A stretch of DNA of 64,000 nucleotides from sequence record MT133560.1. One strand, written 5' to 3'. The translations under genes were made by a program, and so were the position numbers. The notes below the pieces were generated by a model that ran no database searches, was not told the DNA's origin, and was given only the letters and a program-made list of their open reading frames with translations. Shown piece by piece: positions 1 through 64,000 of this stretch. Each line of letters starts with the position of its first letter. The stretch's first letter is position 1.

Positions 1-1
1 G

Positions 2-181
2 GCATTAGATGCAAATGTGCCAACTATGTATAACCTATACTGGTCCGATGATGTAAAGAGACTAGAAGAATGGTTAAATAAAAATGAATCTGATGAGCCA
101 TATATGCCAATTGATTGGTCTGAAATCTTAGATCCTAGAGATAGCCGTCTACCTGAATTGATGGATGAATATAATAATTAA
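2..181 (+). CDS. 3' end of hypothetical protein (starts before window)
   Basis: Frame 2 open from window edge to TAA 179-181, followed by a terminator. Confidence 0.7.
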   Translation, partial: ALDANVPTMYNLYWSDDVKRLEEWLNKNESDEPYMPIDWSEILDPRDSRLPELMDEYNN

Positions 182-215
182 TTTTCTCAAATGAATTAGT
201 TATAATAGCCAAAAT

Positions 216-241
216 AAACCCTCCTCTTAGTAGGAGGGTTT
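216..241 (+). terminator. intrinsic terminator hairpin
   Basis: AAACCCTCCT-CTTAGT-AGGAGGGTTT. Confidence 0.8.
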
Positions 242-284
242 ATATCGTCTCAAATTAGATTATCAATTAGAAAAGGAACATCAA

Positions 285-1385
285 ATGAATTATCGTAATA
301 GCAAACTTACGTTAGTCCAGCAGAAGTGGATTGATCGTTTTATCTCCATTGCTATGGAGGTTGATAATGGCCGTGCAATTTCCAATGCATATCGCTATAC
401 TCTTAATGAACAGGGAATTAGTTCAGATAGTGAAGATCTACGTATTCACTATCCTTTTGGAGTTGATAGAAAAGAATTCATCAAAGAACAAATTTACAAA
501 CTATGTGATGAAGTTATAAGCCCTTTAAATCTGAAAGCATTCAGAATTAGTGGTGGTTTTGCATTACTAGATGATGAAGGAATCATTGGTTTCCTAATGA
601 ATGGAATGGAAGGTACCACTAGTCAGAACTTTAGATTATACTCCAATGAAGAACTGATCAAAGTATTTAAATTACGTTTTGAAGAAGTATTTGATCAGAC
701 TCGTCCACCTAGTATTAAAAGAATTCGGGTTAACTATCAAAATAATGAACTATATAGCTTTAGTGAAGTTATTTCTGTTCGTAACTACAATCCAAATATG
801 ATGGAAATGTATCCATTCCTAGATCGATCTCCAGCTGAAATCTGGACTGAATTCGCTGCATCTGAATCTAATGTTCTACTATTGATTGGTCCTCCTGGTA
901 CTGGTAAGTCTAATTATATCAATGAGATTATTCGGGCTCGTGGTTATAATGATCGTAATGTGTATCTAGCTGATCAAGATGATGTACTTGGCCACGCCGG
1001 TTTGACTAATTTTATTCGTGGTGTTGAGGATAATTCACTCATTATTACAGAAGACTCTGATAAAATGGTGGCTAAACGTGTAGATGGTAATAGTAATATG
1101 TCAGGGCTATTAAATGCTACAGCTGGTCTAGTATCTACTAAGACCAAGATTATCATTTCTACTAATCTTCCGACTCTTCGTGATGTTGATGAAGCTTTAG
1201 TTCGACCTGGCCGTGCTTTCGATATTCTTACCTTCAAAACACTTACTGCTGAACAAGCGAATGCAGCTCGTTTAGCTAATGGTCTAGATCCAGTTGAGTT
1301 TGTCGGTAATAATCTTACTTTAGCTGAAGCATTGAATACTAGTTCTTGCAGTAGCCAACGCAAAGCAAGTCGTGTAGGTTTCTAA
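285..1385 (+). CDS. AAA+ ATPase with unknown N-terminal domain
   Basis: Walker A GPPGTGKS, Walker B LIITEDSD, SGLLN, arginine-finger segment DEALVRPGR. Confidence 0.9.
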   Translation: MNYRNSKLTLVQQKWIDRFISIAMEVDNGRAISNAYRYTLNEQGISSDSEDLRIHYPFGVDRKEFIKEQIYKLCDEVISPLNLKAFRISGGFALLDDEGIIGFLMNGMEGTTSQNFRLYSNEELIKVFKLRFEEVFDQTRPPSIKRIRVNYQNNELYSFSEVISVRNYNPNMMEMYPFLDRSPAEIWTEFAASESNVLLLIGPPGTGKSNYINEIIRARGYNDRNVYLADQDDVLGHAGLTNFIRGVEDNSLIITEDSDKMVAKRVDGNSNMSGLLNATAGLVSTKTKIIISTNLPTLRDVDEALVRPGRAFDILTFKTLTAEQANAARLANGLDPVEFVGNNLTLAEALNTSSCSSQRKASRVGF

Positions 1386-1492
1386 GGAAAAGTAAGCTGC
1401 TTTTAAACTAGCGAAGAAACATGAATTCCAACGTGTTATTTATAATCCTGATGACCTTAAAGTAAAGCATTATTTCACATACGGAGATCAGC

Positions 1493-2095
1493 ATGCAGCG
1501 CAATAATGACCCGCAGCAAGTAATCATGTCGATTGAGATGTACAATAGCCTACTGGCTATGGCTAATGATTCACCTCATTACACGACAAAACTTATCCAA
1601 CGTCACGTGCGAAAGATGAATCCTTTTTTACAACCTGCACATCTAAAGAATGTCAGAACTAAGGAAGCTATTCGGTCCCAACGTATTCGTGAAGCTCGGG
1701 CTTTCTTCGAAGCCAATCATAGAAAAATTCTGTACGCAAAGGTTGATATGGGTAACTGTAAAAAAGGAGATGATCCGGTTTACTTCCCATGCATATCTGA
1801 ACGTATTGCCAAGAATAGACAACTAATCCAAGTTCGTCATGCCAATGAAGTTGGTTATGGACGGTGCATCCGGTTGGTAGAGGCTAAATATCTCACAACC
1901 ATTATTCCTGATGGATATATCCAAGGAACTGGGCCGTATAAAAAATATCTTGTTAAAGAGAATGGTCCTTACGATATCCGTGAACAAGAAGAAAAACGTA
2001 AACAAGCTTTTTCGAGTGAGATAGCTAAGAAGTTTGAGTTCAAACATGATTCTTACGATATGGATAATCTCAAAAAGAATTATTATACACAATGA
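1493..2095 (+). CDS. hypothetical protein; N-terminal domain paralogous to 26810..27193
   Basis: ORF with GGAG upstream; by-eye alignment to 26810. Confidence 0.8.
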   Translation: MQRNNDPQQVIMSIEMYNSLLAMANDSPHYTTKLIQRHVRKMNPFLQPAHLKNVRTKEAIRSQRIREARAFFEANHRKILYAKVDMGNCKKGDDPVYFPCISERIAKNRQLIQVRHANEVGYGRCIRLVEAKYLTTIIPDGYIQGTGPYKKYLVKENGPYDIREQEEKRKQAFSSEIAKKFEFKHDSYDMDNLKKNYYTQ

Positions 2096-2222
2096 GATTA
2101 GTATAAATGGACATTAGTTTATCTCCAGTATGAGTATTCCAACTTCTTAAATATTACTAAAGAGCAGACTATGAATATATCAGTGTTTGCTCTTTGGAGG
2201 TAATTACTCTGGAGCATCTAAT

Positions 2223-2555
2223 ATGTGTGCAATTCCTGTAATACCTGTATCAAATGACATCACTATTATTAAGCCAGGTGATACAGTTTGGTCAACAGGT
2301 GTTCTCGGTATGAAAGCATCCTGTGAGCATCCACCAGCGCTATTCTGTATACGGGGTGATGAACTTGAAGTTCTAGAAATTAGCCCTCCCACGGAATATG
2401 AGAAAAAAGAAATGTATAAGTGCCGCTTAAAAAGAGGCACTGGTCATTTCTGGATTTATCGTAGTGGGTTTACTAAAACAAAGCCATTTAATCACAATAT
2501 GACTGGTTATGAGTTTTGGGATGGTGAGAAAATTAGAGAATATGGTGGGTATTAG
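2223..2555 (+). CDS. hypothetical protein, SH3-like beta pattern
   Basis: ORF track starts at TTG 2187; ATG 2223 preferred (GGAG upstream). Confidence 0.7.
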   Translation: MCAIPVIPVSNDITIIKPGDTVWSTGVLGMKASCEHPPALFCIRGDELEVLEISPPTEYEKKEMYKCRLKRGTGHFWIYRSGFTKTKPFNHNMTGYEFWDGEKIREYGGY

Positions 2556-2566
2556 AGTAAAAGAAA

Positions 2567-2692
2567 ATGACTAGCGAAAATAATAAATCAGACATACAAC
2601 ATGAACAAGAAGAACCACCCATATTCAAGATGCTTTTTCTAAGTGCAGTTATAGGTGGATCATTATGGGAAATAATTAGACAGTGGTTTTAG
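2567..2692 (+). CDS. 41-aa putative membrane microprotein
   Basis: MTSENNKSDIQHEQEEPPIFKMLFLSAVIGGSLWEIIRQWF; read by hand, below the ORF-track cutoff. Confidence 0.55.
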   Translation: MTSENNKSDIQHEQEEPPIFKMLFLSAVIGGSLWEIIRQWF

Positions 2693-2726
2693 CCACTGTC
2701 TTTATAATGTATTTTGAGTTATAAAA

Positions 2727-3075
2727 ATGTCCATAGAAAAAGCCTATTCCAATTTAATAGCTTCAATTAAAACAGTTAGAAAACATTTTCCTAAATTAAT
2801 TCAAGAGAAGAATTTAGATGAGGAATTACGACGGGAGTTTACGACTCCTATTCAATTCGACCCGACTAAGAAATCGGGAAACTCCTTTTGATAACGAACA
2901 GTCAGAAATGGATAAGTTAAAACCAATCGATGACTTTTGGAAAACTAAAACAATTAAACCATCAGATGCTTATTTAGAAAGAAAGAATGAGCAACTAAAG
3001 ATGATTAATCCGCATAAAGTTTATAATCCATTCAATGAAAAAGATACGGTATTAAAACCTATTTCTAAATTATAA
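2727..3075 (+). pseudogene. hypothetical gene split by an apparent 1-nt insertion (or sequencing error)
   Basis: ATG 2727 frame stops at TGA 2889-91; removing one A at 2879-81 joins it to the C-terminal part of ORF 2818..3075. Confidence 0.55.
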
Positions 3076-3087
3076 AAAGGATTTACT

Positions 3088-3507
3088 ATGAAACAAGATC
3101 ATCAATTCTGGCATGATAAACCATTTTCAGAAAATGAAGTTAGGAAGAAACTTGGCGGATCGTCATTATCCAAACTAAGTACAGAACAGATTTTAGAAGA
3201 GTGGCGAACAGAACATATTGAACGTAATACTCCTTTAAGTAAAAGGCTATATGACATTCGTAATAAAGCCATCAATGATTACTCACTTACTGATAATCAA
3301 CAAGTTAATAATTTGTTGCAATGTGCAGTGGATCAAGTCTTAGCAGATGTGATCATTATGTTAGATGGTTCAGTGCCACATAAGCAATTTCAAATTTCTG
3401 AATATGAAATTGAAATGGACAGTAAGGAATTATCGATTAAAGAACATACTCGTCCAATAACTGAAGATCTACTAAAAAATTATTTTGAATTGGTGAATGG
3501 CAAATGA
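3088..3507 (+). CDS. hypothetical protein
   Basis: Co-oriented ORF, AAGGA upstream. Confidence 0.8.
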   Translation: MKQDHQFWHDKPFSENEVRKKLGGSSLSKLSTEQILEEWRTEHIERNTPLSKRLYDIRNKAINDYSLTDNQQVNNLLQCAVDQVLADVIIMLDGSVPHKQFQISEYEIEMDSKELSIKEHTRPITEDLLKNYFELVNGK

Positions 3508-3848
3508 CTGAACGTATTCATTACTCAGATCGTAAGTTACCGCTGTGTTTTAAAGGTGTTTATGACATTCCAGTTGTAACCATCGAAAACTATTGTAAGT
3601 GGTATGGTCTTAATATTGTCTATCCAGATGGGCGTGTTGAATGGGTTGACACTGATTTACTTGCTGAAATAGAACGGGAAAGCAAGTTCTCAGTAATGGG
3701 TGATCACAACTATCATCCAATTCTGCTGGACAAAGTAGCTGAGAAGATTGGCGGGGTGGCATGTGAGGTTGCACGTGAGTTGATGACTGGTCGTTGGGTA
3801 CTAGAGGTTATGGACGGTAAAATCCCTGGTCAAGAAAAATTCTGTTAA
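3504..3848 (+). CDS. hypothetical protein
   Basis: ATGA overlap with previous ORF. Confidence 0.8.
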   Translation: MTERIHYSDRKLPLCFKGVYDIPVVTIENYCKWYGLNIVYPDGRVEWVDTDLLAEIERESKFSVMGDHNYHPILLDKVAEKIGGVACEVARELMTGRWVLEVMDGKIPGQEKFC

Positions 3849-3852
3849 ATGG

Positions 3853-4401
3853 ATGATTAAAATGGGTATTGATGTTTTCCCTGTAGTTACCAAACGTTCC
3901 ACACGTTCTTCAGATGGTGCACGTGTACTTAAATTCATTGACATGCATACATGCGAGGCTCTTAACTTTAGCCGTTGCTATTATCTTTGGGATTGGTTAA
4001 CCGATAATAATGAGTATACCAACCGATTCTGTCGACCGACTCTTAAAGGCTGTGGATTTGGTACACTCGTCAGTGATGACTCGCATCCAGTATGGAACAA
4101 CTTTGAAGGTCGCCTTTCACAAATTGTCAATTCCAAACAGGACAATCTAACACCGTACGCCTATTATAGTGAAGATGGTTGGTACCCACTTACAATGATC
4201 TTCAATATGGAAGACCTCTGGAACTTCGATTATGATCAGAAGCCAACGATGTTCGATCAAGATGTTAATGGTGAAGTCATTTCGGAAAAAACCTATCGCC
4301 AGCTATTTTTGAGCAATAGTGTGGATGATGGTTATTTCAAGTTCCTGGAAGAAACTAAAAAGATGGAGTGTGTTCACTTCATCGCCCGATTCTGGGGATG
4401 A
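3853..4401 (+). CDS. hypothetical protein
   Basis: Co-oriented, tightly packed ORF. Confidence 0.8.
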   Translation: MIKMGIDVFPVVTKRSTRSSDGARVLKFIDMHTCEALNFSRCYYLWDWLTDNNEYTNRFCRPTLKGCGFGTLVSDDSHPVWNNFEGRLSQIVNSKQDNLTPYAYYSEDGWYPLTMIFNMEDLWNFDYDQKPTMFDQDVNGEVISEKTYRQLFLSNSVDDGYFKFLEETKKMECVHFIARFWG

Positions 4402-4424
4402 TTACTTAACAGGAAAAGTTAAAA

Positions 4425-4994
4425 ATGGCTATTCTATCTGATAAAACAATCACTGACTTATCTAAAGGTCGTGAACCAATGATTACGGATTTCATTGGTC
4501 ACCAGGTCCGTGAAAAAGATGGTAAAAAGATTATTAGTTATGGGCTTAGTTCATATGGGTACGATGTAAGGCTAGCCCGTAATTTTAAGATCTTTTCTAA
4601 TGTAACAAGTGCAGTTATTGACCCATTAGACCCTAGTGATGGATTCTTAGTAGATTGGACTGGTGATTATTGTATTATTCCACCTAACAGTTATATTCTT
4701 GGTCATACTGTAGAATCGTTTAATATTCCAGATGATGTCCTAGCTATTTGCACAGGTAAATCAACCTATGCACGACTAGGTGCAATTGTTAATGTCACTC
4801 CTATTGAACCAGGTTTCAAAGGACAAGTCGTTATTGAGATTGCAAACTGCACTACACTACCTCTAAAAATTTATGCTGATATGGGTATTGCTCAGTTTAT
4901 GTTCTTTAGAGGTGATGCCCCATGTGAAGTTAGTTATGCAAAACGTAATGGTAAATATCAAAATCAAATTGGTATCACAACAGCGAGACTTTAA
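4425..4994 (+). CDS. dcd: dCTP deaminase
   Basis: SYGLSSYGYDVRL, GKSTYARLG, TPIEPGFKGQVVIE, KYQNQ motifs. Confidence 0.96.
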   Translation: MAILSDKTITDLSKGREPMITDFIGHQVREKDGKKIISYGLSSYGYDVRLARNFKIFSNVTSAVIDPLDPSDGFLVDWTGDYCIIPPNSYILGHTVESFNIPDDVLAICTGKSTYARLGAIVNVTPIEPGFKGQVVIEIANCTTLPLKIYADMGIAQFMFFRGDAPCEVSYAKRNGKYQNQIGITTARL

Positions 4995-4996
4995 TA

Positions 4997-5233
4997 ATGC
5001 TTAGTCCTAACCAAGAAAAGTTTGTCAGTCGGCTAACTGAAATTACAAAGGCATCTGATTCAGAACTTTGTGCAGTTAATGATACAATCTCATTTGATAT
5101 TTCAACTGATAACATGCATGCTGAATTCTTTAATTTGGTTGCTGAACTGCATTTTAAGATTGTTCATATGTTTCCAATTAACCAATATAACACTCGTTAT
5201 CGGGTTGTTATTCATGAACCATTCTATCTATGA
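4997..5233 (+). CDS. hypothetical protein
   Basis: Co-oriented ORF 2 nt after dcd. Confidence 0.7.
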   Translation: MLSPNQEKFVSRLTEITKASDSELCAVNDTISFDISTDNMHAEFFNLVAELHFKIVHMFPINQYNTRYRVVIHEPFYL

Positions 5234-5256
5234 TTGACCAACATAGTGGTTTATAC

Positions 5257-5295
5257 ATTTAAAGCATTTTAAACAGTATATCACAAATGTGATAT
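5257..5295 (+). promoter_or_regulatory. early (virion RNAP-type) promoter, class B cassette
   Basis: ATTTAAAGCATTTTAAACAGTATATCACAAATGTGATAT; 38/39 identical to 31217-31255; TATATCAC variant of TATATTAC. Confidence 0.8.
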
Positions 5296-5323
5296 AATCA
5301 ACATATATAGGAGATTCTAATAC

Positions 5324-5800
5324 ATGTCACGCAATACTATTTCTTCCTGGAGTGAACTTGGTTCAATGCTGGGTGTACAGCCGAAGCCGGTTCAGAAGAA
5401 ACAGAAAAATCGAGCTAAAAAGAATCATGAAGCTGCGGTTCGTAAAAATTCTAGGGAAACCTTTATGGACATTGCTGCAAAACAAACTAAATCAAGTCCT
5501 AACTTCCGTAAGAACAAACAAAAAGATGTTCGTCATTGCAGTGTATGTGATAATATTAAACTAAAAGAAAATGGTATCGAAGAAGGGCGGGCCAAACCAA
5601 TTGGTATGACCGAATTAGCTAAGTTCAAAGTTGAGCTAGCAAAAAATGGTCTTGAGCTATTCGGTTGTGAAGTACGTAAGCAAGAATCTTTTGCAGATGC
5701 ATTTTATGGTAATAATACCATTTGTGAAGAAACTGCAAAGCTGATTAAAGCATACCAGGAAGAGTTTGATTCAGTCTTCCGCCGCGCTATTACTGCCTAA
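5324..5800 (+). CDS. basic early protein, unknown function
   Basis: Directly downstream of early promoter, AGGAG RBS, Lys-rich N-half. Confidence 0.85.
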   Translation: MSRNTISSWSELGSMLGVQPKPVQKKQKNRAKKNHEAAVRKNSRETFMDIAAKQTKSSPNFRKNKQKDVRHCSVCDNIKLKENGIEEGRAKPIGMTELAKFKVELAKNGLELFGCEVRKQESFADAFYGNNTICEETAKLIKAYQEEFDSVFRRAITA

Positions 5801-5807
5801 CGATATA

Positions 5808-5825
5808 GGGGACCTTCTGGTCCCC
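5808..5825 (+). terminator. intrinsic terminator
   Basis: GGGGACC-TTCT-GGTCCCC. Confidence 0.75.
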
Positions 5826-5857
5826 TTAGTCATTATTATTTTTTTTGGATTTTAGCT

Positions 5858-6049
5858 ATGGATGATATTGAAAAGAAAATAGCCAAAATGGAAGCTCTAT
5901 TTAGGTACCATGGTATTACCGTTGATATTAACCATAAGTTGAAACCTAATGCTAAGACAAAATTAACTCGTGCGGAAATTAACCGATTACAAATACAATA
6001 TGATAAGCTTTTAGCTGAACGCGAAGAAGCTTTAAAAGCAATTCCTTAA
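5858..6049 (+). CDS. hypothetical protein
   Basis: Short co-oriented ORF. Confidence 0.65.
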   Translation: MDDIEKKIAKMEALFRYHGITVDINHKLKPNAKTKLTRAEINRLQIQYDKLLAEREEALKAIP

Positions 6050-6053
6050 ATTA

Positions 6054-6284
6054 TTGAGGATTTATAAAATGTTCAAGCGCGTTATGAGATATATTCGTGT
6101 TTTGAAATTAATTGTTATTTTCTATGTTAGGCGACAACTGGGTTTACACGATTATTGTACACGAAAAAATACAATTGCATTAGATCGTGAAAATAATAAA
6201 CGTGTTCAAATAAATGCTATTTCTCGTAAAGTCGAAGAAGCATTATTTAAAGTTGAACTAGCTGCGATAATGAGTAAGCGGTAA
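6054..6284 (+). CDS. hypothetical protein (start may be ATG 6069)
   Basis: Short co-oriented ORF ending before terminator. Confidence 0.65.
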   Translation: MRIYKMFKRVMRYIRVLKLIVIFYVRRQLGLHDYCTRKNTIALDRENNKRVQINAISRKVEEALFKVELAAIMSKR

Positions 6285-6289
6285 TGTTG

Positions 6290-6352
6290 TCATAAAGCCC
6301 TCCCTTCGGGGAGGGCTATTGCACTAAATTTTATTTGAGATCTACATTATAG
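6290..6352 (+). promoter_or_regulatory. terminator + early promoter cassette (class A, divergent copy)
   Basis: CATAAA-GCCCTCCC-TTCG-GGGAGGGC then TAAATTTTATTTGAGATCTACATTATA. Confidence 0.7.
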
Positions 6353-6394
6353 ATTAGCATATACTAATGGAAACATCTACATGAGGTAATTATC

Positions 6395-6694
6395 GTGAAC
6401 GAAGCTATTATTTCACTGGACCGCAGAGGAGCCCATCATTTAGGATCTCGCGGTTATCCAATTAGATCAATTGGAGATGTTACAGTATTTGATTTGAATC
6501 ATAATCAACTATATCCCAAAATCCATTCTCTTAAAGATCAAAATCATGATGGATGGCACTCCATTAGTGTTGATGATGAAAATGGAGTAACAGCATATAC
6601 GTTTGTTTTGAATATGGATCTTAATCTAGGATGGCTAAGACCTAAGCAGCCTAATGTTGGTGGTGGATATATCAAAATCAAATTTGAACAATAA
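6395..6694 (+). CDS. hypothetical early protein
   Basis: GAGGT RBS, GTG start, after promoter cassette. Confidence 0.75.
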   Translation: MNEAIISLDRRGAHHLGSRGYPIRSIGDVTVFDLNHNQLYPKIHSLKDQNHDGWHSISVDDENGVTAYTFVLNMDLNLGWLRPKQPNVGGGYIKIKFEQ

Positions 6695-6712
6695 GCGGTG
6701 TGTACACCGCTT
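6693..6712 (+). terminator. intrinsic terminator
   Basis: AAGCGGTG-TGTA-CACCGCTT followed by T tract. Confidence 0.7.
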
Positions 6713-6743
6713 TTATTCCGTGTTTATACTCAAAAGGTAATTT

Positions 6744-7877
6744 ATGATTATGTTTAAGTACTTAAAAAATGTTATTGATATTTTTAACAAACCAAAAAAG
6801 GTAGATACATTAGAACAAAAGATAGCTAATCTAAATGATAAATACATCAGAGAAAATGTAGATGTTGATCAAATTGATATTCTGTCAGGTTATTTCACAG
6901 GAATGCTATCTGGGAAATTACATGATCGAAGTTTAGTATGGGGTTATTATACCAAAGAAACTAAGACATGGATGATTTATTTTGTTGAACAAAATTTTGA
7001 TTCATTCATGTATAAAGTAACTAATAATTCATTAGATATTATTAATCTAACTGATATAGAAGATCTTAAATTATTCTATTTCTCTAATGAACAATACATA
7101 CCTGTAAATACACCAATCAATAGTGATCTAAATGTGGCTGTAATTTTCACATCAAAACCACTCACTAAGGATTTCATTGATCCATCTTTAATAGATCAAG
7201 TTAAATCAGTTAATAGTAATTACAAGATTGTGATGGGTGGGTTATCTAATAATTCCAAATTTGATAGTAACCCAATAACTCTAATTGTAGAGTCTTATGA
7301 AGCAGATGGTGATATCGTCGTAGTTGAACTAACTAATGGTACAACTGTGGCCATCAATAGAAAACTACTTAATATGTTTATGTATCAGTCAAGAATAGTT
7401 GATACATGTAATAACTCAAAAGTGCTTATAGATTTCAATGGACGGCTAAAGTTCACACCTATGGAGAATCATTTAGGTGGTATAAATAGTGCAATGCATT
7501 ATTGGTCAAGTAATGGAATTATCAAAATTAGGTGTGACTATAGTATCATATTAGATCTAGATAAGTTTCCAGAGATTGCTAATCATATTGGAAACTGGAT
7601 ACATATTGAAGCTAAGACAATTGCAAAAGTAATTGACTCGGTTGTGGTACCATACTTAACAAATGGGGAGCTTAGTACGCTCATTGTTGATTTAGATAAT
7701 ATCGATATTCAGTATCGTGGTTTAACATTATCTGGTAATATCAGCTTGCGTGATCGTTTAGATAAATGCAAAATCAAACTGATAAATCCATCAACTGATC
7801 CATATGAGATACCTAGTCTAAATGGTAAACGTGATGTCCATGGTTTTTATAGAGTAGATGGAAGTTTATTAAAATGA
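6744..7877 (+). CDS. hypothetical protein
   Basis: 377-aa ORF, AAGGT upstream; no motif recognised. Confidence 0.85.
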   Translation: MIMFKYLKNVIDIFNKPKKVDTLEQKIANLNDKYIRENVDVDQIDILSGYFTGMLSGKLHDRSLVWGYYTKETKTWMIYFVEQNFDSFMYKVTNNSLDIINLTDIEDLKLFYFSNEQYIPVNTPINSDLNVAVIFTSKPLTKDFIDPSLIDQVKSVNSNYKIVMGGLSNNSKFDSNPITLIVESYEADGDIVVVELTNGTTVAINRKLLNMFMYQSRIVDTCNNSKVLIDFNGRLKFTPMENHLGGINSAMHYWSSNGIIKIRCDYSIILDLDKFPEIANHIGNWIHIEAKTIAKVIDSVVVPYLTNGELSTLIVDLDNIDIQYRGLTLSGNISLRDRLDKCKIKLINPSTDPYEIPSLNGKRDVHGFYRVDGSLLK

Positions 7878-8344
7878 TTAAATTAGTGATTAGTCTTTTT
7901 TATAAAATAGTTAATGAAAAGATGTCTCCCACATATAAGAAATTAGTTACATTAGATAGAAATGGATACATTTTCAATAATAAACAAGATCTGTATTCGA
8001 TTAATCTTTCACTCTATCTTGAACTCATTCATTCAGTGACGAATGACTATATTGTTCAAGAAATTATAATGTGTCTAAGTTCTAAGCCACAAGCAGTGAA
8101 AGAACTATTCCTTGAAGACCTAAGTACTAATAATCAACTACATTATTCATTGTTAGCTTGTAAAATAATGAATGAGAGGAAAATCATTAATAAGAATATT
8201 AATAAAGCGTGTGCTAAAAATATGGCTACTTTTTTAAAGGGTTATTTCCCAAGAGACTACTTCACTTGGTATAGTTGTCTCTATTTAGCCCTATCGGCTA
8301 AAAATAAAGCTGAGAATAACAAAGTATCTGTTATTAATGAGTAA
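7874..8344 (+). CDS. hypothetical protein
   Basis: ATGA overlap. Confidence 0.75.
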   Translation: MIKLVISLFYKIVNEKMSPTYKKLVTLDRNGYIFNNKQDLYSINLSLYLELIHSVTNDYIVQEIIMCLSSKPQAVKELFLEDLSTNNQLHYSLLACKIMNERKIINKNINKACAKNMATFLKGYFPRDYFTWYSCLYLALSAKNKAENNKVSVINE

Positions 8345-8353
8345 ATACAATAC

Positions 8354-8360
8354 TATGTAG
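8354..8360 (+). promoter_or_regulatory. late-type promoter TATGTAG
   Basis: Same heptamer as upstream of the tRNA genes. Confidence 0.55.
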
Positions 8361-8446
8361 TAGTATTTCTATTACGTACCTTTCGAGGCATATACTCCAT
8401 GACTTATGTTGTGGGGTATATGTGTTATAATGTTTAAGAGGTTAAA

Positions 8447-8794
8447 ATGCAAAAGCAACTAAATTCTGATGATCTAGATGTTCTTGACTCCTTTAATGCA
8501 GCATGGGAAATTGTTAAGGAAGAACATACTGATCTATTCTCACGTATAGCAATGATGGCTATTAATAAGTTAACTGATGATGATATCTCAGTCAATGATA
8601 CTAAAGTAAGTATTCAGCAAGTAGTTAATTTCCATGAGAGAATTCGAGATATCATTCCTAGCTCTGAGATTGTTAATCTTACGATTGTTAAAACTATCTT
8701 AGGTGAAATGAATGGTTGGTTAGAATTTGATGAACTTAATGAAGAACTATTTACAGCATTAGGTAAAGCTTATAGCACTGTTAACTTTAATTGA
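8447..8794 (+). CDS. hypothetical acidic protein
   Basis: GAGGT RBS. Confidence 0.8.
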   Translation: MQKQLNSDDLDVLDSFNAAWEIVKEEHTDLFSRIAMMAINKLTDDDISVNDTKVSIQQVVNFHERIRDIIPSSEIVNLTIVKTILGEMNGWLEFDELNEELFTALGKAYSTVNFN

Positions 8795-8823
8795 TCATTA
8801 ATATGAAAATTAAAACAATATAA

Positions 8824-8841
8824 GTGAGGCATGTGCCTCAC
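8824..8841 (+). terminator. hairpin, probable terminator
   Basis: GTGAGGCA-TG-TGCCTCAC. Confidence 0.55.
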
Positions 8842-8862
8842 TACATAGTAGAGGACTAACAC

Positions 8863-9195
8863 ATGCAGATTCAATTAGATCCATTAATGGTTTACCATGG
8901 TAGCACTAGATCTTTATTTAATGAAGATTCTAGTTTAAATGTTGTTGATGTAAGGGGCATTCAATTAAATGCTGAAGGGATAGCTGATAACAAAAATTAC
9001 TATTTTGATTATGGACGTAAGAAAGATGATGATGGTGAAATACTCACTATTTACGTACATGATCGAAATGTAGCTAAAGATTTTATTGTACTGTACGTTG
9101 AATTCCATTTAGGCACACATAAATTTCATACGTATGTACATCCACAATATCGGCATAAATTTCCAGTATTAGTACTGGAGTTATTATTCGTTTAA
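8863..9195 (+). CDS. hypothetical protein
   Basis: GAGGA RBS. Confidence 0.8.
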   Translation: MQIQLDPLMVYHGSTRSLFNEDSSLNVVDVRGIQLNAEGIADNKNYYFDYGRKKDDDGEILTIYVHDRNVAKDFIVLYVEFHLGTHKFHTYVHPQYRHKFPVLVLELLFV

Positions 9196-9200
9196 TATTA

Positions 9201-9223
9201 AGGGACTCTTAATGAGAGTCCCT
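9201..9223 (+). terminator. intrinsic terminator
   Basis: AGGGACTCT-TAATG-AGAGTCCCT then T-rich tract. Confidence 0.8.
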
Positions 9224-9383
9224 ATTTATTTTGCGTAAGTGTATATATGAAAAAGAAAGCATTTATTGAAACTAGTCTAAAATATTCAAACACCAAATAT
9301 AACAAAGCGATCATCTGTAATGAAATAAAATTCAAACGGTACTAAACATACTAACCCTATGAATTAAAACGCACGGTGGTTGT

Positions 9384-9782
9384 ATGAAAATCTATGGTTC
9401 TTCTTTTCATGAGGTCACACTAGAATATGGAAAACCCTTTATACGCAATGGGGTTTTAAAACATTTACCTGATCTAGGTACACCAGACTTAGGATGGACT
9501 GATTTTAATATCCTTGAAATTATTCCAGGACCAGGTTATATCGATAAGAATACTCTAAACTTTTATAAAGAAAGAGATTGCTTATTTCCAGCAATCGTCA
9601 GGTTTACTGTATTTGAAGAAGAGCGTAATCGTATTATATCAACAATTAATGTTGATCTGGCGAAAAAGGAATTAGAGTGGAATAAGACTGATCGTTTTTG
9701 GGAAATCGAAAACTTTGCAATTAGATTCCAATTAACTCAAAATCCTTATTCAGTTTTATGGGCATCCAATGGATCACTATAG
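9384..9782 (+). CDS. hypothetical protein
   Basis: Co-oriented ORF. Confidence 0.75.
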   Translation: MKIYGSSFHEVTLEYGKPFIRNGVLKHLPDLGTPDLGWTDFNILEIIPGPGYIDKNTLNFYKERDCLFPAIVRFTVFEEERNRIISTINVDLAKKELEWNKTDRFWEIENFAIRFQLTQNPYSVLWASNGSL

Positions 9783-10203
9783 GTGTCATATGCTTACAAT
9801 GGTTCCGTTATACCCTGGTGTGAGAGGATATCTTGAAGACTCGGTATTTTCAAAGAATGGGATTAATGATATTGGTTATCATAAATGGCTATCCCCTAAA
9901 CGAGTGGTAGGTCCAGATGGGCTAATCATTAGTGAGGTAAAGATAACTCCACGTATAGCCAGAATGGAAGGCGAAGTAATTCTTAAAGTATGGGATAAAT
10001 GGCGAAGAGCCCAGCCTAAGCTAGTTGCTACTGTGTATATTGATCCTAAAGATAATTCATACAGGGTAGAAGTAGAGCCTTTTTATGCATGTCGTCGGAT
10101 ATTACTTGAAGTGGATTTATGGGCTCAAGTAATACCTGGTGACCGTGCACCATTTGTAAATGACTCTGTAGATGGTACATGGGCATCAAGAGATATTATT
10201 TAA
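9769..10203 (+). CDS. hypothetical protein
   Basis: Overlapping co-oriented ORF. Confidence 0.75.
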   Translation: MDHYRCHMLTMVPLYPGVRGYLEDSVFSKNGINDIGYHKWLSPKRVVGPDGLIISEVKITPRIARMEGEVILKVWDKWRRAQPKLVATVYIDPKDNSYRVEVEPFYACRRILLEVDLWAQVIPGDRAPFVNDSVDGTWASRDII

Positions 10204-10502
10204 TGCTTATACCAATTAAACTTCGTAAGACATTTAAAAGACTGGGCAAAAGACATTCTAAAAGAGTGTTGGCTGCCCAGTCATCTTTTCTGCCGTTTGG
10301 TGAATTAACGTTGAGGAAGCAAAGAATGCCTAAGAAAAATAAAGAATATATTCTTGATGTTATTGATACTAATACTAAAGAACTACAGGCACAGATTAAT
10401 ACGTTAAGTGAACTTGTATGTGAACAACAGAAACAAATTAGTTTATTAAACAGAACACTAGTTGAGTTACAAGATAATTTGAAAAAAAAAGATAGGGATT
10501 AA
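10179..10502 (+). CDS. hypothetical protein, C-terminal coiled coil (start may be 10203)
   Basis: Heptad-like LQAQINTLSELVCEQQKQISLLNRTLVELQDNL. Confidence 0.7.
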   Translation: MGIKRYYLMLIPIKLRKTFKRLGKRHSKRVLAAQSSFLPFGELTLRKQRMPKKNKEYILDVIDTNTKELQAQINTLSELVCEQQKQISLLNRTLVELQDNLKKKDRD

Positions 10503-10504
10503 AA

Positions 10505-10834
10505 ATGAATGTAGTTGATGAGTACCTACTTTTGACCTTATTCTGGATAGTTGTTTTATTTTCATTTATCCATGTATCGCAACGTTATAAACGAATTAAA
10601 GAAAAACGAAGAGTTGATTTTCTAGTTAAAAGAGAATTAGTATATAATTATTTCAAAGTAACAGATCCTTCTGAATTAACTAATGATTCTATAGAAAGTA
10701 TTATACTTAAATTAATTGGTGATAATTATAGAAAATTAACAGATATGCAGAAATTAGTAATTAGGGCAGCAGCAGGTCGTGGTTATATGTATAACCCTAA
10801 CAGACCAATTGGCAAACATTTGAAATATATGTGA
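10505..10834 (+). CDS. single-pass membrane protein
   Basis: Hydrophobic YLLLTLFWIVVLFSFIHV then basic QRYKRIKEKRR. Confidence 0.8.
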   Translation: MNVVDEYLLLTLFWIVVLFSFIHVSQRYKRIKEKRRVDFLVKRELVYNYFKVTDPSELTNDSIESIILKLIGDNYRKLTDMQKLVIRAAAGRGYMYNPNRPIGKHLKYM

Positions 10835-10843
10835 GTTATAAAA

Positions 10844-11359
10844 ATGTCAGAAAACCGCCCGTTATATATAGCTGCTATTAAAAAAGATCTTTTAAAAACA
10901 ACAGGTTTGTATAAACCTTATAATGATTCACCAATAGCTGTGGTTAGTAATGAAACCAGTAAGTGGCATGTAATGCTAAATATATTACGGCATGGTTGGG
11001 AATGGATTGAAATACCTGAAGGTGAGATTAAACAACCGGAAAATTACCATGACTATGTTATTCTAGCATTAACCACTGTATTAACTGATACTTTAGATTA
11101 TAAAAATGATCCTAACTCTGACAAATATGTCAAGCAAATAATCTGTACTGATGTAGCACTAAAAGTTGAATATGATAAATTAATCAATGTGCTAGAGACA
11201 AGTAACGAGTTAGATTTAGCTGATGAATACACCTTTACTAAACAAGGTAATCTCAGAGGATATTTCCATTATGATGAGTATTATGGTTTAGATGTACTGG
11301 CATGTGCATCTTATGTGATCTGTTCACATATCGAACTAACACCTAGAAATGTTAAATAA
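10844..11359 (+). CDS. hypothetical protein
   Basis: Co-oriented ORF. Confidence 0.8.
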   Translation: MSENRPLYIAAIKKDLLKTTGLYKPYNDSPIAVVSNETSKWHVMLNILRHGWEWIEIPEGEIKQPENYHDYVILALTTVLTDTLDYKNDPNSDKYVKQIICTDVALKVEYDKLINVLETSNELDLADEYTFTKQGNLRGYFHYDEYYGLDVLACASYVICSHIELTPRNVK

Positions 11360-11371
11360 TAGGAACTACTG

Positions 11372-11971
11372 ATGAAAAAACGTACCGCTTATATCGATCG
11401 TGCTAAATTCCGAGATTTTCTAGCCGAGAAAAAAATTAGCGTAAGTAGCCGACAGTGGATTGAAAAGAGCCACCCAGATCATAAAGAATATTACAAGGCA
11501 ATCCTAGATTACGTCGTATCTAATGTAAAATTCAAAGAAGAACGTTATATTGAAAAGGCAAATGAGGTTATTATTAATGGGTGTATTCGATATCATCTAC
11601 CCATTCACGCTCAACGTGCACTAACTGTAGTTGAAGAAGAATTCATTAATAATGCTAGTCTTCAATTTACTTATCTGAATGATAATGATACTAATATTGC
11701 CAATATTAACTTTGAAGAAGTTCTTGATGCACAAGTAACTGAGAATGAAACTGAACTAAGACAAAGTTGGGAATATGTCAATTGTGATATCAACCCATCA
11801 GAATACTTTATTGATGTTGTTGATGTACCAGAAGAACTAATTCTTCGTCTATCTGTATTCCGTTTTGTACACAGTATCAAGAAACTGGAAGTAAAAGATA
11901 AGTTAGATCTTGCCGATGTTGTAGGTAAAGATCTAGTTATTGAAGATGGTAACGTTAAGGTTGTAGAATGA
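11372..11971 (+). CDS. hypothetical protein
   Basis: AGGA RBS. Confidence 0.8.
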   Translation: MKKRTAYIDRAKFRDFLAEKKISVSSRQWIEKSHPDHKEYYKAILDYVVSNVKFKEERYIEKANEVIINGCIRYHLPIHAQRALTVVEEEFINNASLQFTYLNDNDTNIANINFEEVLDAQVTENETELRQSWEYVNCDINPSEYFIDVVDVPEELILRLSVFRFVHSIKKLEVKDKLDLADVVGKDLVIEDGNVKVVE

Positions 11972-12024
11972 TTTAAGGCTATTTTAGTAGCTTTATATTC
12001 TGATCTTAGCAACCTAGGTACAAC

Positions 12025-12393
12025 GTGATGCAATGTTTAACACACGTAATGAAGTTAGTGGCCGTATTAAGTACGTTGTTATACGTATCAAACCCACTAG
12101 CTGCATCGTTGGTAGTTGACGAGAATTACTGTAATGGTGTTGCACTTATAGCACATGCCACAGCAGAAGCACGTCAGCGTAAAACACCCATTTTACAATG
12201 GGAAGAAAACCTACGATCCCTAAAAGGGTACGGCGTGAAGAACAAAGATAACGTTCTTTACAATGTTCTCCCAGCAGCAATTAAAGAGGTGCACGTTGTG
12301 TATTCACGTAGACAAAGCCCACGTGATGCATACGTTACATCATTTAAAACCTGTATGGATAACAACTACGGTAAAGCTGTGGTTGTAAAATAA
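12025..12393 (+). CDS. secreted two-cysteine protein (dispersed member of the 25.2-28.1 kb family)
   Basis: Signal-like MKLVAVLSTLLYVSNPLAA; mature part has two Cys, near each end. Confidence 0.75.
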   Translation: MMQCLTHVMKLVAVLSTLLYVSNPLAASLVVDENYCNGVALIAHATAEARQRKTPILQWEENLRSLKGYGVKNKDNVLYNVLPAAIKEVHVVYSRRQSPRDAYVTSFKTCMDNNYGKAVVVK

Positions 12394-12395
12394 AT

Positions 12396-12415
12396 ACCAG
12401 CCCTTCGGGGCTGGT
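12396..12415 (+). terminator. intrinsic terminator
   Basis: ACCAGCCC-TTCG-GGGCTGGT TTATTT. Confidence 0.85.
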
Positions 12416-12428
12416 TTATTTCATCTAG

Positions 12429-12746
12429 ATGAGAATCTGTGGGTTGCAAATGTATAAAGTATTTGTTATATCAATGATAACACTAACGGCTATATCAACA
12501 TGTGTAACTTTCATTATTAATATAAAAAATCATTATATTCACTGGATGGGTGTTTATAAGGTTAGATATGTATTAGATAAAATGCCCAATGGCATAAGTT
12601 ATTTTTTCTATCAAAATGCTGTCCAAGACATTATAAATAAAGAATCATCTAAAATAACAAATCAACATATTTTTACATCTTTTATTTACGATATCAACTC
12701 ATTGATTATATTAAAATGTAATAATAGGGAAACAGCAAATGAATGA
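12429..12746 (+). CDS. single-pass membrane protein
   Basis: Hydrophobic VFVISMITLTAISTCVTFIINI. Confidence 0.7.
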   Translation: MRICGLQMYKVFVISMITLTAISTCVTFIINIKNHYIHWMGVYKVRYVLDKMPNGISYFFYQNAVQDIINKESSKITNQHIFTSFIYDINSLIILKCNNRETANE

Positions 12747-13029
12747 TATCATGACAGTAATTATAGGTATTTTGTTTCTGATTATAATGATGGCTTTAAT
12801 TAACTGGGGTTATTATGCCATCAAACACACGATAAAGTGTAACAGGCTTTATAAAGAAGCACTATCAATTATTGACAATATGAGTGATGGTTTATCTGAA
12901 TACCAGTATACAGTAGCTATTGGACGTTTACGTAAAAAGGCATACTCTATCGACCATTTAACTGCTGTTAAAATGTTTGAAGCATTAGACTTAGTTATTA
13001 AAGATAAGTCAAGAAAGAAAAATAAATAA
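12739..13029 (+). CDS. single-pass membrane protein
   Basis: IMTVIIGILFLIIMMALINWGYY. Confidence 0.8.
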   Translation: MNDIMTVIIGILFLIIMMALINWGYYAIKHTIKCNRLYKEALSIIDNMSDGLSEYQYTVAIGRLRKKAYSIDHLTAVKMFEALDLVIKDKSRKKNK

Positions 13030-13030
13030 G

Positions 13031-13095
13031 CATAAATAGGAGAGCTATTTAGCTCTCCTTTATTGCATTAAATTTTTTTTGAAATCTATATTACA
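13031..13095 (+). promoter_or_regulatory. terminator + early promoter cassette (class A)
   Basis: CATAAAT-AGGAGAGC hairpin 13038-13059, then CATTAAATTTTTTTTGAAATC-TATATTAC (13087-13094). Confidence 0.85.
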
Positions 13096-13130
13096 TATTT
13101 GGTCAAGTCATATCAAAATAGGTAGTTATA

Positions 13131-13304
13131 ATGCTAGCATTACATTCACTACTATTATTAGTTATAGTGATTTGTTATATAATTCATAAGTGGTTGTGGT
13201 ATACTTTCAATATGTTTAAACTAAAAGACATTATTAAAAATAAAGACAATTTAACTAATGATGAACTATTAAAATTACTCATTGATAAAATAAAGGCAAC
13301 CTAA
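13131..13304 (+). CDS. 57-aa early membrane microprotein
   Basis: MLALHSLLLLVIVICYIIHKWLWY...; TAGGT RBS; first ORF after early promoter; stop overlaps next ATG. Confidence 0.7.
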   Translation: MLALHSLLLLVIVICYIIHKWLWYTFNMFKLKDIIKNKDNLTNDELLKLLIDKIKAT

Positions 13305-13771
13305 TGTATCCATTCTTTACAGGTAATGAGAAAGTTACTGTAGATGTTCTTGATGATAAACATAATCTACATAGAAGTTGGACTGATTATAAACATCCCA
13401 TCACGACGCGTGTGGACGGTAAACTAACCAATGTGTGGTATAAAGTTGAACCACCGATGAGTGCTAAGGATATTGAAAATAACTTTACAATTGACAAAGA
13501 TAAAGTTAAATTATCTAATCGTTTGCACCAAGCTTTAGATGCAACGTTGATTAAAAATGAATTAGAAGAGTTTAACAAATTAATTGATCTATGCGTAAAA
13601 CATGTTAATTCAGTTAGTATTCATCTAGGTCTTACTATTTGGAAATTAGCAGATACTGTAAAATATGAAAAAGCAGATTTAAAGAAACTATTTAATGCAC
13701 ATTATACCAAATCTACTGAACTTGTAAAAGAAAAGAATATAGTGCCCTCAGTAGAAGATATCTTCCTATAA
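13304..13771 (+). CDS. hypothetical protein
   Basis: Translationally coupled ORF. Confidence 0.8.
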   Translation: MYPFFTGNEKVTVDVLDDKHNLHRSWTDYKHPITTRVDGKLTNVWYKVEPPMSAKDIENNFTIDKDKVKLSNRLHQALDATLIKNELEEFNKLIDLCVKHVNSVSIHLGLTIWKLADTVKYEKADLKKLFNAHYTKSTELVKEKNIVPSVEDIFL

Positions 13772-13793
13772 TTTATTTAAAGGTAATACAAAT

Positions 13794-14702
13794 ATGCTAA
13801 AGGTAAAATCATTACTCACTGGCCATATTCTTCGAGCTACCTATGATTGGTTTCTTGAGAATAACTTCAGAGATATTCTAATTGTAGCACATACTCAATT
13901 AGTACCTGATTTATCTGAGGTAGCTCTAAAGCATGCGAAAGAAGATCACACTATCACTTTCAATATCCATCCACGCTGTGCAAAGAATTTTTATATCAGT
14001 GACGAATATATCTCTTTCAATGTAACAGTAAATGGAGTTGGGGTCAGTATTAAACTTCCTCTTTATGCAGTATTGGGTGTAGTTACACCTATTGATGATA
14101 ATTCTAACGCATTCTTTGAAATGCCACTAGTAGATAGATATCTCAATGCAGATACTATTCGTGCAACATTAGAAGGAACTGTTAATAATGTAGTTGACAA
14201 AAACCCAGTATTAACTACCGTAGGTAATGTCACTGAGGTTAATTTTAAAAATAAAGCCGATACCACTAATGGTAAGTTAGTTGTAAGGAATACATCTGAG
14301 AATGAGCATGATCAGATGATTGAAAGCGCCATTAACAGAGTAACTGAATTTAGTAATCCAGAATTAGATGCACATATTAGAGTAGCGGTAACTGTAATTA
14401 AACAGAATGCACCAGAATTAATTATGGATTGGTGTGAGCGGGTTATTAATTGTACACGTAATGAAAACTATCAGGATAACATCAATGTACTTATGATGGA
14501 ACTCCTCAGTTACCCTATTTCAAATGTGGTTAGTGAATCAACTGTGGACTCGGGTGATAATACATCTAATTCATTTGACAATGATGTAAATAAGATGGTT
14601 GAGGATTTCAATAATTCTTCCAATTCGCAGGTTATTATTAATAAACCTTCTCGTCCTACCGGTACACCAAAACTCACTGTTATTAAAGGTGGTAAGAAAT
14701 GA
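13794..14702 (+). CDS. sspB: SspB-like ClpXP adaptor protein
   Basis: LLRATYDWFLEN...ITFNIHP...ISFNVTVNGV...LPLYAVLGV (SspB core) and C-terminal RPTGTPKLTVIK resembling the ClpX-binding LRVVK tail. Confidence 0.8.
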   Translation: MLKVKSLLTGHILRATYDWFLENNFRDILIVAHTQLVPDLSEVALKHAKEDHTITFNIHPRCAKNFYISDEYISFNVTVNGVGVSIKLPLYAVLGVVTPIDDNSNAFFEMPLVDRYLNADTIRATLEGTVNNVVDKNPVLTTVGNVTEVNFKNKADTTNGKLVVRNTSENEHDQMIESAINRVTEFSNPELDAHIRVAVTVIKQNAPELIMDWCERVINCTRNENYQDNINVLMMELLSYPISNVVSESTVDSGDNTSNSFDNDVNKMVEDFNNSSNSQVIINKPSRPTGTPKLTVIKGGKK

Positions 14703-14956
14703 ATGCAACTTTAGCAATTCTTTTTAGTAGTATCAGTATCGCTGGTTATCAAGCCAATGGTGCATCGCAGTCAACCGCTGAGTTCTCTGACATGGCTACT
14801 TGTTTTAGCGCGATTGAGCGCATTCAAAAACTAGCTAAAGCAAGTGCTATTCGTAATAATGTAGAGACTGTAAAAATCAGTGATGGTGTTCTATTACGTT
14901 ATTTTTCTTCTAGTACTAGTAAAGTAGAACATACTCTAATCTGTGTAAATAAATAG
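14699..14956 (+). CDS. small exported protein with F-x5-C...C pattern
   Basis: Hydrophobic N-terminus, AEFSDMATC and C-terminal LICVNK. Confidence 0.7.
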   Translation: MNATLAILFSSISIAGYQANGASQSTAEFSDMATCFSAIERIQKLAKASAIRNNVETVKISDGVLLRYFSSSTSKVEHTLICVNK

Positions 14957-14964
14957 GTACGGAT

Positions 14965-15672
14965 ATGTCTGAGAAAATGTATTTATCTTTTTCTGGAATT
15001 GGACACAATGACGTAATCAAACAAGATCTTAATGGATTCGTTCCAATGGATGTATCAACTATTGATAATGAAGTGGCTGATCGATTATTTTATACTCCAT
15101 TCAATAGTTCTGAACCAGGTACCTCATTACCTAATGTTGCTAATGTGGTATTCAAGGTATTACCTATCCATATCGAGGATAACACTATCTGTGTTTTAGA
15201 TAGTTGTTCTAGTACCGAATACTCATTGAATGACTTAGTTGATACCAGTGTCTCATCATTAGAAACACATGGTCCATTAATAGATTTACGTAGTAGTGAT
15301 CCAATTGAGACATATGCTAATCAGGCAGTGTATACTTGGTTAAATAAGAATATCTGTGATATCGAATTTGAAGTACATGGCGGGCTGCAAGTGCAACTAA
15401 CTGCTGACCAAGTGCGTTCCAATGTTAATGCATTTGTAGCAGGTATTGATCTTGACATCGACGATAAATTGATGGTATATGTGGTGATTAAAATCAATGA
15501 TCGTTTATACGATGCTTGGTCTAGTCAACATGTGGTGGAACCATTAACAATGTATCATGTGCAAGGTGGTCATGAGCCTATTGTCTATAGTGAGACCCAT
15601 ATTGAAAATAGCCTATTGCGATATGCTAAAGAGAAAGGTTGGGCTGAAATTTTGACTCGTATTGGTCTGTAA
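14965..15672 (+). CDS. hypothetical protein
   Basis: TAGGT RBS, 235 aa. Confidence 0.8.
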   Translation: MSEKMYLSFSGIGHNDVIKQDLNGFVPMDVSTIDNEVADRLFYTPFNSSEPGTSLPNVANVVFKVLPIHIEDNTICVLDSCSSTEYSLNDLVDTSVSSLETHGPLIDLRSSDPIETYANQAVYTWLNKNICDIEFEVHGGLQVQLTADQVRSNVNAFVAGIDLDIDDKLMVYVVIKINDRLYDAWSSQHVVEPLTMYHVQGGHEPIVYSETHIENSLLRYAKEKGWAEILTRIGL

Positions 15673-15736
15673 TAAAAATACTTCTTATAGACTAATAATA
15701 TAGGTAAGATACTAGCCGATTGGTTAGTTGCGCTTA

Positions 15737-15756
15737 GGGAGTCCTTCGGGACTCCC
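15737..15756 (+). terminator. intrinsic terminator
   Basis: GGGAGTCC-TTCG-GGACTCCC. Confidence 0.75.
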
Positions 15757-15777
15757 GTATATCGTCTAGGAGGTTTT

Positions 15778-16071
15778 ATGTATACAGTTACACTTGAACA
15801 AGTAGGACACCGTATACCGTCTAGTTTAAGTGCTTTTGTAATTAGACCGTTTGAAAATACCATTACGCATAATGATACGTCTTATTACTTGATCATGGGT
15901 AAAGATGATTTCGATAACATGCACATGGAATGGCGAGATGTAGCTGTAGTTGATAGTCAAGCCGTTATAGTTGCTACATACACTCCATCGAAAAACTCAT
16001 TTAATCTTGTAAAAAATGAATTAGGTATTCCAGTTAATATCAAATACAAACGGATAGAGGTTGATCTATGA
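15778..16071 (+). CDS. hypothetical protein
   Basis: AGGAGG RBS. Confidence 0.8.
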   Translation: MYTVTLEQVGHRIPSSLSAFVIRPFENTITHNDTSYYLIMGKDDFDNMHMEWRDVAVVDSQAVIVATYTPSKNSFNLVKNELGIPVNIKYKRIEVDL

Positions 16072-16098
16072 TTACCAGTAAGGTTAGAGGAATGAAGT

Positions 16099-16299
16099 AT
16101 GGATCGTCTTGATGAAAGAATCGCATTCAGTGTAAAGTCGTACAAAATTTTCAATGCTCTCTCCCATGGCCGAGTTCGGGCATTGATTATTAACTTTAAA
16201 GATGGTAAGGGTACGATCGTATCTATTAGTGATGATCGCCGCCATGATAAACATCTCTGGTTCAACTGTGGACTAGTAGACAATCCGAGGATCAAGTAA
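16099..16299 (+). CDS. hypothetical protein
   Basis: GAGGA upstream; stop overlaps thyA start. Confidence 0.65.
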   Translation: MDRLDERIAFSVKSYKIFNALSHGRVRALIINFKDGKGTIVSISDDRRHDKHLWFNCGLVDNPRIK

Positions 16300-17765
16300 T
16301 GGAACAATATCTTAATTCAATCCGTTTAGTTAAAGAACACGGTGTACATAAAGGTGACCGTACTGGTACTGGTACTCAGAGCATGTTTGGTCAACAAGAA
16401 CGTTATAGTCTGCGTAATAATCGGCTACCAGTTGTAACCACCAAGAAGATTCATCTAGCTTCTGTAATTCATGAATTGTTCTGGATGCTGTCAGGTGATA
16501 CTAAGGTGGATTACCTGATCGCTAATGGTGTACGCATCTGGAACGAGTGGGTTAAACCTGAAACCGCAGTATATGAGCCGATGACCGATGAGGCCGTTCT
16601 TAAAGCAGTAACTGCCCTCATTGGTGCCCCATTCGTAATGTACTTACATTGTATGAACGATGACTCTACTCCATTCATTGAGACTGTAGCGGAATTCGAG
16701 TCGGGTATGACTCCAGAGACTATTCAGGCCTTCTGGGATGAATATCCAGTTAACCGTGAGGAAATCCAATACATCATTGGAGTTAGCGTAACGTCGTGGA
16801 ATAGGTTCGCTACTGAAGGGTTCGATGAAGCCAAAAATCCTGAAGGTATTCGTGCTGAATATAACAAGCGACTGTATCGTGCTTTGATGCATAAAGAACC
16901 AGAGCGTCTGGTCGGCGGCGATCTAGGTGCTGTTTACGGTAAGACATGGCGTAATCTTGAAGACACTCGTGTAATCCCTAAATATGAGTGGTTTGATTAT
17001 GAGAAGCGTGGTTTTGACTTCGTGGCGGATATCCCAGGTACAACCATGGAAACCGATCGATGCGTGGTTACTCGACGTATCGACCAAATCCAAGACATCA
17101 TCGATCAACTTCGCACCAACCCGGATTCTCGTCGGATCATTGTTTGTGCATGGGCGCCACATCTTATTGATGAGCAGGCACTCCCACCTTGCCACGCATT
17201 TATTCAGTTCTGGACCCGTGAACTGACCGTAGATGAACGAGTGCAAGCTCTAGACCAAACCCAGTTCGAAGCTGATGCTTATCATGATAAGATTAGTGGT
17301 GAGATTACTCGTGGTCAACCTCCATTCGATAGTGCTGAGCAGGTTAAAGCACTTCTGCGTGTCTGTCGTGGTTATGAAAAGGCTACAGATGAAGCAGTAG
17401 TAGAATGGCTGGATCAACATGGTGTTCCTAAACGTGCATTGAGTTGCCAACTCTATCAAAGATCTTGTGATACTTTCTTAGGAAAACCCTTTAATATCAC
17501 GTTCTACAGTCTGCTGACCCATATGTTAGCTAACCAAATGAATATGATTGCTGAAGAGTTTATCTGGACTGGTGGTGATGTACATATTTACTCTAACCAC
17601 CAAGAACAAACTGATCTTCAATTAACTCGTGAACCGAAGGTTCTACCTACCATCCGTTTTAAAGAAGAAGCTATTGGTAAAGATATTCGGGAAATTGGTG
17701 TAGATGATTTTGTTATCGAGAACTATGAATATCATCCACACATTGCTGGTAAAGTTGCTGTTTAA
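16299..17765 (+). CDS. thyA: thymidylate synthase (ThyA) with large insertions
   Basis: DRTGTGT, TTKKIH, ELFWMLSG, IWNEW, DLGAVYG, DSRRIIV, catalytic LPPCH, YQRSCD..LGKPFN, GDVHIYSNH. Confidence 0.96.
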   Translation: MEQYLNSIRLVKEHGVHKGDRTGTGTQSMFGQQERYSLRNNRLPVVTTKKIHLASVIHELFWMLSGDTKVDYLIANGVRIWNEWVKPETAVYEPMTDEAVLKAVTALIGAPFVMYLHCMNDDSTPFIETVAEFESGMTPETIQAFWDEYPVNREEIQYIIGVSVTSWNRFATEGFDEAKNPEGIRAEYNKRLYRALMHKEPERLVGGDLGAVYGKTWRNLEDTRVIPKYEWFDYEKRGFDFVADIPGTTMETDRCVVTRRIDQIQDIIDQLRTNPDSRRIIVCAWAPHLIDEQALPPCHAFIQFWTRELTVDERVQALDQTQFEADAYHDKISGEITRGQPPFDSAEQVKALLRVCRGYEKATDEAVVEWLDQHGVPKRALSCQLYQRSCDTFLGKPFNITFYSLLTHMLANQMNMIAEEFIWTGGDVHIYSNHQEQTDLQLTREPKVLPTIRFKEEAIGKDIREIGVDDFVIENYEYHPHIAGKVAV

Positions 17766-17773
17766 CATAAAAC

Positions 17774-17791
17774 GCCTCCCTTCGGGGAGGC
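17774..17791 (+). terminator. intrinsic terminator
   Basis: GCCTCCC-TTCG-GGGAGGC TTTATTTT. Confidence 0.85.
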
Positions 17792-17819
17792 TTTATTTTC
17801 CTTTGGAGGTATACTTCTT

Positions 17820-18209
17820 ATGAACATTATCGAACTTAAACGTCAACTTTAACTCGCCGAGGAACTGATGGGTATAGACCCTGCTCCACTTAAAATCGGT
17901 ATCGCTGGTGATCGAGTTGATACTGCAACTCGATGCAGTATTTTCAATGGGAAAGATCCAGGTAGGGAATTCAGTATCAGTCTTGGAATTGTTAGCCGAA
18001 AGCAATTGCTTGAACACACTGACGATGCATTGATTCTCAATAAGCCCGAGAAAGAGCCTATTGTCATCCCATACAAAGCTATCTACGACATGCCTACTTC
18101 TCTTGAATTCGAGGAAGAACTGATCTCGGAAGGATGGTTGGTCTACAATATTCTCAGGACACCGATATTCATGTGGCTTGATGCTGGTAAAACAGAAAAA
18201 CTTAAATAA
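17820..18209 (+). pseudogene. hypothetical gene with in-frame TAA at codon 11
   Basis: GGAGGT RBS, ATG 17820: MNIIELKRQL*LAEEL continuing in frame into ORF 17868..18209. Confidence 0.6.
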
Positions 18210-18220
18210 GGAAAAATGAA

Positions 18221-18733
18221 ATGACTATGTCTACTCTTGGTTGGGATTTAAATGGCGGTGCTCTGGACACGCTATATCAACTAGTTCGTCATGGTTTCCG
18301 TGAACCAGGTGAGATCCCATCTAAAGCTGGCGCCGTCGATCTTGAACAGCTTCGACTGATTGATTACTTCCCGGATGGTTCCGGCATTGAGTTGACTCTA
18401 TTGGGTTCTGTTGTTGGTGATCACATTGTCAACCATAAAGAACTGATCGGTTTCAAGATTGACTTCGCTGAACGTTGTGGTAATGGTGAACTTGACGGTA
18501 AACCTATTCGGGTACTGAGTGACCATGATGACAACATCGTCTTTGTTCGTGATCTGATTCAAACTGCGGGCTTCAAGATCTCTGATCTGACCAGCGAGCA
18601 CGATTATGCTGTATTCCAGATCAATGATCCAGATACTGATGGAAAGTATATTACTCTTTATCCAGGTGACATTGTTGTCAAGACGGGATCTGGTTATATT
18701 GTTCACACCACTACGGAAAACCAGAGTCGTTAA
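18221..18733 (+). CDS. hypothetical two-domain protein
   Basis: AAGGA RBS; C-terminal YPGDIVVKTG motif. Confidence 0.8.
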   Translation: MTMSTLGWDLNGGALDTLYQLVRHGFREPGEIPSKAGAVDLEQLRLIDYFPDGSGIELTLLGSVVGDHIVNHKELIGFKIDFAERCGNGELDGKPIRVLSDHDDNIVFVRDLIQTAGFKISDLTSEHDYAVFQINDPDTDGKYITLYPGDIVVKTGSGYIVHTTTENQSR

Positions 18734-18743
18734 ACAGTATATC

Positions 18744-18763
18744 GGGAGTCCATTTGGACTCCC
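18744..18763 (+). terminator. intrinsic terminator
   Basis: GGGAGTCC-ATTT-GGACTCCC TTTT. Confidence 0.8.
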
Positions 18764-18791
18764 TTTTATATCGTAAACATGTGAGGTCCAA

Positions 18792-19170
18792 ATGTTTGTA
18801 AAAAAGTGATCTACCCAGTAATATTGAAAATATCAAAGTTGGTGAGAAAGTTATCTCCCAATGGTTCGCTTTACCCAATTATACTGAGATGAAGAAGCTC
18901 TATTTGGATGATCTTCCAGCTCTCGGTTACCATCAATCAATGGCTGATTTTGAAGCAGCTGTCAGGAAATATACCACGGCATTCCTTATCGACAATCTAC
19001 TGATGGATACTGCTGGTAAGGCTATCAACCCGATCTCACCTTACTTCCTCGATAAGGTCAACGAGCGCTTGGCAGAACTCGGTGATCCATTGTATCGAGT
19101 TACATGCATTATATCTCGATGGCCAAACAAAACAAAATGCGTTGGTTGTCAGATGAGAAGGTTCGGATGA
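18792..19170 (+). pseudogene. hypothetical gene frameshifted in an A6 run
   Basis: GAGGT RBS, ATG 18792; removing one A from 18800-18805 gives MFVKSDLPSNIENIKVGEKVISQWFALPNYTE fused to ORF 18889. Confidence 0.6.
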
Positions 19171-19514
19171 AGAAATACTTCTATTCATTGCGTCCTCTCC
19201 TTGCAGCATTGTGGGTTGAGACTAGCCATGAACATCCGCCCATGGTTTTCCATGAACTGTTACCTATCCTGTCAGATCCTATCTTGTATAAACGTATCCA
19301 AGAATTGGTTAACGCTAAGGTTGGAGCTACTGAATAGGATCTGATTGATCGTTGCCCAGTTCTGGATCGGTTCATTGACTTCCATCTGGCTAAAGAGAAA
19401 CCCAACTTCGGTAAATATAAACGTCCGGACATCTATGCACTTACCGACCTAGCCTGGCATTTTGTTGACCAGTACAAGCTCGACACATTCGTAAAACTAC
19501 CTGGTACCGAATGA
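19104..19514 (+). pseudogene. C-terminal remnant of a YcgL/RlaP-like (Pol-beta superfamily) nucleotidyltransferase
   Basis: HYISMAK...KKYFYSLRPLLAALW...PPMVFHEL; N-terminal catalytic half absent (TGA upstream); internal TAG 19335-37 with frame continuing to TGA 19512-14. Confidence 0.7.
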
Positions 19515-19574
19515 AGAAAATATTAGTCAATAAAGAAAAAAGTCTAATACCATCTTATTAAAAGGAAATATACT

Positions 19575-20069
19575 ATGTTATTTAAAAAAGAAGTATGTAT
19601 TGAGAATATCCTAGTACTAGAAAAACTATACATGGTTACTAATCGTAAGGATAATATCTATCCTAATCCAGAGGTAACTTATGAAGATATTAAGAAATTT
19701 ACCAAAACCTATGGTAAAATTCCAATGGACTTCTTAGGTCCATTATTACATGAGATTGTTGAACGGGAAGATTATATTCTAAAAGAAAAAGAAGCTCAAG
19801 AATACATTGATAAAATGCCTATTATTGTAGAACACGATAATAGTCGTATTGTTAATGAATACACTATCTTGAATTATATTATTCCAGTTACTACTCATCC
19901 TAATCTTAATAATCGATCATATACCATCAATCTTTATAAGTATGTCGACTGCCTAGAAAATACTACCAAAGCATTAAAACATTTTAGATGGACAAATAAT
20001 CAAGATTATAATTTCTTAAAGACGGTGCATGGCCGTTTACTAGATATTCTTGATATCATGGAAAGTTAA
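19575..20069 (+). CDS. hypothetical protein
   Basis: AAGGA RBS. Confidence 0.8.
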   Translation: MLFKKEVCIENILVLEKLYMVTNRKDNIYPNPEVTYEDIKKFTKTYGKIPMDFLGPLLHEIVEREDYILKEKEAQEYIDKMPIIVEHDNSRIVNEYTILNYIIPVTTHPNLNNRSYTINLYKYVDCLENTTKALKHFRWTNNQDYNFLKTVHGRLLDILDIMES

Positions 20070-20112
20070 TATGTTAAAAACATATTCATCTAATATACTC
20101 CATTACATACGT

Positions 20113-20140
20113 TACCCTACTCCATATTGGGGTAGGGGTA
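20113..20140 (+). terminator. hairpin, probable terminator
   Basis: CCCTACTCC-ATATT-GGGGTAGGG. Confidence 0.55.
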
Positions 20141-20158
20141 TTAAGGTGGGGTATAAAT

Positions 20159-20452
20159 ATGTCAAGCAACAAACTATCTGCACAACTCAATCATCATCAC
20201 AATACTCGTATAGTTAATTATTATGTCTCACTAGCCGCAAGTCGTTATGGCGACACCAATCCTTCAGCAAAAGCTAAAGGTAAATGGCGTAAACATAATC
20301 CATTTAATTGTGGTAGGTCTCGTTGTATGCTATGTGGTAATCCCCGTAAGCGTTGGAATAGACTTACTCTTAATGAGATTAAAATTAATATTTCATTAAA
20401 AGAACAATTAACTGAAATTAGTAGAGACATTGCTGAGCTAAATGAGGATTGA
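20159..20452 (+). CDS. basic phage protein with C-x4-C-x2-C-GNPR motif
   Basis: KHNPFNCGRSRCMLCGNPRKR. Confidence 0.8.
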   Translation: MSSNKLSAQLNHHHNTRIVNYYVSLAASRYGDTNPSAKAKGKWRKHNPFNCGRSRCMLCGNPRKRWNRLTLNEIKINISLKEQLTEISRDIAELNED

Positions 20453-20523
20453 ACAATGTATGAAGAGTACGAAGCAATTTAATAGTTTAGATTAACCATT
20501 CGAAATAAATTTGGAATAATTAA

Positions 20524-20646
20524 ATGAAAGTTAAAAATAAGCAACAGCCTAAATTTGTCAATCTAGCTACTATGCAAGCCGCATGGCGTTTAAATAACGC
20601 AGAGCTTAAAGCTAAGCGGGAAGCTAAAGAAAAGCAAAAAGAATAA
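20524..20646 (+). CDS. 40-aa basic microprotein
   Basis: MKVKNKQQPKFVNLATMQAAWRLNNAELKAKREAKEKQKE, followed by terminator. Confidence 0.55.
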   Translation: MKVKNKQQPKFVNLATMQAAWRLNNAELKAKREAKEKQKE

Positions 20647-20664
20647 AACTATTTGATTGCATAA

Positions 20665-20689
20665 AGAGAGAGGATAAATTCCTCTCTCT
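20665..20689 (+). terminator. intrinsic terminator
   Basis: AGAGAGAGGA-TAAAT-TCCTCTCTCT with CATAAA / TTTATG flanks. Confidence 0.8.
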
Positions 20690-20766
20690 TTTTATGTTGT
20701 TTTATAACTTATATTTAGTCTAAAAGATAATTATGGAATAAACAAAAAATATCCTAACTGATATGT

Positions 20767-21297
20767 TTGTTCTTTATTCTTGACTTATTGAACCCAAAGA
20801 GGATTTTTAAAATGACTGATATTTTAAATAAAGATAACTTCTTTTCATGGGGTGCTGTAGTAGGTGGTGCACTATTACAGTATTTTGAAAATGGTAAACT
20901 TGAAGGTGGTTATAGTATATTTAAATTCAGTGATGATGTTAATGGCCTGGTAATTACAGGTGGTATAACGCATCGAAAAAATATCGGGATCCTGTGTGGT
21001 CAAGGTGATGATGAAGATCTATTTTTAGTATTCGTCATAAGTAATACTGAAAAGCCACATGCAGTATGGTATTACGATATTTATGTAGATGATGAAAGTA
21101 GTATTTGTTTTACAAATTCTTCACCTACCAGTGGTCGTATCTTTAAATCAGATACTGATGGAAATAATGACCTGTCGATAAGTCAATTACTTAAAGTAGT
21201 TAAATACTTAGTAGATGAACGAGTTCGTTTAAATAAAAATATAGTTAATTCACCAGGTTATAAAATCATTGAAGAAGATAAAGACTTTCAACTATAA
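20767..21297 (+). CDS. hypothetical protein (start probably ATG 20812)
   Basis: GAGGA precedes the internal ATG. Confidence 0.75.
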   Translation: MFFILDLLNPKRIFKMTDILNKDNFFSWGAVVGGALLQYFENGKLEGGYSIFKFSDDVNGLVITGGITHRKNIGILCGQGDDEDLFLVFVISNTEKPHAVWYYDIYVDDESSICFTNSSPTSGRIFKSDTDGNNDLSISQLLKVVKYLVDERVRLNKNIVNSPGYKIIEEDKDFQL

Positions 21298-21317
21298 TAA
21301 GTATTTTACAAAGTTAC

Positions 21318-21398
21318 CATAAATACCTCCCTTCGGGGAGGTTTTATATTGTGTTTTTTTGTATTCAAACATATTTAAACAGTATATTACAACAGTGA
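21318..21398 (+). promoter_or_regulatory. terminator + early promoter cassette (class B)
   Basis: ACCTCCC-TTCG-GGGAGGT 21325-21342, then TTTAAACAG-TATATTAC (21383-21390). Confidence 0.85.
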
Positions 21399-21426
21399 AT
21401 TCAATCTTGAAAAAAGGAGATATACC

Positions 21427-21756
21427 ATGAATATGTCCACTATTTCTACTGGTATTCTGGTGCTGGGCGGACTGGCATTTGGTTATAGCATTTGCAATGG
21501 TGTGCATTCAGTTTATAAAGAACTGGCTATGGAAATCTATTATAAAAAGCAATTGACAAAAGTAAAAGAGAAACTCACCGAATATGAAAACAAATATGTA
21601 GAAGTACCCTCAACAGCTGAAGTAAATATTTATATCGAACCTCTACTAACTGAGGCCCTTAATAAACTAGATCGATTCACCTATGGGTGTTTCCTAGCTG
21701 AGGTTGAACAACATATCGATTTTATTATTGATAATTACCGTGTAGTTAACAGATAA
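21427..21756 (+). CDS. early single-pass membrane protein (candidate phiKZ gp241 equivalent)
   Basis: Monocistronic early unit, AAGGAG RBS, N-terminal TM ISTGILVLGGLAFGYSI; gp241 identity inferred from gene position only. Confidence 0.8.
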   Translation: MNMSTISTGILVLGGLAFGYSICNGVHSVYKELAMEIYYKKQLTKVKEKLTEYENKYVEVPSTAEVNIYIEPLLTEALNKLDRFTYGCFLAEVEQHIDFIIDNYRVVNR

Positions 21757-21761
21757 TAAGA

Positions 21762-21823
21762 GCATAAAGCCCTCCCTTCGGGGAGGGCTTTTACATTAAA
21801 TTTTTTTTGAAATCTATATTACA
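21762..21823 (+). promoter_or_regulatory. terminator + early promoter cassette (class A)
   Basis: GCCCTCCC-TTCG-GGGAGGGC 21769-21788; TATATTAC 21815-21822; 41 bp identical to 28520-28560. Confidence 0.9.
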
Positions 21824-21867
21824 TGTGTGTATTACAAAATCAAATTAATGTGTCGAGGTTTTAATAG

Positions 21868-22305
21868 ATGGACGTAGTTACTAACATTTGGGAGGACGTT
21901 CTTACGAACGTGCACCACAAACTAAAGGTAATGGCCACTACTGCTGGCGATGTCATTCATACAGTGGAACCCAAATTAAATGAAATGATTAAATCGAATA
22001 TTAATCAACTACAGACAGAAAGGTATAGTCTTAGTTTAAACAAAACTAAAGACAATAAATACTACGCAAAATACCATGATAATCATCATGGCTGGGATGT
22101 TTATTTATTTGTTGAACAAACTAGGTATGGGGCTATTGTTGGTGGTGGGTTACGCCATCGTGCTAAAGAAGCTTGGGGGCTTAATAAATTCAGAGAATAT
22201 AATCTTATCAAAGTAAGGTGTACTCGACAAAATAGTGTTGTTGATAGTATTGTCTTCTTCGATGATCCATCTGAATATTTTCTTAGAGCTGTAAATAAAT
22301 TTTAA
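21868..22305 (+). CDS. hypothetical early protein
   Basis: GAGGT RBS after early promoter. Confidence 0.85.
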   Translation: MDVVTNIWEDVLTNVHHKLKVMATTAGDVIHTVEPKLNEMIKSNINQLQTERYSLSLNKTKDNKYYAKYHDNHHGWDVYLFVEQTRYGAIVGGGLRHRAKEAWGLNKFREYNLIKVRCTRQNSVVDSIVFFDDPSEYFLRAVNKF

Positions 22306-22325
22306 ATTAACTAAAAGGTAAAAAA

Positions 22326-23222
22326 ATGAATAATCTACAAGTTAATACCACTATTAAAGAATTACATAAACTTCTAATCTGTAATATTATTGATGGTAAA
22401 CTAATTGAATATAATGATATTGTGAAAGAACTGAAAATTACTAATGATGAATTAGATAATCTACTAATAGCTATTTCAAAGCTATCTGATACACCAATTA
22501 ATAATATCTTTAAATCACTTTCACTAGCAATTGATCTACGTACAATTACATCCGTCATTGAAAAACTTAGTAATTCTACGAAACTATCTAAAAAAGAAAT
22601 CCAACTAGACCTGTTAACTAGTTTAGGAATAAAAGATAATTATTTTTCGAATAGTTGCACTAACGTGTATCATGAACTAAGTGATATTATCAAAAAGCTT
22701 GAACATAGTGATAAACTATATCAAACAGATTATCAAAACTTTATTATTGATAAAGTAACTAGTCATTTTAAAGATGTATTGTATTCGGCTGGTTATGCAA
22801 TCAGTGATATTTATAAGTACACTGATTCTAAAGTAGTTAATGTAGATAAAAATGGACTATTGATAGGTATGAGCATTACCAATTATAGCTTCCATAATAA
22901 GGATGAACCAATTAGGACTATTGGTTTTTCATTAATTGATAAAACCGAATGTTGTGTTGGAAAATCTGAAACTATTAAAAAGTTTGATGTTGAAGATTTT
23001 CTTAATGCAATGGATACTATCAATATTAACCCTACTTCTATTATTTTTTCAAACCAGTATCGAGAAAAAGACTTAGCCATTCATAATGCGATCATGAATG
23101 AATTTAAGGTGAACAAGATTTCAAATAATACACGTGACAATATAGTATCTTATCATACTGTCATGATGGGGCATAACTGTATTATCTCATTTAATCACAA
23201 TGGGTTCCTATTGAAAATTTAA
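22326..23222 (+). CDS. hypothetical protein (very AT-rich)
   Basis: AAGGT RBS, 298 aa. Confidence 0.8.
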
Positions 23223-23279
23223 TAGAATATCAATTAAAAATTATCTTATGTAGTTTATCTAATTAAGGAAACAAAAAGA

Positions 23280-23636
23280 ATGCCAACTTATATTGAATTA
23301 ATCAATATTGTCAATGACGATACTCCTGAAGATGATGCAGTTATTAGTGATCTGATGAGTCAAATGAATGATAAACAAACTGTTCTTGACAGTTGTCGTA
23401 TCAATCATAAAGGCTATGCTTATTTTAAGTTCCATGTTAAGGGATCAATTAGTAAGGATAAACTTAAGGCTCTAAATGAAACTTTAAAAGATTCTAATCT
23501 TGTTGTGACTGATGCTAGTACACAACGTGGTTTCATGCCACCTAATAAGTTTGATGATATCACTTATACTGAAGAGAGTGTTGGTTATAGGGCAATGGTC
23601 TGGACAAGCTTCACTATTGAAAAGCTACTTGTATAA
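23280..23636 (+). CDS. hypothetical protein with own late-type promoter (possible virion protein)
   Basis: TATGTAG about 30 nt upstream, AAGGA RBS, own terminator. Confidence 0.8.
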   Translation: MPTYIELINIVNDDTPEDDAVISDLMSQMNDKQTVLDSCRINHKGYAYFKFHVKGSISKDKLKALNETLKDSNLVVTDASTQRGFMPPNKFDDITYTEESVGYRAMVWTSFTIEKLLV

Positions 23637-23638
23637 TA

Positions 23639-23656
23639 AGAGCCCTTCGGGGCTCT
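23639..23656 (+). terminator. intrinsic terminator
   Basis: AGAGCCC-TTCG-GGGCTCT TTCTATTT. Confidence 0.85.
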
Positions 23657-23686
23657 TTCTATTTCGCAATTAGGTATCTGTATTAA

Positions 23687-24121
23687 ATGGATAAGTATCC
23701 TATTCTACAAGCTATGTCTAAAGAAGAGGCATTTAGACTTTTAGACATACAAGGTGAGTTTAGAAAAACTCAAATGAAAGAAAGGTATTGGAATGAGGAA
23801 ACTGGTCTATGGTGGTGGGAACAACATCCCGATGTGAAATTAAGGATAGTTGCCGCCTGCAATAGATGGAAGGATGTTTATTTCATTGCAGCGAGGCATT
23901 CATCAATCATAATGACTCAACAACAGCTAATGTATGGTGGTCTTAAGGTATTGCATGAATATGCAGGAGATGATCATGAACAAGGTTTTATTGATCAGTA
24001 TGAAAACTTCCACTCTAGGGAAGAAGCAGTAATTATCGCTAAGAATAATAATCAGTTATATCGAGCTGAATTAGAAAATAGATTAGTAACTAAATATTTA
24101 TTTAGTGAAGACCTATATTAG
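23687..24121 (+). CDS. conserved phage protein (RIVAA...ARH...EQGFIDQ...SREEA...LFSEDLY)
   Basis: Motif string recalled from many phage hypothetical proteins; function unknown. Confidence 0.8.
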   Translation: MDKYPILQAMSKEEAFRLLDIQGEFRKTQMKERYWNEETGLWWWEQHPDVKLRIVAACNRWKDVYFIAARHSSIIMTQQQLMYGGLKVLHEYAGDDHEQGFIDQYENFHSREEAVIIAKNNNQLYRAELENRLVTKYLFSEDLY

Positions 24122-24151
24122 GTTTCCAATAATTTAAATAGGAATATAGCT

Positions 24152-24808
24152 ATGCTAATGAATGAAATTATCGATATTCTAGAAGGAGGGAAAGAGAATA
24201 TTCTCTTAACTAACCATCTAGGTAATGGCAAATATTCCAATGCGGGTAATGCAATGGCTGCATCATATGCCATTGCGGCACATACTGCTGTTGGTCAATT
24301 GCGAGATGGTTCAGGAAAACCTTACTGGCATCATTTATTACAAGTAGCTGAGATGGCGCAATTATTCGACCTATCTCACGCTGCTTATAAAGCAGCATGG
24401 TTACATGATGTAATTGAGGATACTGCTGTAACTGCTTCTGATCTAACTAAACTATTCTCAATCCCTGTTGTTAATTTAGTAACTGAACTAACAAATGTAA
24501 CTTACAAAGGTAATCGTAAAACTAGGATTAGTTTACAACATGAAAGACTTTCTCGCATTTCATGGAGTGGTCAATCTCTTAAGTTACTAGATTCCATTTC
24601 AAACATGTGGTCGATTGTTAATGATAAGCCTGATTTTGCTGAACTGTATCTGACTGAGAAAGCTCAACTAATCAGTAAGTTAAATAATTGTCACCCCGCT
24701 ATTAAAGATCTGGCTATATCTGTTCTCTATGGCAGGTGTACTATGGTTGGTGGGGATGCACTAAAAGAATATAATAAACTATTTTCTGATAATGAAATTG
24801 TATGTTAA
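24152..24808 (+). CDS. HD-domain hydrolase, RelA/SpoT-hydrolase (Mesh1/SAH)-like
   Basis: HTAVGQLRDGSGKPYWHH, AAWLHDVIEDT, V.LV.ELT, LKLLDSISN. Confidence 0.85.
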   Translation: MLMNEIIDILEGGKENILLTNHLGNGKYSNAGNAMAASYAIAAHTAVGQLRDGSGKPYWHHLLQVAEMAQLFDLSHAAYKAAWLHDVIEDTAVTASDLTKLFSIPVVNLVTELTNVTYKGNRKTRISLQHERLSRISWSGQSLKLLDSISNMWSIVNDKPDFAELYLTEKAQLISKLNNCHPAIKDLAISVLYGRCTMVGGDALKEYNKLFSDNEIVC

Positions 24809-24826
24809 AATAATTACTTAATATAC

Positions 24827-24900
24827 ACCCTCCCTTCGGGGAGGGTTTTATTTATCTTTTTTTTTGTATTTAAACTATTTAAAAAGCTATATTACAAATA
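24827..24900 (+). promoter_or_regulatory. terminator + early promoter cassette (class B)
   Basis: ACCCTCCC-TTCG-GGGAGGGT 24827-24846; TATATTAC 24888-24895. Confidence 0.85.
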
Positions 24901-24928
24901 TGAATTTAATAACCAAGAGGGCAATACA

Positions 24929-25192
24929 ATGACTGAACGTTTGAAATCCGTATGGTGCGCTTGCAGCTTACTGCGTGAACGCTGGAGACACATCCAAGAC
25001 ATTGCTGTCGGGGATGAACATCATGTCATAGTAAAAAACGATATGCTGATGGTGTTTCGTGGTCAAGTACCGGTAGGTAGCATGTACCGGGGTGACAGTG
25101 ACCCACTCATCTACGAGGGTGGTGCACTGGAAGAATTTACTAAAGTTGTATTGGATTTAGAATTCAATACTCGTGGTGAAACCAATAGTTAA
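24929..25192 (+). CDS. hypothetical early protein
   Basis: GAGGG RBS, first ORF after early promoter. Confidence 0.8.
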   Translation: MTERLKSVWCACSLLRERWRHIQDIAVGDEHHVIVKNDMLMVFRGQVPVGSMYRGDSDPLIYEGGALEEFTKVVLDLEFNTRGETNS

Positions 25193-25218
25193 TAAAATTA
25201 ATTTTGAGGTAATTCATT

Positions 25219-25626
25219 ATGAAATATGTAATTGTATTTATGTTGTCTATTGTAACTATCACTGCTAACTCGGCTGTCATGTACACTAATCGTGATTCAT
25301 GCATCGAGTTTGTAAAACAGGCAGATGAATTGTTTGTAAAAGGTGCATCTGTAACTGAAGTGCAAATGAAGACTTATGAAAGGATTCATTATATCCTTAA
25401 TAACACTAAAGATCTAAAGACCAACCAGTCTAAAGTTGAAGAACTCACTGGTCTATTTTACCTATGGTCTAAGGTAGATAAAATGGCAATTGAGGCAAGT
25501 TTGCCACGTGCAACAAATGCTGCTAAAGTCTATAAGACCACTCCTGAGAAATTCATCATTGATGGTTATTTCCAGCGTTGTGTAGCGGCAGGTGCGTTTG
25601 AAGCAAAACCACTTACTCTAAAATAA
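25219..25626 (+). CDS. secreted two-cysteine protein
   Basis: Sec signal MKYVIVFMLSIVTITANSA; only Cys in RDSC and FQRC. Confidence 0.85.
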   Translation: MKYVIVFMLSIVTITANSAVMYTNRDSCIEFVKQADELFVKGASVTEVQMKTYERIHYILNNTKDLKTNQSKVEELTGLFYLWSKVDKMAIEASLPRATNAAKVYKTTPEKFIIDGYFQRCVAAGAFEAKPLTLK

Positions 25627-25638
25627 TGGAGGTACAAC

Positions 25639-25998
25639 ATGCTTAAGAATTGGCTATTATTCCTTTTCCTGCCAATCCTGTCCATTGCATGTCAGCCTGC
25701 CCACGCTGTAGAAGTGGGTATTACTAAGAAATCATGTAATGTGGCAGTAAATCTTTCACAAAAAGCAACTGAGCTTTATGATAAGAACCTATCCCAATTT
25801 GAGATAATGATGCAGTTAGATATGATCTCTCGTAAGGATATGGATGACTTAGAGTTCTATGCAGGTACCGTATATGCTAAATTAAACTTAGTTGATATTC
25901 GCGTAAATAAACGAAAAGGATTTACCAATGGAGCTATTCTAGATAGGCTAGCTGAAAACTGTGTTGAAGCAATTGGTACTAAATTTAACTTGGAGTAG
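25639..25998 (+). CDS. secreted two-cysteine protein
   Basis: Signal ending PAHA; KKSC ... ENCVEAIGTKF. Confidence 0.85.
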   Translation: MLKNWLLFLFLPILSIACQPAHAVEVGITKKSCNVAVNLSQKATELYDKNLSQFEIMMQLDMISRKDMDDLEFYAGTVYAKLNLVDIRVNKRKGFTNGAILDRLAENCVEAIGTKFNLE

Positions 25999-26001
25999 AA
26001 T

Positions 26002-26796
26002 ATGGTTAGTATTTATATTGTCATTATACTCATGGCTATGCTAGCTGCATTGACATGTGGTAATTTGGTAGATAGCTGGGTAAGGCCAGCTATTCTAAAG
26101 TGGTTAAATGATGATGTCGCTATTCATTTCACCAATGCTACCTGGATGGTTGGGGGGATCCCTAATAGTGTTCCAATGCAACTAGGTAAAGCTGTTTGGT
26201 TACCCAAATACGTGGGTGACGGAATACGTCTTTATATCACGGCTGATGAAATAAAATTTGGATGGAATGGTAAAGAAAAAGATGCTTTAGCACGAGCCAT
26301 TGTTGAAGTTATCTTTATTGGTAAAAATCCAAATAGTAAACTTCTTGAAGTAAGTATTAAACCTATTTGGTTATACCCTTCTATCCAAAAAGAAAGTTTC
26401 TATTTAATGTTTGATTGGGAAAAGCTTTATACAAAAAATGAAGAGATGCGTATTTGTTGGAAGACAATACGTCACACTTTTTTCTATGGATTCCTAGGTT
26501 TGCTATTTGGCGGTAGTGCCAATGCAGATAACCTTGTATTAACTGAACGTGGATGTGACCAATATGAAGCAATGGTGAGAACTATTGCATCTAAAGCTTA
26601 TATTGGATTAGATCCAGTTATGGGTAGGGAATTCATTATTAATGATCCTGATATGTTAAATGCCCGTGAGAAAGCACAACGTAATACCCGTATCATTATC
26701 GATATGGTGGAAACTGGACAAGAACCCAAAGACATTGCATTATGGATGAATACTCAATGTAAACAAGAAGCAGTGTCAAATTTAATCAAACAGTAA
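26002..26796 (+). CDS. membrane protein fused to a secreted two-cysteine module (possible internal start 26446)
   Basis: N-terminal TM; internal signal-like RHTFFYGFLGLLFGGSANA followed by ERGC...TQC. Confidence 0.75.
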   Translation: MVSIYIVIILMAMLAALTCGNLVDSWVRPAILKWLNDDVAIHFTNATWMVGGIPNSVPMQLGKAVWLPKYVGDGIRLYITADEIKFGWNGKEKDALARAIVEVIFIGKNPNSKLLEVSIKPIWLYPSIQKESFYLMFDWEKLYTKNEEMRICWKTIRHTFFYGFLGLLFGGSANADNLVLTERGCDQYEAMVRTIASKAYIGLDPVMGREFIINDPDMLNAREKAQRNTRIIIDMVETGQEPKDIALWMNTQCKQEAVSNLIKQ

Positions 26797-26809
26797 AAAA
26801 GGCATAGAT

Positions 26810-27193
26810 ATGAAAAGAAATTTTGAAGATGATCACGTGGTAATGGCAGTGGAAGTATATGAGAAACTGAAAGAAGCTGCTGCTTATTCATTACACTCTT
26901 CTGAAATTAGTAAGATCGAACGACATATGCGTAAGTTTAATCGTGTTCAACGCGATAAACATATTGAAAATATGCATATGGAAATGCTTGAGAAACGCGA
27001 GGCTATTAGAAAAGCAAAATCTTTCTTTTCTCAAAATGCCGGTAAAATTGGTTGCGTAGTAGATAGGCTTGTCAAAGTATGTGAAGTGTATAAAATGGAT
27101 AAGTCTATGGTGGTTGTTGAGTTTCTCCAACATAAATCTAAAATTAAAGTTCCAGTAAATCCTGAAAAAATTACTATTCTTACCATTAAATAA
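26810..27193 (+). CDS. hypothetical protein, paralog of 1493..2095
   Basis: By-eye alignment over about 85 aa. Confidence 0.8.
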   Translation: MKRNFEDDHVVMAVEVYEKLKEAAAYSLHSSEISKIERHMRKFNRVQRDKHIENMHMEMLEKREAIRKAKSFFSQNAGKIGCVVDRLVKVCEVYKMDKSMVVVEFLQHKSKIKVPVNPEKITILTIK

Positions 27194-27210
27194 ATGAAGA
27201 AGGATTTAAA

Positions 27211-27666
27211 ATGAAAAATGTAATTGCAGCAGCTTTCGCTGGTCTCATTGCCATTACCGGTATCATGTTCAATACCGCAATGGCTGAAATCAAGATTGGT
27301 AAAAAAGATGCTCAACTCACTGTGCAGTCGTGTGCAATGGTTGAAACCATTACTAAACAAGCTGTATTTCGAATGAGTGAAGGTCATAGCGCAGATGAAG
27401 TTGGTGTGCTTATGCTCAACAACTCTGCTAAACTAAAAGATGAGTTGGATACCAATAATTGGATTGCGTTAACATTCGTATTCAATAGTCTTAATAAAAT
27501 CAATAATGACCTTAACAGTAAAGAGATCCATGATTATATCCGTAGTCAAGGTTACAATGTGACTACTCCTAATCTGGCAGCTTTTATCAGCGGGTATTAT
27601 GGCAATTACTGCATGAAGCATATTGGTGAGAAATTCACTCACATGGTAATTGTTGAACTCATTTAA
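27211..27666 (+). CDS. secreted two-cysteine protein
   Basis: Signal ending TAMA; TVQSC ... NYCMKHIGEKF. Confidence 0.85.
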   Translation: MKNVIAAAFAGLIAITGIMFNTAMAEIKIGKKDAQLTVQSCAMVETITKQAVFRMSEGHSADEVGVLMLNNSAKLKDELDTNNWIALTFVFNSLNKINNDLNSKEIHDYIRSQGYNVTTPNLAAFISGYYGNYCMKHIGEKFTHMVIVELI

Positions 27667-27698
27667 TTCATATCGAATACTTTCAAAAGGAAAATAGG

Positions 27699-28076
27699 AT
27701 GAAATACGTCTTCTCGCTCATTATCACTATGGTAGCAATGTCGGTTAATGCACAACCCGTAACCGTGTCATCTTGCTACGTGCTGCACAGCTTGGCAAAG
27801 AATATGGTTCAATTCTACACTAATGGCGGTGAGCCATTGGAGATGTATGCAATACTGCAAGATGAACTATCCATTGCCATAGATAAAAACCAGAGTGATA
27901 AGGCACTCGCTATTAATATCGCATTGGATAATGTCGATGTAATATACCAAAATCTCACTGATCCCGCACTTAAGCTTTTGGCAAAGAGCGAGGGAAGTGA
28001 TCTTGGTGAGATGCTGACTGAAAAACTCAGTAATGGGTGTTTCAATATAGTCGGCGAGGAGTTGTATGATAACTAG
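27699..28076 (+). CDS. secreted two-cysteine protein
   Basis: Signal ending SVNA; TVSSC ... NGCFNIVGEEL. Confidence 0.85.
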   Translation: MKYVFSLIITMVAMSVNAQPVTVSSCYVLHSLAKNMVQFYTNGGEPLEMYAILQDELSIAIDKNQSDKALAINIALDNVDVIYQNLTDPALKLLAKSEGSDLGEMLTEKLSNGCFNIVGEELYDN

Positions 28077-28305
28077 AATCATCCTAATTGTTGCATGGGT
28101 ATGGGTAATCTCTCTTATGGGAATGATTACGTATGTTCTTTATGATACGTATCAATTTCGTAAGAAATTAGAAATGCCTGTTGTAGAATGGGAAGATAAG
28201 GCGAAGGACACTCCTGTTAAGAAGTGTCCAGATGAAGTATTATTCGCTGAAGACCCAAAGGATGGCAAACTCAAAATGGGATGCCCTGAGAGTTATAAGA
28301 AATAA
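28066..28305 (+). CDS. single-pass membrane protein with Cys pair
   Basis: IILIVAWVWVISLMGMITYVLY; KKCP...MGCP. Confidence 0.75.
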   Translation: MITRIILIVAWVWVISLMGMITYVLYDTYQFRKKLEMPVVEWEDKAKDTPVKKCPDEVLFAEDPKDGKLKMGCPESYKK

Positions 28306-28307
28306 TT

Positions 28308-28327
28308 AGAGGACCTTCGGGTCCTCT
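28308..28327 (+). terminator. intrinsic terminator
   Basis: AGAGGACC-TTCG-GGTCCTCT TTTT. Confidence 0.85.
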
Positions 28328-28387
28328 TTTTAACCGACTGGACGGTTAAAACTAGGTGGGATAAATTAAACTATTTGAGGAAATCTA

Positions 28388-28495
28388 ATGCAACTTAGTA
28401 ATGAACTTTTCTATGTGGGTATGGTAGCTGTATCAATGTCAATCGGTATGCTATTTAGCTATATTTATCACACTCATAAGAAAAAATATAAATAA
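28388..28495 (+). CDS. 35-aa membrane microprotein
   Basis: GAGG RBS; [35 protein letters not shown]. Confidence 0.6.
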
Positions 28496-28498
28496 AGT

Positions 28499-28560
28499 CA
28501 TAAACCCTCTCCCAAAGGAGAGGGCTTTTACATTAAATTTTTTTTGAAATCTATATTACA
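28499..28560 (+). promoter_or_regulatory. terminator + early promoter cassette (class A)
   Basis: CCCTCTCC-CAAA-GGAGAGGG 28505-28524; TATATTAC 28552-28559. Confidence 0.9.
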
Positions 28561-28598
28561 CTAATACAACATTAAACTATTAAATAGGTAATTAAAAA

Positions 28599-28973
28599 AT
28601 GAATGAAAATATTAAACGCTCATTTATTGGTATGCCACTGTCTATCAATATTGGTAAAGATATTGATTTATCAATGTATGAACGAATTGTATTTGTATCA
28701 CAAGTAGATAAAAATGATATAAAATACTTTGTTTATAAATTAAATAAATCCAAATTTAAACATGAACCAAATGTAGTTAATTACGCCGAAACAGATAAGG
28801 ATATTATTATTTATCCCCCGCTTGATTTCATTCAGACAATTAATGAATATTATCGAGTATCATTGGAAAATGAATTTATGTGTCATCCTGTTATTCTAAA
28901 AGCAGATGATAGTAATAATCAAGAAGTATTTTTGAAAACTATTAAAATGGTACATGAGTATGTCGATGAATAA
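28599..28973 (+). CDS. hypothetical early protein
   Basis: TAGGT RBS after early promoter. Confidence 0.8.
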   Translation: MNENIKRSFIGMPLSINIGKDIDLSMYERIVFVSQVDKNDIKYFVYKLNKSKFKHEPNVVNYAETDKDIIIYPPLDFIQTINEYYRVSLENEFMCHPVILKADDSNNQEVFLKTIKMVHEYVDE

Positions 28974-29421
28974 CTGCGCATTTATTAATTTAAGGCAACG
29001 TTTAGTTAATGATAAACTAACCTATGTGATTCATCCCATAGTGAAGGTTTATGATTTCACTAGAAAGGCTATTAGACAATTAACTGATTTTGCTATTTTA
29101 GATAGTTATAACTTCCCAGAGGAAACTTCCAATATTAGTGTTCAGCCAACTATCACAGATGATACTAATAATAGAAATTCTTTGATACATCTTGGGGTTA
29201 TAGAAGAGCCTGATTTTGGACCAACTAGATTATACGCCATCTTAGATAGAGAAATCAAAGATGATTCTAATCTAATTGAAACAACTGATGATGGCTGGTA
29301 TACATTGGATGAGTTAATTCTAGTTGAAGACGATATGGATGAATTCGCGCGACTTATTGTTCAGTACTTGCGAACTATTCCGAGGAAGCCACAATGGTTA
29401 ACTTCGACAAAAGATGTTTAG
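28954..29421 (+). CDS. hypothetical protein
   Basis: Overlapping co-oriented ORF. Confidence 0.75.
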   Translation: MSMSMNNCAFINLRQRLVNDKLTYVIHPIVKVYDFTRKAIRQLTDFAILDSYNFPEETSNISVQPTITDDTNNRNSLIHLGVIEEPDFGPTRLYAILDREIKDDSNLIETTDDGWYTLDELILVEDDMDEFARLIVQYLRTIPRKPQWLTSTKDV

Positions 29422-29624
29422 AAATAGAGCCTAATCAGTTAGGTTATGTATTTACAAAGATCGGTTGGGAAATATGTGTTACTATTGGCATACGACATAT
29501 ATGTGCTAAAACCTATTATACAGTGTATTCACTTAATGATAAATGCATTTATTACATTGAGCATTCAGCGCAATTTACTAAACGCATAAAACCAAACTAT
29601 ATACAAAGGTTTCATGTTCTATGA
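29394..29624 (+). CDS. hypothetical protein
   Basis: GAGGA upstream; ATGA overlap with next ORF. Confidence 0.6.
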   Translation: MVNFDKRCLEIEPNQLGYVFTKIGWEICVTIGIRHICAKTYYTVYSLNDKCIYYIEHSAQFTKRIKPNYIQRFHVL

Positions 29625-30307
29625 TCAATACAACCGATAAAACTATAGTTGGTATAGGATTTGAAACAAAGGTTTCAGATTCACCGATTGAACAACCTGT
29701 AAAGAAAACTAAGACTCCTAAGATAAATAAACAAAAAGAATGGGAGAAAGTAGATGATCCGAGAGAATATACAAAAGAGGAACAAACTTCTCTCTTTGTA
29801 AATTGGCTTCAAAGCACACGTAATTACTGGCATAAACAGTATACCGATACTCAAAATACAGATAAGGCACTATCTATCAGAGATATGCTTGATGGATTTA
29901 TATATAGCATCGCAGCTGGCCTAGATGGCAATGATCCAAATATACCCGGATTCAAACTTATACCTAATGTTACTCAAGAGGATATTGACTACCTAATAAG
30001 TATTGGTGAGAATTATTGGCCAGTAAACCCAGTTGAAAATTTAAAAGATAATATCCGTGCAAAGTGTGATGCAGTTGATATTTCTGGTAATCTACGTTAT
30101 CAAGTTTCTAAGACATTTACGGAACCTTTCAAAGGACCACATGCACTATTGAACCATTTCCTTAGTTTAGCAGGTGAGAAACCTGTTAAGTATTACTCGG
30201 GTAATTTTACGCAAGAGCAACTTGCTATGTTAGTAGAAAAAGCTAAAGAAAAAGCGGAAAAGATACAATCACAAATAGCTGATGATATCAGTCGAATAAT
30301 GCGTTAA
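29621..30307 (+). CDS. hypothetical protein, paralog of 30352..30726
   Basis: LDGNDPNIPGFKLIP vs LDGNNDDCPAFHLIP. Confidence 0.8.
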   Translation: MINTTDKTIVGIGFETKVSDSPIEQPVKKTKTPKINKQKEWEKVDDPREYTKEEQTSLFVNWLQSTRNYWHKQYTDTQNTDKALSIRDMLDGFIYSIAAGLDGNDPNIPGFKLIPNVTQEDIDYLISIGENYWPVNPVENLKDNIRAKCDAVDISGNLRYQVSKTFTEPFKGPHALLNHFLSLAGEKPVKYYSGNFTQEQLAMLVEKAKEKAEKIQSQIADDISRIMR

Positions 30308-30351
30308 TGAACTAATAAATTTATAAGCTACTGATAACAAGGTATGTAATT

Positions 30352-30726
30352 ATGATCTATTTTGAAGGCGATGGTAATGTTAAACCTGTAACACAGGAAC
30401 AAGTTAAAGAACTATTTATTAGTAGTGTTGTCAATATGCGTGATAATGCTATCAATAACTCTAAACTTGATCAATTTACAGAGCCAGCTGATCGGGACAG
30501 GGCTGTAGCAGATAGTGTCATTACAGGCATGCTAGATATACTAGATGGCAATAATGACGATTGCCCAGCGTTTCATTTAATTCCAGCAGTTGGTGAGGAA
30601 GAATATTTAGCGGCTGTAGAAGCAGGTGCTGATTATATCCCTTATGATGATGGTAGTGATAATTATCAACCATTAGATTTAGCTGGTGAACTACGAGATT
30701 ATTTTATCTTTGTTAATAGGGGTTAG
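30352..30726 (+). CDS. hypothetical protein, paralog of 29621..30307
   Basis: See previous. Confidence 0.8.
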   Translation: MIYFEGDGNVKPVTQEQVKELFISSVVNMRDNAINNSKLDQFTEPADRDRAVADSVITGMLDILDGNNDDCPAFHLIPAVGEEEYLAAVEAGADYIPYDDGSDNYQPLDLAGELRDYFIFVNRG

Positions 30727-30728
30727 TA

Positions 30729-31163
30729 ATGACTGAGGTAGTGATTGCACTTATCCTGTCAGCAATTATTGTTTACTTAATTAATATTTTTAAACAATCG
30801 AAAGTAATTTATACTAATGCCATAAATGATAATGTCTTTGTTGTTACTGGTTGTACTTACATATCAGAAAATAATGAGGACGGTACATTAACAACTTTTT
30901 CACCTAAATTAAATAATAGGTTAATAATTGATTTAACTAAAGGTCAACCCAATAAAGACTTTTATATTTCAGTATTAGATAACACACTTAAATTCCATCA
31001 CACTGTTGATGAAATCATCACAGCTAATAAATGGGAAGCTTTATTTAAAATTAGCATAACTAAAGAGGATGTGTGTATCTCAGGAATACCTCTTAAAAAT
31101 AAAAGCATGAAATGTAATTTACACTGGGTTATAGCACCAAGTAAAATGGTGAATAAGTTGTAA
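30729..31163 (+). CDS. single-pass membrane protein
   Basis: VVIALILSAIIVYLINIF. Confidence 0.75.
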   Translation: MTEVVIALILSAIIVYLINIFKQSKVIYTNAINDNVFVVTGCTYISENNEDGTLTTFSPKLNNRLIIDLTKGQPNKDFYISVLDNTLKFHHTVDEIITANKWEALFKISITKEDVCISGIPLKNKSMKCNLHWVIAPSKMVNKL

Positions 31164-31176
31164 TAGTTATTATAAT

Positions 31177-31255
31177 GCCCTCCCATTGCGGGAGGGCTTA
31201 TATTTTATTTTTTTGTATTTAAAGCATTTTAAACAGTATATTACAAATGTGATAT
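31177..31255 (+). promoter_or_regulatory. terminator + early promoter cassette (class B)
   Basis: GCCCTCCC-ATTGC-GGGAGGGC 31177-31197; TATATTAC 31237-31244. Confidence 0.9.
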
Positions 31256-31287
31256 TACTATCTAAATTGCAAATAGGTAAATCAATT

Positions 31288-31647
31288 ATGTTGGACTATG
31301 CTTTGGAAAAGTGTCGTGAAATCCCTTATGTAAAACATCGTCAACGTGTTTATTCAGTCATTACTGATAAACGTGGTAGGATCATTAGTGAAAGCCAAAA
31401 TATGTATGGTAAAACACATCCTGCTCAGAAACGTTATTCTCTAAAAGCAGGATTGTCCGATCTACGTTGTGAGATGCATAGTGAGTTGCGTTCTATCATC
31501 CTCTCCAAGGGAAAAGGATATAGGATCTATGTTGCGCGAGTCGGTTCTGATGGTAGGCCATTAGATGCATATCCGTGTCCCACTTGTCAAATGGCAATTA
31601 ATGACCATGGTAAATTAAAAGAGGTAATTGTATCTATTGGTAAATAA
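31288..31647 (+). CDS. cytidine/dCMP deaminase-fold (Zn) protein
   Basis: HSE and PCPTC Zn/catalytic motifs; ATG 31288 (TAGGT RBS) preferred because ORF-track start 31186 lies in the terminator. Confidence 0.8.
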   Translation: MLDYALEKCREIPYVKHRQRVYSVITDKRGRIISESQNMYGKTHPAQKRYSLKAGLSDLRCEMHSELRSIILSKGKGYRIYVARVGSDGRPLDAYPCPTCQMAINDHGKLKEVIVSIGK

Positions 31648-31692
31648 TAACACTATAGTTAATTTCCTTATTTATTTAAAAAGGAAAATATA

Positions 31693-32223
31693 ATGCCTAA
31701 TGATTATTTAAATAATAAACCATCCAAATATCTTAAGAGGATTCATCTTACAGCAAATGGTACATTGGCTACAACTGTAGAAACATGTCTAGAATATCAA
31801 CCAGTTAGTGATATCCACAAGTTCTATCCTTACTTCAATTTTACACCAGCGGAACTTTGGGATAAATTTTCTGAATCTAGTTTTAATGTACTAACTATTT
31901 TTGGTAAACCAGATACCGGTGAGTCAATCTTCGCTAGAGAAATGTTGAATCATCGAGGCTGGGATGATAAAATTTATTTAGCTGATCGGTCCGATATTTT
32001 AGAACATCCTGAATTCGCTGACCTCATTAGAGGTTTTCCAAATGGATCTGTTATTATTGCCGAAGATGTTGATAAAGTAGTGCGTGCACGTACAGGTGGT
32101 AATGGGGTTATGTCAGCTATCATTAATGCTAGTGAAGAAATTACCAAACGTAATATTAAATTAGTCATCACTACCAGCTTACCAACACTTAAGGATACTG
32201 ATGTAGGCATTTTGATGTTCTAG
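31693..32223 (+). CDS. truncated, Walker-A-degenerate paralog of AAA ATPase 285..1385
   Basis: GKPDTGES replaces GPPGTGKS; ends before the arginine finger. Confidence 0.8.
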   Translation: MPNDYLNNKPSKYLKRIHLTANGTLATTVETCLEYQPVSDIHKFYPYFNFTPAELWDKFSESSFNVLTIFGKPDTGESIFAREMLNHRGWDDKIYLADRSDILEHPEFADLIRGFPNGSVIIAEDVDKVVRARTGGNGVMSAIINASEEITKRNIKLVITTSLPTLKDTDVGILMF

Positions 32224-32243
32224 AATTTAATTAGGATCAAACT

Positions 32244-32666
32244 ATGAAAAATACACACTTAGTTGAAGTAGCAACACATGCTTATTGTCTGGTTGGTGGA
32301 CTTCCTAAACCAGAAGAAATGGATGAGGCTGAAAAAGAGTATTGGGCATCTGTACCAAGTGAGGATATTAAATTAGCTTCATATTGGAAAATGGTCCAAC
32401 CACCACTATATGACCTAGTGATGAAATATAGTGGAATTGATTACGAAAGATTTTATCCTTATCCTGGTGGTCCTTCTCTTAACACTGGCGAACTTGAAAC
32501 ATTCAGGCTTCCAGGTGCAGATGAAGGGGCTCTGGTTTGGCGTGATGTCTGTATTACGTGGTATAAAAGACCAGGTCGATGTATGTGTATTTCTCGTAAT
32601 CTGACTGATGATGAACTCGTACAACTTGAACAGGAACTCATCAAAGCCATCGCAAAACCGGAATAA
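32244..32666 (+). CDS. hypothetical protein
   Basis: TAGGA RBS. Confidence 0.8.
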   Translation: MKNTHLVEVATHAYCLVGGLPKPEEMDEAEKEYWASVPSEDIKLASYWKMVQPPLYDLVMKYSGIDYERFYPYPGGPSLNTGELETFRLPGADEGALVWRDVCITWYKRPGRCMCISRNLTDDELVQLEQELIKAIAKPE

Positions 32667-32719
32667 CTTATAAAAGAAGTTTAACAGATTTTTTTAATCC
32701 AACTAAAAGGAAATTGTAA

Positions 32720-32953
32720 ATGCAACATGTAACTGTAAAGACTATGAACTCTGGACTGAAAGTCATTGATTTGGATGGTATCCGACTCAAAGAAAAAAAT
32801 ATTATCCAGCTACGTTCTATTATGAATCACGATGCAGCAAAGCAATCATCAGCTTTTATGCATCACGATAGCCAGTTCAATAATGTACGTATTGAATTTT
32901 GGCGCGAACCATCAGCGCGAATTATCTCGCTGATTAAAGATGCGGTCGCATGA
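32720..32953 (+). CDS. hypothetical protein
   Basis: AAGGA RBS. Confidence 0.75.
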   Translation: MQHVTVKTMNSGLKVIDLDGIRLKEKNIIQLRSIMNHDAAKQSSAFMHHDSQFNNVRIEFWREPSARIISLIKDAVA

Positions 32954-32980
32954 CCGCTTTCTTTTAAGAAGGTAACTAAT

Positions 32981-33259
32981 ATGTCTATCTCTGATGTAGT
33001 ATTTGAAGCCGCTGTCAAAAGTGGTGTTAGTCTTGAACACCTTGGTAAAGAAGAGCCTATTCTAAAAATTCGCTCTGTTAAAGAAAGTGATGGATGGGAT
33101 ATCATCCTCTATTATCCTGGTAAGATTACCAAGACTGTGAAACTACTATCAAGCGATGTAGCTGGGTCAGATGCATCAAAGTTTATTGAACATGTATTTG
33201 GAGATGTTCAATTTGCTAAAGAAGCAGTACGCAATGCTGAAGGCATTGTAATAAAATAA
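32981..33259 (+). CDS. hypothetical protein
   Basis: AAGGT RBS. Confidence 0.75.
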   Translation: MSISDVVFEAAVKSGVSLEHLGKEEPILKIRSVKESDGWDIILYYPGKITKTVKLLSSDVAGSDASKFIEHVFGDVQFAKEAVRNAEGIVIK

Positions 33260-33283
33260 TCAATCTGGAAAAAGGAAATATAA

Positions 33284-33703
33284 ATGTATCTTGATGAAAA
33301 GTATTGGGCTTATTCTGTAAAAGCTATGGATAACAAACATCCAGTTTTGATGAATGTACATGGTCTTCATTGGTATTCACCGTCTTTGGTTAATTGGAGC
33401 CTAACTGCTGTCAAACGGGATGGGACACTTTCATCAAAAGAAGTGTTTGATATCACTAGCAAATATGTCAGCCATCTCATTGATAATGAAGTTAAAATCG
33501 TTAATGATCAGTTGGTCTACCTGATCAAAAATAATCTGATTAGTGGTATCACTGAGCTTGATGATGGTTTCTTTGTATTTGCAAATATTGATGGCGAGTC
33601 ATGGTCCATGCATGTTGTAATTGAATGCTTGATGGAACATGAAGAAGATTGGGAAAAACTCGCTGCCGTTAAATGCAATGAGTTGGCCATTTCTGCATTC
33701 TAA
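33284..33703 (+). CDS. hypothetical protein
   Basis: AAGGA RBS. Confidence 0.8.
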   Translation: MYLDEKYWAYSVKAMDNKHPVLMNVHGLHWYSPSLVNWSLTAVKRDGTLSSKEVFDITSKYVSHLIDNEVKIVNDQLVYLIKNNLISGITELDDGFFVFANIDGESWSMHVVIECLMEHEEDWEKLAAVKCNELAISAF

Positions 33704-33717
33704 TTAATTATGAAAAT

Positions 33718-33735
33718 GGGGGTCTAAAGACCCCC
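33718..33735 (+). terminator. hairpin, probable terminator
   Basis: GGGGGTCT-AA-AGACCCCC. Confidence 0.65.
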
Positions 33736-33781
33736 TATCTATTTAATAGAATGAAACTAATCTTAATAATGGTGAATACTA

Positions 33782-34078
33782 ATGAATAAATATTACCATT
33801 TGAAGAAACAGAAGGATGCTACATGGACAATTGAATTTCTAGGAAAGATGCGTAATTTTAAATTCAACCATGTAACTAAACAGAATAATAGCTGGGTTAG
33901 CATGGGTATTGAAGGTTATCCAGCACTTAAATTTAACTGTGATGGATTTGGTAGATTAGAAAGTATTCAACCCATTGATGATGATTTAACCATCGATGAA
34001 ATATTTATTCCACGTAAACATTCTGTTTCACAGTGTATCGATATAACAACACTTTACATAGGTGGTCAATGTGACTGA
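33782..34078 (+). CDS. hypothetical protein
   Basis: Co-oriented ORF. Confidence 0.7.
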   Translation: MNKYYHLKKQKDATWTIEFLGKMRNFKFNHVTKQNNSWVSMGIEGYPALKFNCDGFGRLESIQPIDDDLTIDEIFIPRKHSVSQCIDITTLYIGGQCD

Positions 34079-34508
34079 GATAATATTAGTTATTTTATCA
34101 TTGTTTGTTCTTTCAGTCATAACCGGCTATTGTATAACCCGGTTAGAGAAAACCGAAGATATAGCCTATTATGTTAAATCAATTACGTATTACTTAGGTG
34201 AATCCGGTGATACATTTTTTAATAGTGAACCCAAAGTAATACAGCTGGATAACCCTGTAAAACTAGTTTTCACTAATGAACCAGTTCAAATAAAAACACT
34301 TTATTTAGACCTAGATAAGAAAGAATTATATCTTAATCATCCCGAACATGCTTGTATTGTAATGCGTGTTATTTTCTTTTTAAATTATCATAACCAGAAA
34401 AAACTCATCGGTTATTCAGATGAGTACTATCATGACAATGAGTATGTTGATAGTGAGTTTGATATGGTCATAAAGAAAATTAGTGTAGAATGCTATAAAG
34501 GTTTATAA
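34062..34508 (+). CDS. single-pass membrane protein
   Basis: IILVILSLFVLSVITGYCI. Confidence 0.75.
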   Translation: MVNVTEIILVILSLFVLSVITGYCITRLEKTEDIAYYVKSITYYLGESGDTFFNSEPKVIQLDNPVKLVFTNEPVQIKTLYLDLDKKELYLNHPEHACIVMRVIFFLNYHNQKKLIGYSDEYYHDNEYVDSEFDMVIKKISVECYKGL

Positions 34509-34544
34509 TGGTCAATTTTATAGACCATCAATCAGGAGTTAATA

Positions 34545-34976
34545 ATGAGTGTTCTACAACAGCTAGGAAGTTTCCCAGTATATAAGAAAACTAATGGTGA
34601 AACTCGATTTCTATTAGACCATGATGTTGCTATCAGCATGGTTACAACTGAGCAAGGTAGTTTTATGACTGCCCCACTAAAAACAGATGGGGTAGAGTTC
34701 AATCTATCTGAAGTCTTTGGTGATTATAAAAAATTCGATAATGTGATTGTAGATAAACTCTACTATCGTGATTTATCTGGTAAAATGCAGTCTAAAAAAG
34801 TACCAACTATCCCACAGCTTTATAAAGACATGACTGTATTTAAAAGTGGGTATACCACTAAAATAAATAACCTTCGCTGGGGTTATTGTGTAACTATTAA
34901 AAATGATGGTACAGCTAAAATTTGGACAGATTCTAATAGTCCTATTTGTGGTGTGTCAATTCGTTTCACAATGTAA
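34545..34976 (+). CDS. hypothetical protein
   Basis: AGGAG RBS. Confidence 0.8.
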   Translation: MSVLQQLGSFPVYKKTNGETRFLLDHDVAISMVTTEQGSFMTAPLKTDGVEFNLSEVFGDYKKFDNVIVDKLYYRDLSGKMQSKKVPTIPQLYKDMTVFKSGYTTKINNLRWGYCVTIKNDGTAKIWTDSNSPICGVSIRFTM

Positions 34977-34986
34977 CGCCATAATG

Positions 34987-35004
34987 GCCTCCCTTCGGGG
35001 AGGC
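34987..35004 (+). terminator. intrinsic terminator
   Basis: GCCTCCC-TTCG-GGGAGGC TTTTAT. Confidence 0.85.
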
Positions 35005-35038
35005 TTTTATATCCCTTTATATAAACAGGTATATTCAA

Positions 35039-35341
35039 ATGAAAATGAATAATAAGGTAATTGACTCGGCGTCGTATATGTTGGCTAATACCGATAAGTT
35101 CATTAGTACTGTATTCGCTGGTGAAGACCGGTATATTGAGTCCTGTACTGGGCTCATTAGCGCACATGGTGATAAGGTGGAGCAGTACCGTAATGGTTGG
35201 GAAGAGGCTGGATTAGACTTTAATAAAGCACAAATAATCTATCTTCTAACCTATACTAAACTACTAGGTGATACTCCTAAGTATATGTCTAATCAATGGG
35301 TGATTGACAACTATTCTAAATACAGTGAACTATTGCCATAA
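35039..35341 (+). CDS. hypothetical protein
   Basis: CAGGT RBS. Confidence 0.8.
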   Translation: MKMNNKVIDSASYMLANTDKFISTVFAGEDRYIESCTGLISAHGDKVEQYRNGWEEAGLDFNKAQIIYLLTYTKLLGDTPKYMSNQWVIDNYSKYSELLP

Positions 35342-35424
35342 TGCATAAATGGTTTATTATAAGTAAATTTAAAAATATATAATAACCATGCTAAGTTAGA
35401 TAATCATTATTTGAGGTACTCAAA

Positions 35425-35577
35425 ATGGAAGGAATCAAATATGTAGCACTGTTTTTGATTATAGCTATTTTAAGTAGTACATTAGTTGGTATTAATAAAA
35501 TTATTAGTATAGGTGATATCGATGGATATAGATCAGAAAAAGAAAGAATCACCGAAATTCAATCCCATCATAAATAG
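35425..35577 (+). CDS. 50-aa membrane microprotein
   Basis: GAGGT RBS; MEGIKYVALFLIIAILSSTLVGINKII... Confidence 0.65.
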   Translation: MEGIKYVALFLIIAILSSTLVGINKIISIGDIDGYRSEKERITEIQSHHK

Positions 35578-35633
35578 TATCTTTAACAAGTCATGGTTAA
35601 CTGAAGATAAAAGTGGTAAAGAGGTAAAAAGAA

Positions 35634-35936
35634 ATGAGTACAACAGTGAGCTGTCTAGCAAACGTGCTAGCTAATGGTATTAGTCTTATCGCTAAGAATA
35701 AAGTTCAAGTAGGTATGATTCTACAAGCAACACAGGATATTTGGATCATGCGTACTTGTAAAAAGAATGGTTATTTAGAATGGAAGTTTGCTAATGAAGG
35801 TGATGACCTAACCGTATTAGGTGTTGATGAGGGTAATCCCGAAGGCGGCTTTAGAGTTTTAAATGCCGACAATTATAATCAAATTGAAACTGTACAATGT
35901 ACAGATATGGATGATATTCTTCACGCCTATAACTGA
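35634..35936 (+). CDS. hypothetical protein, SH3-like pattern
   Basis: GAGGT RBS. Confidence 0.75.
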   Translation: MSTTVSCLANVLANGISLIAKNKVQVGMILQATQDIWIMRTCKKNGYLEWKFANEGDDLTVLGVDEGNPEGGFRVLNADNYNQIETVQCTDMDDILHAYN

Positions 35937-35944
35937 GGTGATAT

Positions 35945-36157
35945 ATGTCAAATTCATTTAAAGCCGGTGACAAAGTTGTAGTCAATACAGATATTATTAA
36001 TAGCACCGGTGAATGCGGCTATGATCTTACACTATGCAAAGCTGGCACTGTAGTTATAATCGAGTCTGTTAATGGAGACCATCTGTTAGTTTATCCATCT
36101 AATAGTGGTCCTAGTAATGGGTTTTATGTTCATCTACATCAGGTTAATGCACAATGA
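35945..36157 (+). CDS. hypothetical protein, SH3-like pattern
   Basis: GAGGT RBS; FKAGDKVVV. Confidence 0.75.
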   Translation: MSNSFKAGDKVVVNTDIINSTGECGYDLTLCKAGTVVIIESVNGDHLLVYPSNSGPSNGFYVHLHQVNAQ

Positions 36158-36531
36158 AACTTGAATGCGTAAGAGATACTGCACAGATCCTCTATAGTAA
36201 AAGAGCTTTTATAAAAGGTAATTATATTGGTAGCGAATATCATATTTACCAATTACTAACCCATCTTCATCATCGTATCGTTAATGCGCTTATTGAAATA
36301 TATGATGATGATTCACTAACTGATGTGCTAAATAAAAGTCCTGATGATATTATTATCTTGTTCTCTAAACATGCGACTAATGCGTACCAGCATTACAAAG
36401 TTCTTCGCCAAAATATAAATGCTAAGATTGAAGAAGTAAATGCATCACGAAATAGGTATACTCTGTGGTCTAACTTAGTAGAGGATATTCTTAAGTTTAG
36501 ACTATATTGCAGTAAACTAAAGGTGGGTTGA
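36154..36531 (+). CDS. hypothetical protein
   Basis: ATGA overlap. Confidence 0.7.
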   Translation: MKLECVRDTAQILYSKRAFIKGNYIGSEYHIYQLLTHLHHRIVNALIEIYDDDSLTDVLNKSPDDIIILFSKHATNAYQHYKVLRQNINAKIEEVNASRNRYTLWSNLVEDILKFRLYCSKLKVG

Positions 36532-36532
36532 G

Positions 36533-36898
36533 ATGATCGAAATTAATTCTGCTGAAGTAGAAATGCTTGTTAAAACGATTACTGGTGATCTGTTATACTC
36601 TATCCATGACGGCACATATCCAGCTGAAACTTATTGGATGTTTAAAACAGATGTTGCAATGTTGGATGCATGGTTTGCTAAAATTTATCAGTTTGGTATG
36701 TCAAAGCAAATCCCATATGCCAGTATCCCATTTACCAATCTAGTGGATGTATCGACTGAGTGGTTATTCCAATATATGGCCAATCTGGCAGCTGATCTAG
36801 GTGATTTTGAAGAGGTCCAAGAACCTATTTTCAATATCATCAATAAGATCCATTCAATGTGGTCAGTTTATGATAAGTATTCATGGACTGGTAGCTAA
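36533..36898 (+). CDS. hypothetical protein
   Basis: Co-oriented ORF. Confidence 0.75.
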   Translation: MIEINSAEVEMLVKTITGDLLYSIHDGTYPAETYWMFKTDVAMLDAWFAKIYQFGMSKQIPYASIPFTNLVDVSTEWLFQYMANLAADLGDFEEVQEPIFNIINKIHSMWSVYDKYSWTGS

Positions 36899-36941
36899 TA
36901 CTTGACCGTCCAATTAGATAGTTATAGGACGGGAATTAACC

Positions 36942-37277
36942 ATGTTTATAGTTGATGATAAGTGTTATAGTTGGTCGAGTACTTCGCACGGTCGTGGGAA
37001 AAGAAGTGAAATAGTTGGAGCAGGTGTTTATGTTATTGAACACATTGCAACTGGGAAGTATTTAGTAGGGCTTTCAAAGACTGTTAGTAATGAAGTTGAT
37101 AAACATATCGCTGCATTACGTAATAATAGTCATCAAAATAAGGCAATGTTGGGTTTAGTACATCGGGACATGGATTTACGTTTATTAGAATACCCCATTA
37201 GTAAGGTTAGTGATCAGAAAGCACTTATTGCTAAGATCCGAGCCACCACTGAACCTAAATATCTAATGCTTAATTAG
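36942..37277 (+). CDS. GIY-YIG-like domain protein, apparently degenerate
   Basis: GVYVIEHIATGKYLVGLS...H...L...SHQN; the Arg expected after the YIG motif is not seen. Confidence 0.65.
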   Translation: MFIVDDKCYSWSSTSHGRGKRSEIVGAGVYVIEHIATGKYLVGLSKTVSNEVDKHIAALRNNSHQNKAMLGLVHRDMDLRLLEYPISKVSDQKALIAKIRATTEPKYLMLN

Positions 37278-37295
37278 GGAGGGTAATACCTCCCT
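37276..37295 (+). terminator. intrinsic terminator
   Basis: AGGGAGG-GTAATA-CCTCCCT TTTTT. Confidence 0.8.
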
Positions 37296-37322
37296 TTTTT
37301 ATATAAGAAAAGGAAATATACA

Positions 37323-38009
37323 ATGAGTAACCCGTTAGTTATCAAATCGGCAAGTGATCTAGTAGAACCAAAAGAGATAGATTACAAAGCGCCTATTTTT
37401 AAGGCCAGTCACGAATATGCATCTATTCGTGAGAATAGCAGACAGTTAATTGAAAAGCAAATGAAACTATCCAAAAAGCCTTTTGCCGTGCTTGAACGAG
37501 AAGGTGATATTGGTCCCAATGTTGTTTATTACACGTGTGGGTGTAATAAAGAAGATCCACTCTTTCCTGAACTGGTGATCACTGCATGCATCACTAAGGA
37601 ATCGGCAGTAAATACCTTTTACGCCATTTTTGAAAAATTAAAAGAAGTGAAACAGATCACGGGTAGCGTAGAGATTGCAGATTTACTGAGCGCATTTGAA
37701 GAAGATCAAAGGATGGGACGACAACCTAAATTTGGTATTCGTCTAATTGATACTCATCAGTTTGTATATGGGTTCGGTGGTAAACTCCACGCATACTACA
37801 ATATGGATGACTATTATAACCAATTGCCCATCTGGCAAATTCTCATCAGTGATATTGAAGGATTCCTACCCACTGATAGTGGTTATCTACAAACAGTTTG
37901 TCCGCAGTTTCTTCTAGCCGATAAACCTTTCGGACAAGCTGGTAATATCTATCCTACTGACATTTTTAAAACTATGAAATGTCGTCCTTCTGCAACAGTT
38001 ATTCATTAA
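37323..38009 (+). CDS. DUF4262-like protein
   Basis: YYTCG...FPELVIT...WQILISDIEGFLPTDSGY...QFLL resembles DUF4262. Confidence 0.6.
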   Translation: MSNPLVIKSASDLVEPKEIDYKAPIFKASHEYASIRENSRQLIEKQMKLSKKPFAVLEREGDIGPNVVYYTCGCNKEDPLFPELVITACITKESAVNTFYAIFEKLKEVKQITGSVEIADLLSAFEEDQRMGRQPKFGIRLIDTHQFVYGFGGKLHAYYNMDDYYNQLPIWQILISDIEGFLPTDSGYLQTVCPQFLLADKPFGQAGNIYPTDIFKTMKCRPSATVIH

Positions 38010-38021
38010 GAGGTTAATATA

Positions 38022-38261
38022 ATGCGTGAGTTTCGTACTGGTCAATATTGTATTACTAAAATTGATATTCCTCATCCAAAACCCAATGCATTAACTGGCC
38101 CAACTTATTTAACAGCTGGACAGCAGTGCCAAATTATCGTTTATGATCCATCGAAAACACCTTCTACTGGTATTCGTAAAGAAGGTGAAAACTTCGCAAT
38201 GGTTTATGTAGAAGAATCTGCACTAATTGCTGATCCATCAAAACCGGTTCCAACTCTATGA
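38022..38261 (+). CDS. hypothetical protein, SH3-like pattern
   Basis: GAGGT RBS. Confidence 0.75.
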   Translation: MREFRTGQYCITKIDIPHPKPNALTGPTYLTAGQQCQIIVYDPSKTPSTGIRKEGENFAMVYVEESALIADPSKPVPTL

Positions 38262-38617
38262 TATTTAAATTCTTTGATGTTAATGGAGAGTATGATCCAC
38301 GTAACTTGTGGTTACCCGCTGAACGTCAGCTATATATCTCTATTATTAATCCAGAGGGTCATGAGGTGCTCTGGTATGCTAGAAAACCAGGCACTAATGT
38401 AGCTATGTTGACACCTAAGCGAGATGATTATGAACTTGTAAATTGTTCAAATATTCTGAAGGCTAGGAATGTTCTATTGGTTAATCATGAGGCTGGTTCA
38501 GTAGAAAAAGCATTACGTTATTTTGACTTACCTGTTAAAGGTAAATATAAATTAGCAAGTCGTACATGGGAATGTAGTGAACTATTCACTCTTCAATTTA
38601 TTGAATATAATTTTTAA
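38258..38617 (+). CDS. hypothetical protein
   Basis: ATGA overlap. Confidence 0.75.
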   Translation: MIFKFFDVNGEYDPRNLWLPAERQLYISIINPEGHEVLWYARKPGTNVAMLTPKRDDYELVNCSNILKARNVLLVNHEAGSVEKALRYFDLPVKGKYKLASRTWECSELFTLQFIEYNF

Positions 38618-38631
38618 ACAGGTAATTATAA

Positions 38632-39153
38632 ATGGCTCTTATTTGTGGATACGGTGAAAATGCCGTGCTATTTGGCGGCGATGTTGATGTAGTCGACTAT
38701 GCGATGTCTCAAAGAAAATATACCTTAGATAATAAATTCATTATCCGTGGTATCGCTGTTATGAGTGCTGATAAAAAAGCGCGACATAGTTTCTGCCGAG
38801 CTAATAGTGAGCTGTTTCTTAGCCATCGCACAAAAGACTATAATGTAATCACACAACAATTCCAAGAATCGGTTAATAATTATAAAGTGATGGTTTACAT
38901 TGTATTCGATGACGAACTAGCCGTCTTTGTACCGAATACACCAATCACTGTACTGAATTATAAAAATAACCCGGATGGAGTTACTGTGATTAATAAAGGT
39001 TTCCGATATAAACAAAGGGAGAGGCTTAAAGTTCTCATTAAAACATATCACGATGATCTATTGTTATTGGCTAAGAATATTGCAGATAATTCATTGAAAG
39101 ATGTTAATCAACTAACTGTCTTTAAAGACGGAACTACCCAACGGTTTATTTAA
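38632..39153 (+). CDS. hypothetical protein
   Basis: CAGGT RBS. Confidence 0.8.
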   Translation: MALICGYGENAVLFGGDVDVVDYAMSQRKYTLDNKFIIRGIAVMSADKKARHSFCRANSELFLSHRTKDYNVITQQFQESVNNYKVMVYIVFDDELAVFVPNTPITVLNYKNNPDGVTVINKGFRYKQRERLKVLIKTYHDDLLLLAKNIADNSLKDVNQLTVFKDGTTQRFI

Positions 39154-39164
39154 GGTATCTTTAC

Positions 39165-39464
39165 ATGACCACTAAACAACAGCGCATTACCTATCACTAT
39201 CATTGTAAAGGTCTTAAACAGACATATCACCCAGTCATTGGTAAAGATGGGGAATTGAAACTGTCTGTACTTACACCTGATAATATTTATAGTCAATATC
39301 CATTATACGAGGATGTAGAAGATGGAGCTATTGATAAATTATGCGATCAGGTAGAACAGCTACTGAGAAAAGAACTTGTGGGTGTAATTGCTATTAAATA
39401 TAATGTAGATTATCTAGCTACCCCTGGTGAAAAATTAAAAGAAGTATATAGACTCGTAATTTAA
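39165..39464 (+). CDS. hypothetical protein
   Basis: AAGGT RBS. Confidence 0.75.
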   Translation: MTTKQQRITYHYHCKGLKQTYHPVIGKDGELKLSVLTPDNIYSQYPLYEDVEDGAIDKLCDQVEQLLRKELVGVIAIKYNVDYLATPGEKLKEVYRLVI

Positions 39465-39477
39465 TAATGGTATAATT

Positions 39478-39495
39478 GCCCTCCTTCGGGAGGGC
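39478..39495 (+). terminator. intrinsic terminator
   Basis: GCCCTCC-TTCG-GGAGGGC. Confidence 0.8.
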
Positions 39496-39522
39496 TTCTA
39501 TTTCGTAAAAAGGAAAATACAA

Positions 39523-39963
39523 ATGAAAGCATTCATTCCAAAATGGCGCCAAGATCCAAATAACGTTGACCATAAGTATGGTTATGAACTGAATGCGTAC
39601 ACCTCTGTTTCTGGTACTCGCGTCTTCATCGAACGTCGTGTTGAATACTACAATAAGAAAAAGAAACAATGGTGCGATGAAACAATTCAAGTAATTCATC
39701 TTGGTAAACTGAATTGTTATATTTGGAAACACTATCCAGTTATCAGTTTCAGAGATGTTGGTGTAATCTACGGTCGGTTAGAATTTGATGAACTAAAGAA
39801 AGTAAATAAACTTATTCAGAGTTCAAATTCCGTATCTATTGAACTGATGGAATCTATTTCAAAAGAATATCAGGTTTATATCACAGCTGTAATTAATAAC
39901 ATCAAATATGTGTTCAGCCCTGAACGCACTTATGTATCTGATGAGGGTTACGTAGATGACTAA
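39523..39963 (+). CDS. hypothetical protein
   Basis: AAGGA RBS. Confidence 0.8.
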   Translation: MKAFIPKWRQDPNNVDHKYGYELNAYTSVSGTRVFIERRVEYYNKKKKQWCDETIQVIHLGKLNCYIWKHYPVISFRDVGVIYGRLEFDELKKVNKLIQSSNSVSIELMESISKEYQVYITAVINNIKYVFSPERTYVSDEGYVDD

Positions 39964-40468
39964 AACACTCCGTGTAGTACGTGTCCGTGATGGGATCGTT
40001 GATAGTCTTAATAACGATGGTCTATGGGTTAACAAACATACCTTTTGTATGGAGGAGGTATGGGAAGCCCACAAACAAACAACCCAATTCCAGTCTTACA
40101 ACTGGGGGACTATGTACTTCGTTAGTGAAAATGATGTAGCATGTAATCCATATCCCCATCATCAATACCGTGAGGTATGGATCTGTCAACGAGGTGTGCA
40201 ACAAAAACTGGAACTATGTGAGGATTTAGAATCCGGTATAGTTGGGGATGATCATGTTGTAGTTATTATGACTACTACGGATGGATTAGATTATAGTTTT
40301 GTGAGTGGTGTGTATGGCGACCGTATTAACTACAGTCCTTACTATGGTGATGCCATTTCTATACCTTGTACCAATAATCAAGAAGCAGACGATGTCTATC
40401 ATAGCCTAGCTAAAATGGCCAATGGCATAAGTCTATCTGTTCCTCTAGTAATGAAGCTGATTAAATGA
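39956..40468 (+). CDS. hypothetical protein
   Basis: GAGGG RBS, 8-nt overlap. Confidence 0.8.
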   Translation: MTKTLRVVRVRDGIVDSLNNDGLWVNKHTFCMEEVWEAHKQTTQFQSYNWGTMYFVSENDVACNPYPHHQYREVWICQRGVQQKLELCEDLESGIVGDDHVVVIMTTTDGLDYSFVSGVYGDRINYSPYYGDAISIPCTNNQEADDVYHSLAKMANGISLSVPLVMKLIK

Positions 40469-40475
40469 AGGAGTA

Positions 40476-40841
40476 ATGATTATGGATTATAAATGGCATG
40501 ATAAGTTCATTATAGAAATTATTAGTAAAAGTTGTAAAAAAGATGGAATCTGTAAAAGTTACTTAGTACGTAAAGGTTGGAGAGATGTTAATCAGCGTGA
40601 TTACGCCATTTTATCACGTATTGGTTTCCATGACACTCTTTTGCTTGATGAACATGAAGTCGAATACTATTTGAACAATGTGGTATTTGATATCGTAAAG
40701 GCCGTATGGGAGTCTGAAGGTAAACCAAAAGATACTCATATGCATATTCGGGCATTGCGTGTAGATATGGATAGTCTATCTGATAGATTCAAGATATATG
40801 CTGATGTAAAACTAGATATGGATAAGCACCGGAAATCGTAA
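40476..40841 (+). CDS. hypothetical protein
   Basis: AAGGAG RBS. Confidence 0.8.
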   Translation: MIMDYKWHDKFIIEIISKSCKKDGICKSYLVRKGWRDVNQRDYAILSRIGFHDTLLLDEHEVEYYLNNVVFDIVKAVWESEGKPKDTHMHIRALRVDMDSLSDRFKIYADVKLDMDKHRKS

Positions 40842-40881
40842 AAGATATCCATCGTATACATTTATTAATAGGAACCTACAA

Positions 40882-41238
40882 ATGCAACTAGATAAAGACA
40901 AATTGAAAGAATTGGTAAATATCATTGAAGAGAATACACGCCTTAAAGGTAAAGTATTCCACCAGGAAGTCTACTCCAGTGTTCACGGTGAAATAGAGGT
41001 TCGCAGTTACGCTGGTACTTTCACTTTTTACAAAGATCATACCACTGAACATTATGCAATGTTTAATGTAGAGTTTGACACACATGGTAAGGTAGTTAGA
41101 TTCATAGCACCTGCACTATTACGTGCGACTGTCATTTGGGAATTGAACGAAGAACCGGAATACTACAAAATCAACATCGAGCATATGCTGATCGAAGCAG
41201 TAACCAATCACTTCAATACGGCCACACTGCTACCTTGA
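40882..41238 (+). CDS. hypothetical protein
   Basis: TAGGA RBS. Confidence 0.8.
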   Translation: MQLDKDKLKELVNIIEENTRLKGKVFHQEVYSSVHGEIEVRSYAGTFTFYKDHTTEHYAMFNVEFDTHGKVVRFIAPALLRATVIWELNEEPEYYKINIEHMLIEAVTNHFNTATLLP

Positions 41239-41272
41239 AGTTAATTGATAACCATAACTCTTATAAAGCATA

Positions 41273-41800
41273 GTGGATTTTATTATGAATAAACCAGAAT
41301 TACTTTACCATGGTTCTCTTTATAAACAAGATGAATTAATGCCAGGATTTAAAAGATCTGGTGAACTTGTTATGTGGGATGGTATTGAGTCTAACCAATA
41401 CCTATATGCAACGTCATCTGAAAAAGATGCATCTTATTTAGGTATTGGTAGCGCTATCGAAAAGTTATTTGATAGCGATAGATATGCTACTGTTGATAGG
41501 GATATTACAATCTATTGTCAAAATAATATCGATAAAAGTGATATTTTAAAAATGGTTGTGTATGTTTATACCATTCCATTTAGGGACTCTGACAAATGGA
41601 TTAAGAATAATAATCCTCACAATAGCATTGATACTGAGTGGATTACGAAAAACACTATCCATGATGTTACTGTAAGGAAATTAGATATTGGTGAATTTTT
41701 AAAAGGTGCTCGCTTAACTGTCACTAAAGCACCAGTGGATGTTGATCCATTAAACATCATGTCACAATATCGTTCAGTAACAGAGCGTTATCTGTTTTAA
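41273..41800 (+). CDS. putative ADP-ribosyltransferase-fold protein
   Basis: LYHGS...LMPG...YLYATSSEKDA resembles Arr/H-Y-type ART strands 1-2. Confidence 0.5.
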   Translation: MDFIMNKPELLYHGSLYKQDELMPGFKRSGELVMWDGIESNQYLYATSSEKDASYLGIGSAIEKLFDSDRYATVDRDITIYCQNNIDKSDILKMVVYVYTIPFRDSDKWIKNNNPHNSIDTEWITKNTIHDVTVRKLDIGEFLKGARLTVTKAPVDVDPLNIMSQYRSVTERYLF

Positions 41801-41815
41801 TTAAATAGGTTAATT

Positions 41816-42280
41816 ATGTATCACATATCGACAGTATACCTTGGGGATTATGTTTTATTAAGGCCATATATTCCAAGTAATAGAGCTGATGGCGAAGACA
41901 GTGTAACCAACCGTATATGTGTGGCCCCATCAGTTATTGAATGTATTGCAGCTAAAAGCGGGAGTTATGATATCGATCTTAATTTACTTGGTTCTAAATC
42001 AACTATTTACGCATACCGAAGTAATTCTACTGACTACATTGTAGGAAATGTACCTGATCAAAAACAATATAGGGAACACTGGTATTTAAAACCAACTTTA
42101 TTTACGTATGTTGGCTCTCTGCGATTATTAGAGACTGGGGTGATTAAGGTAAGTAGTGAAGTCGATATGCATTCTAAATTAATGGTATCACATCGGTTAA
42201 ACTACTTCAATAATATTATTAGTAAAGAAGAACTAATACACCATTGGCATATAGAGGCTTTATCTATTTTAAATGGTTAG
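41816..42280 (+). CDS. phage protein with YHIS...RPYIP...ED...RICVAPS motif (possible ART-like fold)
   Basis: Motif recognised by eye. Confidence 0.5.
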   Translation: MYHISTVYLGDYVLLRPYIPSNRADGEDSVTNRICVAPSVIECIAAKSGSYDIDLNLLGSKSTIYAYRSNSTDYIVGNVPDQKQYREHWYLKPTLFTYVGSLRLLETGVIKVSSEVDMHSKLMVSHRLNYFNNIISKEELIHHWHIEALSILNG

Positions 42281-42285
42281 ATCAT

Positions 42286-42310
42286 AATTTATTTAAGATC
42301 TATATTACAA
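42286..42310 (+). promoter_or_regulatory. early promoter
   Basis: AATTTATTTAAGATC-TATATTAC (42301-42308). Confidence 0.8.
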
Positions 42311-42335
42311 GTGTACTATCAATAAACTAATAGGA

Positions 42336-42698
42336 GTGATACAAGTGGATTTTATAATTGAAATTATCGATAATCCCAATAGTGATACTGCGTTGTATGT
42401 TTATGATTATTGGGGTACCCTAACTACGGTTGTGGGTAATGCAAAAACCCTGGCAGAAGCATATAGTTTTAAATATTCATCCATTGACAGCATTGAAAAA
42501 TTAAAAGCTGTCATTGGTAAAAATATCGAATGCATTTTTAAAGAAATGTATGATCAATCAAATAAGGTAATTCGTGTTAATATCGTAAAAGTAGATCTAG
42601 AGAATAAGATTATTAGTAAGCGCATCGAAATTGTAAAAAGCTATAGTGTTATCAATAGTGATGATGAACTTATTCTAATCACAGATGTAGTACGGTAA
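42336..42698 (+). CDS. hypothetical early protein
   Basis: GTG start inside or next to AGGAG; after early promoter. Confidence 0.7.
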   Translation: MIQVDFIIEIIDNPNSDTALYVYDYWGTLTTVVGNAKTLAEAYSFKYSSIDSIEKLKAVIGKNIECIFKEMYDQSNKVIRVNIVKVDLENKIISKRIEIVKSYSVINSDDELILITDVVR

Positions 42699-42739
42699 TT
42701 GAATAAATAATTCATTAATTTAACATAGGTGATATAACC

Positions 42740-43588
42740 ATGGCACGTCGTTCTAATAAAATTCGTATTGGTTTTAACGTATCGCTTAAAGCGCTTGAAC
42801 GAAATGGATCTGATGTAATTAAACTACATGATGACATCATATCTTGTTTTAGTGAACTATATCAAAATTACGTAAAAATTGATACAACTACTGACAAAGA
42901 TGACAAATCACTAAAACAAGGCATTATTGATGTCGTGGTGTATGTCGATCTAAATACAGCGAACCAAGCCATTCGTTTTAAAGGTATTAGTGATCTGGTA
43001 AACCATCTACAGTTTAATGTAATGGCGAATGATGTTATCGTCGATACAAGTGAATATATTCAGCCTAGCCATATGTCATATATCGAAGATGGTCACCTGA
43101 ATATGTTAGTGCGTCGAGAAGGTAAAGAGGTTATCAAAACCATTTTCACTGATGAATATGGTGTTGATCCACTAGTTAATAATGGATCAATAGGAGATGG
43201 ATGTAGTGTTTCCGGGATCTATCTAATCGGTGAAGAAAATCGGGTTAATAAACTGGCACGTATTGTTTCTAACAACATTCGCAACGGAGAGTTTAATTTC
43301 AAGACCGAAATAGGTATCCGTAAATTCTATTGGAGTGTACTCGGAAAACCAAGTGCGCAATTTAAGTACATCCACAATGAAATATGGAACCGTAATAGTT
43401 TCTATGTGGATACACTGATTAAGCTAACCAATGGCAATGTTTATAGCTATGCTAAGAATGGTTTTGTTGGTGGACCTACTGAACTAGAATTCCATTATTA
43501 TGGTGTAACTGATCGAGAAAATTGGGATAATGCGTCAGACAATTTCCTATATCAGGAATTCGAGCAAAGTTGGTCTGTAAAAATCTAA
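42740..43588 (+). CDS. hypothetical protein, possible paralog of 43645..44430
   Basis: TAGGTG RBS; CSVSGIYLIGEENRVN motif. Confidence 0.8.
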   Translation: MARRSNKIRIGFNVSLKALERNGSDVIKLHDDIISCFSELYQNYVKIDTTTDKDDKSLKQGIIDVVVYVDLNTANQAIRFKGISDLVNHLQFNVMANDVIVDTSEYIQPSHMSYIEDGHLNMLVRREGKEVIKTIFTDEYGVDPLVNNGSIGDGCSVSGIYLIGEENRVNKLARIVSNNIRNGEFNFKTEIGIRKFYWSVLGKPSAQFKYIHNEIWNRNSFYVDTLIKLTNGNVYSYAKNGFVGGPTELEFHYYGVTDRENWDNASDNFLYQEFEQSWSVKI

Positions 43589-43595
43589 TACATAA

Positions 43596-43613
43596 AGGGC
43601 TCTTCGGAGCCCT
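43596..43613 (+). terminator. intrinsic terminator
   Basis: AGGGCTC-TTCG-GAGCCCT TTATTTTTT. Confidence 0.85.
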
Positions 43614-43644
43614 TTATTTTTTCTTTATTTGGCAGGAATATAAA

Positions 43645-44430
43645 ATGCATCGTCGAACTATGTACAGATTTAGCTTATCATATTCCAATAAACTTATTAA
43701 TAATAACCCACTTGGCTTTACAGTCGAGAGTTATCTTGAAAGCTGGTTTGACAAACTCAAGTGCCGATTAACTAAAGGTTATACCAAAAGCCATGCTATT
43801 CATTTTCGTGGAAGTTGGAAATACTTTGAATTAGATCAATATAAGAACAATGCTTTCTTCAATCAATATCACATGGTGATGCAGTCACTAGAAGATCTAG
43901 AAAGAAAGATTAGTGGAGTGATTGGGTTAAGTATCAAAATCACTAAACCAGAACGACATTTATTTCATGTTCTATTTAACCATGAAAAGATTATTCTATC
44001 CCCTAATGGCATTATCTTTGATGTACGTGTTCCAAAACACACCGTGATAGCTAATCCTGATGTTATGGGATATCGTAATTGCAATGTAGATAAACTGACG
44101 GTATTTGGCGAGCGCTCTAAAGTTAACTATGTGGTTAAACAAGTACGTTATGCCTTAAAGCAGAAAGGGGTGACAACTGTTGCCAATAGTTCAATGGCTC
44201 GTTTTTTACATGACCTATTTCATCCAAAATACAGAGACAATCAAATTTATAACTACGGCATGACTATGTCTGATGTTTATGTAATGGCCGTATTCAAAAA
44301 TGGGTATACGGAAATCTATGGTAAAGATGTAGGTGAAGTATTTGAAAGTCATACTCTAGATTTCCTAGAGCGTGAGTACATGATCTGTGGACAATATTTT
44401 CCCATGTTATCCAGAGGGCTGCTAGTATGA
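43645..44430 (+). CDS. hypothetical protein
   Basis: ATG 43645 with CAGGA RBS; ORF-track start 43570 runs through the terminator. Confidence 0.8.
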   Translation: MHRRTMYRFSLSYSNKLINNNPLGFTVESYLESWFDKLKCRLTKGYTKSHAIHFRGSWKYFELDQYKNNAFFNQYHMVMQSLEDLERKISGVIGLSIKITKPERHLFHVLFNHEKIILSPNGIIFDVRVPKHTVIANPDVMGYRNCNVDKLTVFGERSKVNYVVKQVRYALKQKGVTTVANSSMARFLHDLFHPKYRDNQIYNYGMTMSDVYVMAVFKNGYTEIYGKDVGEVFESHTLDFLEREYMICGQYFPMLSRGLLV

Positions 44431-45953
44431 TTATAGAGACCTTATTGCAATATTACGCCATGTTCATCGACATCTCTCAAAAGAATATGGTGATGGGTGG
44501 TGCGATTGGTATGGCGATTGGTGGTGTATTATGGACCACTATCCGAGGTCTACCAAGTAAGATAGTTAGATTCACATTAAATCAATTTACAGTTAGTTTA
44601 CATATCACTAATACTGGTAATGGTTTAAATGAGAAAAACTTTGACTCATTTATGGAGTGGTATATTAAACAACCATTAGCTGGATTTAATCGCCGTTTTT
44701 CAACCAACGTTGATGAGCAAAGTTATAGTGCAACTAAACAGAAAATTGGTGTTGGTTTTGGCTTACATTTCTTTCTGTTTAAAGGTAGGTTATTCTGGTT
44801 TGTAAAAGCACGCCGGGATAGCCAAAATGCCAGTCGAGACCAGATGGACATTACTATCCGTGGATTATCTAGAAGTAGTAAACTTATTATTGATTTAGTT
44901 GATGCGTACCACTGGCGTCCAAATGAAATGGGTCTTACTATCTCACATTGGGATGGTAATCGCTGGGGTAATGAAATCGAAGTTACTAAACGCGATATCA
45001 ACACGGTGATTTTGCGTAAAGAGATCAAAGAAGAATTCCTTAATAAGATTGAAGAATTCTATTCTGATCGGAAATGGTACGATGATCGTGGACTACCCTA
45101 TAAATTCACTTGTGTTCTAACAGGTCCTCCTGGTACTGGTAAAACCTCAATCAGTAAAGCGATTGCCTCACATTTTAATAAAAATGTTAGTGCACTGTCA
45201 TTAGCCTCTATGACCAATGATAGTCTTAGGCGGGCATTTACTACACTACCTAAAGGTAATATTCTTCTAATTGAAGATTTCGATGATACCCCGGCAGTTA
45301 AAGATCGTGTTTTAAATGATCCTGTAAAACTAGATAAAGAGATAAAGGAATTAGAGAGGAAATATTCTTTTATTGATTTAATTGAAAAATATCCGTCTGC
45401 ATGGGTTGATCTTAAAGATGACTATGAAGGATACTCTGTAGTTGGGTTTAATGACACCATCTATATCTTTGATGAAAATAGCGATGATCAAGGTTTTGGG
45501 ATAAGTGCTTATGCTATGGCTGAACTGGGTGTTTCAAAATGGGCCGATGAAAAAGATCCATTATTTACCACAATTCGCCGATGGTGGAAATTAAAGAAGT
45601 GCATGAAGAATGGAATCACGTATGAACAACCAGCTAGCGGATTAACTTTGTCAGCTCTATTAAATGGTCTAGATGGCATTGTTCCACTAGATGAAACTAT
45701 GACCATTCTAACTACAAACCATCCTGAGAATATTGATAAAGCACTTCTAAGGAAAGGTCGCGTTGATTACATGGTGGAGATTCCATATCTACGAGATCAA
45801 GAGGTTAGGGAGTATATTAAACTAATGTTCCCTGACTTCGATATTCCTGAAGATATCAGATTTAAAGATCAACCAGGGTGTGATGTAATGGCGGCTTTTT
45901 CAAATAACCGTTATGACCCTAATGCTTTTATCAATAGTCTATTGAAATATTAA
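44427..45953 (+). CDS. membrane-anchored BCS1-like AAA+ ATPase
   Basis: N-terminal TM (MGGAIGMAIGGVLW), EFY.DRKWYDDRGLPY, GPPGTGKTS, LLIEDFD, LTLSALLNGLDG, TTNHPENIDKALLRKGRVD. Confidence 0.88.
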   Translation: MIIETLLQYYAMFIDISQKNMVMGGAIGMAIGGVLWTTIRGLPSKIVRFTLNQFTVSLHITNTGNGLNEKNFDSFMEWYIKQPLAGFNRRFSTNVDEQSYSATKQKIGVGFGLHFFLFKGRLFWFVKARRDSQNASRDQMDITIRGLSRSSKLIIDLVDAYHWRPNEMGLTISHWDGNRWGNEIEVTKRDINTVILRKEIKEEFLNKIEEFYSDRKWYDDRGLPYKFTCVLTGPPGTGKTSISKAIASHFNKNVSALSLASMTNDSLRRAFTTLPKGNILLIEDFDDTPAVKDRVLNDPVKLDKEIKELERKYSFIDLIEKYPSAWVDLKDDYEGYSVVGFNDTIYIFDENSDDQGFGISAYAMAELGVSKWADEKDPLFTTIRRWWKLKKCMKNGITYEQPASGLTLSALLNGLDGIVPLDETMTILTTNHPENIDKALLRKGRVDYMVEIPYLRDQEVREYIKLMFPDFDIPEDIRFKDQPGCDVMAAFSNNRYDPNAFINSLLKY

Positions 45954-45976
45954 TATACTAAAAAGGAATCTGTAAA

Positions 45977-46375
45977 ATGAGTCTACTCAACATTCTAAAT
46001 ACCGTTGCGGCTGCTAATGGTTTGGTACATAACTTTCTAGAATGTGATGAAAGTTATAAAAAGGTAGTTGATAAACTGCCTTCTAAACTACATCAGCTTA
46101 TTCAACGTTGTGAAAACCACCGTATCACCATTACGCCCTATCAGGTATTACTTACAGAGCTTAGTAAGCTTGATAGGGAAGTAGATGATTTTAATATCAC
46201 CTATTTAAACGATACGGATGTGTCATTTAGTTATACCTCATTTCGATATCAGTATGTTGATGAGGATCGTATTACACATATCTTCATTGCTTCTGAAAAA
46301 ATCGAACAGGTTCGCTCATTTGTATTGTTGGCAAAACTAACTGGTTACAATGTAACTGTAAATACATGTATTTAA
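45977..46375 (+). CDS. hypothetical protein
   Basis: AAGGA RBS. Confidence 0.8.
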   Translation: MSLLNILNTVAAANGLVHNFLECDESYKKVVDKLPSKLHQLIQRCENHRITITPYQVLLTELSKLDREVDDFNITYLNDTDVSFSYTSFRYQYVDEDRITHIFIASEKIEQVRSFVLLAKLTGYNVTVNTCI

Positions 46376-46390
46376 TTTTGAAAACATACT

Positions 46391-46431
46391 GGAGTTATTG
46401 ATGTATTGAGTTGAAACTCAATAATAACTCC
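46391..46431 (+). other. long imperfect hairpin
   Basis: GGAGTTATT...TATTGAGTT-GAA-ACTCAATA-ATAACTCC. Confidence 0.6.
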
Positions 46432-46466
46432 TACTTTAATTTAAAAAATACAAAAGGAATATTTCC

Positions 46467-47120
46467 ATGGCGTCAATCATTAGTCTACCTTTTATCAAAC
46501 TAGTAATCAGCCGTAATAATAATTACACTGTTAACCATCAGTCAGGTACTGATAATGTACCTCATCTATGTGTTAAAGTAAAACATTCTAACGGTTATGC
46601 CTGGTTCGGTATTATCATTGTTGATTATGAAAAACGTACCAGTGGTTGGACTGAAGAAGAATTCAATGCAGTTGTAACTCGTTTCCATGAGGCAATGAAT
46701 TCTCAATGTGATATCCAACGATTAGAAACAGACATTAACCGACTAATGGATTCCATCCAAGATGTTGTTACTGGTCGGAAACGACCAACCCTATTCGGCG
46801 GTGATGGTAATGACTTCATTCAAATGCATCTTCAAAATAATATCCAACTTGATATTTATCGGAATGAAATTAACGAAGATACTCTAACCTATGGTGGGTA
46901 TCGTGGTAAAGTAAGTCTTCGCCATGGTTATGAAGAATATAACTTCTTCCTGTATCATCGTGGTATTATTCTAAACCATTACATCGATGCAGAGATTGCT
47001 AAAGAGCTAATTGAAGATGCTCTTAATAAGACTTTCCCGGAGATTACTTATCTACCGCGAGCCACTGTCGAACCTACAGCAGTGGAACGCACTCGTAATA
47101 GACATCTGGATAAAAGTTAA
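46467..47120 (+). CDS. hypothetical protein
   Basis: AAGGA RBS. Confidence 0.8.
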   Translation: MASIISLPFIKLVISRNNNYTVNHQSGTDNVPHLCVKVKHSNGYAWFGIIIVDYEKRTSGWTEEEFNAVVTRFHEAMNSQCDIQRLETDINRLMDSIQDVVTGRKRPTLFGGDGNDFIQMHLQNNIQLDIYRNEINEDTLTYGGYRGKVSLRHGYEEYNFFLYHRGIILNHYIDAEIAKELIEDALNKTFPEITYLPRATVEPTAVERTRNRHLDKS

Positions 47121-47121
47121 A

Positions 47122-47535
47122 ATGACTAGTCAACTTATCGTAGTTGATTTACAAAACCCTAGAAATAAACATATATACAGTGAATTAACTCATGAACATC
47201 CTAGAACAATAACATCACATCTAGTTGAAGAATTAGATGATTTTGATGTTCACCAATATTCATACCAAGCGGAGTATAAATCTGGGATTGATCTTAGATT
47301 AATATTCTTTTGGGATGGACCATACACTGAACCAAGAGAAGAAGGTTACGAACCAACTGATCTAGAGAAAAGGTGTGTGAAGTTGTGTAGGCAATATGAG
47401 GCTGCGATTAACGGGCAATTATCTGTAGTTGATCACTCTCGGTTCCGGACGGTGTGTACCTTCAGATCAGATAATAGTTTACCAACAACTTTAGACTGGA
47501 TTCATAAAGAACCCCCATCTAAAGAGGTTATGTAA
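47122..47535 (+). CDS. hypothetical protein
   Basis: ATG 47122, 1 nt after previous stop, preferred to ORF-track start 47011. Confidence 0.75.
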   Translation: MTSQLIVVDLQNPRNKHIYSELTHEHPRTITSHLVEELDDFDVHQYSYQAEYKSGIDLRLIFFWDGPYTEPREEGYEPTDLEKRCVKLCRQYEAAINGQLSVVDHSRFRTVCTFRSDNSLPTTLDWIHKEPPSKEVM

Positions 47536-47564
47536 AAAATAGTAAAAGAAATACACTATTCTAT

Positions 47565-47655
47565 GTAGTTCCTTTACGATTGCTCTTTTATCTTAGTTTC
47601 AGTTTTGCTGAAGAAGTACCAATGAGATACCCTCCCCTGATCGGGGAGGGTTTTT
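47565..47655 (+). ncRNA. candidate late small RNA (about 90 nt)
   Basis: TATGTAG at 47562-68, no ORF with RBS, terminator ACCCTCCCC-TGATC-GGGGAGGGT 47629-47651 + TTTTT. Confidence 0.5.
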
Positions 47656-47676
47656 GACATCTAAGAGGAAAATATA

Positions 47677-48057
47677 ATGTGCAAACAACATCGTGTAGTA
47701 TCTATGAAAGTTACATGCACGCAAGCTCGCTATCCGATCGGTCTGTGCGATCTCGGATTTGATAATGCTGCTGATGCTCGGCAATATCTATTAGATGTCG
47801 TTGAGTACAATATGGATCGTCTCCACCCGCAACATGCTAATACATTCCAGCTACAAAATCTACAAGACGGGTTCGTAGTATCCTACGATATCGAAAAAGA
47901 TGGATCCGTTTATCTTCGGTTAACACTGGCGGCTGTAGCTTATCAATCAATCGATCTTGAGTTGGGGGTTACCGTTAAAGAAAATGAAGGGATCAGTGTT
48001 GTAATCAAAAATTGGATCAATGGTGAGTATACTGCGGGGAACAAATACTTGCAGTAA
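47677..48057 (+). CDS. hypothetical protein
   Basis: GAGGA RBS; sits between two candidate sRNA units. Confidence 0.8.
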   Translation: MCKQHRVVSMKVTCTQARYPIGLCDLGFDNAADARQYLLDVVEYNMDRLHPQHANTFQLQNLQDGFVVSYDIEKDGSVYLRLTLAAVAYQSIDLELGVTVKENEGISVVIKNWINGEYTAGNKYLQ

Positions 48058-48065
48058 TACCATAT

Positions 48066-48188
48066 GTAAAGAATACCCAAATCGGGATCTCCCGGACTAT
48101 CTCCCTTCAGCGTTCCCGTCCGCAAATGAAGGTGCCGCCGAGATCCCACCTATTGATAATGCCCTCCCTTCGGGGAGGGCATTATTTC
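48066..48188 (+). ncRNA. candidate structured late small RNA (about 120 nt) with possible pseudoknot
   Basis: TATGTA at 48063-68; GGGATCTC/GAGATCCC stem (48084-91/48140-47) enclosing interleaved CGGAC/GTCCG and CCTTCA/TGAAGG; terminator 48158-48183. Confidence 0.6.
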
Positions 48189-48223
48189 GCTTAAGCCTAT
48201 TTATTTTATTATAAGGAGTGAAA

Positions 48224-48955
48224 ATGACATATATCGTAAATGATGGTAAAGTCATGATTGCAGACTGCCTATTAATTGAGCGGAATAATGCAACTGATAG
48301 CATTGGGCGACTTCCAGTATTAGATAACGGTTATATTGATCTAACTGCTAAAGCTGAAGGTGTAGATGTATATTACAATGATTGCCACAAGATAATTTTT
48401 CATCCGACAGTTACTTGGCAAGGTAAACGTGTTAAAACTATGGCTTTTGCTGGAACTATAGATAATGTTTATGATCTATTGAATGCCCTTACCGCAGGTG
48501 TTGATTTAGCTGATTGGTTTAAAGTTGAAGTAAATATCTTGCCAGTCATAGAACGCAGGTTGTTTAATGGTAATACTTCTATGATGTTCACTATGGAGAA
48601 TGGTGACATATATACAGTTATTCTTAAAGACATGGGTATCAACATCACCAAGAAAGATTGGGCTCATTTGGGTAGTGGTGTAGATGCAGTTAATAGTGTA
48701 CTTGAGTTTATCCCTAATTGTAATGATAATGGATCAACCAAACTAACTGCACTTGAAGCATTTGCTATTGCATGTGCACATACTACTACTGTAAGTCGTA
48801 AATTTGATTATTACATCCATGCTACAGGTGAGTACAAGCAAAATCAAGAACTATCAACTAAACAACTAAAATGGATACTAGCGCGCATTCAAAAGCGGAT
48901 GGATCTTACCCGCATTTTCAATGACCGCGAATATGCCAATAACATATGGGGTTGA
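48224..48955 (+). CDS. HslV/proteasome-beta-like Ntn hydrolase
   Basis: AGGAG RBS then Met-Thr start (MTYIVNDGKVMIAD), later K, AFAG, LGSG, LTALEAFAIA. Confidence 0.65.
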   Translation: MTYIVNDGKVMIADCLLIERNNATDSIGRLPVLDNGYIDLTAKAEGVDVYYNDCHKIIFHPTVTWQGKRVKTMAFAGTIDNVYDLLNALTAGVDLADWFKVEVNILPVIERRLFNGNTSMMFTMENGDIYTVILKDMGINITKKDWAHLGSGVDAVNSVLEFIPNCNDNGSTKLTALEAFAIACAHTTTVSRKFDYYIHATGEYKQNQELSTKQLKWILARIQKRMDLTRIFNDREYANNIWG

Positions 48956-49476
48956 TTTGTATGAGTAATTCTAATATGGATATGCTATATTACACTAATG
49001 TAAATTGGGAGCAATATTTTCATCATGTGAAACAACGTGCAGATGATACTGTTAAAGTAATGTATAAACCTGAATATGAAGATCTTATTGATGAAGCATG
49101 TAGGCCATTAATTAAATGGTTTAATCAATTTATCAATGTTGCAACTATTTATTGCTGTTCAGGCCATGTTGATGAAGAAACTGGTGGTAGCCCTGGATAC
49201 ATTAGTCTTTTATTTAAAGATACCAATGCAGAGAATTCTGCAATGCGTTTATTGCGTGAAGCAATGTGTAAGGGGCGTGAGTGTAAGATCCCATTCGAAA
49301 TTGAACTGGGGGCTTATTTCGGGCATCTACATGAGACCATTGATCAGAATCACTGGGTCGCCAATCTAGTCATCCGCACCAATAGCTACAAACGTAAAAA
49401 TACGTATGATCGCTATTGGCATCGTCTTTACAATATCATAACAACATGTAATACTGAGGGTTTATACACCGTCTAA
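48946..49476 (+). CDS. Tyw3-like-motif protein (start may be 48961)
   Basis: IDEACRPLIKWFN...ATIYCCSGH...GYI. Confidence 0.55.
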   Translation: MGLICMSNSNMDMLYYTNVNWEQYFHHVKQRADDTVKVMYKPEYEDLIDEACRPLIKWFNQFINVATIYCCSGHVDEETGGSPGYISLLFKDTNAENSAMRLLREAMCKGRECKIPFEIELGAYFGHLHETIDQNHWVANLVIRTNSYKRKNTYDRYWHRLYNIITTCNTEGLYTV

Positions 49477-49494
49477 AAAATCTGAGATAATTTA

Positions 49495-49644
49495 ATGAAT
49501 GATATTAAAAATACATTATTAGTTAGATTAAAGAGGAAACAAAAAGCTAAGCGTATAGATAAATTACAAAGACTAGGTTTATGGTTTATTCTATTGCTAT
49601 GTGTATCTAATCTATTTGTCCAATTAATAAAAGGTATATTCTAA
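49495..49644 (+). CDS. 49-aa membrane microprotein
   Basis: Basic N-half then LGLWFILLLCVSNLFVQLI; abuts next ATG. Confidence 0.55.
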   Translation: MNDIKNTLLVRLKRKQKAKRIDKLQRLGLWFILLLCVSNLFVQLIKGIF

Positions 49645-50325
49645 ATGGCAGAAAAGCTCAGTTTTGCTGATATATTTAAGATGGCTAAAGAGGAAAATGT
49701 TAAGCTTGAATTGCATTGTCTAATTGGTACTCGGCCAGTTAGGGGTCTTATTAAAAGTTTAAACTTTAATCCAATCAGACCTGATGTATACGAATCTGTT
49801 AATTTATATGTAGATGTATTTTCTAAAGTAGTGGAGACTAAAATAGATCCATCAAGTACTACTGCTGATTATGGTTGCTGGAGAATGACACCAGAAACTA
49901 AGAATTATGTAGATAGTAAATATAACTTACCAGAAAAAATGGATATCACTAATCCAGATATCGTTAGGAGTAATATTAATTATTACCTCAGTTTACCTAC
50001 TCAGGAACGTATTGCGTTATTTAATAAAATAAATAATCCTAATGTCATTGAGGCGATAAACAAAGAATGGTCTAAAATGGTTGTAGAGTATTATCAATCT
50101 GAGATCGATTCATTTATTGGATTAATTGATTTCGATCATGTCCTTATCAATAAGTTCATGGTATTTAACTGGATGGATGATCTGTTTGAATATGCTTTAA
50201 ATATCCCATTAAAACAAACCAATACAGTAAATGAAGGTACCTGTTGCTTACTGGTTCACAAAGATAAAAAGGCAACATATACCCATTTTACTGATATTAA
50301 AAATCTTATCAAAGTAAGTGTATAA
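49645..50325 (+). CDS. hypothetical protein
   Basis: AAGGT RBS; last plus-strand gene of the block. Confidence 0.8.
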   Translation: MAEKLSFADIFKMAKEENVKLELHCLIGTRPVRGLIKSLNFNPIRPDVYESVNLYVDVFSKVVETKIDPSSTTADYGCWRMTPETKNYVDSKYNLPEKMDITNPDIVRSNINYYLSLPTQERIALFNKINNPNVIEAINKEWSKMVVEYYQSEIDSFIGLIDFDHVLINKFMVFNWMDDLFEYALNIPLKQTNTVNEGTCCLLVHKDKKATYTHFTDIKNLIKVSV

Positions 50326-50337
50326 TTACGGCATAAA

Positions 50338-50359
50338 CCCCTCTCCACATGGAGAGGGG
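50338..50359. terminator. bidirectional terminator at strand convergence
   Basis: CCCCTCTCC-ACAT-GGAGAGGGG between convergent genes. Confidence 0.85.
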
Positions 50360-50387
50360 CTATGTCTTTATTTTCTTTTATTTAAAC

Positions 50388-50777
50388 TCACTTAGAATAA
50401 TCTTCTACTGGAATATCATCCAGCCAATCATTAAGTAGTTTAAATTGATGAGGGTGCTGCATCTTAGTAACTTTACCATACTTAACACTAACTGCTTTAC
50501 CACTCGATACAGCAAGATCAACTAGTTTCTTTTCGTATGCATTAAACTCATCATACCACCGAGTATGAATAAGTTTTGCTAGGCGATCGTAAGCCGTCTT
50601 TCGATAATGATCTTCTAGTTCGCGACGTTGTTCATCAAGTAGTTCTTTTTGACGTTGTTCTTGCTGACGCTTTTCTTCTTCCTGTTTCTCTTTCTCTAGT
50701 CGTTTCTTCTCAGCAAAATATGATAGAACCGGTAGTTTGAAAAGCAGGCTTAGAAGTAGTTGAAAGAATTGTTTCAT
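50388..50777 (-). CDS. coiled-coil protein with hydrophobic N-terminus
   Basis: MKQFFQLLLSLLFKLPVLSYF then E/K/Q/R-rich helix; GAGGA RBS before ATG 50777; TATGTA at 50839-34. Confidence 0.75.
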   Translation of the reverse strand: MKQFFQLLLSLLFKLPVLSYFAEKKRLEKEKQEEEKRQQEQRQKELLDEQRRELEDHYRKTAYDRLAKLIHTRWYDEFNAYEKKLVDLAVSSGKAVSVKYGKVTKMQHPHQFKLLNDWLDDIPVEDYSK

Positions 50778-50857
50778 TAGTATTTCCTCAGTTTGATTAA
50801 ATAGATAATTTACAAATGGCAATCCGCCTAGTTACATACTAGATAGCTGTAAGTATT

Positions 50858-51268
50858 TTAATCCGTTACAATATCTGGATAACGTTCATCAATTAATGAT
50901 TTCCTATATGCAAACTCACGCACCTCTACTTCTAACTTTTCTTTAGTTGCATCTGTAGCACCGATCACAATAATTGAATCATTATTAATTGATAACTCTA
51001 CGTTATTATCTTTTCCAAATACTAATTTAAAAACAGTATTTAATTCATCTAATTGATCTTGAATGGTTACTGTATCATCATGGATTGCCCTAGACGGTTC
51101 CTCTAATAGGCCCTCTAGAACTTTATAAGACTTTATAAAAAGAGTATCATTAAAATCTTCTTTTAACCATGCTAATTCAAGTGTATATAAATCAACCACT
51201 CTATTAATATTTGAAGTAGTTATATCTGTTTTCCATTCATAACCTAGATAGTTAGTTTCATTACTCAT
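50858..51268 (-). CDS. hypothetical acidic protein
   Basis: AGGAG RBS, TATGTA upstream (51292-87). Confidence 0.8.
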   Translation of the reverse strand: MSNETNYLGYEWKTDITTSNINRVVDLYTLELAWLKEDFNDTLFIKSYKVLEGLLEEPSRAIHDDTVTIQDQLDELNTVFKLVFGKDNNVELSINNDSIIVIGATDATKEKLEVEVREFAYRKSLIDERYPDIVTD

Positions 51269-51310
51269 TATAAACTCCTTTGATTAATACATATTAAATA
51301 ATCTGGAGTA

Positions 51311-51487
51311 TTATTTCTTTGTAATGCGATAACCAACTGACCATAAATCTACACGGACGAAACCTTTTTCCTCATGTTGACCGTATACACATACGCGTAA
51401 CATTCGATTGCCTGGCTTCATATCAATTCGTGTTATCTCAAATTTATTAGTAATGTATTCTTGGATGATAAATAATAGATGCCTCAT
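51311..51487 (-). CDS. 58-aa hypothetical protein
   Basis: MRHLLFIIQEYITNKFEITRIDMKPGNRMLRVCVYGQHEEKGFVRVDLWSVGYRITKK; CAGGA RBS. Confidence 0.65.
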   Translation of the reverse strand: MRHLLFIIQEYITNKFEITRIDMKPGNRMLRVCVYGQHEEKGFVRVDLWSVGYRITKK

Positions 51488-51518
51488 TTTATATTTTCCT
51501 GATTAATGACAAACATAA

Positions 51519-51538
51519 GCCCCTCCATATGGAGGGGC
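51519..51538 (-). terminator. intrinsic terminator after tRNA-Thr
   Basis: GCCCCTCC-ATAT-GGAGGGGC. Confidence 0.8.
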
Positions 51539-51616
51539 AATATGATTTACTGAGTCTTTCACGTTCAATCCCATCCTAACTAATATATTTAAGAATAGTT
51601 TAAACCTCAGTAAATT

Positions 51617-51693
51617 TGGTGCCGCCACTCCGAATCGAACGGAGGACCTACGCATTACAAGTGCGTTGCTCTACCTAGCTGAGCTATAGCGGC
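51617..51693 (-). tRNA. tRNA-Thr(TGT)
   Basis: 77-nt cloverleaf GCCGCTATAGCTCAG...CTTGTAA...TTCGATT...GGCGGCACCA, CCA encoded. Confidence 0.97.
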
Positions 51694-51701
51694 GGAATCT
51701 T

Positions 51702-51708
51702 CTACATA
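51702..51708 (-). promoter_or_regulatory. late-type promoter TATGTAG for tRNA-Thr
   Basis: G of TATG lies 12 nt before the tRNA 5' end. Confidence 0.7.
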
Positions 51709-51754
51709 TAGTGTATATGAAAGTATTATTTTATTATAATAAATAGAGTTATAT

Positions 51755-51790
51755 TCAAACTTATTTAAACAGTATATTATTAACTTGATA
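51755..51790 (+). promoter_or_regulatory. early-type promoter (class B variant)
   Basis: TATTCAAACTTATTTAAACAGTATATTATT resembles 21362-21390. Confidence 0.65.
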
Positions 51791-51836
51791 TTACTAAATG
51801 TAATATTTTCTATTAATTGTAAATAGGATACTAAAT

Positions 51837-51974
51837 ATGAATATTGATCCAAAAACTTTTGGTATTATTGTTAGCGCCACTATTGGCACCGTAGGTGCTC
51901 TTATTCTTACGTATGGTATCGTGAGAGCAGTGCGTGGAAATAATAAACCTGATGTAAAAGATGTAGCAGAGTAA
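51837..51974 (+). CDS. 45-aa membrane microprotein, lone plus-strand unit
   Basis: TAGGA RBS; MNIDPKTFGIIVSATIGTVGALILTYGIVRAVRGNNKPDVKDVAE; own promoter and terminator. Confidence 0.75.
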   Translation: MNIDPKTFGIIVSATIGTVGALILTYGIVRAVRGNNKPDVKDVAE

Positions 51975-51982
51975 GATAACAT

Positions 51983-52009
51983 AGAGCTAGCCCATTAGGG
52001 GCTAGCTCT
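51983..52009. terminator. bidirectional terminator
   Basis: AGAGCTAGCCC-ATTAG-GGGCTAGCTCT. Confidence 0.85.
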
Positions 52010-52032
52010 TATATTTATTTTTTTTATTTGTT

Positions 52033-52701
52033 TTAACTTGGGGTACTATAATAAATAAATTTAGTTAATTCGGCTTCTTGCTCTTTGATTATATTATTTT
52101 TTGTTTGCTTAACATTAATATAAGATTCAATAGATAGCCAACGCTGATCATATTCGGCTAAGTCATTGAATTCAATTTTCTCGAATCGCCATGACTGAAC
52201 AGTGGTTCTAATCAGATTACCTGATTTATTAACAATATAACCTTGCATTGTCTCAAAAAAGTCATCTGCTTTACTAATAACAATAATTAGATATACATCA
52301 TCTGTGTTTTTAGTATGCATTGATTTTAATTTATAGACACGTGGGTTAAAAGAATCAATATCTTTATAATGTTCTTTGATTTCTAGAACAGCATCAATCA
52401 TCATCTTGGCGCTATTTTGAATACCGTTATTAAGTAGATATTCATTAAGTTCTTTTAATGAGTCATCACTCAATGATGCTTCGATATGTTCTTCACTTAT
52501 AGGGTAGTGATAAACTAATTTATTAATAGCTGAATTAACAACATTTAGTTTATCAACATCATAAACTTCTAATGTTTGCTTGCCAACTTTTATTTTTAAT
52601 CCTTTATTTGAATCATTAATAAAGTTGTCTAGATCTACTTCAGTAAAATGAAAAGCCATTTTAATCACCTTTATGTTTTCCGTAGTGAAGTGAATAAACA
52701 C
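52033..52701 (-). CDS. hypothetical protein (start probably ATG 52659)
   Basis: AAGGTG RBS before MAFHF. Confidence 0.8.
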   Translation of the reverse strand: MFIHFTTENIKVIKMAFHFTEVDLDNFINDSNKGLKIKVGKQTLEVYDVDKLNVVNSAINKLVYHYPISEEHIEASLSDDSLKELNEYLLNNGIQNSAKMMIDAVLEIKEHYKDIDSFNPRVYKLKSMHTKNTDDVYLIIVISKADDFFETMQGYIVNKSGNLIRTTVQSWRFEKIEFNDLAEYDQRWLSIESYINVKQTKNNIIKEQEAELTKFIYYSTPS

Positions 52702-52797
52702 ACACCCGGTTTCTGGTTAGGATAAAGTATGGTTAATCCATACATAATAAAATACGCAAGAGTATTAAATTAAAAAAACTAATATAACCTGATAAAA

Positions 52798-52818
52798 ACC
52801 CTCCCATAATGGGAGGGT
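52798..52818 (-). terminator. intrinsic terminator
   Basis: ACCCTCCC-ATAAT-GGGAGGGT (plus-strand reading). Confidence 0.8.
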
Positions 52819-52823
52819 TATAA

Positions 52824-53382
52824 TTAGCTTTTAAGAACAGGTTTTAATATTAGATAAATATAGCAGTTAGCAGTAACTGTGGTTTCAACTACTTTACCAT
52901 CACTATCGATTGCTAAAAGATTAGATGGATTATTAGTGGATACAGTTGATGATAGTATTTTATACGAATCTGCTAATCGGATACTAATTAAAGGGCGTTG
53001 AGTACGTTTAACTCGACTACAGAAGAATGTTAAAAGGTATTCAGTACACTCTTCTATAGTAGGTATACTAACCTCCCAAGTAACATCCTGCATTTCGATA
53101 TTACGACCTTGTTGAACAGGGCCTCCTAAAGCAGTTATCATTGCACTTGGTAACTTATCAGTCATGTCACCGGAAGACGCCATTAAACCAGCTTGATATA
53201 TAGTTACAGCACTAACTAAATATATTGACGCTGTATCGAAAAGAGCTATGTATTTATCGCCAATCCCATATGTTACTGGCACCGCATCTAAATCGGCAAA
53301 CTTAATAGGTTTACCAGGAGTAGCCGCAATTAATGAATGGGTTGGTTTATTTTCTGGAACATATGTTTTAGTTAAATGACAT
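52824..53382 (-). CDS. probable virion-associated protein; 5' end appears frameshifted
   Basis: Frame open 38 codons upstream of GTG 53282; ATG 53382 joins it if one T is removed (MSLTKTYVPENK). Confidence 0.6.
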
Positions 53383-53464
53383 ACACAAAGCCATTTTTAT
53401 GACTTCGCGTATGCGTGGCACGTATCTATTAAGATGATACAACTTCATATCATAACAACATAAA

Positions 53465-53483
53465 GCCCTCCGTGATGGAGGGC
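53465..53483 (-). terminator. intrinsic terminator
   Basis: GCCCTCC-GTGAT-GGAGGGC with A/T tracts on both sides. Confidence 0.8.
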
Positions 53484-53503
53484 TTTTATTTTATTTTTAT
53501 ACT

Positions 53504-54028
53504 TTAACTAAAACGAACTACAATTACACTAGTACCAAAAGTATCAGCTACCCACTGATTAAATTCTTTATCAGTAATACCTCGTAAATTCAGATTATAA
53601 GATGCGTTATCTACAAGTATATAGCGGATATCTGAAAGTAAATTTTCATTAAAGTCTTTCTGGATCGTTGATAGTCCAGATTTATGGATATAGCTACGTA
53701 GTTTAAATGTAGTTAAATATGGAATAATGTTATCTGGTGTTTTGGATAGTTTATCTTGAGCACCACGTCGAATTCTTTCGTCGGTGAATACTGCCAAACA
53801 TTCACCAGGGTAGCGTTTTGAAAATTCCATTAATGCTGTAGTACTACCAGATTGACGACCAATAAAAAACCCTACTGTTCTATGATCACGTATAGTGATA
53901 TGACTGACATCATTAAGATGATAATGCATCCCATACTTATTCCAATTCTCATTAGTTTTATATATCAATGCATCCAGGATAGCCTGGTAATCAACAATAG
54001 TTTTTACAAACTGATTTGTGTTATTCAT
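53504..54028 (-). CDS. small P-loop-like protein
   Basis: GFFIGRQSGSTT (Walker-A-like, Lys absent) and YILVDNAS (Walker-B-like). Confidence 0.65.
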   Translation of the reverse strand: MNNTNQFVKTIVDYQAILDALIYKTNENWNKYGMHYHLNDVSHITIRDHRTVGFFIGRQSGSTTALMEFSKRYPGECLAVFTDERIRRGAQDKLSKTPDNIIPYLTTFKLRSYIHKSGLSTIQKDFNENLLSDIRYILVDNASYNLNLRGITDKEFNQWVADTFGTSVIVVRFS

Positions 54029-54174
54029 TATAGAAGTTCCTTTATTACAATGTAGTATATAACCTTTATTAAATTAGGTTATATACCGGCTATGGAAAAG
54101 GCCTCGTCACCTTCCCTTCACCTATATTAAATATCAATAGTGGTTATAAAGAACGAGATACACTCATTGACATA

Positions 54175-54285
54175 ATATAGCCAGGGGTGGCAAACCCCTG
54201 GCATTCAGACACACTCTATAATTAAATCTACCACCGAGTGTATTTAGTGGATAGCTTTAGGATTATCTAGATAAAGTAATCCTAC
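54175..54285 (-). ncRNA. candidate late small RNA (about 110 nt)
   Basis: TATGTAG 54288-82; 5' hairpin TAGGATTA/TAATCCTA; ACACTC/GAGTGT stem; 3' hairpin GCCAGGGG/CCCCTGGC 54202-54180; no ORF. Confidence 0.5.
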
Positions 54286-54319
54286 ATAATATCATCGCAC
54301 TAGTATTTTTATCTTTAGT

Positions 54320-55327
54320 TTAATCGAGAACTAATGGGGCTACTTTAACTTGATATATACCAGTTAATAATTGGCTTTTCAACATATATGCTCCACCACC
54401 AACCGCCATTTTAGATCCACCTACAATGATCATGCTATTATCCGGACCTTTAGCTATAGATGAAATATTAAGGAATCCGATACCTAGTTCAAATGGTTCA
54501 GCCCATTTCCGGCGCCTAATATTAAAACGTTGTGCAAACATTTTAGTTACACCGCCGACATCAACAGCGTTAAGGTAATTAAAATAGTCCCCATCTACAT
54601 AACCATTACCTTGCCAGATTGTTCCTTTATCAGCAGGTATAATCATCCAAGGTGTTTGCTCCCATATTAAGGTAGTTGCATTATATCGATAAACTTCAAG
54701 ATTAGGTATGTTCTTTGTATTATCCCAACCACCAAAATGGTAAAAGTAACCATTATAAAAGAATAACTGTTGACCTGAACGAGCACCACCTGAATAGTCT
54801 TGCCCGCTAAGCCAAGACTTACTTGATGGTTTTAATCGCATTGCGTTTACGCCAATTGGGTTAACGCATAGAATAAGATCATTACCATCTGATGCGGAGG
54901 CTGTGCCCCAAAGTGGTACGGGACCACTATATCGCTCAACCCTATTGCCTGTAGCTATATCAAAATGTTGTATAAAGTTAGATGTTCCCGTACCACCATT
55001 ACCAGCCGAGTTCCATCCAGTAATACCGCCATAAACAATAAAGTTATTCTTATGTAATGTCCCAAATCCTAAAGATACCCCTGGTAAGAATGTTCCAGAA
55101 GCAGTTGCACCTATATCGGCAAATGGCGATATGGTAAAACGTCTGAACACAGTTGCAGCTGTTTGTCCTTCAGTATGATGACCAGATCCAACATACAGTG
55201 TATTTCCATCCACATATGACATTGTACCAGCTAACGCTACAGGTAGATCACCTAATTTAATAATTTCATTAAATCCAACCAAGGGTAACTCTTCGCCTAT
55301 ATCTGGCGATAATAGTAATTCAAACAT
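54320..55327 (-). CDS. Kelch-repeat beta-propeller protein, probably virion/tail associated
   Basis: Repeated LYVGSG, FIVYGG, FYHFGGWD, IIVGG with downstream Y/W (VYRYN...WE). Confidence 0.8.
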   Translation of the reverse strand: MFELLLSPDIGEELPLVGFNEIIKLGDLPVALAGTMSYVDGNTLYVGSGHHTEGQTAATVFRRFTISPFADIGATASGTFLPGVSLGFGTLHKNNFIVYGGITGWNSAGNGGTGTSNFIQHFDIATGNRVERYSGPVPLWGTASASDGNDLILCVNPIGVNAMRLKPSSKSWLSGQDYSGGARSGQQLFFYNGYFYHFGGWDNTKNIPNLEVYRYNATTLIWEQTPWMIIPADKGTIWQGNGYVDGDYFNYLNAVDVGGVTKMFAQRFNIRRRKWAEPFELGIGFLNISSIAKGPDNSMIIVGGSKMAVGGGAYMLKSQLLTGIYQVKVAPLVLD

Positions 55328-55381
55328 GAGTGTGCTCTCAAGTAAATCATTTTAATTCATAAGATAACCCATGGCAACATA

Positions 55382-55405
55382 AAAGAGTAGCCGAAGCTAC
55401 TCTTT
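55382..55405 (-). terminator. intrinsic terminator after tRNA-Asn
   Basis: AAAGAGTAGC-TTCG-GCTACTCTTT (minus strand). Confidence 0.85.
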
Positions 55406-55411
55406 AGAATA

Positions 55412-55487
<76 letters not shown>

Positions 55488-55493
55488 ATTAAA

Positions 55494-55570
55494 TGGCGCG
55501 CCCAAGGGGACTCGAACCCCTGACCACCCGCGTGACAGGCGGGTATTCTAACCAACTGAACTATGAGCGC
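55494..55570 (-). tRNA. tRNA-Asp(GTC)
   Basis: 77-nt cloverleaf GCGCTCATAGTTCAG...CTGTCAC...GCCA. Confidence 0.97.
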
Positions 55571-55590
55571 AAACGTATGGACATGACTTC

Positions 55591-55597
55591 CTACATA
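55591..55597 (-). promoter_or_regulatory. late-type promoter TATGTAG for tRNA-Asp/Asn
   Basis: G of TATG lies 24 nt before the tRNA-Asp 5' end. Confidence 0.7.
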
Positions 55598-55622
55598 GTA
55601 TTACATAACCAGTAATATTTTA

Positions 55623-55970
55623 TTACGGGCGATCAGTCCAGTGCTTGAAATAGTTACCATCCTTGGGACGATCGTACTTAGCAAGAATATTTTTAAGTTC
55701 TTCGCCGGACAACTTAATACTATCGCCTACTGGGCTATCCAGTTCAGGGCAAGGTTCAGTTTTACGTGTAATGATTAAATTATCAGTCCCATCTTTGAAG
55801 ATAAAGATAAACTGCGTTTCATTAGCACTAATCTTTTTCTTAACGCAATGCTTTACTTCTGGATGTTTCTTGTGGATCGTTACAAAAGATTCAACAAGAG
55901 TTAGCTTTATAAACTCAGGGCTAATAAATGTGAAATATACAGCGCTCTGCGTTGGGGTTAGATGATCCAT
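55623..55970 (-). CDS. hypothetical protein
   Basis: GGAG RBS; co-oriented. Confidence 0.8.
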   Translation of the reverse strand: MDHLTPTQSAVYFTFISPEFIKLTLVESFVTIHKKHPEVKHCVKKKISANETQFIFIFKDGTDNLIITRKTEPCPELDSPVGDSIKLSGEELKNILAKYDRPKDGNYFKHWTDRP

Positions 55971-55972
55971 AT

Positions 55973-56278
55973 TTACTCCGTATGTTTGAGATAGGCTTTA
56001 ACTGCTTTAAGACCTTTATTAAAGAACATAGCTTCAACATAAGTAATGTTACTTACATCCTCGCCGATAAGTTCCCATTTGATGCAACGTGTAACAGCGT
56101 TGATTGTAATATCTAATCCGTTTGGGAATAGGGTTACTTCATCGGTCAGGTGAATCCAATCGGGAGCCTTCGCTCCATTACGTAAACGGGGACTAAAAGT
56201 AAGATTATAAAGTGTTTGTAATGGTTGTCTCAATAGTTCTTTTTGTTCTTGATGTTCCATGTATTTTCCTAGAGACAT
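55973..56278 (-). CDS. hypothetical protein (start may be 56260)
   Basis: Co-oriented ORF. Confidence 0.75.
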   Translation of the reverse strand: MSLGKYMEHQEQKELLRQPLQTLYNLTFSPRLRNGAKAPDWIHLTDEVTLFPNGLDITINAVTRCIKWELIGEDVSNITYVEAMFFNKGLKAVKAYLKHTE

Positions 56279-56526
56279 TTAAAAATATAAATAGAATGGT
56301 TATCTCTTTCGGTTATCTTTAGAGTATTCTCATTTCGAATAACTTCAAGAGACTTGTATTTATGTTCCAGAATATCCAGATGAGAAATACACTGTTCCCT
56401 ATTTTCAAATAGGATATTACTTTCATTAGTCGAAATGAAACCAAATAATCCAACTTTGATAGATAATACCAACATTATTACTGTATTCATGTTTTCCTCA
56501 ATGAGACAGTATAAAACCTCCCCCAA
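56269..56526 (-). CDS. small exported protein with F-x5-C...C pattern (start probably 56493)
   Basis: MNTVIMLVLSIKVGLFGF...LFENREQC...FKCL. Confidence 0.65.
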   Translation of the reverse strand: MGEVLYCLIEENMNTVIMLVLSIKVGLFGFISTNESNILFENREQCISHLDILEHKYKSLEVIRNENTLKITERDNHSIYIFKCL

Positions 56527-56534
56527 GTGGGAGG
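56517..56534 (-). terminator. hairpin after tRNA-CAT, probable terminator
   Basis: CCTCCC-CCAAGT-GGGAGG (plus-strand reading). Confidence 0.7.
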
Positions 56535-56542
56535 CTAGTATA

Positions 56543-56619
56543 TGGTGGGCCCAGCAGGACTTGAACCTGCGACCAAGCGATTATGAGTCGCCTGCTCTAA
56601 CCAACTGAGCTATAGGCCC
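56543..56619 (-). tRNA. tRNA with CAT anticodon, Ile2-type body (commonly annotated Met)
   Basis: GGGCCTATAGCTCAGTTGGTTAGAGCAGGCGACTCATAATCGCTTGGTCGCAGGTTCAAGTCCTGCTGGGCCCACCA; closely resembles E. coli ileX. Confidence 0.95.
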
Positions 56620-56626
56620 TTTTTAT

Positions 56627-56920
56627 TTATTCTGGTAAGAATGTTCCATCTTTTTGACGGACTAATACACCTGACCATTTGAATGTATTTGTATCACTAG
56701 CAGGGCACTCTCTAATTACATTGGTTCTAAATGTGCCATGTGGATAGGTTACAGTGAATGTAATATGGTTATTACAAACATGTAATACAGAAGACTTTGC
56801 TTCTGTTAGATAGTGTAAGCCTTGAGCTAATTGAATATTAGTTAATTCAGGGTCACTAAGAATAGCGTAAAGAGCTGTTCCTATAATTTGATGTTCCCAT
56901 GATATCCATTTATTATCCAT
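56627..56920 (-). CDS. hypothetical protein between tRNAs
   Basis: TAGGA RBS. Confidence 0.75.
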   Translation of the reverse strand: MDNKWISWEHQIIGTALYAILSDPELTNIQLAQGLHYLTEAKSSVLHVCNNHITFTVTYPHGTFRTNVIRECPASDTNTFKWSGVLVRQKDGTFLPE

Positions 56921-56941
56921 CCTATTTACCTATTATTAAAA

Positions 56942-57017
56942 TGGTCGGAGTGGGGAGACTCGAACTCCCGACATCCTGCTCCCAAAGCAGGCGCGCTACC
57001 AACTGCGCTACACTCCG
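56942..57017 (-). tRNA. tRNA-Pro(TGG)
   Basis: 76-nt cloverleaf CGGAGTGTAGCGCAG...CTTTGGG...ACCA. Confidence 0.97.
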
Positions 57018-57026
57018 TATTTAAAT

Positions 57027-57111
57027 TGGTGCCCGAAGTCGGATTCGAACCGACAAGACCGTAGCCGGAAGATTTTAAGTCTTCTGTGTTTACCAATTTC
57101 ACCATTCGGGC
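57027..57111 (-). tRNA. tRNA-Leu(TAA)
   Basis: 85-nt with long variable arm, GCCCGAATGGTG...ACTTAAA...ACCA. Confidence 0.97.
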
Positions 57112-57123
57112 ATTGTGCTTCAA

Positions 57124-57129
57124 TACATA
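57124..57129 (-). promoter_or_regulatory. late-type promoter TATGTA for tRNA-Leu/Pro
   Basis: G of TATG lies 15 nt before the tRNA-Leu 5' end. Confidence 0.65.
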
Positions 57130-57169
57130 ACATGTATTGCTAGGTATTTTATTACAACTTATTTTAAAT

Positions 57170-57622
57170 TCAACGTGGCCATTGTAAAGAAGTTATCTTA
57201 TTACCATTAATGTAGACATCGGTCACTTCGCACCAATCATTAATTCTGTGTTCAATAATTGGAACATCATTTCGGCCAGCCACTCCAATCATATTCCATT
57301 TAACATAAATATTCATTAGATCAATTGTTAATTTCTCTTTTATGAGTTTAGGAGAAATTAATTTAATATTATTAATGTTAAAGAAGTAATTATTAACTTC
57401 TTCTAAATATTCATTAGTATTAGTAGTACTAACTTTGCCTTCATGTTCAAGTGAGGATGGTTTATTCTGATTTACAATATTGCTCACTAGACTTCTTAAA
57501 ACGGCACTTGCCCTACCAGCTTCGCGTCTTTTATACTTATCATAGTCTTTTACATTAGCTGCAATTTTATCAAATTCTTTTTGGGCATAGATTAGCCCTG
57601 GTAAAAGTTCATTTTTGATCAT
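57170..57622 (-). CDS. hypothetical protein
   Basis: Co-oriented; TATGTA at 57666-61. Confidence 0.8.
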   Translation of the reverse strand: MIKNELLPGLIYAQKEFDKIAANVKDYDKYKRREAGRASAVLRSLVSNIVNQNKPSSLEHEGKVSTTNTNEYLEEVNNYFFNINNIKLISPKLIKEKLTIDLMNIYVKWNMIGVAGRNDVPIIEHRINDWCEVTDVYINGNKITSLQWPR

Positions 57623-57677
57623 TTTATAATTACTCTATGTTGTTTATACATATTTTAATATACATACGTAAAAACAA

Positions 57678-57820
57678 AATATAAAGCCTCCCCGAAGGGA
57701 GGCGATATATCGTCATTAATGCCCAGCAAAGAGTTTTACTCTCTGGGAGCCAGTTGGAAGGGGGACTGGCTCCGATCTATTATGACTAATGTAGAAACAA
57801 GGGGGAGGGATTATTTCTAC
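57678..57820 (-). ncRNA. candidate structured late small RNA (about 140 nt) with C/U-rich loops
   Basis: TATGTAG 57823-17; hairpin GTAGAAA/TTTCTAC; junction with GGAGCCAGT/ACTGGCTCC and CCCAG/CTGGG; terminator GCCTCCC-TTCG-GGGAGGC 57703-57686 + TTTAT. Confidence 0.65.
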
Positions 57821-57835
57821 ATAATATTAGATACA

Positions 57836-59776
57836 TTACTGGTAGTTTTCATTACCCATTGCTAACCTACCTTTTATAGACCGATCTACCCATTTTGCGG
57901 CGGCCTCCATGATATCAATGAATGAGTGGTATTGCCGCATTTTATTAACTTCCATCACATCATCATCAATCCCAGGGCCAAAGCATGCGAATAACAAATC
58001 ATTCCAATCATAGTAATCGATACCAGCTATTGGACTAGGGTTATCCAACATATCGTAGATTAGTCCTTCCAGTGGATCTGGTAAATCAGGGAACTTGAAG
58101 CTAAGAGTTATCTGACGTTCCAATGCCGATATAATTAAGTTCATGGCCTTAGCTGCTTCTTCTTCAGTAAGAGCTTTGAGTTTACTATCAGTAGATGGAT
58201 ATTTCGCGACCACGGTGCGAGGTGAATTATAGGTACCCTTACCTGTAATAGTACCGGCTGGCCATTTAACACTAGTCTTGAATCCAGCACGTGCCTTGTC
58301 TACGATAGCCTTTGCTTCTTTGTATACGTTAGCGTCTAGGTTATGTGCATTCTTAATGAGTAGATCCAATGCAGGTTTAGTCTTCTGCCTGTAAGACTCC
58401 ATTTCGCGATTAGACTTTTCTTCGAGTTTGAAGAATGGTTCTACTGCACGAATGGCATCCTCGATACTGACTTTACCATTAATACTCAGTACGTTAGCTA
58501 TACCATTACTATTGATATCGCCAGTAACGAATACCTGCTTATTAAGCCATTGTGGATTGCCAAATGTAGATTCTAGTTGTTCCAGAAATCCTCTTGCACT
58601 GGACGATGAACGCCAGATACGTTTCTGATCACCTCGATTAGAAATGCCAAGAACTTTTTTGATTGAATCGATAAGACCTTCATTTGAGACTTGTATAAAA
58701 CCGGGAGTATTAATGATGGACTTCTCTACATACCCGCCACGAATAACCCGATTTATAAAACCATTAAGACCACTACCAGTTTCGGCCATATCTTTCATGA
58801 TTTCTATATTCGTTTCACCGGCACTTTGGGCATTGTATAAATAATAAGAACCATCTTTGAATTTCAGTATAATCCAGTCATCCCCAGTTAGATATGAATC
58901 AATATTACTATCATTCATACTTTGATATTTAATGAATTCTGGATTAGTACTTAATACTTCTTCAATGAATTCTTCTAATGCCGCAGAATTATTAATAGCA
59001 TCAACCGGTAGAATTTCACCATCAATGGGTTCAGTAGTTGGACCAGTAACAATGGCAGGTAACGGATCCTCCTCTACAATAACAGTTTCTTCCACTGGTA
59101 GAGCACCGCAAGATAAATCAATTAGTTTATTAAAACTACTAATGATCTCACCAAGTGCTACAAGAACTGCTGGCTGTTCAACTTGTTCAACTTTAGCAAT
59201 ACCAGTTTCTGTAAATTCTTCAGTAATTCGGTTATAGACTTCCACTAATTGATTAGTAAGCTCTGCTACTTTTGGCAGAGTCTGCTTAGACAGAGGTTCA
59301 ACTACAGTTGTATCTGCTTCAACAAAAATAGAGTCATCTTCTTCTAAACGGCTAGTATTAGCTGAGCCAGCTGTGAAGTTATAAGGCATATCTTGAATTA
59401 CTTCATTAATTTCAGATGCCTCCATATCTTCATTTAGACGACCACTATAAGTACGCATCATACCTTCTGCTTCTTTAATAGTGGAATGCGCTAAGCGTCC
59501 CCAATCACCACGCATAATACCGCGCTCGGTAAGACCGCGTGCAGCTGAACCAAGATCAATAGGTTCTTCAATAAATGATTGTTCTTCAACCCACTCCTCA
59601 TTACTGTAACATTCTTTTAGAATGGTTTTAAATTTAGTACTAAAGGGTTGTAGAATCTTTTTATCTACTTGTTCAACATTTGTTTTAAAGTGTTCTAGAC
59701 TTGGTGTAGCTTTTGAAGATACTTTTTCAGTACCGCTATATAGCGTACGGTTTAGGAAGTTTAGCATTTTATTCAT
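57836..59776 (-). CDS. gp303-like internal head protein, probably proteolytically processed, with KTSC-like domain
   Basis: Position before glycine zipper/nrdB/nrdA; S/A/G-x-E sites (AALE, VSNE-GLIDSIKK); IDSYLTGDDWIILKFKDGSYYLY...MKDMAETGSGLNGFIN. Confidence 0.75.
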   Translation of the reverse strand: MNKMLNFLNRTLYSGTEKVSSKATPSLEHFKTNVEQVDKKILQPFSTKFKTILKECYSNEEWVEEQSFIEEPIDLGSAARGLTERGIMRGDWGRLAHSTIKEAEGMMRTYSGRLNEDMEASEINEVIQDMPYNFTAGSANTSRLEEDDSIFVEADTTVVEPLSKQTLPKVAELTNQLVEVYNRITEEFTETGIAKVEQVEQPAVLVALGEIISSFNKLIDLSCGALPVEETVIVEEDPLPAIVTGPTTEPIDGEILPVDAINNSAALEEFIEEVLSTNPEFIKYQSMNDSNIDSYLTGDDWIILKFKDGSYYLYNAQSAGETNIEIMKDMAETGSGLNGFINRVIRGGYVEKSIINTPGFIQVSNEGLIDSIKKVLGISNRGDQKRIWRSSSSARGFLEQLESTFGNPQWLNKQVFVTGDINSNGIANVLSINGKVSIEDAIRAVEPFFKLEEKSNREMESYRQKTKPALDLLIKNAHNLDANVYKEAKAIVDKARAGFKTSVKWPAGTITGKGTYNSPRTVVAKYPSTDSKLKALTEEEAAKAMNLIISALERQITLSFKFPDLPDPLEGLIYDMLDNPSPIAGIDYYDWNDLLFACFGPGIDDDVMEVNKMRQYHSFIDIMEAAAKWVDRSIKGRLAMGNENYQ

Positions 59777-59831
59777 GTCTACTCTCTCGTTGATGACTGT
59801 TAATAAGAGTGCTATAGAATTGTTAGCATAA

Positions 59832-59853
59832 ACCCTCCCAATTAAGGGAGGGT
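59832..59853 (-). terminator. terminator hairpin, identical to 61506-61527
   Basis: ACCCTCCC-AATTAA-GGGAGGGT. Confidence 0.85.
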
Positions 59854-59861
59854 CATTATGT

Positions 59862-60275
59862 CTACATTATATCTCGTGTACCATCATTCATTTCAACAAC
59901 AGTGACTTTATCACCAACCTTTGGTTTTTCATTGGTAACTGTTTGAACCATGTACTGCTTGCCATCTGTATTAACAATCAGTTTACATTGAAATGTTTCA
60001 GTAGCACTAACATTATTACCGACTGCGCCGCCTGCGGCACCACCGATTAAACCACCTACCCAACCTCCAGATTTACCAAAGATTGCTCGACCTAATACAG
60101 CGCCTGCGGTGGCTCCAACCGCACCTCCAACAGTAGTGCCGACAACACTACTATCTTTAGCAACTAGCTGACATTCTGAATGTGCAATAATACCATCTGT
60201 AGTTGATTTTACTTCAGTTGCTGCAAATAGGACAGTGGACCACATTAAAACTATGAATGCGATAATCTTAATCAT
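59862..60275 (-). CDS. glycine-zipper 2TM (SlyB/YcfJ-like) envelope protein
   Basis: Signal peptide, GTTVGGAVGATAGAVLG...GGLIGGAAGGAVGN, C-terminal VGDKVTV; ATGA overlap with nrdB. Confidence 0.85.
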   Translation of the reverse strand: MIKIIAFIVLMWSTVLFAATEVKSTTDGIIAHSECQLVAKDSSVVGTTVGGAVGATAGAVLGRAIFGKSGGWVGGLIGGAAGGAVGNNVSATETFQCKLIVNTDGKQYMVQTVTNEKPKVGDKVTVVEMNDGTRDIM

Positions 60276-61435
60276 AAGAAGTCAACCTCAAATTCTTCTT
60301 CTTCACCAACATCATTTACAACGTTGACCATGTAATCAGGCTTCTCTTCTTCCTGAGGAGATGCTTGGGTTGATGAAATATCTAGGTAGTCTTCCATATA
60401 AAGAAGTGGGTTCTTCTCTGGCCAAACAAAATCAAATCCAGCTGATTCTTTAAACTCCACTTGATACTGTTCTACAACATCATTTTCAATACTTAGGAAT
60501 GTTGCTGCGGCATTAGCATTGAAAAGTACCCAGTTAATAAGTTTAGTCGCATTAACACCAGTTAGTTCACGACCTTCAGAGAATAGATAATTAACCCAGG
60601 TAACTTCAGTCTTTACAATTTCCCATAGTAGTTCAATGATTTTATCTTTACATTGACTGTAAGCGAGTTTACCGCGTTCAGTTGCCAGTAGTGCACGAAT
60701 AACTTCTTGTCCATATTGTGCATGGATTTCGAATTCGTCTTGGGCAATTTTCTTAACAGCGGCTGCAATTTGCTGGAATGCACCAGTACGACCAATAGCA
60801 AAGGTTACTGCAAAGGATGCCATGAACTGGATACGTTCTAGGAAATATAGAGCGATGAAGAACATGAATACTTTATTGTAAAGTTCTTGATCATTGGGTA
60901 CCTGATTAAGAGCATACGCATGAACTGCGTCATGTGCTTCACCCATAGTGCGGGCTACTGCAACCATTCGTTCTTGTGCTTCTTCTACCCTAAGAATTTC
61001 GTCTAGAATAACTTTAGGATCTTTAAAGCTATTACGTACAATTTCAGAATAAGTTAAAGCATGTACGTCTTCATTATCATTAATACGTACATATCCCGCC
61101 CATACTCGTGAATCTGTCATGACAGGTGATAGAATATTAACAATGGAACGACTGGCTACAGAGTCAGCTTCCCATTGCCAGGCCAGTGTCTTAATCATCA
61201 TGTCATAAGTTGATTTATCACACGTTTCAAATTCTACTAGACAAGTGGAAAAGTCAAATTCTAGCTCATCCCAATCAAGCATCTTTAGACGCTTATATAG
61301 CTCCCACATTTTAGGATAATGAGTGTGGATTGAATCTAGTAGACCTGGATCATCTCCAAGAATAATTTCCGGTAGATGATAATCACTCTTAGCAACATTG
61401 AAGATTTTCTTTGGTAGTTGAGATTTAGTAGACAT
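60272..61435 (-). CDS. nrdB: ribonucleotide reductase class Ia beta subunit
   Basis: WEADS, NEDVHALTY (radical Tyr), LERIQFMASF, IAQDEFEIH diiron motifs. Confidence 0.95.
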   Translation of the reverse strand: MSTKSQLPKKIFNVAKSDYHLPEIILGDDPGLLDSIHTHYPKMWELYKRLKMLDWDELEFDFSTCLVEFETCDKSTYDMMIKTLAWQWEADSVASRSIVNILSPVMTDSRVWAGYVRINDNEDVHALTYSEIVRNSFKDPKVILDEILRVEEAQERMVAVARTMGEAHDAVHAYALNQVPNDQELYNKVFMFFIALYFLERIQFMASFAVTFAIGRTGAFQQIAAAVKKIAQDEFEIHAQYGQEVIRALLATERGKLAYSQCKDKIIELLWEIVKTEVTWVNYLFSEGRELTGVNATKLINWVLFNANAAATFLSIENDVVEQYQVEFKESAGFDFVWPEKNPLLYMEDYLDISSTQASPQEEEKPDYMVNVVNDVGEEEEFEVDFL

Positions 61436-61505
61436 ATCAGTTCCTTTACAATTTAAAAATATTTCTTACAATAAATAATAGAGGTTAGTATAAATTGGGA
61501 ATAAC

Positions 61506-61527
61506 ACCCTCCCAATTAAGGGAGGGT
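61506..61527 (-). terminator. terminator hairpin between nrdA and nrdB
   Basis: ACCCTCCC-AATTAA-GGGAGGGT. Confidence 0.8.
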
Positions 61528-61535
61528 GTATACAC

Positions 61536-63824
61536 TTAAAGAGTGCACGAACCGCCTGCACACCCAACTTCGGCATTAGTTACCTCAACAGCACGTTCGA
61601 GTGATTTAATATCAAGTCCTGCTGCTGTTTCTAGATTTACATAATACCGGGTTTTCATTCCACGTTTCACCATGTAGAAGTGATTACTTAGCATTTCATT
61701 AGAAGAGATCTTTTCAGAACCTACAATGCGTCGATAGAGGTCCGCACTGATTGTTTGATCAGTCCACTTTTGAATAATGGCATAGCAATCAATAAGATCT
61801 TTAGTGGGGATATCATAAGCTGATTCATACACATAAGAATCATCATCTCCATATGGAGCAGCCCATAGTACACGTGCGCCATTATCAGTCTTATTAAGAA
61901 TTAGACGACGTACCGGATATGGACCATTAGTTGATCCTAGTGCTTTAGATGACGCCTCACCCGGCATGTATGCAGCTAGTACGGAGTGTGCAATACCACC
62001 ATTCTCCTTAATCTCTTTCTCTAGCTCATCCCATGGATAAAGTTCTTCAAAACCACCTTCAATGATAGTGTCCACTGACTTATTATAAGTCTTACGTGGA
62101 GTCCATCCCTCTGGCCATTTAGTCTTATGAATCCAAGGCGCATTACCACGTTCTTTAGCAATCTTAAGTGACGCCTTAATAAGGAAGTACATATGCCGTT
62201 CAGCAATGAAGTGGATTTCAGCTTTACCAGCATCGCTACTATATTTAAGGCCAGCACGTGCCATATGCGTAGCTAGACCCATGATACCAACACCAGCACT
62301 CATTCGATTCTTAGCGGTTAGTGCAAGGTGTGGGAAAGCATACTCTGCATTAAGGATACAATAGTCAATCATCTTAAGTGCGTAGTAAGCTGCCATTTCA
62401 TAAGTTTGCTTATCAGGAACATTATCCACTGCAATAGCAGCCAGTGAACAAGTAGCAATTTCACCGCGACCATGATCCTCACTAGAATAAAGATCTTCCA
62501 TTCGATAGTAAGGCTTAGTGGGTTCTGCGATTTCAAGGCAGAGGTTAGAACTGTAAATAGGTTCTTTAAATGGTGTATGATGATTGAGTTCATCAATTTG
62601 AGCTGAATAGATGGTTCCAGTCTCATATGCTTCAACTAGCATTGATTTGAGAAGATCCCGAGCATTTACATAGGTTTTCTCAAATTTAGGATCTGCTTCA
62701 TATTTTTCATAAAGCTTAATAAACTTATCAATATCACCACTATAGAAAGCATCATGTAGATCTGGAGCAGTAAATGGATTGAATACAAAGATCATGCCAT
62801 CTTTCTGAGCCGCTTTCTTAGCAAAGAACTTATTACTTAGGAATGCATAGTGAAGATCGCGGTTCTTCCTATCCTCAGTAGAACGTGGATTACGTAACTG
62901 AGTAATCATATCTGCTTCAGGGTCGAAAGCACTATAGTAACATGTAACAGCACCGCCTCGACCATTCTGTAGGTTAGCCCGTACTGCTTTACCCATTACA
63001 TCGATGTATGGTTTCTTACCTTGGTGGATGATTAGACCATTACGAATAGGATCACCAATAGACCGAGTCATTAGGTTAACACCAATACCTGCCGATGACT
63101 GCGTCATGATGTTGGCAATATAATCACCCATTGCAAGTGATACACCATTATCACCAGAAGCAAACAGGCAGCATGATGCGAATCCACGAAGCTTAGTACC
63201 TAGGTTAACATAATTAGGTGTTGGAGCGCTAAGAATCTTATTAGATAATAGTTTATAGAAATTCTCAACATGAGTCATGCGGGTTTCAACTGGTTCTTTC
63301 TCAGCTAATGCCATTGCCATACGCATGTACACAAATTGTGCAGTTTCATATTCTTGACCAGTTTTACGATTACGTAGAGCATACTTTCCACGAATATGGT
63401 GAAGTGAGAAATGTGGACAAAGTAGGTCAAGGTCGTGATCAATGATCTTTTCAATTTGTGCATATTCTTTACTACTATAATCTAGTTTAACAATGATACC
63501 ATCTTTGCGCATTCTAGTTTGAAGCGCTTTAACAGTTGGGATACCATTTAGACCATAGAACTTCTTACGAAGATAAATCGCATATAGTCGACCAGCCATT
63601 AGATAATAAGACCATGTCTTACGATTTAGACATTCTTCAATAAGTTGTAATTGTAGTTCTTGTGATGAAGTTTTATCACCAAGAGCTTGAACAGCATCCA
63701 TTACAACACTACTCCAATCCACCTTATCGCCAAGATGTTGGGCTGCCCATTCACCCCAACCATTAATCTTAGCAGGTGAGTATGCTTCTTCAGTACCGTC
63801 TAGTTTAATGATAGTTTTTAACAT
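61536..63824 (-). CDS. nrdA: ribonucleotide reductase class Ia alpha subunit
   Basis: ATP-cone-like start MLKTIIKLDGTEE (ATG 63824), FASCC, SSNLCLEI, TCSLA, MPGEASS, GMKTRYY, C-terminal CAGGSC. Confidence 0.96.
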   Translation of the reverse strand: MLKTIIKLDGTEEAYSPAKINGWGEWAAQHLGDKVDWSSVVMDAVQALGDKTSSQELQLQLIEECLNRKTWSYYLMAGRLYAIYLRKKFYGLNGIPTVKALQTRMRKDGIIVKLDYSSKEYAQIEKIIDHDLDLLCPHFSLHHIRGKYALRNRKTGQEYETAQFVYMRMAMALAEKEPVETRMTHVENFYKLLSNKILSAPTPNYVNLGTKLRGFASCCLFASGDNGVSLAMGDYIANIMTQSSAGIGVNLMTRSIGDPIRNGLIIHQGKKPYIDVMGKAVRANLQNGRGGAVTCYYSAFDPEADMITQLRNPRSTEDRKNRDLHYAFLSNKFFAKKAAQKDGMIFVFNPFTAPDLHDAFYSGDIDKFIKLYEKYEADPKFEKTYVNARDLLKSMLVEAYETGTIYSAQIDELNHHTPFKEPIYSSNLCLEIAEPTKPYYRMEDLYSSEDHGRGEIATCSLAAIAVDNVPDKQTYEMAAYYALKMIDYCILNAEYAFPHLALTAKNRMSAGVGIMGLATHMARAGLKYSSDAGKAEIHFIAERHMYFLIKASLKIAKERGNAPWIHKTKWPEGWTPRKTYNKSVDTIIEGGFEELYPWDELEKEIKENGGIAHSVLAAYMPGEASSKALGSTNGPYPVRRLILNKTDNGARVLWAAPYGDDDSYVYESAYDIPTKDLIDCYAIIQKWTDQTISADLYRRIVGSEKISSNEMLSNHFYMVKRGMKTRYYVNLETAAGLDIKSLERAVEVTNAEVGCAGGSCTL

Positions 63825-64000
63825 TGTTAATTTCCAATTGTGAGTCGTAAGTTCATGTGAAAAAGTATTCAACATATCTTTAGATCAACTAAGTATTTTT
63901 ACGACCCATTTTAAATGAATTTAGTTGATCTATTGTAAAAGCATATTATGGTACATTGGATATCTTTATCTTAAAAACCTATGTAGCCTTAGTGCCATAA

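Follow-up and report, generated by a model that had tools for sequence, protein, structure and literature searches.

Type I 3'UTR-derived small RNAs (sRNAs) of enterobacteria, such as DapZ and MicL, have a promoter of their own near the end of a coding gene and share their terminator with the mRNA of that gene. C-rich loops are a recognized signature of sRNAs that occlude ribosome-binding sites (RBSs) (PMC4615179; PMC10746234), and RBS occlusion is also the mechanism proposed for the cuckoo, or alpha-r14, family (PMC4615179; PMC10746234), whose members have two to four adjacent hairpins with the same loop motif, CCUCCUCCC, in each (PMC4615179). Similarly, the UCCC loops of staphylococcal RNAs of the RNAIII/RsaE type initiate pairing with RBSs (PMC4615179). 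As for giant phages, sRNA005 of 201phi2-1 is produced by premature termination, is kept across genera, and holds a fixed position adjoining a structural gene (PMC11512511). In phiKZ, a Grad-seq study from 2021 yielded just two phage noncoding RNA (ncRNA) candidates, both other than the RNA described here, and a transcriptome study from 2024 listed 17 ncRNA candidates without a function (Putzeys et al., PMC10914365).

The stretch of DNA that we analyzed (64,000 nucleotides of MT133560.1; here called the window) belongs to Pseudomonas phage phiKZ, positions 57400 to 58100 matching several phiKZ isolates at 100% identity and NC_004629 at 99.9%. The locus of interest is a 213-nt gap on the minus strand, running from PHIKZ303 to PHIKZ302, near which record coordinates equal the window position plus 216329. 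With this offset applied, its genome, strand, and ends match those of TU237, a transcript that Putzeys et al. (microLife 2024, PMC10914365; bioRxiv 10.1101/2023.10.13.562163) mapped by ONT-cappable-seq and northern blotting; the two are the same object, and the late sRNA of phiKZ is thus real and, as a transcript, already published. The transcription start site (TSS) of TU237 is 274148(-), which is position 57819 of the window, and its 3' end is 274007, or 57678, giving a northern-confirmed RNA of 141 nt (PMC10914365). It is abundant enough that the published read display needed down-sampling, and it was labeled a "5'UTR-derived ncRNA candidate" upstream of PHIKZ302, without a function (Tables S3 to S7 and Fig. 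6B of Putzeys et al. 2024); conservation was given within genera only, with no structure, loop analysis, or target. In the text of Table S7 of that study, the entry is printed as the genomic plus strand, i.e., as the reverse complement of the RNA.

The original prediction, made from the letters of the sequence, had proposed a minus-strand RNA of about 140 nt that starts at a TATG, adopts a multibranch fold, and ends in a UUCG terminator, all of which agrees with the published ONT-cappable-seq and northern data and with the covariation across three genera described below. Its lower bound, 57678, is exactly the published 3' end at T131, and its +1, G57820, lies 1 nt away from the published TSS of P144 at 57819. 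Rather than being read only as part of the upstream mRNA, the region therefore has a primary 5' end at most 1 nt from 57820. The features of the locus are collected in Table 1.

Table 1. Features at the sRNA locus of phiKZ, in window coordinates
Feature	Position	Strand	Basis or remark
PHIKZ303, virion structural (head) protein gene	57836..59776	(-)	Stop codon 15 nt before the sRNA start
Late promoter P144, TAAT..TATG; G57820 of TATG is the likely +1	57820..57830	(-)	Sequence; "late promoter" in Table S3 of Putzeys et al.
sRNA, phiKZ TU237, P144 to T131, 141 nt	57678..57820	(-)	Published TSS, 3' end (TTS), length, and northern blot (probe JVO-21409); fold
Hairpin 1, 10-bp stem with paired 5' end; 10-nt loop UCCCUCCCCC at 57801-57810	57791..57820	(-)	Predicted fold
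Three-way junction enclosing hairpins 2 and 3	57712..57786	(-)	Closing stem GUCAU/AUGAC, 57782-57786 with 57712-57716
Hairpin 2, 9-bp stem GGAGCCAGU/ACUGGCUCC; loop CCCCCUUCCA at 57755-57764	57746..57773	(-)	Predicted fold, covariation
Hairpin 3, CAGAGAGU-AAA-ACUCUUUG	57727..57745	(-)	MFE pairing
Intrinsic terminator T131, GCCUCCC-UUCG-GGGAGGC and U-tract	57676..57703	(-)	Sequence; Table S4 (274007, intrinsic)
Late promoter P143 (TATG), past T131	57649..57652	(-)	Sequence; TSS 273977(-), "late promoter", Wicke et al. 2021; TU232
PHIKZ302, downstream gene	57170..57622	(-)	Reached by read-through transcripts TU233-236

TATG with G as the +1 is the consensus of the phiKZ non-virion RNA polymerase, and TATG motifs are common in the AT-rich phiKZ genome (PMC4666361). 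Cappable-seq places the TSS of P144 15 to 16 nt past the stop codon of PHIKZ303, and the RNA indeed follows a head-protein gene, as had been predicted. At the other end, the T131 hairpin spans 57703-57686 and is followed by the U-tract. The majority of transcripts end there; a minority continue into PHIKZ302 and the tRNA genes, and these read-through forms, TU233 to TU236, are up to 2408 nt long and have their 5' end in common with TU237 (PMC10914365). TU238, a 2898-nt transcript of PHIKZ304 and PHIKZ303 that starts at P145 (Putzeys et al. 2024, PMC10914365), ends at T131 as well, so that the gp303 mRNA contains the entire element as its 3'UTR. PHIKZ302 and the tRNA genes are transcribed from P143, past the terminator, without depending on the sRNA.

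The minimum free energy (MFE) of the 141-nt RNA is -51.6 kcal/mol, compared with -31.0 +/- 3.7 kcal/mol for shuffled sequences (z = -5.56; none of 200 shuffles was as good), and its predicted fold consists of a hairpin at the 5' end, a three-way junction, and the terminator. The closing stem, the 9-bp hairpin 2, and the C-rich loops of the original prediction are all present in this fold. Its GTAGAAA/TTTCTAC stem for hairpin 1 was recovered as well, lengthened by three pairs from 7 to 10 bp, with UCCCUCCCCC as the loop. Hairpin 3 also exists, but not with the CCCAG pairing that had been put forward: CCCAG/CUGGG outer-stem variants are 4.4 to 7.7 kcal/mol worse than the MFE pairing of CAGAGAGU with ACUCUUUG and were rejected. 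Three more pairs of the closing stem, beyond a bulged A, form in the centroid structure only. Both loop 1 and loop 2 have a predicted unpaired probability of 1.0; UCCC is contained in loop 1, and that of hairpin 2 takes its U from the last stem base. Runs of five C's are rare, occurring 12 times on both strands of the window (35% GC), two of them within loops 1 and 2. In the genome pieces scanned, other hairpins with a stem of 7 bp or more and a C-rich loop devoid of G are few, weak, and A/U-stemmed.

New here is the finding that the sRNA extends beyond Phikzvirus, with syntenic homologues, covariation, and conserved loops across genera. Because blastn searches from phiKZ reached only terminator-like fragments outside Phikzvirus, homologues were detected by synteny, folding the regions that follow gp303-like genes; they were found after such a gene in PhiPA3 (Miltoncavirus) and in Pawinskivirus phages. 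The hosts of the Phikzvirus, Miltoncavirus, and Pawinskivirus phages that carry the sRNA are all P. aeruginosa. Across an alignment of 9 distinct sequences from these three related clades, 94.9% of the stem cells are paired, versus 39 to 48% with slid partners, and double changes occupy 15 cells in 5 pairs, a covariation score reached by 0 of 500 shuffles. Hairpin 1 shows a compensatory change from A-U to G-C within Phikzvirus and double changes at two pairs across genera. All 81 cells of hairpin 2 are paired, two pairs having undergone double changes (G-C, C-G, and A-U in one; U-A and C-G in the other). Six of its nine pairs and eight loop bases do not vary across the three genera, in contrast to the drift of hairpins 1 and 3. 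For hairpin 3, 91.7% of cells are paired, and one pair varies between A-U, G-C, and U-A. The closing stem is present in PhiPA3, which has one extra hairpin, and its Pawinskivirus equivalent measures 9 to 10 bp, with two compensatory pairs. The loops, whose conservation the original prediction had named as a check, have kept their cores: that of loop 2, CCCUUCCA, is invariant in 9 of 9 sequences from three genera, and the CUCC core of loop 1 is retained in all three. Pawinskivirus RNAs have an additional single-stranded CCCCUCCUUU.

The sRNA appears to be single-copy, as a search of phiKZ genome pieces with a covariance model (R1) turned up no paralogue (next best match, 13.8 bits; E = 1.3). 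Nor did this model match the loci where 201phi2-1, Viktualia, and Phabio carry their gp303 homologues; the intergenic regions there fold well but with different elements. Scans of IMG/VR and JGI metagenomes for the loop patterns returned only PA7 and chance C-rich matches, and a scan of IMG/VR for the hairpin 2 motif returned PhiPA3 and PA7 only.

Comparison of the three genera also bears on whether the RNA is a unit in its own right. A gp303-like gene precedes it in all of them. The gp302-like gene, in contrast, lies about 2 kb further downstream in PhiPA3 and is not annotated downstream of the sRNA in the Pawinskivirus loci fetched. A tRNA-Leu-containing cluster is found downstream in all three genera, directly after the sRNA in Pawinskivirus. 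TAAT..TATGTAGA, the promoter block, does not vary among the three genera although the upstream coding sequence has been replaced; homology is lost some 10 nt upstream of the TSS, and the 3' end of gp303 is about 35% identical in most Phikzvirus genomes. Because the promoter block has outlasted the coding sequence upstream of it, because gp302 and the tRNAs are served by P143 past the terminator, and because the RNA has kept its place by the gp303-like gene even where gp302 is displaced or unannotated, the RNA probably constitutes an independent unit. It would then be an sRNA gene that lies within the 3' end of the gp303 unit, with its own promoter and a shared terminator, and not primarily a leader of gp302. 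The non-virion RNA polymerase starts at the TATG 15 nt past the PHIKZ303 stop codon, and T131 ends most of the transcripts.

The opposite view, that the structure acts in cis as a leader or attenuator setting how much late transcription, both from P144 and from the PHIKZ304-303 unit, continues past T131 into PHIKZ302 and the tRNA-Leu/Pro cluster, with the 141-nt RNA as its aborted product, strikes us as unlikely. It is consistent with the label used in the 2024 paper, with the origin of both the short TU237 and the read-through TU233 to TU236 at one TSS, and with the location of the element upstream of the tRNA-Leu-containing cluster in all three genera. However, an alternative, antiterminating pairing is not visible in the ensemble: neither the MFE nor the centroid structure contains a competing helix, both keep the terminator, and the terminator form dominates. 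Reasoning from the sequence, the exposed elements are C-rich like the 5' arm of the terminator and could therefore compete only for its 3' arm, which is the last part to emerge. Moreover, no riboswitch, T-box, or leader family reaches its Rfam threshold, the RNA and the gene before it are constant among genera but the gene after it is not, and gp302 and the tRNAs have a late promoter of their own. A T-box-like cis antiterminator was considered separately and discarded, there being neither a competing helix nor a conserved UGG-type bulge.

As a second alternative, the element might be no more than a structured 3' end that protects the PHIKZ304-303 mRNA against exonucleases, P144 being an incidental TATG start and the short RNA being roleless. 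Its constant position after a gp303-like gene and its place in the 3'UTR of the gp303 mRNA are compatible with this, as is the frequency of TATG in the AT-rich genome (PMC4666361). Still, we judge it improbable, since neither the promoter block nor the paired 5' end at +1 has changed across genera, even with the C-terminal coding sequence of gp303 replaced, the short RNA is abundant and visible on a northern blot, and the conservation of the loops exceeds the needs of a protective stem-loop.

Neither strand contains a conserved open reading frame (ORF), in agreement with the ORF screen of Putzeys et al. 2024; small ORFs on either strand were dismissed as being broken by frameshifts from U-tract indels or arising through single substitutions. 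That the plus strand is the functional one, whether as a GGA-rich sponge of the RsmA type or through a 48-codon ORF (57719-57865), seems extremely improbable to us. Its fold is also good (z = -4.05), and several GenBank records have a hypothetical protein annotated under the sRNA region, but the mapped TSS and 3' end are on the minus strand, as is the catalogued transcript, promoter and terminator have minus-strand polarity, and the ORF spans a mosaic boundary, with a C terminus and length that vary (48 amino acids in phiKZ, 40 in PA7). The earlier preference for the minus strand over an RsmA-like plus strand was thus borne out. An Rsm (CsrA)-sponge RNA of the RsmY/Z type was rejected as well, as the GGA-rich loops exist on the plus strand only and the mapped transcript is minus.

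Regarding function, the leading hypothesis is still that of the original prediction, namely that the loops may have an anti-Shine-Dalgarno (anti-SD) action. We tentatively favor a stand-alone late sRNA gene, the loops of which would be seeds that block translation at SD-like mRNA stretches, with host targets likelier. The loops, which are exposed, free of G, and rich in pyrimidines (CUCC core and CCCUUCCA), would serve as seed regions that pair with purine-rich SD-like stretches of mRNAs and so prevent translation initiation. The RBSs of phiKZ are short (AGGA, GAGG), with GGAGG in 4 of 318 and GGGG in 6 of 318, and since such sites are poor in G as well as short, host mRNAs or a few phage mRNAs are likelier as preferred targets than the phage genes at large. 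Loop duplex energies at phiKZ translation-initiation regions have a median of about -5 kcal/mol; values of -8 or better are reached at 10 to 12% of these regions, compared with 7 to 9% of internal control windows. The best complements of loop 1 in the phiKZ genome are the G-rich, double-stranded arms of phage terminators. Hardly any phage start codon is preceded by the complement of the loop 2 core (GGAAGG/G), from which it follows that loop 2 is not a generic anti-SD element. A motif present at a few phiKZ start regions, AGGGAUUA, was dropped as a target, since it matches only the phiKZ-specific flank of loop 1 and not the conserved core. Given that phiKZ RBSs pair poorly and the loop 2 complement is absent, it is likelier either that the targets are host encoded or that the loops bind a protein. 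The origin of the sRNA at a late promoter counts against the hypothesis, host mRNA being strongly depleted by that stage. A more specific proposal, possible but one about which we have considerable doubts, is that the exposed CUCC and CCCUUCCA loops mimic the ribosomal anti-SD tail, silencing G-rich RBSs of the host or of selected phage genes while sparing the short, A-rich sites of the phage itself.

If the loops bind a protein, the RNA might be a decoy or recruiting RNA, in which hairpin 2 and the CUCC single strands are recognized by a phage or host protein that is titrated or recruited; one possibility is a factor that normally recognizes the 3' tail of 16S rRNA. We do not expect this to be the main role. 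The near invariance of hairpin 2, set against the drift of hairpins 1 and 3, argues for it, the six invariant pairs fitting protein recognition as well as base pairing, and the failure to find targets of loop 2 among phage mRNAs fits too. Pawinskivirus RNAs carry a single-stranded GAUCCCCUCCUUU, which we take to be close to the 3' end of 16S rRNA, GAUCACCUCCUUA; loop 1 of phiKZ, reading AAUCCCUCCCCCUU, was counted beside this likeness. However, the 16S mimicry is short and could stem from pyrimidine richness alone. A CCUCC core is documented in anti-SD tails (PMC6288834).

We consider the sRNA worth pursuing under either reading of its loops. The phiKZ-like phages build a nucleus-like shell, rely on RNA polymerases of their own, and are under development as therapeutics; to our knowledge, almost nothing is known about post-transcriptional control in these phages. 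With a defined fold, covariation across genera, conserved exposed loops, and a fixed address by a virion-protein gene and a tRNA cluster, this RNA is among the best-supported candidates for a first mechanistic study of an sRNA from a lytic giant phage, and the conserved loops give the exact bases to mutate. Should the loops act on RBSs, these phages would bias translation by means of an anti-SD mimic, which, if true, would make this the first functionally defined trans-acting riboregulator from nucleus-forming giant phages; should they bind a protein, a new ribonucleoprotein of the infection cycle would be at hand.

How, then, does the phiKZ RNA compare with the systems described so far? No Rfam family is reached at either threshold, tRNAs alone reaching it in the neighborhood, and the best match, to ar14 (RF02344, cuckoo), scores 19.7 bits (E = 0.057 on a 181-nt stretch), well below the gathering threshold of 58.8. 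This match aligns exactly loops 1 and 2. With the cuckoo/alpha-r14 RNAs (RF02344; NfeR1 of Sinorhizobium) it has in common multiple hairpins, variable covarying stems, and C/U-rich, anti-SD-like loops. It differs in that its loops, UCCCUCCCCC and CCCCCUUCCA, are unlike each other and are not the ultraconserved CCUCCUCCC, that hairpins 2 and 3 are nested within a closing stem as a three-way junction instead of standing side by side, that the loop of hairpin 3 is AAA, and that it occurs in phages of a gammaproteobacterium, the cuckoo RNAs being encoded on alphaproteobacterial chromosomes. The cuckoo-type resemblance that the original prediction had pointed out is therefore architectural only: it survives as a likeness of build and not as membership of the Rfam family. 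Like staphylococcal RNAs of the RNAIII/RsaE type, the phiKZ RNA exposes UCCC in apical loops on stable hairpins, but host, size, and architecture are unlike, and with no sequence or Rfam relation, the similarity is one of form, not descent. It shares with sRNA005 of 201phi2-1, and with the phiKZ sRNA upstream of gp182 (PMC11512511), the status of a small RNA of nucleus-forming giant phages; sRNA005 has another locus and sequence and is present in 201phi2-1, EL, and PhiPA3, whereas the RNA described here is missing from the gp303-homologue locus of 201phi2-1. The type I 3'UTR-derived sRNAs provide the match in gene organization: the phiKZ RNA has its own primary 5' end past the PHIKZ303 stop codon and has T131 in common with the PHIKZ304-303 mRNA, with the difference that its promoter is read by a phage-encoded, noncanonical RNA polymerase.

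The transcript originally predicted between PHIKZ303 and PHIKZ302 is a real object, its description was correct and precise, and it is already known in the literature as a noncoding RNA candidate. When phiKZ-infected PAO1 was profiled by ONT-cappable-seq (Putzeys et al. 2024, PMC10914365; supplement, bioRxiv 10.1101/2023.10.13.562163), the small RNA was seen on a Northern blot together with a longer read-through form, and the supplementary tables place its promoter, P144 (TSS 274148, minus strand), in the late class and its terminator, T131 (TTS 274007), in the intrinsic class. With record coordinates near this locus equal to window coordinates plus 216329, these ends fall at 57819 and 57678; the latter coincides with the predicted lower bound, and the predicted +1, 57820, lies 1 nt from the published start. 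This 1-nt offset, seen again at the neighboring promoter P143, is consistent with initiation on the G of TATG, where the phiKZ non-virion RNA polymerase starts (PMC4666361). The window comes from Pseudomonas phage phiKZ: over 57400 to 58100 it matches NC_004629 at 99.9% identity, and several phiKZ isolates at 100%. Across the window, the offset to NC_004629 varies (the shift is approximately 295 nt at PHIKZ281 and 825 nt for a 29-mer close to PHIKZ208/209), so the source isolate differs from the reference by indels. In Supplementary Table S7 of the same preprint, the sequence printed for 274148 to 274007 (minus strand) is, in a machine-converted PDF from which the original may differ, the genomic plus strand, i.e., the reverse complement of the RNA, which may be why the C-rich loops went undiscussed; the RNAfold energy listed (-48.7) would therefore describe the wrong strand. 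Our literature search found no later paper assigning a function to this RNA.

Coordinates of the small-RNA locus, its homologues, and related terminators
Feature	Coordinates	Strand	Description
Small-RNA gap	57623-57835 (213 nt)		Between minus-strand genes PHIKZ303 and PHIKZ302
PHIKZ303	57836-59776	minus	Upstream of small RNA; annotated virion structural/structural head protein
PHIKZ302	57170-57622	minus	Downstream of small RNA
Hairpin 1	57820-57791	minus	5'-terminal, from G57820; 10-bp stem, loop UCCCUCCCCC
Closing stem	57786-57782/57716-57712	minus	Surrounds 9-bp hairpin 2 (loop CCCCCUUCCA) and 8-bp hairpin 3
Terminator T131	57686-57703	minus	GCCUCCC-UUCG-GGGAGGC, then U-tract
Promoter P143	TATG 57652-57649	minus	Late promoter 3' of T131; independently serves PHIKZ302 and tRNAs
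PhiPA3 (Miltoncavirus) homologue	L032:4120-4290		TATG start, closing stem, hairpins 1-3
Pawinskivirus homologues			PA1C, HHBS36_1, PS119XW, phiLBG22, HPP-Temi; start as in PhiPA3
Stereotyped terminators, window	56520-56534, 57686-57703
Stereotyped terminators, examples among many	NC_004629 ~3738, 120606, 152942, 222630, 238102, 264498

The small RNA starts 15 nt past the PHIKZ303 stop codon, and T131 also ends the PHIKZ304-303 mRNA (TU238, P145 to T131, 2,898 nt; bioRxiv 10.1101/2023.10.13.562163). Even so, because its promoter is conserved and the short form is abundant, the small RNA is quite unlikely to be just the structured 3' terminus of the gp303 mRNA. With a promoter of its own and the terminator of PHIKZ303, the layout fits a nested sRNA gene as much as a leader. 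PHIKZ302 is followed by five tRNA genes and several small genes, and transcripts from P144 do run past T131 across PHIKZ302 and the tRNAs (TU233 to TU236, up to 2,408 nt; bioRxiv 10.1101/2023.10.13.562163). These read-through isoforms and the constant tRNA-Leu neighborhood speak for a cis attenuator of the PHIKZ302/tRNA unit, which we nonetheless regard as unlikely, since the RNA has no antiterminator alternative, P143 acts independently, and the downstream gene is variable.

All predicted structural elements were found in the minus-strand sequence, although the 7-bp stem proposed for hairpin 1 extends to 10 bp and the pairing proposed for hairpin 3 is 4.4 kcal/mol less favorable than that of the minimum free energy (MFE) fold. 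The MFE of the 141-nt RNA is -51.6 kcal/mol, versus -31.0 ± 3.7 in dinucleotide shuffles (z = -5.56), and both C-rich loops are predicted to be fully unpaired. Runs of C5 are scarce (12 in 64 kb on both strands, at 35% GC), and 2 of the 12 lie in these loops; in the phiKZ genome pieces scanned, the few further hairpins that have a G-free, C-rich loop are all weak, with A/U stems. The sole other phiKZ hairpin noticed with CCUCC in its loop (CUUUCCCUCCUUCU; window approximately 24174 to 24201, minus strand) has a weak, 7-bp A/U stem (ATATTCT/AGAATAT). No Rfam family reached its threshold for the small RNA; the best, ar14 of the cuckoo family (19.7 bits versus 58.8), aligned to exactly the two loops, such that the proposed cuckoo likeness holds for form and fails for family membership.

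Among 8 aligned Phikzvirus sequence variants, the small RNA is 93 to 100% identical, compared with just 72 to 100% for the 57 nt that separate T131 from the PHIKZ302 start; PHIKZ302 identity drops to 72% in phage T2P. Upstream, most Phikzvirus genomes have an unrelated allele in place of the last 600 nt of PHIKZ303 (approximately 35% DNA identity), and homology picks up again at a mosaic boundary approximately 10 nt before the small-RNA TSS. At the protein level (window 57830 to 58435 versus Phikzvirus loci L002 to L008), most of these genomes carry a different gp303 C-terminal module: the N-terminal ~506 aa share ~77% identity, and the last ~140 aa are unrelated. The stems show one compensatory change (A-U to G-C), three wobble-compatible changes, and, in one genome, the loss of a terminal pair; apart from one C to U, the loops are constant.

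The RNA is noncoding; no ORF is conserved on either strand. A 48-codon plus-strand ORF antisense to the small RNA (57719 to 57865) crosses the mosaic boundary and does not keep the same end, its PA7 counterpart having 40 aa and ending differently; the hypothetical protein that several GenBank records place there, apparently this ORF, is probably a misannotation. In PA7 (L004:1521-1619, plus strand), the compensatory A to G in hairpin 1 also makes an AUG (AAAUGAUCCC), which opens a 32-codon ORF across the RNA; limited to PA7-type variants and missing from phiKZ, this ORF does not count as conserved coding sequence. The RsmA-like reading of the plus strand is without transcript support, the mapped transcript being minus-strand.

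Outside Phikzvirus, blastn from the phiKZ sequence returned nothing but terminator fragments. Folding of the sequence 3' of gp303-like genes located clear homologues in two further genera, Miltoncavirus and Pawinskivirus, which are new in this analysis. In PhiPA3, hairpin 1 (GUAGAAG...CUAC, loop CCUACUCCU) follows TATG, hairpin 2 is GGAGCCACU[AACCCUUCCA]AGUGGCUUC (loop in inner brackets), one additional hairpin is present besides hairpin 3, and the terminator is CCCCUCC-UUCG-GGAGGGG. The Pawinskivirus RNAs have hairpin 1 loop UCACUCCU, a 9- to 10-bp closing stem enclosing hairpin 2 (loop AACCCUUCCA) and hairpin 3, and a mostly single-stranded stretch of approximately 48 nt with CCCCUCCUUU before the terminator, directly followed by tRNA-Leu and tRNA-Pro. 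Across nine aligned sequences from the three genera, the stems vary and three elements are invariant: the promoter block TAAT..TATGTAGA and, in the loops, the cores CUCC (loop 1) and CCCUUCCA (loop 2). Standard pairs occupy 94.9% of positions in the three hairpins, versus 39 to 48% with partners slid by 1 to 3 columns; 5 pairs (15 cells) changed on both sides; and the covariation score, 0.295 versus 0.19 shuffled, was reached by 0 of 500 shuffles. Two compensatory pairs in the Pawinskivirus closing stem indicate that the multibranch architecture is conserved too. The RNA thus has a base-paired 5' end, a conserved three-way junction, and two loops that are always open and constant over three genera while the stems drift.

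When upstream sequence is folded together with the RNA in PA1C (L033:4062-4084/4190-4205; likewise at locus L034), the terminal part of the gp303-like gene (AACUUACCAGCUG) is paired with CAGUUGGUAAGUU in the RNA region, a long-range helix possible only in the mRNA 3'UTR isoform and not in the primary small RNA. The terminator U-tract in Pawinskivirus (L033:4260-4270) and PhiPA3 (L032:4278-4288) reads CUUUAUGUUG, so that the terminator overlaps a TATG motif resembling a late promoter, shortly before the downstream genes; the phiKZ equivalent is UUUAUAUUUU, with P143 used further downstream. Intrinsic terminators of phiKZ are stereotyped (G/C)CCUCCC-UUCG-GGGAGGG(C) hairpins, many usable in both directions; PhiPA3, Pawinskivirus, Phabio, and a giant phage of Xanthomonas have terminators of this type too. 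Loop 1 of the small RNA looks like a terminator 5' arm without its partner.

A covariance model derived from the nine sequences gave no further copy in those phiKZ genome pieces that were searched (the runner-up scored 13.8 bits) and no match where 201phi2-1, Viktualia, and Phabio have their gp303 homologues, the intergenic regions there forming different structures; IMG/VR and metagenome scans yielded no further members. All carriers found infect P. aeruginosa, which could reflect phylogeny or a host-directed function.

The small RNA is, then, late, abundant, independently initiated, terminator-bounded, and noncoding, and the two open loops would be its functional surfaces. A role as a protein-binding or decoy RNA, suggested by the exceptional invariance of hairpin 2 in both stem and loop and by single strands that we take to resemble the 16S tail, we consider doubtful. 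As loop 1 holds an anti-Shine-Dalgarno (anti-SD) core (CCUCC in phiKZ, CUCCU elsewhere) and exposed C/U-rich sRNA loops most commonly serve this role, the predicted pairing of the loops with ribosome-binding sites is kept as the leading candidate mechanism, with two qualifications. First, phiKZ's own start regions are poor partners: across 318 ORF starts, SDs are mainly AGGA, GAGG, or GGA (GGAGG in 4, GGGG in 6), and duplexes with either loop have a median energy of approximately -5 kcal/mol. Second, loop 2 is not a generic anti-SD, the complement of its invariant core (GGAAGG/G) being essentially absent before phage start codons, and loop 1 finds its best genomic complements in the double-stranded G-rich arms of the stereotyped CCCUCCC/GGGAGGG phage terminators. 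Should the RNA act by pairing, G-rich sites in the GC-rich host or a small number of special phage mRNAs are hence its likelier targets. What this analysis adds to the known transcript is its fold, the homologues in other genera, the covariation, the invariance of the loops, and a partly negative outcome for phage ribosome-binding sites as targets. In bacterial sRNAs, exposed C/U-rich loops most commonly pair with ribosome-binding sites rich in purines, as in RNAIII, RsaE, and cuckoo/NfeR1 (PMC4615179, PMC10746234), and the nested layout that the phiKZ small RNA fits as much as a leader is found in type I 3'UTR sRNAs.
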